A stretch of 64,000 nt of DNA, taken from positions 128,001 to 192,000 of the forward strand of contig CBDAQI010000001.1 of assembly GCA_965198945.1 (NCBI GenBank), written 5' to 3'. Below the pieces are notes generated by a model. It was not told the origin of the DNA. It ran no database searches and saw only the letters and a list, made by a program, of their open reading frames with translations. Of the stretch, positions 1 to 64,000 are shown piece after piece. This DNA is from Thermodesulfobacteriota bacterium (lineage in GTDB: Bacteria; Desulfobacterota_D; UBA1144; Nemesobacterales; Mycalebacteriaceae). The translations under genes were made by a program, and so were the position numbers. Position 1 is the stretch's first letter. The number at the start of each line of letters is the position of its first letter.

Positions 1-460
1 AAGATAGCATCTTTGCCTGGCATTCGGAGATCAGCCATGACTGCAGTTTTTCCGCAGAATACTCGTAGGGATCCCCGCCTACGGTATCTATGAAAGTGTT
101 CAGGACAAGTCCTTTCTCCTCGGCATATTTCATCATGCTGATTGAAATCGCGTATCCGTCCGCTTTGACCATTCCGAAATTCATCGCCGTCCGTTCCTCT
201 TCGCTTGAGGGGGTTTGTTGGGCAATGACGGCAACCTGTCTGCCGTTTTTCTTTAGGGTGCCAACACCGGCAATAATGGCCGGGTCGTCTTGAATCTCCA
301 CTTTTCTTCCGGTGGGCGTTTGAAAATATGTCTGAAAATCTTCCAGTTTGCTCCAGTGAGTAAAGTCTGAGTAGAGAAGCTCGACAATAGGGCGGGCTTT
401 GATCCTTTTGTAGGATTTGGCTTCTTCGTGCGCCTCAACAGCTTTGGATTTGTTTGGCAT
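1..460 (-). CDS. accA: Acetyl-CoA carboxylase carboxyltransferase alpha-like protein (partial, runs off left edge)
   Basis: Not in the ORF track. Hand translation from ATG at 460: MPNKSKAVEAHEEAK...QDDPAIIAGVGTL...VAVIAQQ...MNFGMVKADGY...MMKYAEEKGLVLNTFIDTVGGDP, matching AccA motifs DDPAI, NFGM..P.GY, FIDTPGA; divergent. Confidence 0.7.
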   Translation of the reverse strand, partial: MPNKSKAVEAHEEAKSYKRIKARPIVELLYSDFTHWSKLEDFQTYFQTPTGRKVEIQDDPAIIAGVGTLKKNGRQVAVIAQQTPSSEEERTAMNFGMVKADGYAISISMMKYAEEKGLVLNTFIDTVGGDPYEYSAEKLQSWLISECQAKMLS

Positions 461-519
461 ATCGGCCCCCGGTTCATATCTGCTCAATTCGTGTGCAGAT
501 ATAAGTCTGCGGTGGAGAT

Positions 520-849
520 TTAGACGTTAAAAGACTGCCCGCAACCGCACGAGCCTTTGGAATTGGGGTTGCTTATTGAAAATCCGGTCCCGTTCAGTCC
601 GCCCCGGTAGTCAAGGCTCCCGCCCTCAAGGTATTGAAAACTGATACCGTCAATGACGACCTTCACCCCTTCTTCTTCAAAAATCTTGTCCGACCCTTCA
701 AGCTCATCATCAAAACCCATTTCGTAGGAAAATCCCGAACAGCCGCCCGGAACCACCCGAACTCTGAGAAAACCGTCCGGCATGTCTTCTGTGGAGAGAA
801 GTTTTTTTATTTCATCAGCAGCCTGTTTTGTTACCCCGAACATCGCCAT
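520..849 (-). CDS. Iron-sulfur cluster assembly accessory protein, HesB/IscA/ErpA family
   Basis: GGCSGFSY and C-terminal SCGCGQSF motifs; GGAGG RBS before ATG at 849. Confidence 0.93.
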   Translation of the reverse strand: MAMFGVTKQAADEIKKLLSTEDMPDGFLRVRVVPGGCSGFSYEMGFDDELEGSDKIFEEEGVKVVIDGISFQYLEGGSLDYRGGLNGTGFSISNPNSKGSCGCGQSFNV

Positions 850-948
850 TAAACCTCCAATCTGACTTGAGCAGACACTGGAATTATATATCAGCAAGCA
901 TTCCAAGACAACCGCCAAAGACTTCAGTTAGCCGGTATATTTGATTGG

Positions 949-2073
949 ATGAAAAGCGGAAAAACATTTCTGATAATTGATTCAACCGAAAACAATTCCG
1001 ACCTTCTCTACGCAACGGGAGGCTTATCGGTTCCCGACCCGGTTGTTTTTATCATGCACCGGGAAGAGCGGATTCTTGTACTGAGCGATCTTGAGATCGG
1101 GCGCGGCAGAAAGGAGGCCTCGGTTTCCACAGTTCTCTCTCTGTCTGAATATACGGCAAAACTTCGCCGTAAGAGAGGTTATTCGCTCGCGGATGTCGCG
1201 CTGCTTATTCTCAGAGAAAGGGGTGTTTCTCGCGTGGAGGTGCAGAAAACTTTTCCCGTCGCTTTTGCGGATGTTTTAAGGAAACAGGGCGTCAAAATTT
1301 CCTGCTGTGCGGGACCGATGCTTTTTGAGCAGAGAAAGAAAAAGACCCCCGGTGAAGTGACTCTGATACGCAAGGCGCTAAAAGACACCGCTTCGGCGAT
1401 GAAAACGGCGACTGATATGATATTCGGCGCCGAGGCGGGGAAAAACGGGGTTCTGTTTTCAGGCGGCAAACCGCTGACTTCCGAGAGAATAAAGCGCGCC
1501 ATACACACCCGACTCGCGGGCGCGGGATACTGCGTTTCGGGAACCATAGTTGCCTGCGGGGAACATTCGGCGATGCCTCACCATTCGGGAGAAGGCCCTG
1601 TTTTTGCCAACCGTCCGGTTGTGATTGACATATTTCCGAGGTCAGAGGAGGGATATTTCGGTGATATGACGAGGACTGTAATTAAAGGCCGACCGTCTCC
1701 GGTTCTCGCGCGCATGTATAAAACTGTCTTGAGGGGACAGAAAATTGCCATTGATATGATCAGACACGGCGTGAAAAGTTCTGATGTTCACGGAGCGGTT
1801 TTGAGTTTTTTTGATTCCGAGGGTTTTGAGACACGGAGCGGTGAAAATCCAAGCGGTTTTATACACTCAACCGGTCACGGCCTCGGAATGGGTCTTCACG
1901 AACCCCCGGGCATAGGGCTCGCGGAAACGGTTCTTGAAGAGGGCAATGTTGTGACCGTTGAGCCGGGGCTTTACTATGAGGAAATAGGGGGAATACGGAT
2001 AGAGGACGTTGTTTTTATAACTCAAAAAGGCTGTGTAAACCTGACGCGATGCTCCAAAGTTTTCTCACGTTGA
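949..2073 (+). CDS. Xaa-Pro aminopeptidase/dipeptidase (M24 family)
   Basis: GYFGDMTRT, HSTGHGLGMGLHE, TVEPGLY and GGIRIEDVV motifs. Confidence 0.92.
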   Translation: MKSGKTFLIIDSTENNSDLLYATGGLSVPDPVVFIMHREERILVLSDLEIGRGRKEASVSTVLSLSEYTAKLRRKRGYSLADVALLILRERGVSRVEVQKTFPVAFADVLRKQGVKISCCAGPMLFEQRKKKTPGEVTLIRKALKDTASAMKTATDMIFGAEAGKNGVLFSGGKPLTSERIKRAIHTRLAGAGYCVSGTIVACGEHSAMPHHSGEGPVFANRPVVIDIFPRSEEGYFGDMTRTVIKGRPSPVLARMYKTVLRGQKIAIDMIRHGVKSSDVHGAVLSFFDSEGFETRSGENPSGFIHSTGHGLGMGLHEPPGIGLAETVLEEGNVVTVEPGLYYEEIGGIRIEDVVFITQKGCVNLTRCSKVFSR

Positions 2074-2081
2074 AGCACGCT

Positions 2082-3298
2082 TTACGGTTGCGAAACGCCG
2101 GGAGTGATAAAAGTCTTCATAATTTCCCATCCGCGTTCAAACATTTTTCCCGTCTCCATGGCACATGTTTCCGAATAAGTCCGTCCGGGATTTGAGGTTT
2201 TGTTTTCAGAGTCGTAAATGGCGAACGGAACAGGGTCTCTTGAGTGTGTTCTGAGAGATATGGAGGTCGGGTGGTCTGACGTTATGAGGATTTTGAAATT
2301 CCCGAATCTTTCCATTCCCCGCAGAGCCGGACCCGCGACCCTGCGGTCAAAATCCTCCACCGCCCGCACTTTAAGGTGCGTTTTTCCCGTATGTCCGGTC
2401 TCGTCCGTTGCTTCTATGTGAATCATCACAAGGTCTTTTGTTTCAAGAGATTTCAGGGCGTATTCAACCTTTCCTTCATAGTTTGTGTCCAGATAGCCCG
2501 TTGCTCCGGGCACATCTATGACTTCCATCGCGGCGCATTTTCCGATGCCTCTTACCAGATCAACGGCCGATATAACCGCTCCGCTGACACCGTAGACTTT
2601 TTCAAAAGACGGGAGCGCAGGCGGAGTTCCCTCTCCCCAGAGCCAGATGCCGCTCGCGGGCGGCTGACCGTTTTTCGCCCTTTCTTTGTTGACGGGATGG
2701 TTTTTTAAGATGGTCTTTGCATCGCTCATAATTTTTATAAGCAGGTCCGCCCCCTCGCCTTTCGGAAGAAAACCTCCAATCTCTTTGCCCAGAATGTCGT
2801 GCGGCGGTGTGGATGAAACTGAAATTTTGCGGTTTTTTATTATCAACAGGTGTCTGTAGCTTACTCCCGCAAAAAACTCCGCTTCATCTTTTTTTAATTG
2901 TGCTGCAATGTCTTTGATAATTTCCCTTGCCTGGTCAGTCGGAATATGTCCCGCACTGTAGTCTTCCATCACGGCTTTTTCGCCCTCTCCGCTGAGTGTT
3001 ACCAGGTTGCATCTGCAGGTCATGTCCGTTTTTTGAGAGAAATTCCCATTCCCGCCGCTTCAAGAGGAGACCTGCCCGTGAAATAAACCAGAGGGTCATA
3101 TCCGAGAACGCTCAAGTTTCCGACATCACTACCCGGCGGAAGCGAGTCCGGGATGTGTTTTGTGACGCCGAATTCAGCGGCTTGCCGGGCCATCGTGTCA
3201 AGACAGGGAGTCTCCGCCGCTTCAAGAGGGGTCTTGCCGCCTATCTCCGCAAGCGGTCTGTCCGGCATTCCGTCGGCTTGGAGTATCAGATATTTCAA
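2082..3298 (-). CDS. apgM: Cofactor-independent phosphoglycerate mutase, ApgM type; split by a 1-nt frameshift
   Basis: ORF 3020-3298 (DGMPD, KTPLE, PGSD, GRSPLEA) plus ORF 2082-3023 (SAVDL..GIG, GATGYLDTNY, DETGH, SDHPT); one extra base in the T6 run at 3029-3034 joins them. Confidence 0.88.
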
Positions 3299-3301
3299 GG
3301 C

Positions 3302-4285
3302 CTATAAGGCGCAGTTCACGCCATTCTCCGTGCCCGCTAGAGTATTTTCTTTTTTCCCCTTTTCAAGTTTGAGCGCCTGCTTCTCGGCATGGTAGGAACT
3401 GCGCACCAGAGGTCCTGCTTCAATGTGGGGAATTCCGACTATTTTCTCCCCGTAATCTTTCAGAGATTCAAATTCCACTGGATGGTAAAAGCGCGATACG
3501 GGAATGTGGTCATGAGTGGGCTGCAGATACTGTCCTATCGTAACTATGTCGCATCCGGCAGCCCGCAGGTCTTTGAGCGTAAGTGTTATCTCTTCAAATG
3601 TTTCTCCGAGCCCGACCATTATTCCGGACTTTGTGAGCATTGTGCTTTCCCCCTCGCATGAGGAGGTTTGCAGAACTTCAAGCGAGCGTTCGTAAACAGC
3701 CTGCGGGCGGACGGAACGGAGCTTGCCCGACCGGGTCTTCTGCGGAAGGGAATAGAGTCTCGGCACCGTTTCAATGTTGTGGTTCAGAACATCCGGCTCT
3801 TCGGCCAGAACTGTCCGCAGGGCTTCGCGGCTTCCTTTGAAATCGGGGATAAGACATTCTATTTTGACCGAAGGCGCAGCCCGCCTGATTTCTTTTATTG
3901 TCAGAGCGAAAATCTCCGCGCTTTGCAGATTTTTGTCGTCCCTGTTGACCGATGTTACCACGATATGTGAGATGAGTGAATTGTGTTTGAGAAGGCTTTT
4001 TACCGCTTCGGCTATTCTTGCGGGCTCATCCCAGTCAAGCTCGCCGCCTCTTCCCGTTTTTACATGGCAGAATCCGCAGCTTCTCGTGCAGACATCGCCC
4101 ATTATCATGAAGGTGAGGGTTCCGGCACTCCAGCACTCGCCTATGTTCGGACACCTGGCTTCTTCGCACACAGTGTGAAGCCCCATTTCCCCTACAAGAT
4201 TTTTAAGGCGTTTGTAGTTTTCGCCCGAAGGGAGCTTCGCCTTTAGCCAGGAAGGTTTTGCTGCTTTGATTTTGCTGGTCGGCAT
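3302..4285 (-). CDS. lipA: Lipoyl synthase
   Basis: CEEARCPNIGEC, radical SAM CTRSCGFC, GPLVRSSYHA. Confidence 0.97.
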   Translation of the reverse strand: MPTSKIKAAKPSWLKAKLPSGENYKRLKNLVGEMGLHTVCEEARCPNIGECWSAGTLTFMIMGDVCTRSCGFCHVKTGRGGELDWDEPARIAEAVKSLLKHNSLISHIVVTSVNRDDKNLQSAEIFALTIKEIRRAAPSVKIECLIPDFKGSREALRTVLAEEPDVLNHNIETVPRLYSLPQKTRSGKLRSVRPQAVYERSLEVLQTSSCEGESTMLTKSGIMVGLGETFEEITLTLKDLRAAGCDIVTIGQYLQPTHDHIPVSRFYHPVEFESLKDYGEKIVGIPHIEAGPLVRSSYHAEKQALKLEKGKKENTLAGTENGVNCAL

Positions 4286-4304
4286 CGGCGGAAGGTTTTA
4301 CTCT

Positions 4305-4586
4305 TTATTCATCTTCTGATATTTTGCTTTCCAGACTGCTGATTTTTCTGTTTTTTCTTATCAGCTCAATCCAGTTCAGCGAGGAGTGTATCAGAGCAAA
4401 AATCATTCCCAGCAAAAAGACTGAAGCGAGCGCGATTCCGTTTTTCGTGTGCACGGCAGTGGCTTCGTACACAAAAGCGTCAAAATTTATAACCAGATCC
4501 CCATGCATAAACTCTTTGTTTCCCAGATACAGGAGCACTCCGGCGGCGATAAAAACCAGAGTTAAAACCAACTTCAGGTATTTCAT
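4305..4586 (-). CDS. Small membrane protein, LapA/DUF1049-like
   Basis: Two hydrophobic segments then a basic coiled-coil tail; lies downstream of rpsA-sppA. Confidence 0.55.
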   Translation of the reverse strand: MKYLKLVLTLVFIAAGVLLYLGNKEFMHGDLVINFDAFVYEATAVHTKNGIALASVFLLGMIFALIHSSLNWIELIRKNRKISSLESKISEDE

Positions 4587-4634
4587 AATTAGCCTCCCCG
4601 ATGGGTCATAATACCATACGGGAAACGCGTTTAA

Positions 4635-5528
4635 TCAAAAATTTTTTATCAGCCCGGACCATTCCGACAGATAATACAGTCCCGACCCCTGCAGCACCGG
4701 CGCCGGCAGATGTCTTTTTAGCAGTTTTGATGAAATCTCCGCGGAGATCAGCCCCGGGAGTCCGAACTCATTTTCCGGCAGTCTTTTCACCGGAGAATTT
4801 TTCGCAATTCCGGCCTTTTCCGCAGCTTTCTCAATGGCGTTCAGCAGAGTTCCCATTTCATCCACCAGACCAAGTTCCATGGCGCTCTGTCCGAGAATCG
4901 CTCTTCCGTCTGAAATATATTTCAGAGTTTCGGTGCTTATGTCCCTGTTTTCCGCCACAGCACTCTTAAACTGCTCAAGTGCATTGTCTATCATCGTCTG
5001 AAAGTATTCCCGGTCTTTTTCGCCGAGAGGCCGCAGGGGTGAACCGGCATCTTTGAATTTTCCCGTTTTTACAATCTCAAAATCCACTTTTGCCCACCGC
5101 AGCAGTTCCCCGTAATTTGCAAAAGTCGCTATGACCCCCACGCTTCCGGTTATGGTTCCGGGATTTGCGAATATATGAGACGCGCCGCAGGAAACATAGT
5201 AGCCGCCCGACGCGGCCATGCTCCCCATGCTTGCAATTACGGGAATTTTGCGTCCCACCCGCTTTATCAGAGAATAGATTTCCTGAGAAGCCGCCACGCT
5301 TCCCCCTGGAGAATCAACCCTGACGACAAGAGCTTTGTATGAGTCGTTTTTTTCTATTTCTCTGATGGCCCGTGTATAAGGCTCCGAATCAAGTATGACT
5401 CCTTCAACATTTAGAACGGCGATTTTGTCGGTTTTTTCACCGACAAAAGCCATGATTGCGCCCACAAGAATGAGCACGGCCACTATGTGGCGGAATTTCA
5501 CCGCCGAAACGATGCTGCGGAGTTTCAA
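4635..5528 (-). CDS. sppA: Signal peptide peptidase SppA (36K type)
   Basis: RVDSPGGSV, MAASGGYY, TITGSVGV, KTGKFKDAGS; N-terminal TM segment. Confidence 0.95.
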   Translation of the reverse strand: MKLRSIVSAVKFRHIVAVLILVGAIMAFVGEKTDKIAVLNVEGVILDSEPYTRAIREIEKNDSYKALVVRVDSPGGSVAASQEIYSLIKRVGRKIPVIASMGSMAASGGYYVSCGASHIFANPGTITGSVGVIATFANYGELLRWAKVDFEIVKTGKFKDAGSPLRPLGEKDREYFQTMIDNALEQFKSAVAENRDISTETLKYISDGRAILGQSAMELGLVDEMGTLLNAIEKAAEKAGIAKNSPVKRLPENEFGLPGLISAEISSKLLKRHLPAPVLQGSGLYYLSEWSGLIKNF

Positions 5529-5540
5529 TTTCCGGAATCC

Positions 5541-7025
5541 CTACCCTTTGTCATTGTTCAGGTCAATTTTGCCTGACATCAGGAGGTCGCCCAGTTTTGG
5601 TGATTCTCCGGTATTTTGTTTGGAATTAAACTCTTTGAGAATTTCTCTTTCGTTTTTTCTGTTAAGCATAACCATACTCAGTGTTACCGTGCGGGAGCCG
5701 TTGTCAAAATTTTTTACGACACCCTTGATCTCAGAGCCCGCTTTGTAATTTTCGGTTTCACCGCCGCGGTCTGAGTCCGCAATATCGGAGAATTTTATAA
5801 AGCCTTCAATGCCGTCTTCAAGCTCAAGGACAAGCCCACCCCTGGACTCTTTTTTAACCTTGCCCGTGAGCACAGTCTCACCTTTTTTGAGTTTGTTTAC
5901 GGCGGTTTTCCAGGGGTCTTTCTGAAGCTGCTTGACTCCGAAAGACATTTTTTTCTTAACGGGGTCGCACCTCAGCATCACAACTTCAATCTCAGAGCCT
6001 TTGCTTGACACTCCATAGGTTTCAATCGGATCCGCCTTTCCATTCCAGCTTATGTTGTCAGGGTGAAGAAGCCCGACAACCCCTTCGGCAACCTCTATGA
6101 ACACGCCCGCCTGGTTCACATTCTTTATCTTTCCCCTAATTCTTGAATTCTGCTGCGTCACTTGCGCAAACTCTTCCCACGGAGTGGTTTGCGTCTGTTT
6201 GTAGCTGAGGCCTATCCTTGCCTTGCCTTCGTCAATGCTTGTAATTTTTACTTCTATTTCCTGACCCGTTTCCAGAACATCGGACGGCTCTTTTACACGC
6301 TTCCATGACACTTCGCTTATGGGAATGAATCCTTCAACGACACCGCTTCCGTCGGTCAAATCCACAAAAGCGCCGGAAGATATGGTGTTGGAAACAACTC
6401 CCTTAACCACCATTCCCACATCGGTCTTTTTTATAAACTCAGCTATTTCCGCCGCTTTATGTTTCTCAAGAAGCTTTTTTCTGGACAGGATTACTCTTTT
6501 CCTGTCAACTTCAATTATAAGAGCTTCAAAGCTCCGGCTGGTGATTTTGTCCGCCCCGTGCCTGCTTTTTCCCATTTGCGTCTGAGAAGAAGGAAGAAAA
6601 GCTTTTATACCGAAACCCTCAATTAGGCACTCAAGACCTCCCTTTATTCTCTTTGAGGAGCTGACAGTAACCGGTTCTTCCGCAGATAATTTCTCTCTCA
6701 ACACCTCAATGTGCTTTATATTGTCCGCTTCGGTTTTGGAAATTTTCGGAAGCCCCCGTCCCGTGCTTTTAACCAGAACGTCAACGCGCCTGCCTTCCTT
6801 AACTTCCCAGTCGGCGTTTTCGTCTAAAAATTCCTTCAGTGGAACAATACCTTCAGACCTGAGCCCTATGTTTACGAAAACGTTTTCCTCTTCCACCCGC
6901 ACAACTGTTCCGCTGACAACTTTACCAACGATGTTTTTTTCCTGGGTTTCGCTTTCCTCAAGAAGCTGGGAAAAGCTCTGTGAGGCTTCCGGGTTCTCCG
7001 CCGGGCTGTGAATCAAATCAGTCAT
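5541..7025 (-). CDS. rpsA: 30S ribosomal protein S1
   Basis: Repeated S1 domains (VNIGLRSEGIVP, AFLPSSQ, GAFVDL..GFIPISEVSW, GLLHPDNISW); follows cmk. Confidence 0.9.
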   Translation of the reverse strand: MTDLIHSPAENPEASQSFSQLLEESETQEKNIVGKVVSGTVVRVEEENVFVNIGLRSEGIVPLKEFLDENADWEVKEGRRVDVLVKSTGRGLPKISKTEADNIKHIEVLREKLSAEEPVTVSSSKRIKGGLECLIEGFGIKAFLPSSQTQMGKSRHGADKITSRSFEALIIEVDRKRVILSRKKLLEKHKAAEIAEFIKKTDVGMVVKGVVSNTISSGAFVDLTDGSGVVEGFIPISEVSWKRVKEPSDVLETGQEIEVKITSIDEGKARIGLSYKQTQTTPWEEFAQVTQQNSRIRGKIKNVNQAGVFIEVAEGVVGLLHPDNISWNGKADPIETYGVSSKGSEIEVVMLRCDPVKKKMSFGVKQLQKDPWKTAVNKLKKGETVLTGKVKKESRGGLVLELEDGIEGFIKFSDIADSDRGGETENYKAGSEIKGVVKNFDNGSRTVTLSMVMLNRKNEREILKEFNSKQNTGESPKLGDLLMSGKIDLNNDKG

Positions 7026-7109
7026 GTCAAGAGTGAGAAAAACTCCGTTTCATGCGGAATCGCCAAAACGCTCCCGCGCAATTTATTTTTCCGTTCCGCT
7101 GCTTTCAAT

Positions 7110-7790
7110 TCAACTTCCAGTCTCAACGGAATTGATAATTTTTTCAATAACCTCATTCACACCGAGATGTGTGGTATCTATTATCACAGCATCGGGGGCG
7201 GGTTTCAAGGGAGAGTGTTTTCTTTCGCTGTCTCTGCGGTCTCTTGAAGAGATTTCTGCGGCCGTTTCTTCAAGTGTCTGCTTCTCTCCCGCCATTTTGA
7301 GTTCGGAGTTTCTTCTCCTCGCTCTTTCAAGCGGCTCGGCTGTGAGAAAAAACTTGTGCCGGGCGTCGCGGAAAACCCTGGTTCCCATGTCTCTGCCTTC
7401 GGCGACTATGTTTGATTTTTCTCCGTGAGCGCGCTGAAGTCGTCCGAGAAATTCCCTCACCTCTTTTATTTCAGAAAATCTGGAAGCGCCTTCAGATATT
7501 TCGGGAGTTCTTATTTCGTCGCTTATATCTCTCCCGCCAAGAGTTACGGTACAGCCGCCGTCAGCGGAACTTACCGAAGATATTTTCGCGTCTTTTAAAA
7601 GAGAGGTGACTTTGTCTCTGTCTTCCGGTTTCACACCCTTTTTTTTTGCGAGCAGAGCGAAAGCCCTGTATGTGGAGCCCGTGTCAAGATACTTGAAGCC
7701 CAGTTTGCGCGCCACAATCCGCGCCACCGTTCCCTTGCCAGAAGCGCTGGGGCCGTCAATTGTTATAACTTTCCCTTTTTTTCCGCTCAT
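7110..7790 (-). CDS. cmk: Cytidylate kinase
   Basis: ITIDGPSASGKGT, YLDTGSTYR, EGRDMGT, RDRRDSERKHSPL. Confidence 0.97.
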   Translation of the reverse strand: MSGKKGKVITIDGPSASGKGTVARIVARKLGFKYLDTGSTYRAFALLAKKKGVKPEDRDKVTSLLKDAKISSVSSADGGCTVTLGGRDISDEIRTPEISEGASRFSEIKEVREFLGRLQRAHGEKSNIVAEGRDMGTRVFRDARHKFFLTAEPLERARRRNSELKMAGEKQTLEETAAEISSRDRRDSERKHSPLKPAPDAVIIDTTHLGVNEVIEKIINSVETGS

Positions 7791-9097
7791 TATGATTTCC
7801 TGAGTTTTTCAAAAAAATCAAAGAATCCCCTGAATGAAACCGCCACGCAGTCGGCGTCTTCAATGCGGCTCGTTCCCTCCGCTCCGCTTGCTGCAACCGC
7901 AAGCGCCATTGCCACCCTGTGGTCTCCCGCGCTTGAGCAGGAGTTTCCGTGTAGTTTCCCTCCGGTTACGCGCATTCCGTCCTCAAGCTCTTCAACACGC
8001 CCGCCAAGATTTCCGAGCCCTTCGGCCATTGATTTTATTCTGTCACTTTCCTTCACTCTCAGCTCGGCCGCTCCCGATATTGTCGTGGTTCCGTGCGCAA
8101 AACACGCCACCGCCGCTATGACCGGCAGCTCGTCTATTGCTCTCGGTATGACTTCGCCCCTTATTTCAACTCCCCTCAATTTGCCGCCGCCCGCCGCCTC
8201 TATGTCGCCCACACTTTCGCCTCCCGATTTTCTCCTGTTTGAAATTCTTATTTCAGCGCCCATGTCTCTGAGAATTTCAATGGCGCCCGTCCGCGCGGGA
8301 TTGATTCCGACATTTTCAACAACAACACTTGAGCCGGGGCTTATAACCGCCGCCGCAAGCGGAAAAATTGCCGAGGAAATGTCCGCCGGAACTTCCGTTT
8401 CAGAGCCTCTGAGAATTTCCGCCCCGCCTCCCTCAAGGGTTATGCGCGAGCCCGAGCTCTCCACCCGCGCCCCGAAATGTCTGAGCATTATTTCAGTATG
8501 GTCTCTTGTTTTCCTGTGCTCAATTATTTTAGTAGTTCCGTCCGCGAAAAGCCCCGCAAGCAGAACAGCGGACTTTACCTGAGCGCTTGCCACCGGCATT
8601 TTGTATTCTATCGCCGAGGGTTTTGAGCCCCTTATACGCATGGGGAGTCTGCCGTCTCTTGAGTGTATTTCCGCTCCCATATGCCGGAGGGGCGTTATGA
8701 CGCGCCCCATGGGCCTTTTTACGAGGTATCTGTCTCCCGCAATGGTTGACTCAAAAAGCTGCGCGCTCAAAACGCCCGCGAGAAGCCGCGCCGTTGTTCC
8801 GGAATTACCGGCGTCAATTATCTTTGAGGGGGGGGTCAGTTTTTCGCACAAAACGGTTGTTTTTCCGGCCGCCGTGTCTATTTTCGCTCCCAGAAGTCTT
8901 AGCGCGTTTTTTGTGGACATGACATCCTCGCTGTTCAGAAGATTTGTTATGACCGTTTTCCCACGCGCGAGACACCCTATTATCAAAGATCTGTGAGAGA
9001 TGGATTTATCCGCCGGAACGGTAACCCGTCCTTTCACGGACAGGCTCCGCCCCGGGATCTTTACGATTTTTTGCGCGGACACTTCTTTTGCGGGCAA
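7790..9097 (-). CDS. aroA: 3-phosphoshikimate 1-carboxyvinyltransferase (EPSP synthase)
   Basis: DKSISHR, GNSGTT, SAQVKSA, RDHTE, ELRVKESDR, DHRVAM. Confidence 0.97.
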   Translation of the reverse strand: MPAKEVSAQKIVKIPGRSLSVKGRVTVPADKSISHRSLIIGCLARGKTVITNLLNSEDVMSTKNALRLLGAKIDTAAGKTTVLCEKLTPPSKIIDAGNSGTTARLLAGVLSAQLFESTIAGDRYLVKRPMGRVITPLRHMGAEIHSRDGRLPMRIRGSKPSAIEYKMPVASAQVKSAVLLAGLFADGTTKIIEHRKTRDHTEIMLRHFGARVESSGSRITLEGGGAEILRGSETEVPADISSAIFPLAAAVISPGSSVVVENVGINPARTGAIEILRDMGAEIRISNRRKSGGESVGDIEAAGGGKLRGVEIRGEVIPRAIDELPVIAAVACFAHGTTTISGAAELRVKESDRIKSMAEGLGNLGGRVEELEDGMRVTGGKLHGNSCSSAGDHRVAMALAVAASGAEGTSRIEDADCVAVSFRGFFDFFEKLRKS

Positions 9098-9111
9098 CGG
9101 ACGCGCATCTC

Positions 9112-9513
9112 TTACGGGGTTATGATTTTCCCACCGCCACCGCTTCCGTCCTTTTTTCGGGGAGACTGTTTTCTGGCGCGCGATTCAATCAGAGCGAGAA
9201 GACGCTCCTTGAAATTTTCTTCATAGTCGCAGATTGACGGAACGATGTATCCCAGAAGGGCTATCTGCAGGAGGTATTCTGTGTTGGCGATTATGTATTC
9301 CTGCTCAAAGCTGTCGCCGTAGGATTTGGAAAGACTCGTAAATATATGCTCCCCCGTCTCGGCCAGGATTTGCGCTATGCTTTTTGTTCCCTTCGCCTGC
9401 TGATTGGCGGAGACACCGAGATTGAAAGCCATTGTTATGGAGGCTGAAAGATAGGTCTCGGGAGATTCGCCGTTTTCTTCCGGGGGCTTTTCGGTCTTTT
9501 CAGAATCTGACAT
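9112..9513 (-). CDS. Hypothetical protein
   Basis: 133-aa ORF with ATG start, co-directional and 14 bp from aroA; no family recognised. Confidence 0.6.
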   Translation of the reverse strand: MSDSEKTEKPPEENGESPETYLSASITMAFNLGVSANQQAKGTKSIAQILAETGEHIFTSLSKSYGDSFEQEYIIANTEYLLQIALLGYIVPSICDYEENFKERLLALIESRARKQSPRKKDGSGGGGKIITP

Positions 9514-9541
9514 CCGATGTTATCCTAACACGGAGGCGGCA

Positions 9542-10075
9542 TTGTGTAAATTGCCGCTTTGCAAGGCGCGTTTACATTTGAAACCGGAGAATATCATAAA
9601 AAAACTTGGTCTCGAGCCGCTTGAGCCGGAGGGCGGCTTTTACAGACAGAATTATGTTAGTTCCGAGTTTTTCCCTTCTTCCCGACTCCCTCACCGTTAT
9701 GGCGGAGACCGGTTTTTTTCTTCGGCAATTTACTATCTTCTTGAAAAAGGTTCCGTTTCCGCGATGCACAGGCTGCTTTCGGATGAGGTTTATCATTTTT
9801 ACATCGGAGACCCGGTTCAACTGCTGACTTTGGGTCCGGCGGGGGCGGGTGTTATTTTTCTCGGCGGTGACATAATGTCCGGCCAGCATCTTCAGGCCGT
9901 TGTTCCGTCCGGCGTGTGGCAGGGCATGAAACTTGTTGACGGCGGCGAGTTCGCGCTTATGGGAACAACCGTTTCTCCCGCATATACAAGGGAAGACTTT
10001 GAGCTGGGCGATGCGGAAAAACTTTCCGGTCAGTTTCCCGCGAGTTCGGAGCTCATAAAAACACTTTTCCGCTGA
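9542..10075 (+). CDS. Cupin domain protein, DUF985 family
   Basis: LGLEPLEPEGGFY, SAIYYLL, HRLLSDEVYHFY.GDP, QAVVP.GVWQ, GTTVSP; true start may be ~9578. Confidence 0.88.
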   Translation: MCKLPLCKARLHLKPENIIKKLGLEPLEPEGGFYRQNYVSSEFFPSSRLPHRYGGDRFFSSAIYYLLEKGSVSAMHRLLSDEVYHFYIGDPVQLLTLGPAGAGVIFLGGDIMSGQHLQAVVPSGVWQGMKLVDGGEFALMGTTVSPAYTREDFELGDAEKLSGQFPASSELIKTLFR

Positions 10076-10128
10076 AAAGCGTTCCGTTTTGACAAACACC
10101 CGCTTGTTATATTATCCTCACCATCCGG

Positions 10129-11490
10129 GTGGGTAAAATGTCAACTGTTACAGGCGTTCCAACGAGCGAGGATTCAGAAAGAGCCGTTCTGGGCGCAATA
10201 ATGCTTGAAAACTCGTGCATAAACGAGGTTCTTGAAATCATAGAGCCCGAAGATTTCTACACCAAATCAAACAAGACAATTTTTGAGGCGATGATTGAAC
10301 TTGACAGAGAGGGAAAGCCCCTTGATGTGCTCACCGTTTCCGAACATCTGAGCGCCTCTGCTCACGACCGCCTGGGCGAAGTGGGCGGAAACCACTACAT
10401 AACCCTCCTTGCGGACATTGTTCCAACATCTTCAAATGTCGCACACTACGCAAAGACCGTGAAAGACGCCTCTCTTTTGAGGCAAATAATTCAGACAGGC
10501 GGTGAGATCGCGCGCCGCGGGGGCGGCGGTGTAAGCCCCGAAGAGCTTCTTGACCACGCCGAAACCAGAATAATGGAGATAGCACGCAAAAGGGTGCGGT
10601 CGGCGTTTTCGTCTCCGCCGGAACTTGCCGCGCGAACCCTTGAGCACATAGAAGAGGCGCAGAAGAAAAAAGCGGCCATTACGGGACTGTCAACCGGGTT
10701 TAAGAAAATTGACGAGCTCACTTCCGGTTTTCAGCCGGGTGACCTCGTAGTTGTGGCGGCGCGTCCGAGCCTGGGTAAAACCTCTTTTTGTCTGAACGTA
10801 GCCGAGCACATAGGAACCCAACTGGGCGCAAAAGTTGCGGTTTTCTCTCTTGAAATGACCGAGGTTCAGCTTGTGCAGAGAATTTTTTCAATGATGTCAC
10901 AGGTTAATTTTTCAGACATCAGAAGCGGGCGCCTGAAAGAAGCCGACAAAGACAAAGTCGCCGCCGCGTCAGTGCAGTTCGGAAAATCACAGATATTCAT
11001 AGATGACAGCGCCGGACAGACCGCTTTTGAAATTCGCGCCAAATGCAGACGCCTTCAAAAAGACAAGGGCCTTGACATTGTTTTTGTTGACTATCTGCAG
11101 CTTATGAGAGGAGACCAGAGGGAGCAGAACAGGGAAAGGGAGATCGCCCAAATTTCATATTCCCTAAAAGCCCTTGCCAAGGAACTCAATATACCCGTGG
11201 TTGCGGTTTCACAGCTCAGCAGGCAGACCGAAACCCGCACCGACCGCAGGCCGCAGCTTTCGGATTTGAGAGAAAGCGGCGCCATAGAGCAGGACGCGGA
11301 TGTGGTAATTTTCATACATCGCACAGATTTCTACGCCAAAGACGACGATGAGAAAAACGGCGAAGCCGAAATAATTATCGGCAAGCAGAGGAACGGGCCC
11401 CTCGGAGTGGCGAGACTCGCGTTTCTTGAAAAAGCGGGTGTGCCGGGATTTGCCGAGCTGGCATATGGTTATGAAGACTATGATATGTAG
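10129..11490 (+). CDS. dnaB: Replicative DNA helicase
   Basis: AARPSLGKT, FSLEM, VDYLQL, SQLSR, RPQLSDLRESGAIEQDAD, KQRNGP. Confidence 0.98.
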   Translation: MGKMSTVTGVPTSEDSERAVLGAIMLENSCINEVLEIIEPEDFYTKSNKTIFEAMIELDREGKPLDVLTVSEHLSASAHDRLGEVGGNHYITLLADIVPTSSNVAHYAKTVKDASLLRQIIQTGGEIARRGGGGVSPEELLDHAETRIMEIARKRVRSAFSSPPELAARTLEHIEEAQKKKAAITGLSTGFKKIDELTSGFQPGDLVVVAARPSLGKTSFCLNVAEHIGTQLGAKVAVFSLEMTEVQLVQRIFSMMSQVNFSDIRSGRLKEADKDKVAAASVQFGKSQIFIDDSAGQTAFEIRAKCRRLQKDKGLDIVFVDYLQLMRGDQREQNREREIAQISYSLKALAKELNIPVVAVSQLSRQTETRTDRRPQLSDLRESGAIEQDADVVIFIHRTDFYAKDDDEKNGEAEIIIGKQRNGPLGVARLAFLEKAGVPGFAELAYGYEDYDM

Positions 11491-11498
11491 GCGGCCGC

Positions 11499-12137
11499 CT
11501 AAACAAGAAGCGGCTTGATTTTTCTCTTTTCCGCCGTTTCGGCTTTGTGAAGGTCGCCGTTTTTCTGCCACTCGGCGAACTTGTCAAAGATTTTTTTCAG
11601 TCTGTTTTGAACCGATTTCCATTTCGGATTCCATTCGTGGGTTTTTTCCAAGTCTTCAAAGAATGTTTTGAGAAAGAACTCTCTCTCTTCAAGCAGTCCC
11701 TTCTCCGCAATCCATCCGGTGCGCGCGACTGCGTAACCGCAGGCAAAACCCACCGCAATCGTGCCGCTGAGACCGAGATTTTCAACCGCTTTTGTCACGA
11801 GTTCAATGTGGCAGTAAAGAGACTGCGGATTTTTATAGCCACGCTCAGGCATCAGCGCATCCATTTCAAGCAGGTTTTTGACAAAATACATCGGGTAGTA
11901 GGTCGGGCTGTTCGTATCAACCGATTTTGTGGCGCACATAAGCGGCTTTTTAATTATCACATCCCCGTCTATTACGCCTACCATAAAACTCTCCGGATCA
12001 AACTCTCCGGCGTTGCCGCACAACTCAAGGCTTGCGGAAATTTTGCTCCACTCCCTGCGGGCGATTTCCATGGCAGATTCTATGCGCCCGAATCCGGCAC
12101 CGTCCACCAGATCGTCAAGGTTTGTTTCAGTGTTCAT
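11499..12137 (-). CDS. Hypothetical protein
   Basis: ~212-aa ORF overlapping the 3' end of the glycerate kinase gene (coupled arrangement); start uncertain. Confidence 0.55.
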   Translation of the reverse strand: MNTETNLDDLVDGAGFGRIESAMEIARREWSKISASLELCGNAGEFDPESFMVGVIDGDVIIKKPLMCATKSVDTNSPTYYPMYFVKNLLEMDALMPERGYKNPQSLYCHIELVTKAVENLGLSGTIAVGFACGYAVARTGWIAEKGLLEEREFFLKTFFEDLEKTHEWNPKWKSVQNRLKKIFDKFAEWQKNGDLHKAETAEKRKIKPLLV

Positions 12138-13470
12138 TTTTCCCATCAGGGGGCTCCACAAGCGCGATTCCGATATCCATGACGTTTGTTCCCGTGGGGC
12201 CCGTTTTAATCAAATCCCCCAGAGAATCAAAAAAAGAGTATGCATCGTTATCCATCAGGTGGTCCCGTGCGCTTATTCCTCTTTTGCGCGCCAGCAGACG
12301 GGAATCTCCGTCGCATATGGCGCCCGCCGCGTCCGTGGGGCCGTCTATTCCGTCCGTTCCCGCAAAAAGCCCCACTATGTTTGCGTGTCCGACAACCTCC
12401 ATACAGAAAGAAAGAGCTGTTTCGGTGTTTCTTCCCCCTTTGCCTTTCCCTTTCACATTCACGGTTGTTTCTCCGCCGAAAATGACACACGCGGGCGTAT
12501 TGAGCGGTCTTCCGAATCGCTCAATGTCCAGCGCCACTGCCGCCACGCATTTAGCCACCTCTCTCGCCTCGCCTTTTAACTGTGATGACAGGGCGAGGGT
12601 TGAGTAGCCGAGTTCCCGCGCTTTTTTCTCCGCGGCACAAATGCACTTGCAGTTGTTGCCTATTATCACGGTCTGCGTCCGCGCGTCTTCCGGAATTTCA
12701 GGCGCCGCGCTTTCTTCTCTGAGTCCTCTTTCAAGCTCAACCACAACTTTCGGCGGAATCTGATGTTCAACCCCGAGCGCCTCAATCACGCGCCATGCCT
12801 CCTTAAAGGTTGTGGTGTCCGCAACGGTCGGCCCCGACGCTATCATCTCAAGGTTGTCTCCCATGACATCTGAAAGAATCAGGGTTGCGATTTCTGAAGG
12901 AAGCGCCTGCCTCAAAAGCCCCCCGCCTTTTATGCTTGAAAGTTTTTTCCTGACCGTGTTGAGCCCGTATGTGTCAACCCCGGAAAGAAGCAGCTGCTCG
13001 GTAACCTTACGTTTGTCTTCAAGCGAGAGCCCTTTCCGGGGCATTGCGAGCATTGAGCTTCCTCCGCCGGAGATAAGGAACAGCACGAGGTCGTCTGCGC
13101 CGGTTTTTTCAAGCAAACTCATAATTTCCCGGGCGGCGCGGAAGCTTTTTTCATCGGGGAAGGGGTGGCTTGACAGCATGAATTTCAGTCGCCTGAACTT
13201 TGTGTGCGGCGTGGAATTTGAAACCACAATTCCTTCCGTGATTCTTTCTCCAAGCAGTTTTTCGGCGGCTTCCGACATTGACCCGGCCGCTTTGCCGAAT
13301 GAGATCAAATAGACCCCCGCATAAGATGAAAGATCGTAGGTTTTTCCGTCAATCTTCAGTTCGGAGCCTTCAACCGATACATGCTCAAACATGCATCTCT
13401 CCGGATTGACCGCGTCAATCGCCGCTTCAAATATCGCCGCCGTGTGCTCTCTGAGGATTTTGTTTGACAT
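12127..13470 (-). CDS. Glycerate 2-kinase (GckA/TtuD/MOFRL family)
   Basis: GKAAGSM, HPFPD, ISGGGSS, LILSDV, IASGPT, GGETTV, GGRN, GTDGIDG, TGPTGTNVMD. Confidence 0.95.
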   Translation of the reverse strand: MSNKILREHTAAIFEAAIDAVNPERCMFEHVSVEGSELKIDGKTYDLSSYAGVYLISFGKAAGSMSEAAEKLLGERITEGIVVSNSTPHTKFRRLKFMLSSHPFPDEKSFRAAREIMSLLEKTGADDLVLFLISGGGSSMLAMPRKGLSLEDKRKVTEQLLLSGVDTYGLNTVRKKLSSIKGGGLLRQALPSEIATLILSDVMGDNLEMIASGPTVADTTTFKEAWRVIEALGVEHQIPPKVVVELERGLREESAAPEIPEDARTQTVIIGNNCKCICAAEKKARELGYSTLALSSQLKGEAREVAKCVAAVALDIERFGRPLNTPACVIFGGETTVNVKGKGKGGRNTETALSFCMEVVGHANIVGLFAGTDGIDGPTDAAGAICDGDSRLLARKRGISARDHLMDNDAYSFFDSLGDLIKTGPTGTNVMDIGIALVEPPDGKNEH

Positions 13471-13481
13471 ATTACGCCTTT

Positions 13482-13955
13482 TTATTTTTTCCTCAGATCT
13501 TCAAGGATTCTGTCCACTGATTCGCGCGTCAGTTTTTCATGCAGAACATTGTCAACCAGCATAACCGGAGCGGTTCCGCAAGACGCGAGGCATTCGGCTT
13601 CCATGACGGTTATCTTACCGTCCGCGGTGGTTTCGCCCGAGGAGATTCCGAGCTTTTCATAGATGTATTGCTCAACCTCCTCCGCGCCTCTGAGAGCGCA
13701 TGAAAGAGTTCTGCAGATCCAGACAATGTGTTTCCCGACCGGTTTTGTGAAGAACATCGTGTAGAAAGTGGCAACATTCTGAACGCTTGCCGGAGGGATG
13801 CTTAAAATTTCCGCGACTTCAAGCATGGATTCTTCCGGCAGCCATCCGAGCCTTTTTTGAACGGCCCAGAGCGCCGGAATCAAAGCGGAGCGGGGATTTT
13901 CAGCTTCGCTTCTGATTTGCTGTATCTTAACCTTTGTTTCAGGGGGCAGAGGCAT
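13482..13955 (-). CDS. nuoE: NADH-quinone oxidoreductase subunit E (2Fe-2S)
   Basis: VATFYTMF, C..LSC.LRG, ECLASCGTAP. Confidence 0.93.
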   Translation of the reverse strand: MPLPPETKVKIQQIRSEAENPRSALIPALWAVQKRLGWLPEESMLEVAEILSIPPASVQNVATFYTMFFTKPVGKHIVWICRTLSCALRGAEEVEQYIYEKLGISSGETTADGKITVMEAECLASCGTAPVMLVDNVLHEKLTRESVDRILEDLRKK

Positions 13956-14179
13956 TTGGAAACGCTGTTTTTTGTGATTGAAACTCAGGCTAAAGCTATA
14001 CTACTGAAAGGGACGGTCAAGGTTAGGGACTGCCGGACAGTTTTCCAAAACGTAAGAATGGTTCTGTTAGCCGTCAAGATAATTCGGGAAAAGGTTCGCC
14101 GGTTTTTATAAATGGCGAATTTTTCCTGATTTCAAAGTTTCAGAAGCAGGGGGTAGAGTGTATTGATGGAGAATGAATA

Positions 14180-15592
14180 ATGGACGGAGACACTTTCAAA
14201 GAATTACTTTCTGTTCCTGGTGAAGATGAACATATTGAGTTCAAGGAGGCTAAAAACCAGTATAGCGTGGAAAGTCTCTTGGAATACTGCGTGGCATTTG
14301 CAAACGAAGGTGGAGGAAAACTTGTTCTTGGAGTGACAAATAACACTCCGAGACAGGTTGTTGGTACAAGAGCGTTTTCCGGTTCTAAACTGGTTGAGGT
14401 CAAACAGCAAATTATAGAAAGGCTTCATATTTGGGTTGATGTTGATGAGATTCTACACGAATATGGGCGTGTGCTTGTTTTTAAAATACCTTCAAGACCC
14501 ACAGGCCTTGCTTTAGAGTATAAAGGTGCATATTTGATGAGGTCCGGCGGAAGTTTGGTTTCCATGACATCCGACAGATTAAACTCAATTTTTGCCGAGG
14601 ATGTGGAAGATTGGTTTCAAAAAACGGCAATTGGAGAATTGTATGCAGAGCAGGTCATAGACTTGCTTGATACCCAAATCTATTTTCAACTCATCAAATT
14701 GCCTTATGCCGAAACCCAAAAGGGGGTTTTGGAACGCCTCTTAAGCAATGGTTTGGTGGAACAAAGAGGCGATAGATGGGGTATTACCAACATGGGAGCA
14801 ATACTGCTGGCAAAGGACCTGGAGCGGTTTCCGACACCAGTTGCGCGGAAAGCCCCACGCTTCGTCATTTATGATGGTAATGACAAACTCAATACGCGCG
14901 AAGATATACAAGGCCGTCGCGGCTATGCGGTTGGTTTTGAAAGTTTGGTTGAATTAATTCATCAGACAGCTCCTCAGAACCGTATTGTTGAGGAGACGGT
15001 GCGTGAGGAGGTCAAAATGTTTCCCTTGCAGGCAATACGTGAGTTGGTTGCCAATGCTCTAATACATCAGGATTTCACAATTACCGGAACTTCTGTGATG
15101 ATAGAAATGTATTCAGACCGTCTGGAGATTTCCAATCCGGGAAAACCACCCATAGAACCCGAGAGGTTTATTGATGAAGAGAAGTCTCGTAACGAAAGAC
15201 TGGCACATACTATGCGGCAACTTGGTATATGTGAAGAGAAAGGCAGTGGTATTGACAAGGTTGTTGATAATGTAGAAGCCTATCAATTACCCGCACCCGT
15301 GTTTAGAGTCCAGGAAATTCATACGAGAGTGGTTTTGTTTGCTTATCAAGAATTTTCCGAGATGACCCGTGCAGACCGTATACGTGCTTGCTATCAACAT
15401 TGTTGCTTGCGTTATGTTTACGGTCAACAAATGTCCAACCATTCACTCAGAAAGCGTTTTAATCTTGAAGATGACAAAATGGCTACTGCCTCACAAGTCA
15501 TCACAGCAACAAAGAATGAAGGCTTAATCAAGCCTGACTATAGTGAATCAATGTCAACAAGACACATTCGCTATGTACCTTTCTGGGTATAG
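14180..15592 (+). CDS. Schlafen/AlbA_2 domain + HATPase_c_4 (RecG C-terminal-like) protein
   Basis: EHIEFKEAK, AFANEGGGKLVLGVT (AlbA_2); AIRELVANALIHQDF, DRLEISNPG, RNERLA, EEKGSGIDK (HATPase_c_4); lower GC than its flanks. Confidence 0.88.
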   Translation: MDGDTFKELLSVPGEDEHIEFKEAKNQYSVESLLEYCVAFANEGGGKLVLGVTNNTPRQVVGTRAFSGSKLVEVKQQIIERLHIWVDVDEILHEYGRVLVFKIPSRPTGLALEYKGAYLMRSGGSLVSMTSDRLNSIFAEDVEDWFQKTAIGELYAEQVIDLLDTQIYFQLIKLPYAETQKGVLERLLSNGLVEQRGDRWGITNMGAILLAKDLERFPTPVARKAPRFVIYDGNDKLNTREDIQGRRGYAVGFESLVELIHQTAPQNRIVEETVREEVKMFPLQAIRELVANALIHQDFTITGTSVMIEMYSDRLEISNPGKPPIEPERFIDEEKSRNERLAHTMRQLGICEEKGSGIDKVVDNVEAYQLPAPVFRVQEIHTRVVLFAYQEFSEMTRADRIRACYQHCCLRYVYGQQMSNHSLRKRFNLEDDKMATASQVITATKNEGLIKPDYSESMSTRHIRYVPFWV

Positions 15593-15703
15593 AGGATTTG
15601 AGAAGTGCTTAAAAGCAAAAAGGAAATTATTGTGGAAAACTCAAAAAAATGTTTGAAATCAAGCAATTAAGTGCTTAAGGGCATTTAAGAGTGAGACATT
15701 TGT

Positions 15704-15880
15704 ATTAACGAAGCGGAAACAAGAACTGAACTGATTGATCCCATCCTCAACGGGTTATTGATAAAAGTCAAATACGTAGAGACTTTATAACTTGAAACAT
15801 GTCTTCAGGGATGGACGGGATGCGACTGTCAGTAGATATTAGAAGCGCATTTGAGAAGCTATTAGAAAAACTTTTTTGAA
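15704..15880 (+). pseudogene. hsdR: Remnant of a type I restriction enzyme R subunit (EcoAI/EcoEI-like N-terminus)
   Basis: Hand translation INEAETRTELIDPILNG, then frameshifted VIDKSQIRRDFIT*, resembling the HsdR start NEAETRAELIDP.L...GWG....I.RE.IT; no start codon, internal stops. Confidence 0.55.
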
Positions 15881-15901
15881 ATTGCCCTCAAAAGTGTTAC
15901 T

Positions 15902-16645
15902 TCACTTCAAATACTGAAACTGCGGATACACAAAACTTCCTTTCATCCAGACCGCCCATGTCGGGTCGGCTATGGGTTTGAGTTTGTGCAGAGGATGTCC
16001 TTCCGGGGCGGTGATTTCTATTTTCGCGTTGCTTATCGCCTTTGTTGAGCCGAGGTATGGAATAGGATATTTGACGATTTCGCCGTTTTTCATCCCGAAA
16101 TAATTCAAGTGTCCGCCTTCGGGGTTTTCAAGTTTTTTTCCAACCACTTTTGCTTCGGCTTTGATGAACTTTTCTCCGTCCACTTTCAGGGTTGTTTTGA
16201 GTTTTCCCCCTCTTACGCGGGTTTTTGTCTCTCCGGATTCCGCGGGAATTCCCGCCCTCTTTGCAAATTTTCTCATCTTATCCGAGCTGTTGAAATAATA
16301 AACAAAATATCTGCCCGGGTAACCACTTTCCCTGTCCATCACATATGAGTAATGTCCCTCCACTTCAATTGTCAGATATGTGAGCGTGTATGCTCCGAAT
16401 CCCGAAGTTTGAAGGGCTTTGGGAACCGTATACATGTTGATTACCACATGCCCGTTCGGATGGGGGTCCAGACCTTCCGGAAGAATCTCTTTCAGCGCCT
16501 GTGGTTCAGCCTTGTATGCCGCAATGAACATCCATGCGTTTGTTACAAGCTGCGGAGCGGGAAGCGGTTCGGGTGTTTTTGCGGCGCCGGCGCTCCAGAA
16601 CGGAAACATCAGCATCAGCAGGGCGAGAACAATTCTTTTTCTCAT
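15902..16645 (-). CDS. Secreted protein, probable acetoacetate decarboxylase (ADC)-like fold
   Basis: Signal peptide MRKRIVLALLMLMFPFWSAGA; Y.A.P.AL..ILP.GL.P, G.YT..YL.IEV pattern. Confidence 0.55.
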   Translation of the reverse strand: MRKRIVLALLMLMFPFWSAGAAKTPEPLPAPQLVTNAWMFIAAYKAEPQALKEILPEGLDPHPNGHVVINMYTVPKALQTSGFGAYTLTYLTIEVEGHYSYVMDRESGYPGRYFVYYFNSSDKMRKFAKRAGIPAESGETKTRVRGGKLKTTLKVDGEKFIKAEAKVVGKKLENPEGGHLNYFGMKNGEIVKYPIPYLGSTKAISNAKIEITAPEGHPLHKLKPIADPTWAVWMKGSFVYPQFQYLK

Positions 16646-16743
16646 AACGGACTCCGTTAACAAAAACTAACATTCTTTAACCGAAACGGGGTATTGGCGC
16701 AAGGGTGTTTGAATTGAAGAACACGCTGGGCTATTCTTGCATT

Positions 16744-17307
16744 GTGCCGAAAAGACGCATAACAAAAGTTTATACAAAGACCGGCGACGGGGGACAAACC
16801 TCTCTTGTGGGAGGCGCCAGAGTGGAAAAAGACTCCGCCAGAGTCGGGGCTTACGGCGATGTTGATGAACTGAATTCGTCTCTGGGAATTGTGCGGGCTT
16901 TCTGCCGGGAAGGAAAAATCCTCTCCATAGTCTCGGAAATTCAAAACGATCTTTTCATCCTCGGTTCAGACCTTGCCGCTCCGCACGGGGTTGACACCGC
17001 CAGGATTGACCGTGCGCGCGTTAAAAAACTTGAGGGATGGATTGACGATTTTCTTGAAGATATGGAAACACTCAAAGAGTTTATCCTTCCCGCCGGAAAA
17101 CCCGCCGGGGCGTTTTTTCATCTTTCCCGTTCAGTTTGCAGAAGGGCTGAGAGAAGCGCGCTCGCGCTTATGAAAGAAGAAAAATGCGGCCCCGAAGCCG
17201 TTGTGTATCTCAACCGGCTTTCCGACCTCCTTTTTGTTCTCGCCCGCGCGGCCAATATATGTGACGGATTTGACGAGGTTCCGGTTGATTTCGGTGGAAA
17301 AACTTGA
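16744..17307 (+). CDS. ATP:cob(I)alamin adenosyltransferase, PduO type
   Basis: KVYTKTGDGGQT, AYGDVDELNS, FILP.G, RSVCRRAER, YLNRLSDLLFVLAR. Confidence 0.95.
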   Translation: MPKRRITKVYTKTGDGGQTSLVGGARVEKDSARVGAYGDVDELNSSLGIVRAFCREGKILSIVSEIQNDLFILGSDLAAPHGVDTARIDRARVKKLEGWIDDFLEDMETLKEFILPAGKPAGAFFHLSRSVCRRAERSALALMKEEKCGPEAVVYLNRLSDLLFVLARAANICDGFDEVPVDFGGKT

Positions 17308-17972
17308 GAGACAAAGAAGAGCGAAAACTGCAAATAGTTCATCCCGAAATGGAATCCTATATGGACTCTCTTGTCCAAAACGGGGCTTTCCCGCCCGTTG
17401 ATGAAACACTTCTGGAGATGGAATCCCTTGCGGCAAAAAGAGATTTTCCCATAGTGGGGCGTCTTGCGGGCAGATTTATTTTTCAGCAGGCGCTTCTGCT
17501 CGGCGCCCGCTCGGTTTTTGAAATGGGCTCGGGATTCGGATATTCGGCTTACTGGTTTGCAAAAGCGGTCTGTAAAAAAGGCGGAACCGTGAAGTGCACC
17601 GACCTCTCCGCCGAAAACACGTCTCTCGGCGCGGATTTTATGAAAAAAGCGGGTTTTGAAAAAACCGTTTCCTTTCAAACTGGAGACGCGATTAATATTC
17701 TGGAAAAAACCGACGGGCCGTTTGATGTGGTTTTCAACGACATAGACAAAAAACTGTATCCCGAAGCGTTTGCCGCAGCGCGCCGGAAAATTGTCAAAGG
17801 AGGCCTTTTCATTGCGGATAACGCTTTCTGGGACGGCAGGGCCGCTCTTGCCGATGGCTCCGCCGACACCGAAGGGATAACCGTATTCAACAAAACAGTT
17901 ATGTCCGACCCCGAGTTTCTTACGGTTCAGGTTCCGATAAGAGACGGTGTCTCGGTGAGTCTGAAACTTTAG
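17304..17972 (+). CDS. SAM-dependent O-methyltransferase (family 3)
   Basis: EMGSGFGYSA, FDVVFNDIDK, GGLFIADN, PIRDG. Confidence 0.9.
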   Translation: MRDKEERKLQIVHPEMESYMDSLVQNGAFPPVDETLLEMESLAAKRDFPIVGRLAGRFIFQQALLLGARSVFEMGSGFGYSAYWFAKAVCKKGGTVKCTDLSAENTSLGADFMKKAGFEKTVSFQTGDAINILEKTDGPFDVVFNDIDKKLYPEAFAAARRKIVKGGLFIADNAFWDGRAALADGSADTEGITVFNKTVMSDPEFLTVQVPIRDGVSVSLKL

Positions 17973-18004
17973 TGGAAGCTGACAACATAAAAAGGTGACT
18001 CACA

Positions 18005-20650
18005 ATGGCTCTTGCTGAAAACAGGGAGGAGGAAACCGAACAGCTCAGGAAGTTTTATCTCAGTGGCTCAAAGAGGATAGAGAAAAAACACTATTCAACC
18101 GCCCCTCAAAACAGAATGACCGCAGGGGTGTGTCTTGCACGCGAAAGATCGGATTTGGTTGATTCATTTATAAAAAAAACCGCTTCGCACCGGGGCGGAA
18201 AGATTCCTGCCGGCGTTTCTCTTGTGGCTCTGGGGGGATACGGAAGAAGGGAGCTCTGCCCCTTTTCCGATATAGACCTGCTTGTCCTCTACAGACCCGG
18301 ACTCAGTCGGGTTGCCCGGCGGGTCGGAGAGGATGTTTTCTACCCGCTCTGGGATGTGAAACTTGACCTGGGGCACGCAGTCAGAACCGTGCGGGAATGC
18401 GCTGATCTTTGTGCCGAAGATTTTGTCACTCTAACTTCCCTTCTTGACGGCCGCTTCATTGCGGGAGACCGTGAGCAGTATGAAATTCTTCACAATACCA
18501 TCACACGGGAAGTCCTGCCTTCCTGCTCAGCCCGCTTCATTGAGAACAAACTTGAGGAGGTGGCAGAGCGCAGGAAAAAGTTCGGAAGCTCGGTTTGGAT
18601 GCTTGAGCCAAATGTGAAAGAGGCGGAAGGGGCGCAGAGAGACCTCAACACAATGCTCTGGATTTCCCAGGCCAAATACAAAATCAAAACTTTTGACGAT
18701 TTGCTCAATAGCGGGGTTATGAGCGAAAAAGAATTCCGTCTGGTTATGAAATGCATGAGTTTTCTTTTTCTCGTCCGTTCCCACCTTCACTACCTTGCGG
18801 GCAGAAGACATGACAAACTCAGTTTTGATTTTCAAAGCGATATGGCGAGGTTTTTCAAATATCAGGACTCTTCAATGAAAGCGGTTGAGAAGTTTATGAA
18901 AATCTACTATCTGCGCGCCGGTGTTGTTAGGGAACAGTTTCAGCGGATTGTTGAAATAGTTACGGAAAAACAATCAAGAAAAACCGGAAGATCCAAAATA
19001 CTCCACCTTGAGCACGGTTTTACAATCAGCGACGGGGTTTTGTCCGTTACCGGCAGAAACGTTTTTATGGAAAAACCCGCAAATTTGATAAGGGCATTTG
19101 AATACGCTGACAAATACGGGGCGGAAATGAGCAGGTATCTGAGAGGGCTTATAAGAGAGTATTCCACGCTTATTGATGAGGAGATGAGAAACAGCCCGGA
19201 TTTCAGCCGGATATTTATCGGGATTCTCAAAAACGGTAAAAACGTTTACAAAACCCTTTCTGATATGAACCGCCTGAGATTTCTCGCCCACTACATACCG
19301 GAGTTCGGCAGAGTCGTCTGCATGATGCAGCACAACGCCTACCATCTTTATACAGTGGACATCCATTCGCTTTTTCTCGTAAAAGAGGTGGAAGAGCTTT
19401 TCAAATATAAATATGAGACCGAGTTTCCCCTGCTTACAAAAGTCGCCGAGTTTGTAGTCAGCAGAGATGTTCTCTATCTTGCCTGTCTTTTTCACGATAT
19501 AGGGAAGGGAACCGCCGGCACATCGCATGAAATTGCCGGAAAGAAGATGGTGAAAAAAATAAACCGCCGGCTCAACCTTTCCCGCAGAGACTCGGCAGTG
19601 CTGGAATTTCTTGTTGAAAATCATCAGGTCATGTCGGACTTTTCTCAAAAACGCGACATCAACGACCCCGAGCTTGTCTCCACATTTGCCCGCTCAGTCG
19701 GGGATGAAGAGCGTCTTGCACTGCTCTACCTTCTTACTTTTGCGGACTTGAGGTCTGTCGGAGTTGATGTTTGGAACAACTGGAAGGCCATGCTGCTGAG
19801 GAAACTTTATTTTTCCTCTTCAAGGGTTTTTGAGTCGGGAGGCGTAGACCAGTCTTCTTCGGCCGCCGCGAGAAAAAAACTGGTCTGCAAAGAAATTTCC
19901 CGTCTGTCGGCAAACCGGATTACATCACGCGAAGCGGAGGAAATTATAAATAGAATGCCGGAGTCCTACTTATTCAACCACCTGCCGTCAGACATGGAGA
20001 AACACCTCAGACTTATCAAGTCCGCACGCGGGGGTGTTGTCACGGATGTAAACAGCCATGAAAAAGAGGGTTACGATGAATTTGTTTTCTGGGGAAAAGA
20101 CCGCAAAAAACTATTCCGCAATCTTTGCGGGGCTATCAGCGCGAACGGTTTGAACATCATGGGAGCCAGGACTGAGAATTCTTCATGCGGAAATGTTCTG
20201 GACATTCTTTATGTTAACAAGCTCGGCGAATCCGCAGCGGACAACCCCGAACTGTGGAGAAAACTTGAGGACGATATAAAAAAGGCTCTCGCCGGAAAAC
20301 TTGATCTGGAAGCCGTTTTGAAAAAGCGGACAAAACTCGCCTCTTCATACGCAAAAAGCCTCCCTTCAAGTCCCCCGAGGGTTGATTTTGACAACACTTC
20401 ATCAGACAGGGCGACCATTATAGAGGTTTTCGCAGATGACAAACCCGGGCTTCTCTACAAGATGGTAAGCGTCATTGACGACATGGGACTGCCAATAACA
20501 TATGCGAAAGTCTCAACAAGGGCGGGGCAGGCCTTTGATGTTTTTTATGTTACGGGCCGGGGTGGACGCAAGGTGGAAAATCCCGATATTCTTGAGAAGA
20601 TTGAAAAAGCGCTGCTGAATGCCTTAAGGCCCGAATCTGCGGAATTTTGA
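18005..20650 (+). CDS. glnD: [Protein-PII] uridylyltransferase
   Basis: ALGGYGRRELCPFSDIDLL, EPNVKE..G..RD, YHLYTVDIH, HDIGKG, WNNWK, C-terminal ACT domains. Confidence 0.96.
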   Translation: MALAENREEETEQLRKFYLSGSKRIEKKHYSTAPQNRMTAGVCLARERSDLVDSFIKKTASHRGGKIPAGVSLVALGGYGRRELCPFSDIDLLVLYRPGLSRVARRVGEDVFYPLWDVKLDLGHAVRTVRECADLCAEDFVTLTSLLDGRFIAGDREQYEILHNTITREVLPSCSARFIENKLEEVAERRKKFGSSVWMLEPNVKEAEGAQRDLNTMLWISQAKYKIKTFDDLLNSGVMSEKEFRLVMKCMSFLFLVRSHLHYLAGRRHDKLSFDFQSDMARFFKYQDSSMKAVEKFMKIYYLRAGVVREQFQRIVEIVTEKQSRKTGRSKILHLEHGFTISDGVLSVTGRNVFMEKPANLIRAFEYADKYGAEMSRYLRGLIREYSTLIDEEMRNSPDFSRIFIGILKNGKNVYKTLSDMNRLRFLAHYIPEFGRVVCMMQHNAYHLYTVDIHSLFLVKEVEELFKYKYETEFPLLTKVAEFVVSRDVLYLACLFHDIGKGTAGTSHEIAGKKMVKKINRRLNLSRRDSAVLEFLVENHQVMSDFSQKRDINDPELVSTFARSVGDEERLALLYLLTFADLRSVGVDVWNNWKAMLLRKLYFSSSRVFESGGVDQSSSAAARKKLVCKEISRLSANRITSREAEEIINRMPESYLFNHLPSDMEKHLRLIKSARGGVVTDVNSHEKEGYDEFVFWGKDRKKLFRNLCGAISANGLNIMGARTENSSCGNVLDILYVNKLGESAADNPELWRKLEDDIKKALAGKLDLEAVLKKRTKLASSYAKSLPSSPPRVDFDNTSSDRATIIEVFADDKPGLLYKMVSVIDDMGLPITYAKVSTRAGQAFDVFYVTGRGGRKVENPDILEKIEKALLNALRPESAEF

Positions 20651-20669
20651 TCTTCACGGACACTGAATT

Positions 20670-22256
20670 TTGAAGAAAAATATTCTGCAAACGGACATTC
20701 TCGTAATAGGCGGAGGCCTTGCTGGTCTCTACGCCGCTTTTTGCGCCGCCTCATCCGGTTCAAAAGTGGCGGTTGTAACTCAGACAACCCTGAAAGAAAG
20801 CAATTCATACTGGGCGCAGGGCGGAATTGCGGCGGCCATTGACTCTGAAGATTCAACTCTTTTACACAAGGACGACACCCTGAAGGCGGGATGCGGACTT
20901 TGCGTTGAGGAAGCGGTTGAGGTTCTCGTCTGCGAAGGCAGGGAAAGGGTGATTGAAATGGCCGGGTTCGGAATGGAATTTGACTCGGGCGACCGCGGTT
21001 TTGAGCTCGGTCTTGAGGGTGGCCATTCAAAGCGGCGTGTTCTTCATGCGGGAGGAGCGGCAACTGGGAAAAGGATGATTGAGTTTCTCATATCTTCCGT
21101 TGAAAAATCGCGCGGGGTCAACCTTATTGAACGAACCGGGGTGGAGAGCCTTATTTCCTCCGGAGGCAGGTGTTTCGGAGCGTGGACGGCTTCCTCCTCG
21201 GGTGAGCGGACAGCCGTGCTCGCCCGTTCAACGATCCTTGCCACGGGCGGAGCCGCCGCTCTTTTCGGCAGAACGACAAATCCCAGCGGTGCGCGGGGTG
21301 ACGGAATACAAATGGCTTACGAAGCCGGAGCGGAGATAATGGACATGGAATTTGTGCAGTTCCACCCGACCGCTTTTTATTCACAGTCCGGAGAGAGTTT
21401 TCTCATATCCGAAGCGCTAAGAGGAGAGGGCGGCCGTCTTGCGGATGCGAAGGGTGAAATGTTTATGAGTCAGTATCATCCTCTCGGTGATCTTGCTCCG
21501 AGAGATGTGGTTTCAAGAGCCATACATTCGCAGATAAGCGGCGGCGGCAGTGATTTTGTGTATCTTGATGTTACGGGAGTCAGCCACGATATTCTCAAGA
21601 AAAGGTTTGCAGACATCTACCGCCGATGTCTTGAAAACGGTATTGACTGTGAGACTTCTCCCATTCCGGTCGCCCCCGCGGCGCACTACACAATAGGCGG
21701 TGTGAGAACGGGACTCCGCGGTGAGACCAGTCTTGAGGGTCTATACTGTTGCGGCGAGACCGCTTGCCTCGGAGTTCACGGCGCAAACCGGCTGGCTAGC
21801 AATTCTCTGCTTGAGTGTCTTGTTTTTTCAAAAAGATCCGCGGGCGGAGCGGTGGAAAATCTTCAAAGCCGGACTTTCCCGTCCGATTTTCCGGACTGCC
21901 CACCGCGGCGCTCGGGAGACGGAGACCGCTCAAGATATGAGCGGCTCAAGGGGTTGCTTTTGTCCGGGGCGGACTTGAAGCTTGGCATAGTCAGGGACGC
22001 GGAAAAAATGAAAAGTTTCATAACCGACCTTGAAAAAGTGCGCCTTGAGGCGGAGGATATGGGCGGACGGTATGGCGCAAGACTCTTTTCCATGGCCGCC
22101 GTTTGTCATATGATGTCACGCGCGGCTCTTGCGAGAAAGGAAACAAGGGGGGTGCATATAAGGGAGGATTTTCCCGATGCCGACCCCGACCTTTGCAGGC
22201 ACAGTATTATCAGCAAAGAGGCGGGCGATGTTGAATTCCGCCGGAGGGAGTTATGA
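20670..22256 (+). CDS. nadB: L-aspartate oxidase
   Basis: GGGLAGL, WAQGGIAA, EGGHSKRRVLH, QFHPT, LAPRDVV, GVHGANRLASNSLLE. Confidence 0.96.
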   Translation: MKKNILQTDILVIGGGLAGLYAAFCAASSGSKVAVVTQTTLKESNSYWAQGGIAAAIDSEDSTLLHKDDTLKAGCGLCVEEAVEVLVCEGRERVIEMAGFGMEFDSGDRGFELGLEGGHSKRRVLHAGGAATGKRMIEFLISSVEKSRGVNLIERTGVESLISSGGRCFGAWTASSSGERTAVLARSTILATGGAAALFGRTTNPSGARGDGIQMAYEAGAEIMDMEFVQFHPTAFYSQSGESFLISEALRGEGGRLADAKGEMFMSQYHPLGDLAPRDVVSRAIHSQISGGGSDFVYLDVTGVSHDILKKRFADIYRRCLENGIDCETSPIPVAPAAHYTIGGVRTGLRGETSLEGLYCCGETACLGVHGANRLASNSLLECLVFSKRSAGGAVENLQSRTFPSDFPDCPPRRSGDGDRSRYERLKGLLLSGADLKLGIVRDAEKMKSFITDLEKVRLEAEDMGGRYGARLFSMAAVCHMMSRAALARKETRGVHIREDFPDADPDLCRHSIISKEAGDVEFRRREL

Positions 22257-23128
22257 AAACGGTTAGAAAACCTCCGGTTCTTGACTGGGGCAAAGTTGAC
22301 AGACTGATAGAAGCGGCGGTTGATGAGGACGTTCGCGGCGGTGATGTTACGACCGAGCTGCTTTTTGAGAAGGATGTTTCCTGCAGAGCGGTTGTGAGGT
22401 CGAAGCAGCGCGGGATTCTCGCCGGAGTTGAAGTTGCCAGAATGGTTTTTGAAAAACTTGACAAAAACCTTGTATGGGAAAGCGGCGGGAAAGACGGCGA
22501 TGAGGTTTGCGAGGGTACGGACATTGTTTCCATTTCCGGCTCACAGAGACACATCCTCACCGGAGAAAGACTCGCGCTCAACATACTTCAGCGTCTCAGT
22601 GGAATAGCAACCTTCACGGCCAAATTTGTTGACGCCGTGAGGGGGACGGGCGTCAAAATTGTTGATACGCGCAAAACGGCGCCCGGTCTCAGAGAGCTTG
22701 AAAAATACGCCGTCCGCATGGGCGGCGGCGACAACCACAGATTCGGTCTTTATGACGGAATTCTCATCAAAGACAACCACATAAAACTCGCGGGCGGAGT
22801 TAGGCCCGCAGTTGACAGAGTAAAGAGCAGAATTGCGGAATCTTCCGAGAACTATGCCCGTTTCCCGATAGAGGTTGAGGCCAAGCAGATGTCACAGGTT
22901 GCCGAGGCGATTGAGGCCGGGGCAGACCTTGTTATGCTTGACAATATGAGCATAGAGCAGATGAAAAAAGCGGTGCTTATTGTGGACGGAAAAATCAGAG
23001 TTGAGGCGTCCGGAGGGGTTACTCTTGAAAGAGTCAGAGAAGTTGCCTCCACGGGAGTGGACATAATTTCTGTCGGGGCGCTCACTCATTCCGCGCCCGC
23101 TCTGGACATAAGTCTTGATATGTTATGA
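22253..23128 (+). CDS. nadC: Nicotinate-nucleotide diphosphorylase (carboxylating)
   Basis: GDVTT, DTRKT.PG, NHRFGL.D.ILIKDNH, LDNM, EASGG. Confidence 0.97.
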   Translation: MKTVRKPPVLDWGKVDRLIEAAVDEDVRGGDVTTELLFEKDVSCRAVVRSKQRGILAGVEVARMVFEKLDKNLVWESGGKDGDEVCEGTDIVSISGSQRHILTGERLALNILQRLSGIATFTAKFVDAVRGTGVKIVDTRKTAPGLRELEKYAVRMGGGDNHRFGLYDGILIKDNHIKLAGGVRPAVDRVKSRIAESSENYARFPIEVEAKQMSQVAEAIEAGADLVMLDNMSIEQMKKAVLIVDGKIRVEASGGVTLERVREVASTGVDIISVGALTHSAPALDISLDML

Positions 23129-23172
23129 GGCTCCGGCGCTTACGGTATGCTATAATTTAAGACGGGGTTTAT

Positions 23173-24129
23173 ATGAAAGACGGAAGCCGTGAGACAGCGG
23201 AGCGGGTGAAAGAGCTCAAACATGAGAAAAACGCCGTCATCCTTGCTCACAACTACCAGATTCCGGAGGTTCAGGACATTGCCGATTATGTGGGTGATTC
23301 TCTGGGACTTTCCCGGATTGCCGGACGCACGGACGCCGATATTATAGTTTTCTGCGGCGTCCACTTTATGGCTGAGACCGCGAGCATAATCTCTCCCGAC
23401 AAAAAAGTTCTTATTCCGGACGAGGGCGCCGGTTGTTCTCTCTCAGACACAATCAATCTTGAGCAGCTGATGGATTGGAAGACCGAGCATCCGGAGGCGG
23501 TTGTTGTTTCATATGTGAACACCTCGGCCGCGGTCAAAAGCGAAAGTGATTACTGTGTTACTTCATCAAATGCGGTCAGCGTCGTCCGGTCCATTCCGCC
23601 GGACAGGAAAATTCTGTTTCTGCCCGATATTTTTCTCGGCTCATATGTGTCAAAGGTTACCGGAAGAGAGATGGAAATATGGCCCGGCGAATGCCATGTT
23701 CACGCGGGCATCAAGACCGGAGACATAAAACGTTTGAAGCGCGAGCATCCGCGCGCCGAGGTTGTCGTGCACCCTGAATGCGGATGCACCACCCACTATC
23801 TCTACGACAGGGCTTCCGGGTCAAAAAAATACGGCGCGGATGTGGAGTTCCTTTCCACCTCGGGGATGACCGAGCGCGTCCGGAAAGGGGGAGATGAGTT
23901 TATAGTCGCAACTGAAACCGGCATCCTTCACAAACTCCGCAAAGACAATCCGGGCAAAAAGTTTTTCCCGGCGAGTGAAAAAGCCGTCTGTGAGTATATG
24001 AAAATGATAACCCTTGAAAAGGTTCTGCACTCGCTTACTGAGGAGATATATGAAGTTAAAGTTCCAGAAGATCTCGCTCGCAGGGCGAAAAAACCCATAG
24101 ACAGAATGCTTGCGGTCTCCGGGCACTGA
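23173..24129 (+). CDS. nadA: Quinolinate synthase
   Basis: ILAHNYQ, FCGVHFMAETA, AGCSL, YVNT, ECHVH, HPEC, CEYMK. Confidence 0.97.
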   Translation: MKDGSRETAERVKELKHEKNAVILAHNYQIPEVQDIADYVGDSLGLSRIAGRTDADIIVFCGVHFMAETASIISPDKKVLIPDEGAGCSLSDTINLEQLMDWKTEHPEAVVVSYVNTSAAVKSESDYCVTSSNAVSVVRSIPPDRKILFLPDIFLGSYVSKVTGREMEIWPGECHVHAGIKTGDIKRLKREHPRAEVVVHPECGCTTHYLYDRASGSKKYGADVEFLSTSGMTERVRKGGDEFIVATETGILHKLRKDNPGKKFFPASEKAVCEYMKMITLEKVLHSLTEEIYEVKVPEDLARRAKKPIDRMLAVSGH

Positions 24130-24177
24130 TGAACATAAGGATAGGAGTTTTTTCTTTGCAACCCCTGCGGTTTCGGC

Positions 24178-24678
24178 TTATTCAGCCAACTCTCTCGTTC
24201 CGATTTCCCTGTCAAGCATCAGTATCGCGGCGTTGTTGTCTCCGGCAAGTTTCAGACTGTCAATTATGTCCATCGCGGTCTTTTCTTCCTCAACCTGTTC
24301 TTCTATGAACCACTCAAGCATTACGGCGCTTGCATGGTCTTTTTCCGCAACCGCTTTATCATGGAGTTTGTTAATCAAATCAGTTACCAGACGCTCATGC
24401 TTGAGAACCTGCTCGAACATCTGCAAAAGTTTGCCGAAACTGTGCTTCGGCTGTTCTATTGCTTTCAGTTCCACGCGGCCGTCCCTGTCAAGCACGAAAT
24501 CAAAAATTTTCATGGCATGTGTGGCTTCTTCCTCGCTCTGTTTTCTCAGCCACTTGCCGAAACCGGGCAGGCCGTTTGCTTCACAGTCCGCCGCCATTGA
24601 AAGATAAATATATGAAGAAAAAAGCTCAGCATTGATTTGCCCGTTCAGCGCATCCTGAATTTTTTTGCTTATTTTCAT
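24178..24678 (-). CDS. ftnA: Non-heme ferritin
   Basis: LNGQINAELFSSYIYLSMA, EE..HA, HE..VT..I, LEWFIEEQVEEE. Confidence 0.93.
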   Translation of the reverse strand: MKISKKIQDALNGQINAELFSSYIYLSMAADCEANGLPGFGKWLRKQSEEEATHAMKIFDFVLDRDGRVELKAIEQPKHSFGKLLQMFEQVLKHERLVTDLINKLHDKAVAEKDHASAVMLEWFIEEQVEEEKTAMDIIDSLKLAGDNNAAILMLDREIGTRELAE

Positions 24679-24763
24679 TTTTGCTTCCCCTTATTCAAAA
24701 CTAACGGCAAGTATAAGACTTGTTTGGTATATTTCAACAGCTTCACCGGTTTTTCCGGAGTTA

Positions 24764-24786
24764 AATATTGATATTGAGTTTTTTAA
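24764..24786. promoter_or_regulatory. Possible Fur-type box between ferritin and lon
   Basis: AATATTGATATTGAGTTTTTAAT in the AT-rich divergent intergenic region upstream of ferritin; only a partial match to Fur-box consensus. Confidence 0.25.
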
Positions 24787-24902
24787 TTTGATTTATATCC
24801 GTTGATATATGTTTATTTGTGTTTATATAATCTACTGATGACCTGTCATATAGGGTGTTTTCAAGAGGCTTTTGCCGTAAAAACACCCGGGGAGAATGAA
24901 AA

Positions 24903-27323
24903 ATGTCACCGGATAAGAACTTGAAAGAAATTCCCATGCTTCCGCTGAGGGATGTTGTCATGTTCCCATACATGGTTGCGCCTCTGTTTGTTGGAAGGTC
25001 GCGCTCAATAAAAGCCATTGAAGAAGCGGAAAAAACCACCAAGGAAATATTTCTCTGCACCCAGGTTGACCCGAGCGAGAACGAGCCCAAACAGGACGAT
25101 ATTTATTCAACCGGAGTTGTGGGAATCGTAACACAGATGCTGCGCCTTCCCGACGGAACCGTGAAAGTTCTTGTGGAAGGTAAAAAAAGGGGACGGATAG
25201 AAGACTATGTTGAAACTTCCGATTTCTACAGAGTGAGGGTTTCCGTTATTGATGAGCCGGACGAATCTGAAAGCGTTGAGGGAGACGCGCTCAGGAGGTC
25301 CGTTCTCAAGGCTTTTGAGGGCTACATAAAACTGAACAGAAAAATACCGGCTGAGGTTTTCTCAACAGTTTCAGTCATTGAAGACACGGGACGTCTTTCC
25401 GACACGGTGGCGTCGCATTTGAACCTGAAAATTGCCGACAAGCAGGATTTGCTTGAAACGGCGAGTCCTGAGGAAAGAATGAAAAAACTGCATGGAAAGA
25501 TGCAGGAAGAGGTGGAAATTCTTGAGATAGAGAAAAGAATCGGCAGAAGAGTACGCCGGCAAATGGAAAAGTCTCAGAGAGAATACTATTTGACTGAGCA
25601 GATGAAAGCCATTCAGAAAGAACTTGGTGAAAAAGACGACATGAAGTCGGACGCTCAGGAGATTGAGGCGAAACTCAAAGACAAAGGCCTCCCCAAGGAA
25701 GTTGAAGAGAGGGTTCAAAAAGAGCTTAAAAAACTCAAAATGATGCAGCCGATGTCCGCTGAGGCAACCGTTGTAAGAAACTATATTGACTGGATAATGG
25801 ACCTGCCTTGGACAAAAGAACACACAAAAGACAGGCTTGATATAAAAGAGGCACATAAAATACTTGATCAAGACCACTACGGCCTGAAAGACCCGAAAGA
25901 CAGAATCCTTGAATATCTGGCCGTTCGCTCGCTCACAGAAAAGCTTCGCGGCCCCATACTCTGTTTCGCCGGGCCTCCGGGAGTCGGGAAAACCTCGCTT
26001 GCCAAGTCAATAGCGAGTTCAATGGGCAGGAAGTTCGTCAGAGTTTCTCTCGGCGGAGTCAGAGATGAGTCCGAGATACGCGGGCACAGAAGGACGTATA
26101 TCGGCGCGCTTCCCGGCAAAATTATCCAGGGCATGAAAAAAGCCGGAACGAACAACCCGGTATTTCTTCTTGACGAGATAGACAAACTCGGAATGGACTT
26201 CAGGGGCGACCCCGCTTCGGCTCTTCTTGAGTGTCTTGACCCTGAGCAGAATTCACATTTCAACGACCATTACATAGAAGCCGATTATGATCTTTCCAAA
26301 GTTCTGTTTATTGCAACTGCAAACATAATTCACACAATACCGTGGGCTCTTCAGGACAGGATGGAAATAATACGCATTCCGGGTTACACCCAAGATGAAA
26401 AACTCCGCATAGCAAAAGAGTTTCTGCTTGGGAAACAGACAAAAGAGCACGGTCTTTCAGATGATCTTGTGTCGGTTGCGGACAGTGCGCTTCTTGAGCT
26501 TATAAGGCGTTACACAAAAGAAGCGGGGGTGCGGACTCTTGAGCGCCAGATTGCAAAGCTCTGCAGAAAAGTTGCAAGGAAGGTCGCCGAAGCGGGAAAG
26601 GGGAAATCCGCCTCAAAGGTAAGAATAACCGCGAAAAATCTGGGCGGCTATCTGGGAGTTCCCAAGTTCAAGCACGGAGAGATAGAAAAAGACAACCAGA
26701 TAGGAGCCGTAAAGGGGCTTGCGTGGACGGAGGTCGGCGGCGAGCTGCTTACCATAGAGGTTGTAATAGTGCCCGGAAAAGGCGGTTTTACGGTTACGGG
26801 TGTCAAACCGGAAGGGGAAAACGTGATGAAGGAATCAGCGCGTGCGGCGATGAGTTATGTGCGTTCGCGCGGAGCCCAGCTGGGTTTTGAAAGGGATTTC
26901 TACCAGATGGTTGACATACATATCCATGCTCCGGAGGGCGCGACTCCCAAAGACGGTCCGTCTGCGGGAATAGCAATTGTCACCGCGATTGTGTCCGCGC
27001 TTGTAAAAAAACCTGTCAAGCGCGACATTGCCATGACGGGAGAAATAACGCTTCGCGGTCAGGTGCTTCCGATAGGGGGCCTCAAAGAGAAGATTCTTGC
27101 CGCACAGCGCGGAAAGGTTAAAACTGTGATTCTTCCCATGGAAAATGAGAAAGATATTGAAGAAGTTCCCGCGGAAGTTAAAAAGGGTGTCGAGATAAAG
27201 TTCGTGGAGCATATGGATGAGGTTCTGCAAGAGGCTATTATCTCGGAAACTCCGTTGTTGAAAAGTTTTGTTCTTTCTTCTCCGGGAGCAGGGATTGAAG
27301 TTTCTGAGACAAAGATAAATTGA
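24903..27323 (+). CDS. lon: ATP-dependent Lon protease
   Basis: [50 protein letters not shown]. Confidence 0.98.
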
Positions 27324-27426
27324 TAAGGAACTTGATTTTTCACTTTTTTAATAATTATAATGGTTTTGGTGGGTTGAGTAGTCCAGTTGTAAGAGCGTGG
27401 TGGGCGACAGCCAGGAGTTGAACAAG

Positions 27427-29050
27427 ATGCATTTTTTCAGGTCTACATTTGTATCTTTGTGTTTATTTTTTCTATCATCAGTTTCTTCATTTGGTTCCGT
27501 TTCTGTATCTGTTTTAGAGGGTTCCGCGCCTTCTCTTCCTGATTTGAGTTATGAGTCTTCTTTTCTTGACAGTATGAAGATTTCCCCTTCCGATGCCGGT
27601 GTTATTGCGGGCGGTCTTGACGGCGGTGATTTGGGTGAGAGTGTGAAGGGTCTTCTGGGAGTTCGTCTTCAGGCTGCCGCGGATGCGTTTGTGGATTCAC
27701 AGACGGGCATGATAGAAGACAGGTTTGAGCGTTCCGCGCTGGTGTCTTCTCTGCACCTTGAGTGGAAGAGTCCGCTTGCGGGGCGGAAGCATTTTTTTCA
27801 ATTTGACACTGTGATAGCGCCGATTGATTCCGAGCATTGGACGTTTATGGTTCAGAGCGGCGCACAGTTGAGGGATGTGAAGCCCGCTTTTTACGGTGGG
27901 GGTGTGCTGCGTGCTAATTTTTGAGGGGTGGTTTGTGCCGGGGGTGAATTTTTTCTACGACTATCTGGATGACCTTGGCAAGCATCACCGTTTTTCATGG
28001 GGCGGTGAGATTAAGACGAGGTATCTGGATTTTTATGCGAACAGGTATTGGAGTGTGGGCAAGAAGCGTGGTAATTACCTGCCCGCGTCTGCGGACATGC
28101 GGAGGCAGTATGTGTTCAGTCCTGACGGATGGGACACGGGAGTTGTGGCACAGTTTGATTATGTTCCTTGGTTTGATGTTGAGGCGAGGTATTACAGGTG
28201 GAAGATACCCGTTCGTGAGGGGGATCTTGTGGACACGGTGGGCAATGGTGGAGATTTGGAGGGAGTTTTATTTCGTTTTGGTTTGAGTCCGTTTCCTTTG
28301 CTGAAGTTCAATGTGAGGTATGACCGTCCTGACCGTCGTCAGGCTGAAGATTGGGGAGTGGGCGTGAGTTTGAATTATGATACGTCAAAGACTTTGTTGG
28401 AGCATGTAACGCTTTACCGTTTTGGAGGTGAGAGTGCTTCCCCTTGGTCTCGTCGTCATGAGCGTGTGAGGCGAGAGTATGAGCAGAGGATACAGAGCCT
28501 TGAAGACTTCGGAAAAATTAACATCGCAAGACTGCTTACTCCGGGTGAAAACCTGACAGCCGTTAATATTACTGGATGGTGGCCTACTGAACTAAGTGAA
28601 TCTGAACACTTGGCCAATATAATAGACGGACTAAAAAGAACCACCGGTAATTGCCGACCACCTGCTGGTGAAGATAATTGCGATAACCAAATTATTCCAA
28701 ATACTTCTAATGGTCAACCGACGGCAATCATCTTTGACTGGTCTTCTATAGGAACTTATCATCAGGGAGAATTTTTGTTTTATAACCGGACAAAACCGCC
28801 TCCCAACTTCCGCCAACTCATAAATGGCTCAACAGTAGAGTTTTTTCTTGACAATACCAAAGTTGCAGAATCTACGCTGGCACAAGGCGGAGAAAATACA
28901 ATTTTAAGTGTAACACCGAATCCGGAAGTGCGTTTTAACAAGATAGTGTTGACTTTTTCTGGAGCCCTGCAGAGCTTCCGTGAGATTGAAGTATTAGCGA
29001 CGCCTGTTCTGGCTGCGCCTCCTCCGCCCGATACGGTTGACGGAGTTTGA
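27427..29050 (+). CDS. Inverse autotransporter (intimin/invasin-type beta domain) with C-terminal passenger; 1-nt frameshift at ~27917-27921
   Basis: Signal-like N-terminus; G.NFFYDY, HHRFSWGGE, DFYANRY, DGWD, GVSLNY and R.ERVRREY fit the IAT beta barrel; ORFs 27397-27924 and 27896-29050 join if one T is removed from a T5 run. Confidence 0.7.
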
Positions 29051-29322
29051 GAAAAAACGCAGAGAGTTTTTTGTCTCTCTTGAAAGAGAGCGTTTCTTGA
29101 GGTCTAATTAAAAATCTTAGTTGTTAGATTAATGTTTTTATGAAAAAGGATGGAGAACACAGTCAAGGTCTATCGGTCTGATTGTCGGCAATGCCGGGGA
29201 TTTGTAAATACTGAATTTTCGGTCTTGATTATTTCCAAACGGGGTATACAATATGGCGCGGTTTAAGTGGCAGATGTGTATCAGCATTAGTCTGCAAATT
29301 AAAAAACCTTACGGGAGTTTAC

Positions 29323-29583
29323 ATGAATATCTATGTGGGCAATTTGCCTTACAGCACAACCGAAGATGAGTTGAGAGAACTTTTTTCTCAGCACGGTTCT
29401 GTCGTAAGCGTAAATATTATCAAAGACAGGGAAACCGGAAATTCAAAAGGATTCGGTTTCGTGGAAATGGCTGAACAGGCGGAAGCCGAAAAAGCCATAA
29501 GCGAGCTTAATGATGCAACTCTTAATCAGAGAAATCTGAAAGTAAATCAGGCACGCCCAAAAGGCGACAACTACAGACGCTGA
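29323..29583 (+). CDS. RNA-binding protein (single RRM)
   Basis: RNP2 IYVGNL and RNP1 KGFGFVEM, LKVNQARP. Confidence 0.96.
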   Translation: MNIYVGNLPYSTTEDELRELFSQHGSVVSVNIIKDRETGNSKGFGFVEMAEQAEAEKAISELNDATLNQRNLKVNQARPKGDNYRR

Positions 29584-29598
29584 AATCTGCATAAAAAA

Positions 29599-29657
29599 CG
29601 GGAAACCCATTTGCGCAAAGCCCGCCTGACGGTTGGCTTTGCGGGGTGCTTCCCCGT
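29599..29657 (+). terminator. Stem-loop after the RRM gene (possible terminator)
   Basis: CGCAAAGCC (29614-29622) pairs with GGCTTTGCG (29635-29643), with an outer CGGGAA/TTCCCCG stem; poor U tract. Confidence 0.35.
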
Positions 29658-29742
29658 TGTATTTGAGAAAACAGTTTTTATATTGTGGCTTCCGGACCTC
29701 GGTTCGGTTAGTATTGTTGTGCAATACGGATCATCAGCGTTT

Positions 29743-32700
29743 ATGAAAAACGACTTCGTCCATCTTCATCTACATTCCGAATACTCTCTTCTGGACGGGG
29801 CGATAAAGTTCCGGGATCTTGTTGAGAGAGTGAATGATCTGAACATGGGCGCGGTTGCAATTACAGACCACGGCAACCTGTTCGGGGCTTACGAATTCCA
29901 CAATGAGGCGAAAAAAAAAGGGCGTTAAGCCCATAATCGGTTGTGAAATCTACGTTACCCCCACACTTAAACTTGACAGACCTTCGGACGGAAAAAACTT
30001 CCACCTGACCGTTTTGTGCATGAATGAAGCGGGTTACGCAAACCTTTCCAACCTGGTTACGCGGGGTTATTTTGAGGGGCTTTACAGGCGTCCCAGAGTT
30101 GACCACGAAATGCTTGACGAGCATAACGAGGGTTTGATAGTTCTGAGCGGCTGTATGAGCAGTGAGCTTTCCCAGTCAATTTTCAAGACTGTGAAAGCAA
30201 CACCTGAGTCGGTGATTTCAACCTACAGGGAAATCTTCGGCGACAGATACTATCTTGAGGTCCAGGCCACCGGGATAAAAGAACAGACCCGCATAAACAA
30301 AGAACTCAAAAAACTTGGCGACCGTTTTGACATTCCGCTCGTTGCCACAAACGACTGCCATTTTCTGCGACGCTCCGATTACGGTCATCACGATGTTCTT
30401 CTCTGCATACAGACCGGCAAAACTCTTGAAGACCAGGGCAGAATGAGATTTCAGGGAGACGGTTTTTACCTGAAAACAAGGAAAGAGATGGAGGAAACCC
30501 TCAGAGGTTTTGAAGACGCGATAGACAGAACCGTTGAGATAGCGGACAGATGTAACTTTGAGTTCAAAAACGAGGGATACCGCTTTCCGAAATTTGAAGC
30601 CTCAGAGGGTATGGAGTCCGATCATTTTCTTCATAAACTAGCCGCCGAAAAACTCAGACAAAGGCTTTCTTCGCGCCGTATTCCGGACGACGCGATGAGA
30701 CAATACGAAGAAAGGCTCAATTATGAGATTGAAGAAATCTGCAAGATGGGTTTTGCGGACTATTTTCTTGTGGTCGCAGATTTTGTCGGATTCGCCAAAA
30801 GGGGCGGCATTCCGGTCGGCCCCGGTCGGGGGAGCGCGACCGGAAGTCTCGCCTCCTACGCTCTGGGAATAACAGACGTTGACCCCATTGTTCACAAACT
30901 GATTTTTGAACGTTTTCTCAATTCCGGAAGGATCTCAATGCCGGATATAGACATTGATTTCTGCACCGAAGGGCGCGAAAAGGTAATAGAGTATGTAACC
31001 GCCAAATACGGCAGTGAGAAGGTTGTGCAGATAGGCACTTTCGGCAAGATGTCTTCAAAGGCCGTCGTGCGGGATGTCGGAAGGGTGATGGGGCTTCCTT
31101 ACGGCGAAGTGGACAGAGTTTCAAAGCTGATTCCGTCTTTCCGGGGAAAGGTTTTCAGCATAGAAGACGCCGTTACAAAAACCCCCGAATTGAAAAGGCT
31201 TGTTGAGAGTTCGGACAAAATCACCGAGTTGATTGAAACGGCAAAGCCTCTTGAAGACATGGTGCGCCATTCATCCACCCATGCGGCCGGGGTCGTGATA
31301 GCGAGTGACAGGATTACGGACCGTATTCCTCTTTATAAAGGCAGCAATGGGGAGATAGTAACTCAATTTGACATGGGCGCCGTTGAGAGTCTGGGATATG
31401 TTAAATTTGATTTTCTCGGACTGAAAACTCTCACCGTCATAAATAAGGCCATAGGCCTTGTAAGCGAAAAATCAGAAGCCGCCGCTCCGAATCTGGAAAT
31501 AGACCATATGCCTCTTGATGATAAGGAGGTCTACAAGCTTTTTGCTTCCAGAAACACTCACGGGCTTTTTCAAATAGAGTCTTCTTCGGGAATGGTTTCC
31601 ATGCTGCGCAAATTGAAGCCCGAGCGTTTTGAAGACATAGTCGCGGCCCTTGCGCTTTACAGACCCGGCCCCCTTGACAGCGGCATGGTTGATGATTTTA
31701 TCAAAAGGAAAAGCGGCAGATCGCGCGTTTCGTATCCGCACCCGCTTCTCAAAGACATTCTTTCCGAGACTTACGGTTTGTTTGTTTATCAGGAGCAGAT
31801 AATGAGAACGGCTACCGTCTTTGCCAACTACAGCCTTTCGGATGCGGACCTTATGAGAAGGGCGATGGGCAAGAAAAAACCCGCGGAAATGAAGGCGCAG
31901 AGGGAAAAATTTTTGTCAGGCGCCACGGAAAAGGGCATAAAAAAAGCCAAAGCCGCAGAACTTTTTGATGTCATGGAGAAATTTGCGGGCTACTCTTTCA
32001 ACAAAAGTCACAGCACCGCATATGCGCTCGTCACATACCAGACCGCCTACCTTAAGGCGCACCATCCGGCGGAGTTTATGTCTGCCCTTATGACCATTGA
32101 TGCGGGCGATAATGACAAAGCGATAGCGCATATGACGGAATGCAGAAAAATAGGAATAAGGGTTCTTCCCCCTGATGTGAACGAGAGCATGTCTGAGTTC
32201 ACCCCGGTTGATTCGGAAACCGTCAGGTTCGGTTTGTCCGCTCTGAAAGGGTTGGGCGCAGAAATGGTGGGAGCGATAATAGACGCGCGGCGGGACGGTC
32301 CTTTTGAGGATTTGTTTGATTTCTGTGCGCGGGTTCAGTCTAAGCGACTCACAAAAAAGGCTTTTGAGATGCTGATAAAGAGCGGTTCTCTGGACTCTCT
32401 TGAAAACAACAGGGCGAAACTTTTTGAATCCATTGACAAACTCTGTTCCTATCATTCGCTTAATCAGTCTTCCGGGAATGGGGGACAGGGCTCTCTTTTT
32501 TCCTTGTCTGAAACTGTTATTACAAGTCCGGTTCTTACGGAAACAGAGACATGGAGCGAAGAAAAATCCGCCCAATACGAGCTTGAATCGCTCGGGCTTT
32601 TTGTTTCAAGCCACCCGATGATAAGGTATTCGGAGCAGTTGGAGATATTCGCCTCCCATGCGGACACGTCAAAGTTTCATGACCTTCCGGATAAAAAAGA

Positions 32701-33193
32701 GGTTTCTATTGCCGGAATTGTGCGCTCGGTTTCAATCAAGACAACAAAATCCGGCTCCGGTCTGTTCGGCAGAATTGTGCTTGAAGACCTCAACGGTTCG
32801 GTTGAGGGGGTGGTTTTCAACGACACCATAAGCAAAAGCCGCCATTTGCTGGAACAGAAAATAGAACCGGTGATATTGACCGGAAACGTTGACGGTGATG
32901 ACAAAAAACAGATCAGAGTCAGGGAGGTTGTTTCCGTTTCCGAATTCATGGCAAGAGCGTCCAATGTTACCATCTCCATCAACGAAGAAGCCGCAAGAGA
33001 GGAGAATCTCGTAAAGCTTGAGGCTATTTTGAGTCAACACAGAGGTGAGTCAAAAGTCAGATTAGGCATCGGAGTTGAAGGCAAAATGGTTTTCATAGAG
33101 GTTGGCAAATACGAGGTTGAAACATCACCCGACTTTGTAAAAAAAGTTGAGAATCTTCTGGGAGGCAAATCCCTCTCGCTTGAAGTTCAGTAG
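29743..33193 (+). CDS. dnaE: DNA polymerase III alpha subunit; frameshift in A9 run at 29911-29919
   Basis: PHP start FVHLHLHSEYSLLDGA, AITDHGN in the 29611 frame; KPIIGCE, ATNDCH, GPGRGS, MPDIDIDF, KFDFLGL, GYSFNKSH in the 29855 frame. Confidence 0.96.
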
Positions 33194-33199
33194 TCGCGC

Positions 33200-35572
33200 G
33201 GAGTTTTCCGCCCTTTTTTAGCAAAAAGGATTTGATTTTGGTTATTTTCTCTCCGTCAGTGAAAACCGAAACCACCCCTTCCGTTTGCGTTTCGCGGATT
33301 TCCACACCCGGTTTTTCTGCTTCAATCTCCTCGCGGCATTTACCACATACAATCAAACCGGGACGCGCTGATTTCACTATGTCAAGGAGCACATTTTTGT
33401 TCTTTGAATTTATTTCCGGCAGAAACACAACATCGCTTCTGATTTCATCTCCATACATTTTTTCCACACTTCCGCTGTGAATATTGTAGATTGATTCCAT
33501 AATAAGAAACGCTTTGTCTCCGCATATAACTTTCACCATGACCGGATACGGAAACCGTGAGTCCGCAACACCCAGTTTTTCTTTTAACTGCAGGAACTTA
33601 ATACGCACCTCGCCATCTTCAGCCACTGTCTGAACGGGTTCGGAATTGTATATTTTTTTCCACTTTACTCCGTGTTTATCCACAGTTTTCCACAACTCAT
33701 TGTTAAGTTTTGGACTGTTTATTCACAGGTTTTCCACACCGTTTTTTTCTATCAACCCCACCGCGCCGTTCAGTTGACTCCGGTCATTTGAGAGCAAAAC
33801 AAGTATGTCAGTTTTTGTGATGCGCTTTTTTAGCAGCGCCGGAGAAACAACCGCCCGGTCTATAAAGCCTGACCGCGCTTTTCTTGAAAATCCCCCTTTG
33901 ATGAGAACGGTTTTTCCGTCCCGGAAAGTAAAAAGCGCTATATTCTTCCTTCCGGCGTCAAAAAATGAAGCTTCAATTTCTTTTCCTCCGGGCGAACGAA
34001 GGTCGTATCCCGCGCTTGCCGTAAGGCATATTCCGAGAACCAAAGCGGCAACAAGGTTTTTTCTCCCGCCCCTTACCAGAAGACAAGATGCGGCAAACAG
34101 GTAGAAAAGCACGAAAGTTCTTGTTTCAAACGCGGGAACGTTTGGCGCGGGCGTGACGGAGGAAAACGTTTCAGCCGTTTGCATAAGCAATGAGGCCAGC
34201 AGGGAAAGTGTGTCCAGAATAAAGCCCGGTACGAATCCTGTGACTGCGAAAACTGAAAGTGAGACAATGCACAGCGGGACCATGGCAAGGGCCACCGGCA
34301 TTGCGATGATGTTTGCCGGAAAAGTCATAACCGGCAGAACCCCGAACATATTTATTACAAAAGGAAGTGTTGCGATTGTTGCGGCGCCGGTTGTGAACAA
34401 AATTGCGGATGCGGCGTCCGCAGTTTTTCGCCCAAGTGTTTTTCTCTCCGGTTCAGGAATTTTTTCTTTCTTTGCTCCGAAACGGTTTAGGGCGAGAAGG
34501 ATTCCGAGCACGGCCGAAAAGGACAGTATAAATGAAGCCTCAAAAAGCGCTCCCGGAGACGGAAGAAGAATAAGTATGGCGGCCGCGGCAAGGGCGTTGA
34601 GTCTGTCATCATGTCTTCCGGAAACCAGAGCCGTCAGATACACCGCAGCCATAATTGCCGCACGCACCGATGAGTTGCCGAAACCTGCCAGCAATGAGTA
34701 AAGAAAAACCGCAGGTATTGTCGCAAGCGCGGCGATTTTAGGCACGATGAACGAGACTGTCAGATATTCGGACCTTTTCAGAAGCCACTTTACAGACATA
34801 TAGAAAAACAAAGCCGCAACTCCGAAATTGCGAACAGGTGGCCTATTCCGACCGCGCTGAATTTTCTTTTCAAGTGCTCAGGGACGGCGCCCTTCTCGCC
34901 TATTGAAAGAGAGTTCAATATCTCCGCCTGCGCCTGCGGAAGATTTTTTCTTATAAAAACTGCGTAATTTCTGCGCAGCCCGTTTGCAAGACGCAATATC
35001 GGATTTGCGCTTTCATGTGTTTTTCCGGTTTTAATTTTTGCACTGTCAGAGTAGGCGGTAAAGAAAACGCCTTTGGAAGCGAGCCGCTCCGCATAGCCCG
35101 TGTTCCCGGGATTTTTGAAATCTTCCGCCCGGCGAATCCGCAGCGGCGCCCGCACTGAGTCGCCGTAGGCAAGGTTGTCCAGTCCGTTTGAGTAGACAAT
35201 TATCTTCCCGTCCGCACGGAGGTCTTCGCCCGAATGCGAAACTGTTTCAACTTTGAGCGGAATTTTGACACTGCCGGGCCTTTTCTGCGCGTTTTCATAA
35301 AGCCAGCCGGTTACAACAGCCCGCCGACCCTCATTTGCAACAAGTGCGGGGTCGGGAGCTTCGTAATCAAAAAATGGAAGAATAAGACCAAGCGGGAAAA
35401 AAATCAGAAAACCGGTTTTGCGCAACCTCACCACCGTCATCAGGAAAGGCAGTGAAGCTGCCGCGGCATAGTAGGCCGACGGCATCTGCTGAGCGGCGGT
35501 TATTCCCAAAATCAGCAAAACCGCGCACACAACAATTTTGTGTTTTGAAAACAGCGCCTGAGCTTCGGACAT
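33200..35572 (-). pseudogene. comEC: ComEC/Rec2 competence DNA-uptake channel, disrupted
   Basis: Three pieces: 34790-35572 (DUF4131/OB region, NPG..Y, GIGHLFAIS), 33723-34811 (SSVRAAIM, ASFILSFSAV) and 33093-33695 (degenerate MBL). Frameshift at ~34820 removes the SGxH motif; in-frame TGA at 33723-33725; 3' end approximate. Confidence 0.82.
33460..33738 (+). promoter_or_regulatory. Cluster of DnaA-box consensus matches
   Basis: TTWTNCACA matches at 33460 (TTTTCCACA), 33676 (TTATCCACA), 33686 (TTTTCCACA), 33719 (TTATTCACA) and 33730 (TTTTCCACA), all in the same orientation. Confidence 0.55.
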
Positions 35573-36057
35573 CAGTCCTTTTCTTCAATCAGGCAGACGG
35601 CCTTGGCCGCTATTCCCTCTTCCCTGCCCGTGAACCCCATTTTTTCAGTGGTTGTGGCTTTGATATTAACCGCGTCTTTTCCGGTTCCCAGACTCTCCGC
35701 TATTTTTTCTTCCATTTCTCCCGTATATGCCGAGAGAAGGGGTTTTTCGCAGATGATAACGCAGTCCGCATTTGCCGTTTGAAATCCGGTCCGTGAAAGT
35801 TTTTCGCGCGTCCGTTCAATCAAAAACGCTCCGCTCACACCTTTGTATGCGGGGTCTGAATCCGGGAAATGTTTTCCGATGTCTCCCAGACCCGCCGCGC
35901 CGAGAAGCGAGTCGCATATTGCGTGAGCCAGAACATCCGCGTCCGAATGCCCTTCAAGCCCTTTGTCAAAAGGAATTTCCACACAGCCGAGAAACAGTTT
36001 GCGGTTTTCCGCAAATCTGTGAGCGTCAAACCCGATTCCGACTCTCACGCGCTTCAT
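35572..36057 (-). CDS. ispF: 2-C-methyl-D-erythritol 2,4-cyclodiphosphate synthase
   Basis: GIGFDAH, GHSDADVLAHA, GDIGKHFPD, KATTTEKMGFTGR. Confidence 0.97.
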   Translation of the reverse strand: MKRVRVGIGFDAHRFAENRKLFLGCVEIPFDKGLEGHSDADVLAHAICDSLLGAAGLGDIGKHFPDSDPAYKGVSGAFLIERTREKLSRTGFQTANADCVIICEKPLLSAYTGEMEEKIAESLGTGKDAVNIKATTTEKMGFTGREEGIAAKAVCLIEEKD

Positions 36058-36806
36058 GCCGCGCCGTCCGCCTCAGTAAAAATACCTTTTTTTATGTTTT
36101 GCCCCATAGCTTCGGCGATAATAAAATCCTCTCCGGTGGTAATTTTCATATTTTGTCTTTTTCCGCCTTTTATTACCACTTCGTGTCCGCTTCCTTCAAA
36201 AAGAGAAGTTTCATCCGTTATTTCCGAAGGGTCTCCGGAAAAGTTTTCATAGATTTCTCCGAGCAGTTTTTTCCGGAACGCCTGAGGAGTTTGAACTCGC
36301 CACACTTCTGAGCGCGGGATGTTTTTCAGCAGGATTCTGCCGTCCGCACGTTTTCGGGACGGCGCAAGGGTTTTCTTTATGGTGTCATCAAGGGGAATTG
36401 CCGTCGTCGCCGCTCCGAAACCTAGCGCTGCGGAAATAACTGCGGAGATGGACTCCTCGCTGACAAAAGGTCTCGCCGCATCGTGGAAAACAATCACTTC
36501 GCAATCATCTCCGGTCTGCTCAAATCCCAGACGCGCCGACTCAAAGCGTGTTTTTCCTCCGGCGATGATTCTTGCTTTTCCGATTCCGAACTTTTCCATG
36601 ATTTCCCCGACCCGTTCAATATGGTTTGCGGGGGCGGCTATTATAATCTCCCTTATAGCCGCGCATTTCTGAAAAGTTTCCAGACTGTGGGCAATAAGCG
36701 GCTTTCCGCAAAGTTTGAGAAACTGTTTCGGAAGCCCGCCGATGCGTTCCCCGCGTCCCGCGGCAAGAATGACCGCTGATGAGGAGTTTTTTGTGTTTTC
36801 GCTCAT
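36054..36806 (-). CDS. ispD: 2-C-methyl-D-erythritol 4-phosphate cytidylyltransferase
   Basis: LAAGRGER..PKQF, GGKTR..S, HDAARPF, QTPQAF, N.KITT.ED. Confidence 0.96.
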   Translation of the reverse strand: MSENTKNSSSAVILAAGRGERIGGLPKQFLKLCGKPLIAHSLETFQKCAAIREIIIAAPANHIERVGEIMEKFGIGKARIIAGGKTRFESARLGFEQTGDDCEVIVFHDAARPFVSEESISAVISAALGFGAATTAIPLDDTIKKTLAPSRKRADGRILLKNIPRSEVWRVQTPQAFRKKLLGEIYENFSGDPSEITDETSLFEGSGHEVVIKGGKRQNMKITTGEDFIIAEAMGQNIKKGIFTEADGAA

Positions 36807-36908
36807 TGGGAAATGCTATATTCCGACGCCTTTTGAGGCAAGCGGCAAAATTTCTTGAAATAACCGCCTCAAATACTCATAATATGCCCGTTCACGGGAG
36901 CTTTTTAT

Positions 36909-37649
36909 TTGAAGGTCCAAACCCTTGCCAGCGGAAGTTCGGGAAACTGCACTTTTATAGACAGCGGCGCCTCAAAAATTCTTGTTGACGCCGGTATAAG
37001 CACAAGAAGGCTTTCCAGAAAACTGGAATCAATAGGCGTGCGAATGAGTGAAATAGACGCGGTAATAATCAGCCACGAGCATTCCGACCACACAAAAGCC
37101 ATAAAAGACATAGCCGTTCCGGTCTATGTTTCATCAAAAACCGCCCATCTCTGGAGAAGTGATGTTGGAATTCTCCGCGAGTTCCGCACCGGAGAGCCTT
37201 TCAAAGTGGGAGATGTTCTCATAACCCCGTTTCCCGTTCCGCATGACGCGCTTGACCCGGTCGGGTTCACGGTTGAGTCGGCGGGCAGGAAAGTCGGAAT
37301 TGCCACCGACATAGGGTCTGTAACCGGTATCGTTTCGCAAAGATTGAAAGTTTGTGACATGCTCATAATAGAATCCAATCACGACGAGGGGAGGCTGCTC
37401 GCCGGGAAATATCCCTGGGAACTCAAACAAAGAGTGGGCGGCCCGCTGGGGCATCTTTCAAACCGCCAGTGTTCTAAACTTCTTGAGAGTGTGGCGCACG
37501 GCAAACTGCGGGTCGTTTTACTGGCTCATTTGAGCGAATCAAATAATCTGCCCAGTCTCGCCCTTGAAGCCGCTCACAGTGTTTTAAGGGGTTTTTCAGC
37601 CTCACTGCACATTGCTTCAAAAGACTCCGGGGAGGTGTTTGTGATTTGA
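36909..37649 (+). CDS. MBL-fold metallo-hydrolase, YycJ/WalJ-like
   Basis: LASGSSGN, SHEHSDH, HDA.DP, ESNHD, GHLSN, AHLSESNN. Confidence 0.9.
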   Translation: MKVQTLASGSSGNCTFIDSGASKILVDAGISTRRLSRKLESIGVRMSEIDAVIISHEHSDHTKAIKDIAVPVYVSSKTAHLWRSDVGILREFRTGEPFKVGDVLITPFPVPHDALDPVGFTVESAGRKVGIATDIGSVTGIVSQRLKVCDMLIIESNHDEGRLLAGKYPWELKQRVGGPLGHLSNRQCSKLLESVAHGKLRVVLLAHLSESNNLPSLALEAAHSVLRGFSASLHIASKDSGEVFVI

Positions 37650-38938
37650 TTTCACGATACAGCCGCGCGGAAATGACGGATATTTGGAGTGACAAAGCGA
37701 GGTATTCAAAATGGCTTGAAGTTGAGCTCGCAGTCTGCAGGGCATGGGCTAAAAACGGGAAGATACCGAAAAAAGCGCTCGCTGAAATTGAGAAAAAAGC
37801 CGCTTTTGACCCCGAGAGGATCGCGGTGCTTGAAAAAGAACTCAAACACGACGTCCTTGCGTTTCTGACTTCAGTTTCTGAGAAAGTGGGTGAAAACTCA
37901 AGATATATACATATGGGCATAACATCTTCCGATGTTCTGGATACCGCGTTTGCCCTTCAGCTCGGCCATGCGGCGAAAATCATACTTAAAGACATGAAAG
38001 ATGTGATGAAAGTTCTTAAAAAAAATGCGCTCCGGCACAAGCAAACCCCAATGGTCGGAAGGTCTCACGGAGTGCACGCCGAGCCCAAAACTCTCGGACT
38101 TGTTTTTGCCCTGTGGTATGACGAAATGGCGAGAAACCTTTCAAGGATGACCCGGGCCGCCGAACAGGTGAGGGTGGGCATGATGTCCGGACCGGTCGGC
38201 ACATACTCAAGCGTTCCGCCCGAAGTTGAGAAGAGTGCCTGCAAAACGCTGGGGCTTAAACCCGCCGCCATATCCACCCAGATAATCCACCGCGATATAC
38301 ACGCGGAATATTTTCTGTGTCTGTCTCTTGTCTCCGCCGCGATTGAGAGAGTTGCCACCGAGATAAGGCATTTTCAGAGAACTGAGGTTCTTGAAATGGA
38401 AGAGCCGTTCGGAAGCGGTCAGAAGGGGTCTTCCGCTATGCCTCACAAGAAGAATCCGGTTTTGTCGGAAAATCTGTGCGGCCTTGCCAGAGTTGTCCGT
38501 TCCAATTCGTCTGCCGCACTTGAGAACATAACCCTCTGGCACGAGAGAGACATAAGCCACTCGTCCGTTGAAAGAATTATTGCACCGGACTGCACGATCC
38601 TCACCGATTTTATGCTTGTGCGTCTGAAGCTGATACTTGAGGGGCTTGTGGTGCACAAAGACCGGCTTGCTGAGAACATGGATTTGACAAAAGGTCTTAT
38701 TTTTTCTCACAAAGTTCTGCTGAAGATTATTGACAAAGGTGTTTCTCGTGAGCAAGCCTATTCAATAGTGCAAAGAAACGCGATGAAATGCTGGGAGAAA
38801 AAAAGCGGTTTTTCAGAAGCCCTCAAGACCGATGAAGAACTTGCGGACATTCTTTCGGAAGGTGATATTGATGACTGCTTTGATGTTTCAGGAGATTTTC
38901 AACATGTTGAAACGATTTTCAAGAGAGTTTTCGGCTGA
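37646..38938 (+). CDS. purB: Adenylosuccinate lyase
   Basis: KHDV.AF, TSSDV.D, GRSHGVHAEP, GSSAMPHKKNP, WHERDISHSS. Confidence 0.97.
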   Translation: MISRYSRAEMTDIWSDKARYSKWLEVELAVCRAWAKNGKIPKKALAEIEKKAAFDPERIAVLEKELKHDVLAFLTSVSEKVGENSRYIHMGITSSDVLDTAFALQLGHAAKIILKDMKDVMKVLKKNALRHKQTPMVGRSHGVHAEPKTLGLVFALWYDEMARNLSRMTRAAEQVRVGMMSGPVGTYSSVPPEVEKSACKTLGLKPAAISTQIIHRDIHAEYFLCLSLVSAAIERVATEIRHFQRTEVLEMEEPFGSGQKGSSAMPHKKNPVLSENLCGLARVVRSNSSAALENITLWHERDISHSSVERIIAPDCTILTDFMLVRLKLILEGLVVHKDRLAENMDLTKGLIFSHKVLLKIIDKGVSREQAYSIVQRNAMKCWEKKSGFSEALKTDEELADILSEGDIDDCFDVSGDFQHVETIFKRVFG

Positions 38939-39945
38939 ACGGTTCCGCGCAGTTTTTGCGGTTTGTCTCTGTGTTTTTCTGCTCGCCTGCGGGGGTGGGG
39001 ATGAGCGGGGCAGCGCTTCTACCGGAATTGAGGAAAAGACTCAAAAAGCCGCCACATATTTTGCGGATAATTTTTCGCTCTTTATCCCCGACGGATACAC
39101 GGTTGAAGCGGTGAACAACGGTAAAAAGGGGGAATTTATAAGCGGCACATTTACAGTCCTCTCCCCGCAGGGTGAAAAGGCTGATATTCCGCCCATTCCT
39201 TTTCTTCTCACTTTGGACGGCAGGCACCTTCTTCTCGGAGCGGAGGGGCCGCTTGATGAGGGCGATTATGAACAATCGGAGATAAATGGCTTCAAAACCG
39301 TGCCCGATTCTTTCAGGAGAGCTCCGGTTGTTCTGATTGATGCGGACGGACGGACGGTGGCGGCGAGCAGAATAATGGATGTCTCCGTTGATTACGCGGA
39401 AAGGAACATGCGGCGGATTTCTCTCAAACATGCGCCCGTTCTCGGAGATCCGGACGCGGATGTCGTGGTTGTTGAGTTTTCAGATTTTCAGTGCCCCTAC
39501 TGCGGTGAGGCTGTGGAGATGCTAAGCGGGGTTCTCTCTGAATTTGAGGGACGTGTGAAACTCGTTTACAAACAGTTTCCGCTCAGTTTTCATGACTGGG
39601 CGTATAGCGCTTCCGAGGCGTCTTACTGCTTCCGCAAACATGGGGGTGATGAGGCGTTCTGGCGTTTTCACGACGAGGTTTTCTCAACTCAGCGGACTAT
39701 AACAAAAGACAATCACAGAGAGCGTTTTGCCGCAATTGCCGAAGGCGCGGGACTTGACCCGCAGGAAATTCTTCTCTGCATGGACTCGGGGGAAATGAAA
39801 AAACTTGTTGACAGGGATATAAGTGAGGCGCGCGAATTGAGAGTTGATGGAACCTCCGGGATTTTTTGTTGACGGAGCAAAGGTTCCGAACGACCCTGAT
39901 CTTTTGAAAAAAGCCATCAATCTCCGCCTTTCCCGCAAAAACTGA
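38904..39945 (+). CDS. DsbA/thioredoxin-domain lipoprotein; probable frameshift near the 3' end
   Basis: Lipobox LLAC, EFSDFQCPYC, YKQFPL.FH; ORF stops at 39872, but removing one C at ~39853 restores GTPGFFVDG... to a stop at 39945. Confidence 0.8.
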
Positions 39946-39954
39946 CCGCCGGCT

Positions 39955-41178
39955 ATGGATTTTGTAAAGTATGCGAGCCTGAAAATAAGAGAGAGTCTTC
40001 CCCGTATCCGTGAGTGGGAGGAGTCTCATTTGAAAAAAATTCTGCCCCCGTTCTATTGTTCGGCGGATATAAGGGTTTCATACCGGAAAGCCGCCGTGGT
40101 TGACACCAACATATTCCCCGGCCGGTTTTAACAACCTGTCCGCAGTTTTCCGTTCACGTCTGGGTTCTCTTCTAAAAGAAACCATATCAATTAAACATCC
40201 CGGAACTGAAAAACTGCTCATAGTTCCGGAAGTTCACACCCGCAACCCTCACTACTGGAAAATGTGAAGACTCTTGAGCAGGTGCTTTCTCATCAGGGTT
40301 TCGGTGTCAGGGTGGGTTTTGTTGACGAGAATATCAGGCGCGAATCCATTTCCGCAGTCGCGTCAGGCGGCGGGGATGTGAAAGTTTTCAATATCCGCAG
40401 AGAGGGTTCCGGAATTGCCGCAGGTGATTTTGTTCCGGATGCGGTTCTGCTTAACAACGATTTCTCCGACGATTGTCCTTCAATTCTCCGAGACATAACA
40501 CAACCGGTTTTGCCTCCGGTGGAAATCGGCTGGCATTCACGCAGAAAAGACGTCCATTTTCAGTTTTACAACTCTCTTGCGTGTGAAGCCGCATCGGTGT
40601 GCGGAATTGATCCCAATACAATTACAGTTGAGACCCGTCTGCTTGAGGGAGTTGACTTTGATGAGCCGGGCCAGCAGAGAGGATACGGCACGCACTGCTG
40701 ATGAAATGATTGAAAAAATCGCAAGGTGGGGGGGTGAAAACCCGTTTCTTTTTCTCAAAAGCAACAGCGGCACTTACGGGATGGCGGTAGTTTCGGTGAG
40801 GGACGGTGATCAGGTGAGAAATATGAATGCGGGAAACAGAAAAAAGATGCGGGCCGGAAAATCAAAAATTCCGTCCGCACAAGTGGTTATTCAAGAGGGA
40901 ATAGAGACCGCTCTGGAAACATCTGACGGCCTGCACCGCCGAGCCCGTTTTATACATGGTGGAAACTGAAGTGGCGGGGCGGCTTTCTACAGGGCCAATT
41001 CAAAAAAAAGCGGAAGACAGAATCTCAACTCCGCGGGCATGGAATTCCGGCAGTTTCCGGACGGAGTGAGTGTTTTTTCAGGAAATTCCCGAACTCCTGT
41101 CTCTGTGCGCGAAAATAGCCGTTATAGCAGCAGGGATATGAGATTGAGAAGGTTATGCTTGAGGGAGGGTGCGATTAG
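39955..41178 (+). pseudogene. gshA: Glutamate--cysteine ligase (GshA, Acidithiobacillus/ATP-grasp type), multiply frameshifted
   Basis: Motifs across frames: PPFYCSADIR, VDTNIFP.GFNNL, PEVHTRN, LLNNDFS, GWHSRRK, KSNSGTYGM, VIQEG, NLNSAGM; about seven 1-nt indels (pseudogene or poor consensus). Confidence 0.8.
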
Positions 41179-41334
41179 AGGGGGTTGAATACGCTGAGTA
41201 ATACCATAAAACCATCCAAGAGTTACGGGATGTTAAAGGACAACTGCCAACAGCATGGCAAACATTAAAAAGACTGAATAATTTTTCCTAGTCAGCACCT
41301 CACCCCTTTATCTGGTGCCATAAGCCGGACCTTG

Positions 41335-41440
41335 CTACCAATTCAACTAGAGTTGAAGAAGCCTGACTATTTCCCTGTCATAAGACAGGGTGTTGTATTT
41401 GCCACAAACCCGACAAGCGGGACTCTGGTTGAGTTGGTAG
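41335..41440 (+). repeat. 106-bp element with 20-bp terminal inverted arms (structured RNA or MITE)
   Basis: CTACCAATTCAACTAGAGTT (41335-41354) pairs with GACTCTGGTTGAGTTGGTAG (41421-41440): 17 Watson-Crick + 3 G-U; internal hairpin CCCTGTC-ATAA-GACAGGG at 41373-41390. Confidence 0.75.
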
Positions 41441-41516
41441 AGGGGAAATGTCACAGAAGAGCTGTAAAATAATCAAGAGGATGTCTAACACGATATATAG
41501 TTACCAAGTTTTTGCC

Positions 41517-41545
41517 TTGACAAACCAATAAGACAATCCTAATAT
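41517..41545 (+). promoter_or_regulatory. Sigma70-type promoter
   Basis: TTGACA (41517-41522), 17-nt spacer, TAATAT (41540-41545). Confidence 0.7.
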
Positions 41546-41551
41546 TTGTCT

Positions 41552-41628
41552 GTAAAGTATTATAAAGCCCTCACGCATGACTCCATTATTGATTCTTTGG
41601 AAAATCTGCCCGAGGGCATTTCTTTATT
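41552..41628 (+). ncRNA. Candidate structured leader / small RNA upstream of the NYN gene
   Basis: GCCCTC (41567-41572)/GAGGGC (41612-41617) outer stem, GCA/TGC, GA/TC and TCCA/TGGA inner stems, then U-rich ATTTCTTTATT directly before ATG; no SD. Confidence 0.5.
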
Positions 41629-42305
41629 ATGCCAACAGCAGTTCTTGTTGATGCCGCATTTTTTCTGAATAGGTTGCCTAAAGTCTATTATAAAGATTTT
41701 TCGTCTCCGTATTCCTCAAATGACCCAAAGGCTGTTAGTAAAAAATTGCATGAGATGGCATTGTCTCATTTAAATCAAAGAGATTCAGAGAAAAAGCGAA
41801 GCCTTTACAGAATTATCGTGTATGACTGTCCACCACTTGAGAAAAGAGCGCATAAGCCTATAACCAAAGAAAACTTGACTTTTCAAGCACACCGGCCGCG
41901 CAATTCAGAAAAAAATTTCACGAAAAACTAAAGGGAATGAGGAAGGTAGCTCTCAGGCTTGGAAGTCTTTCAGATAAGAACAGGTGGATAATCAATTCCA
42001 ACAGAATTGGAAAAGTTTTGGATTGTAAGGAAAAACTTACCGACGATGATTTTATCTATGATGTGTCTCAAAAAGGCGTTGATATGAAGATAGGACTTGA
42101 CATCGCAAGTCTGTCTCTCAAAAAGCTTGTTGACCAAATCATTCTTGTTTCCGGAGATAGTGACTTTGTTCCGGCTGCAAAACTTGCCCGCCGAGAAGGT
42201 ATTGATTTTGTGCTTGACCCTATGTGGAGCCCTATCAATAGAGATTTGTATGAACATATAGATTGCTTGCATTCAACATGTCCTAAACCACCTATTTCAC
42301 AATGA
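41629..42305 (+). CDS. NYN (LabA/DUF88, PIN-like) domain ribonuclease; 1-nt frameshift at ~41870
   Basis: AVLVDAAF, YRIIVYDCPP, KVALRLG, QKGVDMKIGLDIAS, SGDSDFVPAAKLARREG; adding one A in GAAAAC joins ORFs 41629-41931 and 41937-42305; low GC. Confidence 0.88.
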
Positions 42306-42321
42306 AAACAAATTATTATTT

Positions 42322-44025
42322 TTAACCCTCCGCCAGCGCATTGTTATACGCCTCAATAACATCTCTTCTGGAAAGTATTCCCACAATCTTTTTTGACTCT
42401 TTTGATTCAACGACTGGGAGGATTTCGGCGGGCTTTTGTCCGAGGATTTTCACCACTTCGTAGAGATTGTCGTCCGGGCGGACGGTTGTTACTTCAAGAG
42501 TCGCAAACTCTTTCACCAGCAGCAAATCTTTCAAATCCTCCTGAAAAAGCCACTGACGGAAGTCCTGTATTGAAACTATACCTGACAGCATCCCCCCGGA
42601 ATCCACAATGGGGAAGGTGGTGAATCTGCTTTTCGGCAAATGCTCAATGAGTTTTCTCAAACTCGTATTTTCATCAATGGTTTCAATGTTTGTCCTCATC
42701 ACGTCTCTCACACGCAGTGAGTGCAGGTTTTCACTCTCTATGCCGCTGATTTCAACCCCCTCTTTTTTCAATTCAAGCATCTCTATTGACCCTCCGGCAA
42801 GCGCGCGTGCCAGCGTCCAGCTCGTAACCACACATGCCATTGCGGGCACTATGATTTGATAACTGTGGGTCATTTCCAGTATCAAAAATATGGAAGTCAG
42901 CGGAGCGTGCGTAATTGCGGCGAGAAACGCTCCCATGCCGACCGTCACACAGACCGCCGGAACATTGCCCGGAGCCGTCGTGAATGTTGAGACAAGCTTT
43001 GAAAACAACCCTCCGGTTGCGGCCCCCATGAATATGGCGGGGGCAAACAGCCCGCCCGGCCATCCGGAGCCCACGGTTACGGAAGTGGCGACGGGTTTGA
43101 GAAGAAAAATCAGAGCGAGCGGAACAAGAGCCAGTTCTCTTTTCAAAATTTCCTGCACATGTTCGTAGCCGTTGCCGAGTGTGTCGGGCGAAGCGATTGC
43201 CAGCCCGCCCAGAATCGCCGCGCCTGAGAAAAGACGCAATTTTCTGTCCCCTATTTTCAGAAAGAGGTTCTCGGTTGCGGAAAACATTTTTATAAAGCCC
43301 GTTGCGAGAACCCCGGTTACAATTCCGAGTGGCAGATAGAAAATTGCCAGTTCATGCAAATTAAAGGCCTGGCCGGAAAAATCCGGCATTTCAAAAACGG
43401 GTCTGTCTCCCCTGAGAAAATACGATACGGCGGTTGCGGTCGCAGACGATATGACGATTGGAATAAATGTGGCCGACCTCAGATTTCTCAGCAGAACTAT
43501 TTCTTCGGAAAACATCACTCCCGCAATCGGGGCATTGAAAGTTGCGGCAATTGCACCGGAAGTTCCGCATGCTATAAAAGTTCTGATGTTTGATTTGGAA
43601 AGCCCCATCCGCGCCCCTAAAGCGCTGCCGATGGCTCCGCCCGCCTGTGCTATAGGGCCCTCCTGCCCGGCGGAGCCGCCGAAGCCGAGTGTCACAACGG
43701 AGGCGACCGTGCGCGCAATCGCTTCGCGTCCTCTGATTATTCCGCTTCCGAGGTTGATTTGTTCAATAAATCTCGGAAAACCGAATCCCAGCAGGTCGGA
43801 GGGCGCAAAAGGGATTTTTGAGATTCCAAACAGCAGGGCCGCTCCGGCAAAAAGTGGTAGAAACAAACGGACACCGCCTTCTGCAAAGGGCTTGACCGCA
43901 AGTTCATACAGACTTTCATATGATGTTACAAACAGATGGTTGACAACTCCGGCGGCTATTCCTATCAGCACCGCGCCGGTTATGAGAATCGTCTGCTCTT
44001 TTGACACAGAGCCGTTTTTTTTCAT
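42322..44025 (-). CDS. ClC-family chloride channel/antiporter with C-terminal CBS domains
   Basis: GFGFP, GGSAGQEGP, FNAPIAG, GGLFAP, APLTS; CBS pair at the C-terminus. Confidence 0.93.
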   Translation of the reverse strand: MKKNGSVSKEQTILITGAVLIGIAAGVVNHLFVTSYESLYELAVKPFAEGGVRLFLPLFAGAALLFGISKIPFAPSDLLGFGFPRFIEQINLGSGIIRGREAIARTVASVVTLGFGGSAGQEGPIAQAGGAIGSALGARMGLSKSNIRTFIACGTSGAIAATFNAPIAGVMFSEEIVLLRNLRSATFIPIVISSATATAVSYFLRGDRPVFEMPDFSGQAFNLHELAIFYLPLGIVTGVLATGFIKMFSATENLFLKIGDRKLRLFSGAAILGGLAIASPDTLGNGYEHVQEILKRELALVPLALIFLLKPVATSVTVGSGWPGGLFAPAIFMGAATGGLFSKLVSTFTTAPGNVPAVCVTVGMGAFLAAITHAPLTSIFLILEMTHSYQIIVPAMACVVTSWTLARALAGGSIEMLELKKEGVEISGIESENLHSLRVRDVMRTNIETIDENTSLRKLIEHLPKSRFTTFPIVDSGGMLSGIVSIQDFRQWLFQEDLKDLLLVKEFATLEVTTVRPDDNLYEVVKILGQKPAEILPVVESKESKKIVGILSRRDVIEAYNNALAEG

Positions 44026-44111
44026 TTAAGCCCCGCCCGGCATTGACACCAAAACACCTTGATATAAAGTTTGTGCTGAAAATTTCCGCCTGCGGGCCGG
44101 ATGCCATACCA

Positions 44112-45395
44112 ATGACACAAGAAACCCTGCACGGCGCACAGCACTTATCCGTAACCGATTTTCTACTGATTTTATCCCTTGTGCTTGTTGCAGCCAAGTT
44201 TTTTGGTGAAATAGCTGAGCGTTTTAAGCAGTCGGCCGTTCTGGGGGAACTTCTGGCGGGTGTTGTTATGGGCGCGAGCGTTCTGGCCGTCATGCCCTCC
44301 TCACCGTCAGAGACGGGTTATCATACTTTCCATATTATTGCCGAACTCGCCGTTGTTGTGCTTCTCTTTGAGATAGGGCTTGAGACTAAATTAAAGGAAA
44401 TTTTGAAAGTCGGTCCCGTCTCGCTCCTTGTCGCAATTATTGGAATTGCAGCTCCTTTCTCTCTGGGTTTTATTTCCGTTTACGCGCTTGCCGCTTACGA
44501 GATCATGGGACTCGGCGGAGACGGCACTTTTCTCATCGCGGTAACCGTCGGAGCGACTTTAACGGCGACAAGTGTGGGAATAACGGCAAGGGTTCTCTCG
44601 GATTTGAACCAGCTCGGCTCTCCCGAATCAAAGATCATAATCGGAGCGGCGGTCATAGATGACGTGGTGGGTCTTATAATACTGAGTATTGTGAGCGGCC
44701 TCATACAGGCTCAGGGTGCTGCGGGAGCAGTCTCTTTCTCCCACATTGCGCTTATTACCGGAAAAGCTTTTGGTTTTCTGTTTCTGGCGGTTTTTCTGGG
44801 CAATCTTGTGGTTGTCAGGGTTTTCTCTTTGCTTGAACGCCTCAAAGGCAGGGGAATTCTGACGGTTGCCGCTCTTTGCATCGCTTTTTTCTATGCATAT
44901 GCGGGACAGTATTTTGCGGGTGTGGCTCCGATAGTGGGAGCGTTTGCGGCGGGTCTTGTTATCAGAAAAACACCTCATTTTCAGACGGTTGAGGCCGGTG
45001 TGAGAAACATTTCGGATTTTCTCGTCCCGGTATTTTTTGTCGCGGTCGGAGCCCAGGTGGACGTGGGGGTTCTCAACCCGCTGTCCGATGGCAACTCTCA
45101 AGTGCTTGCCGTGGCTGTGGCGCTGTTTGTTGTGGCTTTTGCGGGCAAATACGTTAGTTCTCTCGTGGCTTTCGGTTCCGGCATAAGAAAAAACATTGTG
45201 GGAATAGGTATGATACCGCGCGGGGAAGTGGGCTTGATTTTTGCGCAGATTGGCTACAATAACGGAAACGGAGTTTTTGATAAAAGATTTTTTTCGGCGA
45301 TTGTATTGACGGTTATGCTTACAACTTTTGTAGTGCCTCCTTTATTGCAGAGGGGTTTCGGGAAAACTTCAGGTGATTCGGAACCGGTTTCATAG
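44112..45395 (+). CDS. Cation:proton antiporter (CPA2/NapA-like)
   Basis: LFEIGLE, ATSVGIT, AAVIDDV, GAFAAG, PVFFV, GMIPRGEVGL. Confidence 0.92.
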   Translation: MTQETLHGAQHLSVTDFLLILSLVLVAAKFFGEIAERFKQSAVLGELLAGVVMGASVLAVMPSSPSETGYHTFHIIAELAVVVLLFEIGLETKLKEILKVGPVSLLVAIIGIAAPFSLGFISVYALAAYEIMGLGGDGTFLIAVTVGATLTATSVGITARVLSDLNQLGSPESKIIIGAAVIDDVVGLIILSIVSGLIQAQGAAGAVSFSHIALITGKAFGFLFLAVFLGNLVVVRVFSLLERLKGRGILTVAALCIAFFYAYAGQYFAGVAPIVGAFAAGLVIRKTPHFQTVEAGVRNISDFLVPVFFVAVGAQVDVGVLNPLSDGNSQVLAVAVALFVVAFAGKYVSSLVAFGSGIRKNIVGIGMIPRGEVGLIFAQIGYNNGNGVFDKRFFSAIVLTVMLTTFVVPPLLQRGFGKTSGDSEPVS

Positions 45396-45431
45396 CGGTT
45401 TTTGATACTTCCCATAAGCACGGGAAACATT

Positions 45432-45932
45432 ATGAGATTTTTTATTACGGTAATATTTTCGGCCTTTGCTCTCGGTTCGCCGCGTGTTTTTGCCGCGGAT
45501 GATCTGATAACGGCGGACAAAACGCTGTTTGTGCAGTTTGCCATTTTTCTTGTCGCTCTTTATCTGCTGAATATTCTGTTCTTCAGGCCCCTTGTGGAAC
45601 TTGCCGACAGAAGAGAGAAAGCGACTTCTGGATCAGGGAAAGAGGCGGACGAGCTTGTGAAAAAAGCCGAGGAGATGACCGGGCAATACAGCGCCGCCCT
45701 CAGCGAAGCCAGAAATGCTGCCCTTGAAGAGAGGGCTCGCATCACGAAGTCCGCTCTCGCCGAGGCGGAGAAAATAGTTTTTTCGGCGAGGGAAGAGGCT
45801 CACAGTATTTTTGAAAAACGCGCCGCCGAGCTTTCCGTTCAGACCGAAAAAGCGAGAGCGGAGATGAAGTCGGAAGTGGAAACTATGACGGCGATGATAG
45901 TTCAGGCCGTGGAGGAACCGAAAGATGTTTGA
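45432..45932 (+). CDS. ATP synthase F0 subunit b'
   Basis: DKTLFVQFAIFL..L..LFFRPL...RR followed by a coiled coil; first gene of the atp cluster. Confidence 0.85.
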   Translation: MRFFITVIFSAFALGSPRVFAADDLITADKTLFVQFAIFLVALYLLNILFFRPLVELADRREKATSGSGKEADELVKKAEEMTGQYSAALSEARNAALEERARITKSALAEAEKIVFSAREEAHSIFEKRAAELSVQTEKARAEMKSEVETMTAMIVQAVEEPKDV

Positions 45933-46479
45933 AGTCAACCTGCTTGCGGCCGCCGGTGGGGCTGCCGGTTCAGGGGTTCATTTTGACTGGGTGTATGTGG
46001 GCAAGCACGCTCTCAACCTTGCTATTCTTTTGGGCGCGCTTTTCTACCTTCTCAAAGACCCGGTTTCAAATTTTATGAAATCCCGCAGACGGGCAATGTC
46101 GGAGAAATTTGAAGAGTCGGGAAGAAAGCTGAACGAGGCAAAAAAACTTTTTGAAGAATGCTCAGCAAAGCTTGAGGCCCTCAAATCCGAGACGGATTCC
46201 ATCAAATCATCAATTATTTCCAGGGGTGAAAGGGAGAGAGAGGCAATTCTGCAACACGCGCGCGAGGAGAGGGAGGCGATACTGGGGGATGTTGAAAACA
46301 ACCTTGAACTTGCGGTCGCAAACTCAAAAGCGGAAATAAGAACGGAGACGATTGCCGCTGCGGTTGAAGCGGCCGGCCGGGTTTTGAAACAGAGGGCTCC
46401 GTCGGGCGGGAGTTCGGTTCCGGTCAAAACTTTTGAGACTCTTTTGAAGGAGGGCAAATGGCTTCATTCGCAAAATTGA
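45925..46479 (+). CDS. atpF: ATP synthase F0 subunit b
   Basis: NLAILLGALFYLLKDP...R TM anchor plus coiled coil. Confidence 0.85.
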   Translation: MFEVNLLAAAGGAAGSGVHFDWVYVGKHALNLAILLGALFYLLKDPVSNFMKSRRRAMSEKFEESGRKLNEAKKLFEECSAKLEALKSETDSIKSSIISRGEREREAILQHAREEREAILGDVENNLELAVANSKAEIRTETIAAAVEAAGRVLKQRAPSGGSSVPVKTFETLLKEGKWLHSQN

Positions 46480-47003
46480 AAAATTTGGTTGATGCTCTTG
46501 TGTCGTCTTGCGGTGACTCGGAGCAATCTCTTGAAGACTGCGTATCGGGTCTTGAGATTTTTTTCGGTAACATTGAAAGTCACCCGTCTCTGAAAAAAGC
46601 TCTTGAGAGCCCGGTCATAAAGCCCGAAGAAAAAATTCTGATTGTGAAGGATATTTGCACCGCGCGTGGTTTTCCCGCAATCCTGCAAAATTTTCTCGCG
46701 GCGGTTGCCGGGTTTGACAGACTCAAACCCCTTTACGCCCGCCGCCGTGAAGTTCTGGAAAAGCTCCGCGCCTCGTCCGGCTCAGTGAGAGCGGCGGTTA
46801 CGGTCGCACGTCCCATGAGCACTGAGGACGAACACCGCGTAAGGGATGCGGTGTCGCTTCTTGCGCAGGGACGAAAATCAGAGGTTGAGTTCACCGAAGA
46901 TTCGGAGATAATAGGCGGGATAATTGTGAGGATTGGAAACAGTGTTTACGATGACAGTGTCAAAACACATCTGGCAAAGATGAGCGCTTTGCTCTCAAAA
47001 TAG
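46458..47003 (+). CDS. atpH: ATP synthase F1 delta subunit
   Basis: L.SP....EEK, NFL, D.EIIGGIIVRIG..VYD.SVK. Confidence 0.88.
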   Translation: MASFAKLKNLVDALVSSCGDSEQSLEDCVSGLEIFFGNIESHPSLKKALESPVIKPEEKILIVKDICTARGFPAILQNFLAAVAGFDRLKPLYARRREVLEKLRASSGSVRAAVTVARPMSTEDEHRVRDAVSLLAQGRKSEVEFTEDSEIIGGIIVRIGNSVYDDSVKTHLAKMSALLSK

Positions 47004-47033
47004 GCGCCGCCTGAAAAACCAAAGGAGATAAAA

Positions 47034-48563
47034 ATGCAAGACAGCATCAAAGTTGACGACATAGGCGAAATACTCAGAAAAAGAATAAGCGGTTACGAGC
47101 GCAGTTTTGAGACTTCCGAGGTTGGAACCGTTGTTTCGGTCGGAGACGGTATCGCCAGGGTTTACGGTCTTGACAACGCGGTCGCGGGCGAGCTTGTGGA
47201 TTTTCCGGGCGGCATAAAAGGACTTGTTCTCAACCTTGAGGAAGACAATGTCGGAGTGGCGCTGTTTGGCGAGGAAAAGGAAGTCAACCAGGGAGATGTC
47301 GTAAAACGCACGGGCACTATCGCTCAAATTCCGGTCGGTGAAGCCATGCTCGGAAGGGTTGTGAACTCTCTCGGAGTTCCGGTGGACGGCAAGGGAGAAA
47401 TTCAGACATCCGAGGTGAGAAACCTTGAGATAAAGGCTCCGGGTGTTGTTTTCAGAAAATCCGTCAACCAGCCTCTCCAGACCGGCATAAAGGCGATTGA
47501 TTCAATGATACCAATCGGAAGAGGGCAGAGAGAGCTTATTCTCGGTGACAGACAGACGGGCAAAACCGCGATTGCGATTGACACCATAATCAACCAGAAA
47601 GGCGGCGATGTCAGTTGTATATATGTTGCCATCGGGCAGAAAAAGTCCAATGTGGCCCAAGTCGTGGACAAACTCAAGCAGCACGGCGCTATGGAGTATA
47701 CGACCGTTGTCACGGCTTCCGCAAGCGAGCCGGCACCTTTCCAGTTTATAGCTCCGTATTCGGGCTGTGCTCTCGGAGAATACTTCAGAGACAACGGAAA
47801 ACACGCTCTTGTAATTTACGATGACCTCACAAAACACGCATGGGCCTACAGGCAGCTTTCTCTTCTGCTCAAACGCCCTCCGGGCCGCGAAGCGTATCCG
47901 GGGGATGTTTTCTACCTGCATTCACGCCTTCTTGAACGCGCGGCGAAAACGAGAGATGAAGACGGCGGCGGTTCGCTTACCGCTCTTCCCATAATTGAAA
48001 CTCAGGCGGGAGATGTTTCCGCCTACATACCCACAAACGTTATATCCATAACCGACGGTCAGATATATCTTGAGAGCAACCTTTTCTATTCGGGAGTGAG
48101 GCCCGCGATTAACGTCGGGCTTTCAGTTTCAAGGGTCGGCGGTTCCGCTCAGGTAAAAGCCATGAAAAAAGTCGCAGGAACCCTGCGTCTTGAACTGGCC
48201 CAATACAGGGAGGTTGAGGCGTTTTCCCAGTTTGCATCAGACCTTGACAAAATCACCCAGGATCAGCTCTCCAGAGGTGAGCGGCTGGTTGAAATTTTAA
48301 AACAGGATCAGTTCGTTCCGCTTCCCGTTGAAAAACAGGTGCTTTCAATATTCGCCGTCACAAAGGGGTATCTGGATGAACACCCCGTCTCTTCGGTGCG
48401 TGTGTATGAAAAAGAGCTTTTTGATTTCTTTGAATCAAAGCACAAAGGCCTTCTTGATGAGATCAGGGACAAAAAGGAAATATCAGCCGAGCTTGAGCCC
48501 CGCGTTATAGAGGCTCTTGATGAATTGAAACCGCAGACCGCAAATCTGTCCGAAGCCGGGTGA
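47034..48563 (+). CDS. atpA: ATP synthase F1 alpha subunit
   Basis: [40 protein letters not shown]. Confidence 0.99.
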
Positions 48564-48573
48564 GAATTGTAAA

Positions 48574-50854
<2,281 letters not shown>

Positions 50855-50883
50855 TGACGGGAATCCCGAAGCGGTAAGGTACT

Positions 50884-51165
50884 TTGGCAAGCGAAACACT
50901 AACACTGAAGGTTATCACTCCGTCCGGGCTCGCCCTTGAGGAGGTTGTTGAAAGCGTTGTTCTCAAAGGCGATTTGGGAGAATTCGGTATTCTTGCGGGA
51001 CACGTTCCGATGGTGTCAACTCTTATTGAGGGTGAAATCAGGTATGTGAACTCAGAGGGTGAAAAAACCTTTCTCTCAGGAGGAGGCATTGCCGAAGTCG
51101 GCGGCGATGACACGGTAACGGTTCTCACACAGCTTCCGGAAAAAACCGACCCTGCTGACGCCTGA
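50884..51165 (+). CDS. atpC: ATP synthase F1 epsilon subunit (short form)
   Basis: L.VITP, GEFGILAGHVP, SGG.AEV; 93 aa. Confidence 0.9.
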   Translation: MASETLTLKVITPSGLALEEVVESVVLKGDLGEFGILAGHVPMVSTLIEGEIRYVNSEGEKTFLSGGGIAEVGGDDTVTVLTQLPEKTDPADA

Positions 51166-51308
51166 AAACCAAATATCAAACATTCGGGGAAATCGTTGCG
51201 GGTTTAAGGATTTTTCTTTTTCGTCGGGGAACAAAAAACCTGACATAAATAATTTACGTCCGGTTTTTTAAGGAGGGCAGGAGGAGAGGTTTTCCCCTCT
51301 TTACAACT

Positions 51309-53765
51309 TCATCCGCACTTTGAATAACCGCATGATTTGCAGGCAACGCAACCGGACTCAAAGGCAAGTGACGGGCTGTCGCATTCCGGGCAGCGGGCAA
51401 GGTGTTTGTCTTTTGGAGAGGCTGAGGTTGTGTCAGTTCCAACAAAATGACTTTTGAGCACTGCGGCGACCGCATCCGGTATTGACATAACCAGTTTTCC
51501 CTCGGAAAACACCGGCGAATCTCCGCCGATTCCTTCAAGTTGCTCCACAATCTGTTTTGGATCAATGCCGGCTCTCAGACCGAGAGACGCGAGCCTTCCG
51601 ATTGCCTCTGCGTCCGCCATTGTTGTGTAGCCGGACTTGCCTATCTGGACAAAAACCTCAAATGGTTTTCCTTCAAAGGTGTTGACGGTAACATAGAGGT
51701 TACCGTGCCCGGTGCGCACGACTTCGGTAAAGCCGTTCAACACCTGAGGTCTTTCCTTTTTCTCCGCAGCGGCTTTTTTTGAGGGATGAGGAGACGAGGT
51801 GAGGTTGGGGTGAGTGGCTTGTAGAATCTCCCCATCCCTATCTTTTGTTTCAGCCTGCTGCTCGGTTATCAGGATGCCTTCTCTGGAACCTTCTCTGTAG
51901 ATGGTTATACCTTTGCATCCGGTTTTCCACGACTGGAAGTAGATTTTTTCAACTTCTTCCGGAGACGCATCATTCGGAAGATTGACTGTGCTTGATATGC
52001 ATGAATCTATGTGTTTTTGTATGGTCCCCTGCATTCGGACTCTGAACTCCGGCTTGATTTCGTGTGATGTGACGAATATTTCCGGCAACCCCTCTTCGTC
52101 GGAGAGGCCGAACTTATCCATATAGGAGCCGACCAGGGGGTGGTAAACCTTGAACTGCTCTTTTGAGAGAGACTCGGACCTCCTGAAGTATGAAAGGGCG
52201 AATATAGGTTCTATGCCGCTGGAAGTTCCGGCGAGAACGGAACCGCTTCCCACCGGGGGAACGGTCAGTATGCATGCGTTTCTCAACCCTTTTTCCTTAA
52301 CAGCCTTAAGCACGTCCGGATCCAGAGAGTCAAGAAAAGGACTTTTGAAATGTTTTTTCGGATCGTAAGCGGGGAAACCTCCTTTTTCTTCGGCGATTTG
52401 TGAACTGGACAGATAGACCGTGTTTTTTATGTGGCCAAAGAGCTCGTCGGTAAACTCTATCGCTTCTTCAGAGTCATATTTTTTGCCGAGCTTGGCCATC
52501 ATGTCGCCAAATCCGGTAAAGCCCACGCCTATGCGCCTTGAAAGCTGCGAGGCTTCGGTCTGAAAACCCAACGGGTGTTTCTTTTCATTGTAGTCCAGTA
52601 TGTTGTCAAGAAAGCGCACGGAATAGTGAAGAGACCTATCAAGACTTCCCCAGTCAACTCGCGCGTTTTTTGTGAATTCGTCTTTTACGAACAGACTGAG
52701 GTTGATGTTGCCGAGGCAGCAGTTTCCATAGTTCTCAAGCGCCTGTTCACTGCAGGGATTGACCCCTTCAACTTCCATTCCGCCGTATTCGGTCGGAGAG
52801 AATCGTTTGACCGCGTCCCAGAAAATCAGGCCGGGCTCCGCAGAAGACCAGGCGGAACTTACAAGCCTCCGCCATATTTTCCTCGCCTTGACGGTTTTTC
52901 TCATCCGCACTTTGTCGTTTTCATACTTAAGGTCAAAATCCCCGTCTTCTTCAACCGCCTTCATAAATTTGTCCGAAACCTTCACCGATATGTTTGCAAA
53001 TTTCACCTGAGACCTTTCTTCGTCGTCTTTTATGTCAAGAAAGTCAAAGATATCCGGGTGGCTGACATCTATTGTTATCATCAGCGCTCCCCTTCTTCCC
53101 GCCTGTCCTATTGTCCCGGTTGTGGTGGAAAGCAGTTCCATGAATGAGACTGATCCGGTGGAGTGAATGGCGGAGTTGTTCACGGGCGCTCCCTTGGGTC
53201 TCAAAACGGAAATATCCGTTCCCACGCCGCCACCGAAAGAGTAAGTTCTCGCCGCTTCCTTGCACCACTCAAAGATCCCCTCTATGGAATCTTCTTTTAT
53301 GGGCATAAAGTAGCAGTTCAGAAGAGTTGAGCGTCTTGTCTGACCGGCTCCGAAAAGCACCCTTCCTCCGGGCACAAAGCGGAAGTTTGACAAAAGCCAG
53401 TAAAATTTCTCCGTCCACTCATCTCTGAGTTCCTGTGTTTTCTCCGGAGACGCCATTTCCCTTGCAACCCGCTCCCACATCTGTTCCGGCAGGGTTTCAA
53501 CCACGTCTCCATCTTCGTCCTTGAGTGCGTATTTTTCGTAGAAAACTCTTGCGCGGAGCTCGTCTCCGCCAAAGGCTTCAACCGTTTCCTTAGGGAGCTC
53601 TTCGGGCTGTTCATCCACAACCAGCCTCGGGACATCGGGCTTTTCCTCGTTCACAAAAACGGTATCGTTTGAAAGAGACTTTGTCGGCAATTCAAATATG
53701 TTGCCGCTTTCTTTTGCCGTTTCTTCGCCTTCAATGTTGCCGTTTTCCGTTTTTTCAGAGGACAT
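51309..53765 (-). CDS. nrdJ: Adenosylcobalamin-dependent (class II) ribonucleotide reductase
   Basis: PGGR, LLNC, GRRGA.M, AEPG, NPCSEQ, C.LG.INL, R.IG.GF.G, TSSGIEP, KGITIYR.GSR; C-terminal TSCPD domain and CPEC..C..CGYSKC. Confidence 0.95.
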   Translation of the reverse strand: MSSEKTENGNIEGEETAKESGNIFELPTKSLSNDTVFVNEEKPDVPRLVVDEQPEELPKETVEAFGGDELRARVFYEKYALKDEDGDVVETLPEQMWERVAREMASPEKTQELRDEWTEKFYWLLSNFRFVPGGRVLFGAGQTRRSTLLNCYFMPIKEDSIEGIFEWCKEAARTYSFGGGVGTDISVLRPKGAPVNNSAIHSTGSVSFMELLSTTTGTIGQAGRRGALMITIDVSHPDIFDFLDIKDDEERSQVKFANISVKVSDKFMKAVEEDGDFDLKYENDKVRMRKTVKARKIWRRLVSSAWSSAEPGLIFWDAVKRFSPTEYGGMEVEGVNPCSEQALENYGNCCLGNINLSLFVKDEFTKNARVDWGSLDRSLHYSVRFLDNILDYNEKKHPLGFQTEASQLSRRIGVGFTGFGDMMAKLGKKYDSEEAIEFTDELFGHIKNTVYLSSSQIAEEKGGFPAYDPKKHFKSPFLDSLDPDVLKAVKEKGLRNACILTVPPVGSGSVLAGTSSGIEPIFALSYFRRSESLSKEQFKVYHPLVGSYMDKFGLSDEEGLPEIFVTSHEIKPEFRVRMQGTIQKHIDSCISSTVNLPNDASPEEVEKIYFQSWKTGCKGITIYREGSREGILITEQQAETKDRDGEILQATHPNLTSSPHPSKKAAAEKKERPQVLNGFTEVVRTGHGNLYVTVNTFEGKPFEVFVQIGKSGYTTMADAEAIGRLASLGLRAGIDPKQIVEQLEGIGGDSPVFSEGKLVMSIPDAVAAVLKSHFVGTDTTSASPKDKHLARCPECDSPSLAFESGCVACKSCGYSKCG

Positions 53766-53821
53766 TGTCTTTTCCCTTATCTCCTTATCGTTTTTCTCTG
53801 CCGAGCGACAACCGTAGCTGT

Positions 53822-53869
53822 TTCCATATCTGGTGTCACAAGGGATATTAGGATACCATATATTGTGGT
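53822..53869 (-). promoter_or_regulatory. Tandem NrdR boxes upstream of nrdJ
   Basis: Minus-strand ACCACAATATATGGTA (53854-53869) and GACACCAGATATGGAA (53822-53837), 32 bp apart, resembling acaCwAtATaTwGtg; TTGACT adjoins the distal box. Confidence 0.7.
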
Positions 53870-53959
53870 AAGTCAAGAGATATTCGGACGAAAAACGGAA
53901 ATTTTTTGAAAATTTCTTTATTTGAAGGGCTTAAGCGTGAATACTTACATAACACTTTC

Positions 53960-54571
53960 ATGTTGCAAAACAGTATAGAGCGAATAAACGATTTTTGGTT
54001 TGGAGAGACGGACAAAGACGGGTTTTACAACCCGGAAAAATCCTCCAAATGGTTTATCAAAGATGAAAACTTTGACCGTCTCGTGAAACGGGATTTTGCC
54101 GTCTTCTTGCCTTTCGCACGGAGCGGGGAATTGGACCGGATGCTTGAGGTGCCTCGCGGGGCGCTTGCTTTCATAATTCTTACCGACCAGTTTCCGCGAA
54201 ACATACACCGGGGGCTCGCAGAATCTTTCGCTTTTGATGATATTTCCCTTGCCGCCTGTCAAAAAGGCATGGATTCCGGTTTTGACTCCTCTCTTTTGCC
54301 GGTTGAGAGAATTTTCTTTTATATGCCGCTTATGCATTCCGAGGATATTTCCGTTCAGAAAATTTCGGTAAAAGCTTTTTCGTCTCTTGCGGATGAATTT
54401 AAGAATTCTCCGGAGATTTTTAAATTTTTGAAAGGCTCTGCGGATTTTGCATTAAAACATTTTGAAATCATTGAAAAATTCCGCAGGTATCCGCACAGAA
54501 ATAAAATACTGGGACGGGAATCAAATTCCGAAGAGATAGAATTTCTGAAACAGCCGGGGAGTTCGTTTTAG
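53960..54571 (+). CDS. DUF924 family protein
   Basis: FWFG, WF.KD..FD, IILTDQFPRN, F.YMPLMHSE, F.RYPHRN.ILGR, PGSSF. Confidence 0.92.
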   Translation: MLQNSIERINDFWFGETDKDGFYNPEKSSKWFIKDENFDRLVKRDFAVFLPFARSGELDRMLEVPRGALAFIILTDQFPRNIHRGLAESFAFDDISLAACQKGMDSGFDSSLLPVERIFFYMPLMHSEDISVQKISVKAFSSLADEFKNSPEIFKFLKGSADFALKHFEIIEKFRRYPHRNKILGRESNSEEIEFLKQPGSSF

Positions 54572-54695
54572 AATTTTGATAATTTATTGCAGTTGCTGAA
54601 AACTTTCTATGCCGATGTGAAATCAACAAAGCTATTGTCAGACGACAATATTGTATAATAATTTTTGTCTAATATAAACATAGAGTTAGAGGCGG

Positions 54696-55013
54696 GAAAA
54701 ATGTTTTATTATCCAACCACTTTCGGATAAGTATAAAAACGTTGCGACAAAACTTATAAAACTGCAATAAAAAATGCGGGTTTGTTTCCTTGTCTTGTTG
54801 ACGAGGATTATAATCCGGTAAAACTTAAAATTGAAATAATTCAGAAGGAAATTACAAAAAGGCTTAAAATTGCAGTTGAGAAAAAACCGTCGCAGTGAGG
54901 AAACATCGCCCAATCAAATTTCCACGGTTGAATTTGAAGACGCCGAACTATTTATTTTCTGGTCTTGGTGTTTCAACAACAAAGAATTATTGCGTTGCAA
55001 ATTTGAAATTTAA
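54696..55013 (+). pseudogene. Remnant of a nucleoside 2-deoxyribosyltransferase-like/TIR-like protein gene
   Basis: Hand translation EKCFIIQPLSDKY, frameshift, KRCDKTYKTAIKNAGLFPCLVDED...EIIQKEITKRL; resembles the CFVIQPF..F.KRY...Y.PAI..AGL...RVD N-terminus; AT-rich, no start codon. Confidence 0.45.
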
Positions 55014-55065
55014 GCCTATAGACACTTTGTAATAAAGCAGATGCAATGTGGGTATATTTGGACTT

Positions 55066-55479
55066 GTGAAAATCCTCGCCCTTGATGTCGGAACAAAAAC
55101 CATCGGAGTTGCCGCGAGTGATGAGCTCGGCATAACCTCAAACGGTCTCGGCGTTATAAAACGTGCGGGAGAGAAAAAAGACTTGGAGTCTCTCGCGGTT
55201 TTTGTGAACGAACACAAACCCGGTCGCATAGTCGTGGGAATTCCGTTTAATGCGGACGGCTCTCTCGGCGAAAGAGGAAAAAACATAAAAAGTTTTTCCG
55301 AATCTATAAGGGATTTTTTCGGTGTTGAAACGGCTCTGTGGGATGAGAGTTTTTCAACGGTTGAGGCGGAAAAAACCATGATCAAAGCCGGCATGGGAAG
55401 AAAGAGAAGAAAAAAGAAGGTTGATAAGACGGCCGCGGTCGTTATCCTGCGGGAATACCTTGACAGTCTGGAGAGTTAA
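55066..55479 (+). CDS. ruvX: YqgF/RuvX family nuclease (pre-16S rRNA processing)
   Basis: ILALDVGTKTIGVAASD, VVGIP, WDESFST, VDKTAA.VIL. Confidence 0.93.
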   Translation: MKILALDVGTKTIGVAASDELGITSNGLGVIKRAGEKKDLESLAVFVNEHKPGRIVVGIPFNADGSLGERGKNIKSFSESIRDFFGVETALWDESFSTVEAEKTMIKAGMGRKRRKKKVDKTAAVVILREYLDSLES

Positions 55480-56277
55480 ATGCCTTTTGCGAAAGTAAAC
55501 GGAGTGAACATCAACTACGAGGAACACGGCTCAGGCAAACCGGTTTTTCTAATCGGCGGACTTGGAAGCACAATCCAAAGCTGGGATGATCAGGTTGCCG
55601 TCTATTCAAAACATTTCAGAGTAATTGTTTTTGACAATCGGGGGTCAGGTCTTTCGGACAAACCTGTTGAGCCCTATTCAACCGAGGATATGGCGGATGA
55701 CACGGTTGCGCTCGCAGATTTTCTCGGTATTGAAAAAGCGTCTTTCGTCGGCAAGTCAATGGGCGGCATGATAACCCAGTGGATTGGCATTAAGTATCCG
55801 GACAGAACTGAGCGGCTTGTGATGGGATGCTCATCCGCACGCAGGGACGAAGTGGGCAACTTGATACTTGAGACGGGCAGGCACATAGCCGAGAAAGCCG
55901 GGATGGGTGCGGTCTGGCTGACGGCGCTTTTTCTCGGGTATGGCAGAAAATATATTGAAGATAACCTTGCGGAGATAAGAGAACGTCTCTCTCGTGTAAA
56001 AACAGCTCCCGAAGACATAGCAGGCTACCACGGCCAGTGCGGAGCGTGCGAAGGTCACGAAACAGCCAGTTTGTTGCATCTCATAAAAGCGCCGACCCTC
56101 GTAATGTTCGGAACGGAGGACAATGTTACCGACCCGACCCGTGCGGCGGAGGTGGGGGAGTTGATAGCGGATTCAAGAGTTTGCGCCTTTGACGGTGCGG
56201 GACACGGATTTTGGCGAGAAAAGAAAGACGAGGTTGATGGCCTGGTGATTGACTTTCTTATGGAAAACAATACCTAA
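55480..56277 (+). CDS. Alpha/beta fold hydrolase
   Basis: FDNRGSG.S, GKSMGG nucleophile elbow, PTLV.FG.ED, GAGH. Confidence 0.92.
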   Translation: MPFAKVNGVNINYEEHGSGKPVFLIGGLGSTIQSWDDQVAVYSKHFRVIVFDNRGSGLSDKPVEPYSTEDMADDTVALADFLGIEKASFVGKSMGGMITQWIGIKYPDRTERLVMGCSSARRDEVGNLILETGRHIAEKAGMGAVWLTALFLGYGRKYIEDNLAEIRERLSRVKTAPEDIAGYHGQCGACEGHETASLLHLIKAPTLVMFGTEDNVTDPTRAAEVGELIADSRVCAFDGAGHGFWREKKDEVDGLVIDFLMENNT

Positions 56278-56307
56278 TTAAATGTAGGAACCGGTGAGGT
56301 CTGAAAA

Positions 56308-56760
56308 TTGAGACTGAGACTTTTTCTTTTTAGATCATATGGAGGTGACTCCGCCGCTTTCGTAGCGAGGCTTTTTCTCGGCGGAGTTATGTTGCCTCAC
56401 GGTCTTGAAAAACTTCTGAATTTTGACCAGACAATGGCGGGGCTCACCGCCGGTGTGGGTCTTCCTTCCACGGTGGCGTTTCTTGTGATAATGGCGGAAT
56501 CGGTTGGCTCCGTCTCCCTCATCATAGGTTTGATGTCTCGTTTTTGCGCTCTTTCCATCGGAATTATAATGACCGGAGCAATCTGGATGTTTCATCTCAA
56601 CCACGGCTTCTTTATGAACTGGAAAGGGGAGCTGGAGAAAGGAGGAGAGGGGTATGAATACCACCTTCTCGCCATCGCTCTCGCCCTTGTTATAACTATT
56701 TCAGGCGGCGGAAAATTTTCGGTGGACAGTTTGATTACACGTTTGCTGAAGGGGTCTTAG
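56308..56760 (+). CDS. DoxX family membrane protein (copy 1)
   Basis: RLFLG.VMLPHG..K, ES.G...LI.G...R, HGFFMNW, GEGYEYHLL, GGGKFSVD. Confidence 0.9.
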   Translation: MRLRLFLFRSYGGDSAAFVARLFLGGVMLPHGLEKLLNFDQTMAGLTAGVGLPSTVAFLVIMAESVGSVSLIIGLMSRFCALSIGIIMTGAIWMFHLNHGFFMNWKGELEKGGEGYEYHLLAIALALVITISGGGKFSVDSLITRLLKGS

Positions 56761-56772
56761 TCATTTTTTCTC

Positions 56773-56800
56773 CGCACGCCGGATATATCCGTTGCGTGCG
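56773..56800 (+). terminator. Stem-loop after DoxX copy 1
   Basis: CGCACGC...GCGTGCG enclosing the palindrome CGGATATATCCG; T-rich sequence follows shortly. Confidence 0.35.
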
Positions 56801-56986
56801 CATCACTCTTTTGCCCGCGCTTTGCCGGTTTTCCGCAAACCGTCTGCCGTGCGTAAGGCTTTAGTATGCGTTTTGTGTTTGTAACGCCGTTACTCTTCAA
56901 AACAGACGGGTTTAGGGCTGTTCTGGTGTTTGACTTTGTTAAGGGCGGTGCTATTTTATAATAATTAAGGACTCAGGAGGTCAAAA

Positions 56987-57433
56987 ATGAAGTTGCTTTC
57001 TCAGAAGTTACTTTTTCAAACCGATGAAAACATTGCGGGTCTCGTAGCAAGAGTTTGTCTCGGAGTGGTTATCTTTCCTCACGGTCTTCCCAAACTCATG
57101 ACTTTTGAGCAGACAATGAACGGGTTTACCAATGGTCTGGGCCTTCCGACAGTCGTGGCGTTTCTTGTGATAATAGGCGAATCAATCGGAGCAATTTCTC
57201 TTATTCTGGGTTTTATGTCTCGCTTTTGCGCATTTTCAATCGGCATCATAATGGTTGGTGTGGCCTGGATATTCCATTTTGAAAACGGCTTTTTTATGAA
57301 CTGGAGGGGCAATTTGAACGGAGAGGGTTATGAATACTTTATTCTTGCCGTCGGTCTCGCCCTGGTTGTTACCTTTTCCGGTGGTGGAAAATTTTCCCTT
57401 GACCGGTTGATTACGCGCTCTTATCTGCGCTGA
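56987..57433 (+). CDS. DoxX family membrane protein (copy 2)
   Basis: RVCLG.VIFPHG, GFFMNW, GEGYEY, GGGKFSLD; AGGAGG RBS. Confidence 0.92.
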   Translation: MKLLSQKLLFQTDENIAGLVARVCLGVVIFPHGLPKLMTFEQTMNGFTNGLGLPTVVAFLVIIGESIGAISLILGFMSRFCAFSIGIIMVGVAWIFHFENGFFMNWRGNLNGEGYEYFILAVGLALVVTFSGGGKFSLDRLITRSYLR

Positions 57434-57538
57434 TTCAAAGCCCGCTCCCGGTTGCGGAGACACGGGAGCCCATACCCGACTCAAATTTCGGTGATTTTGG
57501 CGGTTGACTTTTTTCCGGGAAATGGTGTCTAATTTTGT

Positions 57539-57988
57539 ATGCATTGGGGGCTGAGGTTTGTTTTTGGAACTGATGATGGCCTGGGGGGTCTGATAGCGAG
57601 GCTTTTTCTCGGAATCGTCATGTTGCCTCACGGTGTTCCAAATCTCCTGGATTTTGACCGGGCAATGGCCGGCCTGACCGCCGGAGTGGGGATATCTTCA
57701 TCAGTGGCTTTTCTGGTAATAATCGGAGAATCATTCGGCGCAGCCGCTCTCATTCTGGGCTTTATGTCTCGTTTTTGTGCTCTTTCAATAGCAACCATCA
57801 TGGTCGGAGCAATCTGGACATTGCATCTCAGCCATGGTTTTTTTATGAACTGGGGAGACACTAAGGCGGGGGAGGGTTATGAGTATCATCTTCTCGCAAT
57901 TGGTCTTGCCCTTTTCGTTGCTGTTTGCGGCGGGGGAAGGATTTCGCTTGACGGTCTGCTAGCCCGCCGTTATCTGATCTCACGTTGA
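57539..57988 (+). CDS. DoxX family membrane protein (copy 3)
   Basis: RLFLG.VMLPHG, HGFFMNW, GEGYEYHLL, GGGRISLD. Confidence 0.9.
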   Translation: MHWGLRFVFGTDDGLGGLIARLFLGIVMLPHGVPNLLDFDRAMAGLTAGVGISSSVAFLVIIGESFGAAALILGFMSRFCALSIATIMVGAIWTLHLSHGFFMNWGDTKAGEGYEYHLLAIGLALFVAVCGGGRISLDGLLARRYLISR

Positions 57989-58015
57989 TCCTCCCGTTTC
58001 GGGAGTGCGGACGAC

Positions 58016-58339
58016 CTATTTCTTTTCCGGAGTGCCGACGGCGCTTTCAAGTTCTCCGCTCCGGAACATCTCATCGCAGATGTCGCAACCCCCTATGAAC
58101 TCGCCGTTTATGTAAAGCTGGGGAATTGTAGGCCAGTTGGAAAAGTCCTTTATTCCCTGGCGAATTTCCTCATTTTCCAGCACGTTGACCGTTTCATAAC
58201 GGACGCCGAGTGTGTTGAGTATCTGCACGACCCTTGCGGAAAATCCGCACATCGGCTGCTCTCTGGTTCCCTTCATGTAGAGAAGAACGGGGTTGTTTTT
58301 CACCTGAGAGCTGATTGTATTTTTGATATCTTCAGACAT
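58016..58339 (-). CDS. grxD: Monothiol glutaredoxin (Grx4)
   Basis: YMKGT..QPMCGFS, WPTIPQLY.NGEFIGGCDI. Confidence 0.96.
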   Translation of the reverse strand: MSEDIKNTISSQVKNNPVLLYMKGTREQPMCGFSARVVQILNTLGVRYETVNVLENEEIRQGIKDFSNWPTIPQLYINGEFIGGCDICDEMFRSGELESAVGTPEKK

Positions 58340-58587
58340 TTTTCTCCTCCGTTTTTAAGGGAATCCCACTGTTTCTGTGTATAGGTTTTGATTGAAAGTG
58401 CGTGAATATCTTCCTTCATTGCGCCGCCGAGGGCGGAATAGACGAGTTTGTGCCTCTCAACCGGTGTTTTTCCCTCAAAATTGCCCGAAACAACCACCGC
58501 TTCAAAGTGTCTTCCGTCTCCCTGAACATCAACATGGGTTGTGTCGAGAGATTTTTCTATTGCTGATTTAATGCTTTCCGGGCTCAC
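58300..58587 (-). CDS. bolA: BolA/IbaG family protein
   Basis: GDGRHFEAVVVS..FEG...VERH.LVY.ALG..M..DIHALSIK; coupled to grxD; start uncertain. Confidence 0.92.
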   Translation of the reverse strand: MSPESIKSAIEKSLDTTHVDVQGDGRHFEAVVVSGNFEGKTPVERHKLVYSALGGAMKEDIHALSIKTYTQKQWDSLKNGGEKCLKISKIQSALR

Positions 58588-58644
58588 GGGTGTTATTATC
58601 TTTGCCGGCCCAATGGTTGTCAATAAATAAACGGAGACAGAGAA

Positions 58645-59085
58645 ATGCTTGTGTCGGAAATAATGAGTAAGCCCGCAATAACTGTGAGTGAAAACGCTCT
58701 GCTGAGGGATGTCGCCGCATTGATTTCAAAAAACTCAATCGGCTGTCTTCCCGTTGTGGATGAAGGCGGAAAACTTGTCGGAATCATATCGGAGAGCGAT
58801 TTTATCGGCGCGATGCAGGGTGTTCCTTTTTCAAGACAGACCGGACACGTGCTGTTCGGCAAATGGACCGATGGCAAAGGAATTGTGCGCAGCTGTAGAG
58901 AAGCGGGCGGGCTCCACCTCAAAGATTTCATGCAGTCCCGTGTTTTTACGGTGGAAGAAAACGAGACTGTTGAAAACGCGGTGACCGTAATGCTGAAGAA
59001 CCGTGTTCACAAACTGCCCGTCTTAAAAGACGGCAAGCCTGTCGGAATATTTTCCAGAAAAGACCTGCTGAAGATTTTTGAGTAG
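58645..59085 (+). CDS. CBS domain pair protein
   Basis: V.EIMS.P.ITV, LPVVD..GKLVGIISESD, LPV.KDGK.VGI.SR.DLL. Confidence 0.9.
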   Translation: MLVSEIMSKPAITVSENALLRDVAALISKNSIGCLPVVDEGGKLVGIISESDFIGAMQGVPFSRQTGHVLFGKWTDGKGIVRSCREAGGLHLKDFMQSRVFTVEENETVENAVTVMLKNRVHKLPVLKDGKPVGIFSRKDLLKIFE

Positions 59086-59115
59086 TACGCAGTTCAGTCA
59101 AAGGAAATCTGTCTT

Positions 59116-60501
59116 TTGTATCCGAGGGTAGTTATTGCGGGAGAGCGGAGCGGGTGCGGCAAAACCGCCGTCTCACTAGCGCTGATGAACGCTCTTTCAC
59201 GCAGAGGTCTGCGTGTGCAGGGTTTCAAGACCGGGCCGGACTACATAGACCCTTCGCACTACGAATCCAGAACCGGCTTGGGCGGAAGAAACATAGACCT
59301 GTGGATGACAAAACCATATCACGTCCTTGAACTTTTCTGCCATAATGCCTCGCGCGCTGATATTTCGGTTATTGAAGGCGTTATGGGTCTCTACGACGGG
59401 GCTTATCCGGACAACACGGCGAGCACGGCCCACACGGCAAAGTTTCTCGGCGCTCCCGTGATTCTGGTTTTGAACGGCAGAGGCGGCTCACAGACCGCAG
59501 CCGCAGCCGCGCTCGGTTTGAAGATGTTTGATGCGGATATAAACATTGCGGGTTTTGTGCTGAATCGTGTTTTTTCAAAAGCTCGCGCCCACACGGTCGC
59601 ACGCACGGTTACGGAAAAAACCGGCATACGGTTTCTGGGGTTCATTCCCGAAGAGGACGAAATTGCCGTCGCTTCAAGGCACCTCGGTCTTATGCATGCG
59701 GCGGAGGTCCCGGTCTGCGCGAAAACACTCTCCACGGAAGCGGATATCGTCTTAAAATCGCTTGATGTTGAGCGGATTGAAAAAATAGCCCGCTCGGCTC
59801 CCCCTCTTGTTTCTTCACCGCTCGGCGGTAACTCACTGTTTCCCTCCACACGCCGGCCGCAGACCGTGCGGCTTGCGGTCGCCCGCGACAGGGCATTTTC
59901 GTTCTACTACGAAGACACTCTTGAACTGCTCTCACTGTGGGGGTGTGAGATAGCAGCCTTTTCCCCTCTGCGCGAAGAGCGTTTGCCCGAAGGGACGGAT
60001 GCGGTTTTCATAGGCGGGGGGTTCCCCGAACTTTATTGCGAGGAGCTTGAGGGTAACGCTTCAATGAGAAGTCATTTGCGCAGTTTCGCGCTTGCGGGCG
60101 GGGCTGTTTACGCCGAATGCGGCGGGATGATGTATCTGGGCGGCGTGCTGAAAAATTTGAAAGGGCGCGGTTTTGAGATGTGCGGTGTGCTCCCGGTGGA
60201 TTTTGAGATGCGTCCCCGTCTTCACTCTCTGGGATACAGAGAAATTGTCGCCGGGGGAAACGCCGGTTTTTTCCGTTCGGGAGACAATGAAAAAGGGCAT
60301 GAGTTTCATTATTCCAAACTTGCGGACGGGTGTTCGGAGCCGGGTTTTTTTGAGATAACAAAGTCGGCGGGAGGGAGTTTCCGCGGCGGAGTCTGTTTCC
60401 GCAACACCGTCGCTTCGTATATTCATTTGAATCTTTTGTCGTCCGGCATGGTAAAAATCATACCGGAAAGGGTTCAGTCCCTTGCGAGGGCGGCGGTTTG
60501 A
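59116..60501 (+). CDS. cbiA: Cobyrinate a,c-diamide synthase
   Basis: SGCGKT, FKTGPDYIDP, IEGVMGLYDG, SRHLGL, AFSFYY, GGGFPE, AECGGMMYL, GHEFHYS. Confidence 0.95.
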   Translation: MYPRVVIAGERSGCGKTAVSLALMNALSRRGLRVQGFKTGPDYIDPSHYESRTGLGGRNIDLWMTKPYHVLELFCHNASRADISVIEGVMGLYDGAYPDNTASTAHTAKFLGAPVILVLNGRGGSQTAAAAALGLKMFDADINIAGFVLNRVFSKARAHTVARTVTEKTGIRFLGFIPEEDEIAVASRHLGLMHAAEVPVCAKTLSTEADIVLKSLDVERIEKIARSAPPLVSSPLGGNSLFPSTRRPQTVRLAVARDRAFSFYYEDTLELLSLWGCEIAAFSPLREERLPEGTDAVFIGGGFPELYCEELEGNASMRSHLRSFALAGGAVYAECGGMMYLGGVLKNLKGRGFEMCGVLPVDFEMRPRLHSLGYREIVAGGNAGFFRSGDNEKGHEFHYSKLADGCSEPGFFEITKSAGGSFRGGVCFRNTVASYIHLNLLSSGMVKIIPERVQSLARAAV

Positions 60502-61565
60502 AATTTTCCACTCACACTTCGGTGCCATTTCACGGCGGGCTTGATTATGAAGAAATTCTCAATATGGGGCTTGATCCCGCCCGTGTAATTGATTTTTCAA
60601 ACAATTTAAACCCGTTTTTTCCGTCTTCTGACCTGCTTGCGGGCGCGTGCGCCGGTGCGCGGGACTATCCGGATGCCGGGTATTCGGATTTGCGCCGCGC
60701 CGTTGCGGACGCTCACGACACTTTGCCCGAATGCGTTTTCGCGGGAAACGGGGCTTCTGAGATAGTGCATCTTTTGTGCAGGTGCATTCCCTCATCCGGC
60801 TCGGTTTTGGTCCCCGTGCCGACATTTTCCGAATACGAAAGAGCGGCCGCGATTTCCTCTATACGGACGGTTTTGTGTCATGCCGGAGAGGACTTGAGAT
60901 TCAACTCCCGCTCTGTGGCTTCGGAGATTGAGAGCTGCCGTCCCGACCTTGTTTTTCTGTGCAATCCCAACAACCCGACCGGTCTTTATCTTTCCCGTTC
61001 GGAAGTTGAGGAGATTGTTTCCGCCGCGCGTGAAGCGGTTGTGGTTGTAGATGAATCATATGTGGATTTTGTGGAAAACAAATGGGACTCAACTTCCCTT
61101 TTGGCTTCGGAAAATGTTGTGATTCTCCGCTCGCTTGCAAAATTTTACGGACTTGCCGGAATAAGGCTCGGATATGCGCTTTCAAGCCCGCGTGTGGTTT
61201 CAGTTCTCAACGCCGTGCGCCCGCCGTGGAATGTGAATTCGGTCGCTTGCAGGGCAGCACAGTCTATTTTTTCACTGCCGGCTGCCGTCTGTGATGAAAG
61301 CAGACGACTTGTTCTTGAGGCGAGAGCGAGTTTCGTTCAACTTCTGGAAGACGCTGGAAAGGAGTGTCTGCCGACCGACACGGGCTTTTTTCTTGTAAAA
61401 ACTCCGAACGCCGGTTCGGTCAGAGAGCGGCTGCTGAAAAAAGGCGTCTGTGTGCGTGACTGTTCTTCTTTTGGTCTTCCCTCGCATATACGCCTTGCCG
61501 CCCGCCCCCGGAAGGAGTGCGAAAAACTTCTAAGAGCATGGACGGAAACAGACCGTGAAAGCTAA
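60498..61565 (+). CDS. cobD: Threonine-phosphate decarboxylase (PLP-dependent)
   Basis: HGG, DFS.N.NP, YPD, GNGASE, CNPNNPTG, DESY.DF, RSLAKFYGLAGIRLGY; cob cluster context. Confidence 0.88.
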   Translation: MKFSTHTSVPFHGGLDYEEILNMGLDPARVIDFSNNLNPFFPSSDLLAGACAGARDYPDAGYSDLRRAVADAHDTLPECVFAGNGASEIVHLLCRCIPSSGSVLVPVPTFSEYERAAAISSIRTVLCHAGEDLRFNSRSVASEIESCRPDLVFLCNPNNPTGLYLSRSEVEEIVSAAREAVVVVDESYVDFVENKWDSTSLLASENVVILRSLAKFYGLAGIRLGYALSSPRVVSVLNAVRPPWNVNSVACRAAQSIFSLPAAVCDESRRLVLEARASFVQLLEDAGKECLPTDTGFFLVKTPNAGSVRERLLKKGVCVRDCSSFGLPSHIRLAARPRKECEKLLRAWTETDRES

Positions 61566-63066
61566 AACTTTGATGATTCAAGGCACGGCGTCTCATGTGG
61601 GAAAAACCGTTATAGCCGCCGGGCTGTGCAGGGTTTTTGCCCGTAAAGGGTTTTCCGTGGCTCCGTTCAAATCTCAAAATATGAGTTTGAATTCCTTTGT
61701 CACAAAAGACGGCTCGGAGATTGGAAGGGCGCAGGCGATGCAGGCACAGGCTGCGGGCACCGAGCCGCTTGCTGATATGAATCCCATACTTCTCAAGCCG
61801 CTGAAAGATGACGGCTCTCAGGTTGTGGTTCTCGGCAAACCCTCTGGCAATATGACTTTCACCGAGTATATGGAGTTTCGTCCGCAAGCCCTGAGCGTTG
61901 TGAAGGGTTCTCTTGAGCGTCTTATGAAAAAATTTGACCTGATAGTGGTGGAAGGCGCGGGCGGTGCGGCGGAAGTCAACTTCTCCCGCACTGAAATAGT
62001 AAATATGGCGATTGCAAAACTCGCGGACGCGCCGGTTCTGCTTGTGGGCGACATCGACAGGGGAGGGGTGTTTGCCTCTCTTGTGGGAACGCTTGAGCTG
62101 CTTGAGCGCAGTGAGAGGGAGCGTGTGCGCGGTCTGATAATAAACAAGTTTCGCGGTGACAGGTCTTTGCTTGATGATGGAATCGGGTTTCTTGAGAAGA
62201 AAACCGGAAAGCCTGTTGTGGGGGTTGTGCCACACATTGACCGGTTTTTTATTGACGATGAAGATTCGGTTTCCCTTGAAAATTTTACGCCGGAGAGTAC
62301 GGGCGGTGATGTGAAGGTGTGTGTTCCGAGATTTCCACGCATATCAAACTTTACAGACCTGCGTCCGCTTGAAATGGAAGACGGGGTTTCGGTTCTGTAT
62401 GCGCAAAGACCTTCGGAACTTGAAGATGCTGACGCGCTCGTGCTTGCCGGCAGCAAAGTGACAATTGCCGACTTGCGGTTTTTGAAAGAAAGCGCAATGG
62501 CGGAGAAGATTTCAGAAATGTGTGAGAGAGGCGTCCCGGTTGTGGCCGTTTGCGGCGGCTATCAGATGCTGGGGTCGCTTCTTGCGGACGAAAACGCCTT
62601 GGAGTCGGAGCGGGTTTTAGAGGAAGGGCTTGGTATTTTCCCTTTGAAAACTGAGATAAAAGAGAAGAAAATCCTCAGACAGACCTCAGCCGTAATCAAA
62701 AGCGGCGGCAAGGTATTTGCGGAAATTGAGGGCGGTGAAGTGAGTGGATACGAGATTCGTATGGGGCAAACTCGGTTTTTCGGCGAATCCTCAAACGGGG
62801 TCAGGTCTTTCCTTGAAAAACGGGACGGCTCTTTTGACGGAATGGTGAGTGAGGGAGGCAACGTTTACGGCACATATTTGCACGGGATTTTTGAGAATGA
62901 CAATTTCCGGCGCGCCTTTTTGGGGTATTTGCGGAAAAACAGGGGACTGCCTGATAAAGAGGTCACAAATTTCGCGCCTGAGATGGAAAAACAGTATGAC
63001 AGGCTCGCGGATTGTTTGGAAGAAAACCTGAATATTGATGTGATTTTAGACTTAGTTCACCGATAA
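61555..63066 (+). CDS. cobQ: Cobyric acid synthase
   Basis: QGTASHVGKT, PFKSQNMSLNS, EIGRAQ, MNPILLKP, DIDRGGVFAS, ISNFTD, CGGYQMLG, GTYLHG. Confidence 0.97.
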   Translation: MKAKTLMIQGTASHVGKTVIAAGLCRVFARKGFSVAPFKSQNMSLNSFVTKDGSEIGRAQAMQAQAAGTEPLADMNPILLKPLKDDGSQVVVLGKPSGNMTFTEYMEFRPQALSVVKGSLERLMKKFDLIVVEGAGGAAEVNFSRTEIVNMAIAKLADAPVLLVGDIDRGGVFASLVGTLELLERSERERVRGLIINKFRGDRSLLDDGIGFLEKKTGKPVVGVVPHIDRFFIDDEDSVSLENFTPESTGGDVKVCVPRFPRISNFTDLRPLEMEDGVSVLYAQRPSELEDADALVLAGSKVTIADLRFLKESAMAEKISEMCERGVPVVAVCGGYQMLGSLLADENALESERVLEEGLGIFPLKTEIKEKKILRQTSAVIKSGGKVFAEIEGGEVSGYEIRMGQTRFFGESSNGVRSFLEKRDGSFDGMVSEGGNVYGTYLHGIFENDNFRRAFLGYLRKNRGLPDKEVTNFAPEMEKQYDRLADCLEENLNIDVILDLVHR

Positions 63067-63121
63067 GGAGTTTTTTCTGTTATGTTGTTTTGGAGTCCGG
63101 AGAGCGGACGGGGAGACAAAA

Positions 63122-64000
63122 ATGGAGAGCACCATTCAAGCATTTTCGGGAACCAGAAAAATTCCCATAACAGTAATAACGGGCTTTCTCGGAGCCGGAA
63201 AAACCACAATTGTCCGCAATTTGCTCACGCAGACCGGCGGACGCCGCATTACCGTTATTGTCAATGAATTCGGTGATGTGGGGATTGACGGTGAAATTAT
63301 CCGCTCATCCTGCGGTTGCGAGGAAGGGGAAATTGTTGAGCTCAGCAACGGGTGCCTCTGTTGCACGGTTCAGGAAGAGTTTCTGCCGACCATGACGAAG
63401 CTTGCCGAAAGAAAAGAAGATATTGACCATATCGTAATTGAAACCTCCGGGCTTGCCCTTCCGAAACCGCTTGTCCGTGCCGTTAATTGGCCCGGTTTGA
63501 AACCGCATTTTTCGGTGGATTCGGTCATTGCTGTTGTTGACGCCGCAGGCGCCGCGACGGGCGAAATATGCGACAGAAAAAGGGTTCAGTCCCAGCGTGA
63601 GGCGGATGATTCGCTTGATCATGAAACTCCGATAGAAGAGCTTTTTTCAGACCAGCTTTCGTGCGCCGATATGGTTATTTTGAATAAAACCGATCTTGTT
63701 GAAGAAAATAAAATCAGTGAAATTGAAGCCCTTTTAAGGGACGGAATGAAACGGGGTGCGGCGGTCGTGAACGCCACGATGGGCAATATTCCCGCCGATG
63801 TCCTGCTTGGAATCGGAGCCGCCGCCGAGGATGATTTGGATTCAAGACACTCGGCACATGAGCGGCATCACGAAAACGGGCTGGACCATGAGCACGATGA
63901 GGATATTGATTCCGTTGTTGTGGAAATTAAATTTGACGCTTCCCCTGAAAAACTTCTGGACGCTCTGAAAAAAACGGTTCGGGAACATGAAATTTACAGA
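63122..64000 (+). CDS. cobW: Cobalamin biosynthesis protein CobW (COG0523 GTPase), partial
   Basis: Not in the ORF track (no stop in window). Hand translation KIPITVITGFLGAGKTT, VNEFG, ELSNGCLCCTV, IETSGLALPKPL, DDSLDHETP, NKTD, His-rich stretch. Confidence 0.93.
   Translation, partial: MESTIQAFSGTRKIPITVITGFLGAGKTTIVRNLLTQTGGRRITVIVNEFGDVGIDGEIIRSSCGCEEGEIVELSNGCLCCTVQEEFLPTMTKLAERKEDIDHIVIETSGLALPKPLVRAVNWPGLKPHFSVDSVIAVVDAAGAATGEICDRKRVQSQREADDSLDHETPIEELFSDQLSCADMVILNKTDLVEENKISEIEALLRDGMKRGAAVVNATMGNIPADVLLGIGAAAEDDLDSRHSAHERHHENGLDHEHDEDIDSVVVEIKFDASPEKLLDALKKTVREHEIYR

Follow-up and report, generated by a model that had tools for sequence, protein, structure and literature searches.

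The window, by which we mean the whole stretch of 64,000 nucleotides analysed here from a Thermodesulfobacteriota bacterium, holds a dead and divergent specimen of a widespread, apparently undescribed cassette in which a small leader RNA is joined to the gene of an NYN nuclease. Judged from the sequences of homologous loci, the cassette has a constant layout, a conserved RNA structure, a one-to-one link between RNA and gene, an intact nuclease active site and a mobile way of life. We propose, with a confidence that stops a little short of even, that the RNA attenuates the gene and binds the nuclease in a manner similar to AbiF and to type III toxin-antitoxin (TA) systems.

At the window locus the transcript would start near position 41552, downstream of a forward-strand sigma-70-type promoter with the sequence TTGACA-17-TAATAT (-35 box at 41517-41522, -10 box at 41540-41545). 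The site, 41517-41545, matches the consensus at 10 of 12 positions and is the joint best call of a promoter scan between 39000 and 45000; taken alone the match is weak, since eight promoter-like sites were found in this interval and 5.2 are expected. The predicted leader RNA of about 70-75 nt (41552..41628, forward strand) carries an AU at 41562-41563, five nt 5' of stem P1 as in the family described below, followed by a 51-nt rod of three stems (41567-41617) in which P1 (41567-41572) is paired with 41612-41617 and which has a 2x2 loop and a predicted apical loop of 12 nt (41586-41597). The rod is followed by a U-rich tail (41618-41628) with 6 T in its first 8 nt. The fold of 41560-41628 has a predicted energy of -19 kcal/mol (z -3.5), and one in 200 shuffled sequences was equally stable; a strict terminator scan did not call the hairpin. 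The ATG of the NYN gene lies 11 nt 3' of the stem and is preceded by no SD-like word. An earlier note on this DNA had described a near-consensus promoter, a leader of about 75 nt with a long hairpin and a U-rich tail, and an ATG without an SD sequence, and all three descriptions agree with what was found here.

By its fold and by the covariance model, the leader is a divergent variant of the family motif. Its hairpin is the best match to the family model within the window, but it scores only 16-17 bits, which derive from P1, the tail and the 5' AU; P1 has 6 bp and the 2x2 loop replaces the internal-loop core of the family. The lambdoid copy of E. coli shares the shape of the window rod, and the copies on a Pseudomonas plasmid and on the Campylobacter plasmid pTet form other rods of three or four stems and 52-56 nt. 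Taken together, these rods suggest that length and position persist where the sequence does not. The window copy has no close relative and forms a terminal branch of 0.52 beside a sister clade that bears the canonical RNA; the window rod may be either a re-evolved partner or a product of decay. A search with Rfam 15 gave nothing relevant in the window (E 10) or, at the gathering score, on 14 homologous loci.

The gene itself is found in two pieces on the forward strand, both of which match PHROG 5783. The N-terminal part (41629..41874; E 4e-16) includes the first catalytic aspartate and the YDCPP motif, and its frame ends with a stop at 41929-41931; the C-terminal part (41877..42305; E 2e-56) includes the QKGVD, GDSD and HID motifs and matches Pfam NYN with 35.7 bits (cut-off 24.2), no other Pfam family being matched at E 0.1. 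All the scored acidic residues are present, as the earlier note had stated in assigning the protein to the NYN/PIN ribonucleases. A cysteine occupies a position at which 134 of 136 non-redundant proteins have glycine, and at 76 conserved columns the window protein departs four times, this cysteine included, compared with a median of three. Apart from the frameshift the protein thus looks, by its residues, recently functional.

The one-base frameshift between the two parts (41872..41876) was earlier suspected to be an error or an inactivation. The first of these explanations was rejected: two studies provide four short-read runs with contigs over this site, and all four carry the break in identical form (depths 16.5, 2, 2.4 and 2, the deepest run being possibly the source sample). 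The frameshift is present in the organism in four data sets, and the window copy is therefore a pseudogene. In the gshA region, between 40935 and 41133, the window contains five extra bases that are missing from the deepest run, the NYN gene of which is unchanged. The assembly therefore does contain indel errors, and other split genes in the window (a ComEC-like gene at ~34790, a DsbA-like gene at ~39870) may be artefacts. It is very improbable that the frameshift is a programmed switch rather than decay. It is true that the shift is real and that a run of seven A forms an A-AAA-AAT heptamer in the overlap of the two frames (41909-41916), but a shift at this heptamer would skip a phenylalanine and an arginine, both of which show almost no or no variation among 98 homologues. 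Moreover, breaks of the gene are seen in 11 out of 236 loci with homologues (some of these breaks may be assembly errors, and two further stops at the natural C-terminus are left out of the count) and the positions are scattered, which argues against a shared programmed site.

The GC content of the NYN module is 38.3% as compared to 49% for the 64-kb window, and the ORF list holds no further frame of at least 60 aa from gshA to the NYN gene. This agrees with the earlier remarks on a low-GC insert and on the absence of a nearby protein antitoxin gene. Some of the insert on the 5' side of the promoter belongs to a separate RNA element, which is encoded on the other strand. The insert occupies a variable cargo slot (41190..42321) between gshA and the gene of a CLC channel. 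A close NYN homologue was found in one of 61 related genomes, namely the window's own, and in none of the other 60; the cassette is absent from all five congeners examined, four of which have the gap filled with other cargo. According to labels read from the sequences rather than from database matches, G001 carries a restriction-modification pair and two small genes, G002 and G003 carry remnants of the same restriction-modification cargo (G003 also has a 599-aa protein of unknown type), G004 carries methylase-like genes, and G005 is rearranged. The gap appears as a cargo hotspot in which restriction-modification, methylase-like and unknown genes differ from congener to congener (loci L088-L097 and L181). 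A search of 120 genomes of the window's phylum with the covariance model R2, under strict filters and with no positive control, gave no match.

The opposite-strand element, which is multicopy and limited to the genus, deserves a separate description. It resembles sRNA-Xcc1, lies at 41324..41445 on the reverse strand, back to back with the NYN promoter, and is within the insert and outside the NYN module. Against RF02221 it scores 28-35 bits, the gathering score being 53, and an added 5' arm pairs with the element's own 3' end, giving two mutually exclusive folds. There are four copies in G000, three in G001, three in G002 and a partial one in G003; besides the one in the window, the sites include C10:52188, C10:63524 and C6:22129 of G000, L296-L301 and, in partial form, L099. 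An exact-pattern search outside the genus found none in 120 genomes or in viral contigs. The element sits between the promoter and the SD sequence of exported or lipoprotein-like genes, and because of this position it may be a switch. Behind the copy in the window there is a hydrophobic ORF of 21 codons (41233-41298, reverse strand) that resembles the signal-peptide-like start of the ORF behind the C6 copy, and is probably a remnant of a lost exported-protein gene.

The protein family to which the nuclease belongs is large. Of 8000 candidates scored in the homologue search, 7993 proved to be homologues, with a highest identity of 68%, and a profile search gave 524 clusters (50% identity) for which E is below 1e-30. 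The structure predicted for an intact homologue (P0011, pLDDT 93) is closest to the NYN domain of MARF1 (5yaa; Z 15.3, rmsd 2.7 over 143 residues) and to VPA0982 (2qip; Z 14.9, rmsd 3.1 over 152 residues), the next chain having Z 10.3. Eight residues of the active-site region, six aspartates and a His-x-Asp pair, are nearly invariant among 136 proteins, and each scored aspartate is kept in 135-136 of the 136, the window protein included. We therefore predict a metal-dependent NYN/PIN ribonuclease. With the LabA/DUF88 type NYN proteins (PF01936; e.g. VPA0982 and the MARF1 domain) the cassette protein shares the fold and the acidic active site; the window protein has the PF01936 match and the acidic residues, the fold is that predicted for the intact homologue P0011, and the window frame is broken. 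On the other hand, the subfamily differs from LabA/DUF88 proteins in having a dedicated leader RNA and about 70 extra residues that comprise the YDCPP hairpin, a RKVALRLG strand and a long beta-hairpin. PADLOC gave no match beyond the level of the GDSD motif, there is no solved structure related by sequence, and a homodimer prediction scored 0.30, below the mark of 0.42, which counts neither for nor against a dimer. The annotated members are Cpp15-like gp9 of phage phiE202 and PHROG 5783.

The outcome that the earlier note had named as refuting its idea, a lack of conserved structure upstream of the homologues, did not occur: the genes are preceded by a covarying, single-copy leader in many phyla. 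In the motif an AU is separated by three nt from a P1 of 8 bp; there follow an internal loop, P2, an apical loop with AU-NNN at its end, and finally a U-tract. The internal loop has CAGUAM opposite CGANC in the main class and is two nt shorter in Bacteroidota. The hosts are Proteobacteria, Bacteroidota, Firmicutes, Acidobacteria, Planctomycetes, Verrucomicrobia, Spirochaetes and Thermus. In a MAFFT alignment of 40 hand-picked clear cases, two-sided changes occur in all eight P1 pairs and the covariation score is 0.488, as compared to 0.307 after shuffling and at most 0.279 after sliding, and in 36 main-class sequences (the AGUA-class seed) two-sided changes occur in 15 of 16 pairs. Model-fitted alignments, in which the fitting leans towards structure, score 0.505 and 0.506, the latter including some minus-strand and spurious rows; kinship inflates all of these covariation scores.

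The covariance model R2, trained on viral and genome loci and one plasmid locus, matched 67 of 80 held-out metagenome loci, and in seven of the 13 loci missed the sequence stops short of the upstream DNA; five of six more distant plasmid and phage loci were matched as well. Among loci with 130 nt of upstream DNA, 161 distinct regions were searched and a rod of about 54 nt is present in 149 of them (training rows included), and the motif is visible in five further regions outside the 161 searched. Among the 12 misses, five are variant rods when inspected by eye and seven are without the motif. Out of 45 whole genomes, 39 contain exactly one full-length match; these are taken to be the NYN leaders, on the basis of coordinates and of the 30 that were cut out, and two extra matches are short, terminator-like pieces of 44-45 nt. 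In the 39 genomes the motif precedes no other gene and was never found in trans.

The details of the leader are well preserved. The positions of the internal loop are conserved at 0.77-0.94, and in 157 of 160 loci the 8 nt that follow P1 contain at least five T, a count predicted from sequence; the rod is 49-60 nt long in 145 of the same 160. The distance from hairpin to start codon has a median of 23 nt, with an SD-like word in 50 of 147 loci, and in a crude scan 55 of 114 leader rows had a similar promoter within the preceding 90 nt. Two leaders (L222 and L254) keep the core and have no U-tract. No tandem repeats were found in the leader. The AU five nt 5' of P1 occurs in 80 of 111 non-redundant leaders, and it is also present in 15 of 24 leaders whose promoter call lies at least 22 nt upstream, so the AU does more than mark a start site. 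A co-varying recognition or cleavage word at the two AU sites was considered and rejected: the two sites agree in sequence in 50 of 79 cases (31 expected) before controls, and once stratified by GC the agreement is 66 of 78 with 61 expected (p 0.048), while independent pairs gave one concordant case and five ties. The signal is thus mostly explained by GC and descent, and the protein columns that track the word have no interpretable pattern.

The RNA is not obligatory. Seven upstream regions from two lineages (L153 and L232; L163, L166, L175, L177 and L244) are without the motif, the four scored proteins among them (L153, L163, L166 and L175) keep every catalytic residue, and in the five motif-less genomes searched there is no copy of the motif elsewhere. 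L153 lies between purK and purC, and L163 lies behind icd. The second group of five is a clade of Lysobacterales; the two leaders of this clade that were folded are simple hairpins flanked by AUC words, and this form is possibly domesticated.

By its distribution in the sequence records the cassette is a stand-alone mobile unit that lives in prophage lysogeny slots, on plasmids and in gaps of the chromosome in many phyla. The phage records with a homologue number 65, and the plasmid records 164. One of them is located directly downstream of cI in lambdoid phage and prophages, which is the position of the rexAB cargo of phage lambda; the slot is alike, and the cassette differs from rexAB in having its own promoter and leader and unrelated proteins. 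A streptococcal phage copy lies between repressor and integrase, other copies adjoin type II TA or restriction genes, and a Thermus copy has a helicase gene on one side and a methylase gene on the other. Among 150 of the 151 flanking ORFs taken from 80 genome loci no protein partner recurs; about 12 are TA, restriction, integrase, transposase or defence-like genes, and the chromosomal neighbours that could be identified are mostly housekeeping genes. There are also NYN genes inside conserved operons, between sucA and sucB (L116), purK and purC (L153, where the RNA is lost) and hsdS and hsdR (L172). The lambdoid copy was seen in 275 out of 5426 E. coli genomes; it is nearly full length in 74 of these and truncated in 201, with promoter and leader unchanged (e.g. 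L321, Sakai Sp1, ECs0273). The truncation probably goes back to one event, because most of the truncated copies among the matches listed are from O157:H7. At the predicted promoter of the truncated, divergent Sakai copy a published dRNA-seq table (PMC7547250 supplements) has no start site, which is a weak negative, and the supplements of PMC4104026 have no entry at the predicted coordinates of the same EHEC Sakai copy.

No NYN gene is annotated in the stretch of pTet of C. jejuni 81-176 that was examined, and the pTet leader shares only its promoter with the sRNA CJpv3 as given in PMC3656092. CJpv3 (C. jejuni pVir 31043-31119; L302:1544-1620, minus strand) is described there as an abundant, Northern-confirmed sRNA. 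It converges on an annotated PemK/MazF toxin gene, the stretch has no annotated protein antitoxin, and CJpv3 is a candidate RNA antitoxin in its own right.

It is instructive to compare the cassette with known RNA-controlled nucleases. AbiF/AbiD-F systems are alike in that a single promoter drives a short RNA ending at an intrinsic terminator, which in the cassette is a prediction, and a solo RNase gene, located in prophages and without a protein antitoxin. The differences are that the AbiF nuclease is a HEPN protein (Abi_2), as opposed to the NYN/PIN fold with its aspartate active site, and that the abiF motif RF03085 is absent from the window (E 10) and from 14 homologous loci (gathering score). 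According to PMC12373285, RCd22-AbiFCd combines termination in cis with binding in trans, PbAbiF is a further system of this type, and the HEPN (AbiF) case is the proposed root of Cas13. The type III TA systems (ToxIN, CptIN, TenpIN and AbiQ), as outlined in PMC5086642, share the order of promoter, RNA, terminator and endoribonuclease on mobile elements, which in the cassette is predicted from sequence. Their antitoxins are described there as tandem repeats processed to pseudoknotted monomers; the cassette has no tandem repeat array and no sign of a pseudoknot, there is one motif copy per locus and genome, and the RNA is a single rod the basal stem of which is itself the terminator stem. Nor does the nuclease belong to the ToxN family, its best fold matches being NYN domains. 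By these features the cassette is a member of neither group. The earlier suggestion of an NYN system analogous to type III TA and AbiF is partly supported: the layout and a covarying, gene-dedicated RNA are there, while antitoxin action, toxicity and abortive infection would be putative.

The reading that we favour can be described as follows. The cassette is self-contained: a promoter is followed by a small structured RNA with a U-tract at its end, and then by the gene of a predicted metal-dependent ribonuclease of the NYN/PIN type. Most transcripts would stop at the U-tract, giving an RNA of about 70 nt in excess over the read-through mRNA; the RNA would bind the nuclease by its internal loop, the two fixed AU sites and the rod of about 54 nt, and would hold it inactive, as is the case for the RNAs of AbiF and type III systems. 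Once transcription stops, for example when a phage infects lytically or the element is lost, the RNA would decay and the nuclease could cut cellular or phage RNA. The window would then represent a recently broken copy with a remodelled hairpin. Termination, binding, toxicity and defence are what we infer in this scheme. Three observations point to it: the U-tract in 157 of 160 loci predicts free RNA in excess, as in the AbiF arrangement; the conserved unpaired positions are not needed for termination and therefore suggest a candidate protein-binding site; and, as no gene other than that of the NYN protein has the motif in front of it in unrelated hosts, the most likely binder is the linked nuclease. 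The prophage positions, the neighbouring type II TA or restriction genes and the restriction-modification genes found in the same slot of congeners also favour it. The two lineages that lost the RNA and kept the active site argue against an obligatory antitoxin, and the predominance of housekeeping neighbours, the lack of tandem repeats, the two leaders with no U-tract and the poor PADLOC result also weigh against this reading. It is rather unlikely, in our judgement, that the cassette is a third, independent class of RNA antitoxin, built on the PIN/NYN fold and directed against phages, in which the RNA is a decoy. In such a case the AGUA/GAN internal loop of the main subclass, which we take to resemble the sarcin-ricin or loop E motif, could mimic a structured target of the enzyme (e.g. 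rRNA), with the AU sites filling the active sites, and the rods of the window, E. coli and Campylobacter type would be re-evolved antitoxins of equal length.

A close rival, to which we give roughly one chance in three, is feedback in cis only: by binding the hairpin of its own mRNA, or by cutting it at the AU sites, the nuclease would limit its own level, being a mild accessory RNase, and any free RNA would play no antitoxin role. RNase III, RNase E and PNPase limit their own levels by the leaders of rnc, rne and pnp, and like these the cassette has a structured 5' leader on the mRNA of a ribonuclease. The hairpin is always in cis, close to a start codon that seldom has an SD-like word, the whole-genome search never saw the RNA in trans, the RNA is dispensable once the gene joins an operon, the U-tracts are often interrupted or absent, and housekeeping neighbours predominate, all of which is in line with feedback. 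However, the rnc, rne and pnp genes are core genes without a leader terminator, and the leaders of housekeeping RNases are vertically inherited, whereas the cassette is patchy, being absent from five congeners and present on phages and plasmids, and has its U-tract directly after the stem. The free RNA that this U-tract predicts and the 11 broken genes, some of which may be assembly errors, also speak against a mere feedback device.

Further down the scale of probability is a sensor attenuator, which we consider improbable. Here a phage protein or another signal would open the terminator or a block of translation, without any binding of the RNA to the nuclease. Lactococcal AbiD1 is a precedent for switching-on by a phage, the conserved unpaired loop nucleotides could be a site for a ligand or protein, and some copies are positioned in prophage exclusion slots. 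Yet the motif is common to Bacteroidota, Firmicutes and Proteobacteria, which have different phages, its restriction to a single gene in the 39 genomes fits a site for the linked protein better, and an unsystematic look revealed no alternative antiterminator fold. It is hardly credible that the hairpin merely terminates or insulates, travelling with the gene and doing nothing else. It would explain why the window hairpin matches the family model only by P1 and the tail, but it accounts neither for a hairpin located between the gene's own promoter and its start codon nor for internal-loop and AU positions that are conserved far beyond the needs of pairing.

The literature searched contains no description of an RNA and NYN module; defence-screen supplements, subscription papers and bioRxiv preprints may list the family. 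Among RNA-motif surveys, the main texts of PMC5737381 and PMC11109978 have no NYN, LabA or DUF88, and supplement 2 of PMC8040213 has five NYN rows, one for YacP and four for neighbours of the LabA_like_C type. Toxin-binding RNA antitoxins have been described for nucleases of the ToxN type and for HEPN (AbiF) nucleases, whereas the classical partners of PIN-fold toxins are protein antitoxins. If our reading is true, a PIN/NYN nuclease tied to its own RNA in many phyla would mean that control of nucleases by RNA arose independently once more. The finding would also provide a function for a large unannotated family of 524 clusters together with a new RNA family, and if feedback in cis is the correct explanation, the leader would still be a new and widespread autoregulatory RNA. 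As the cassette amounts to one gene and 70 nt, the antitoxin and feedback readings should be separable by a few standard experiments.
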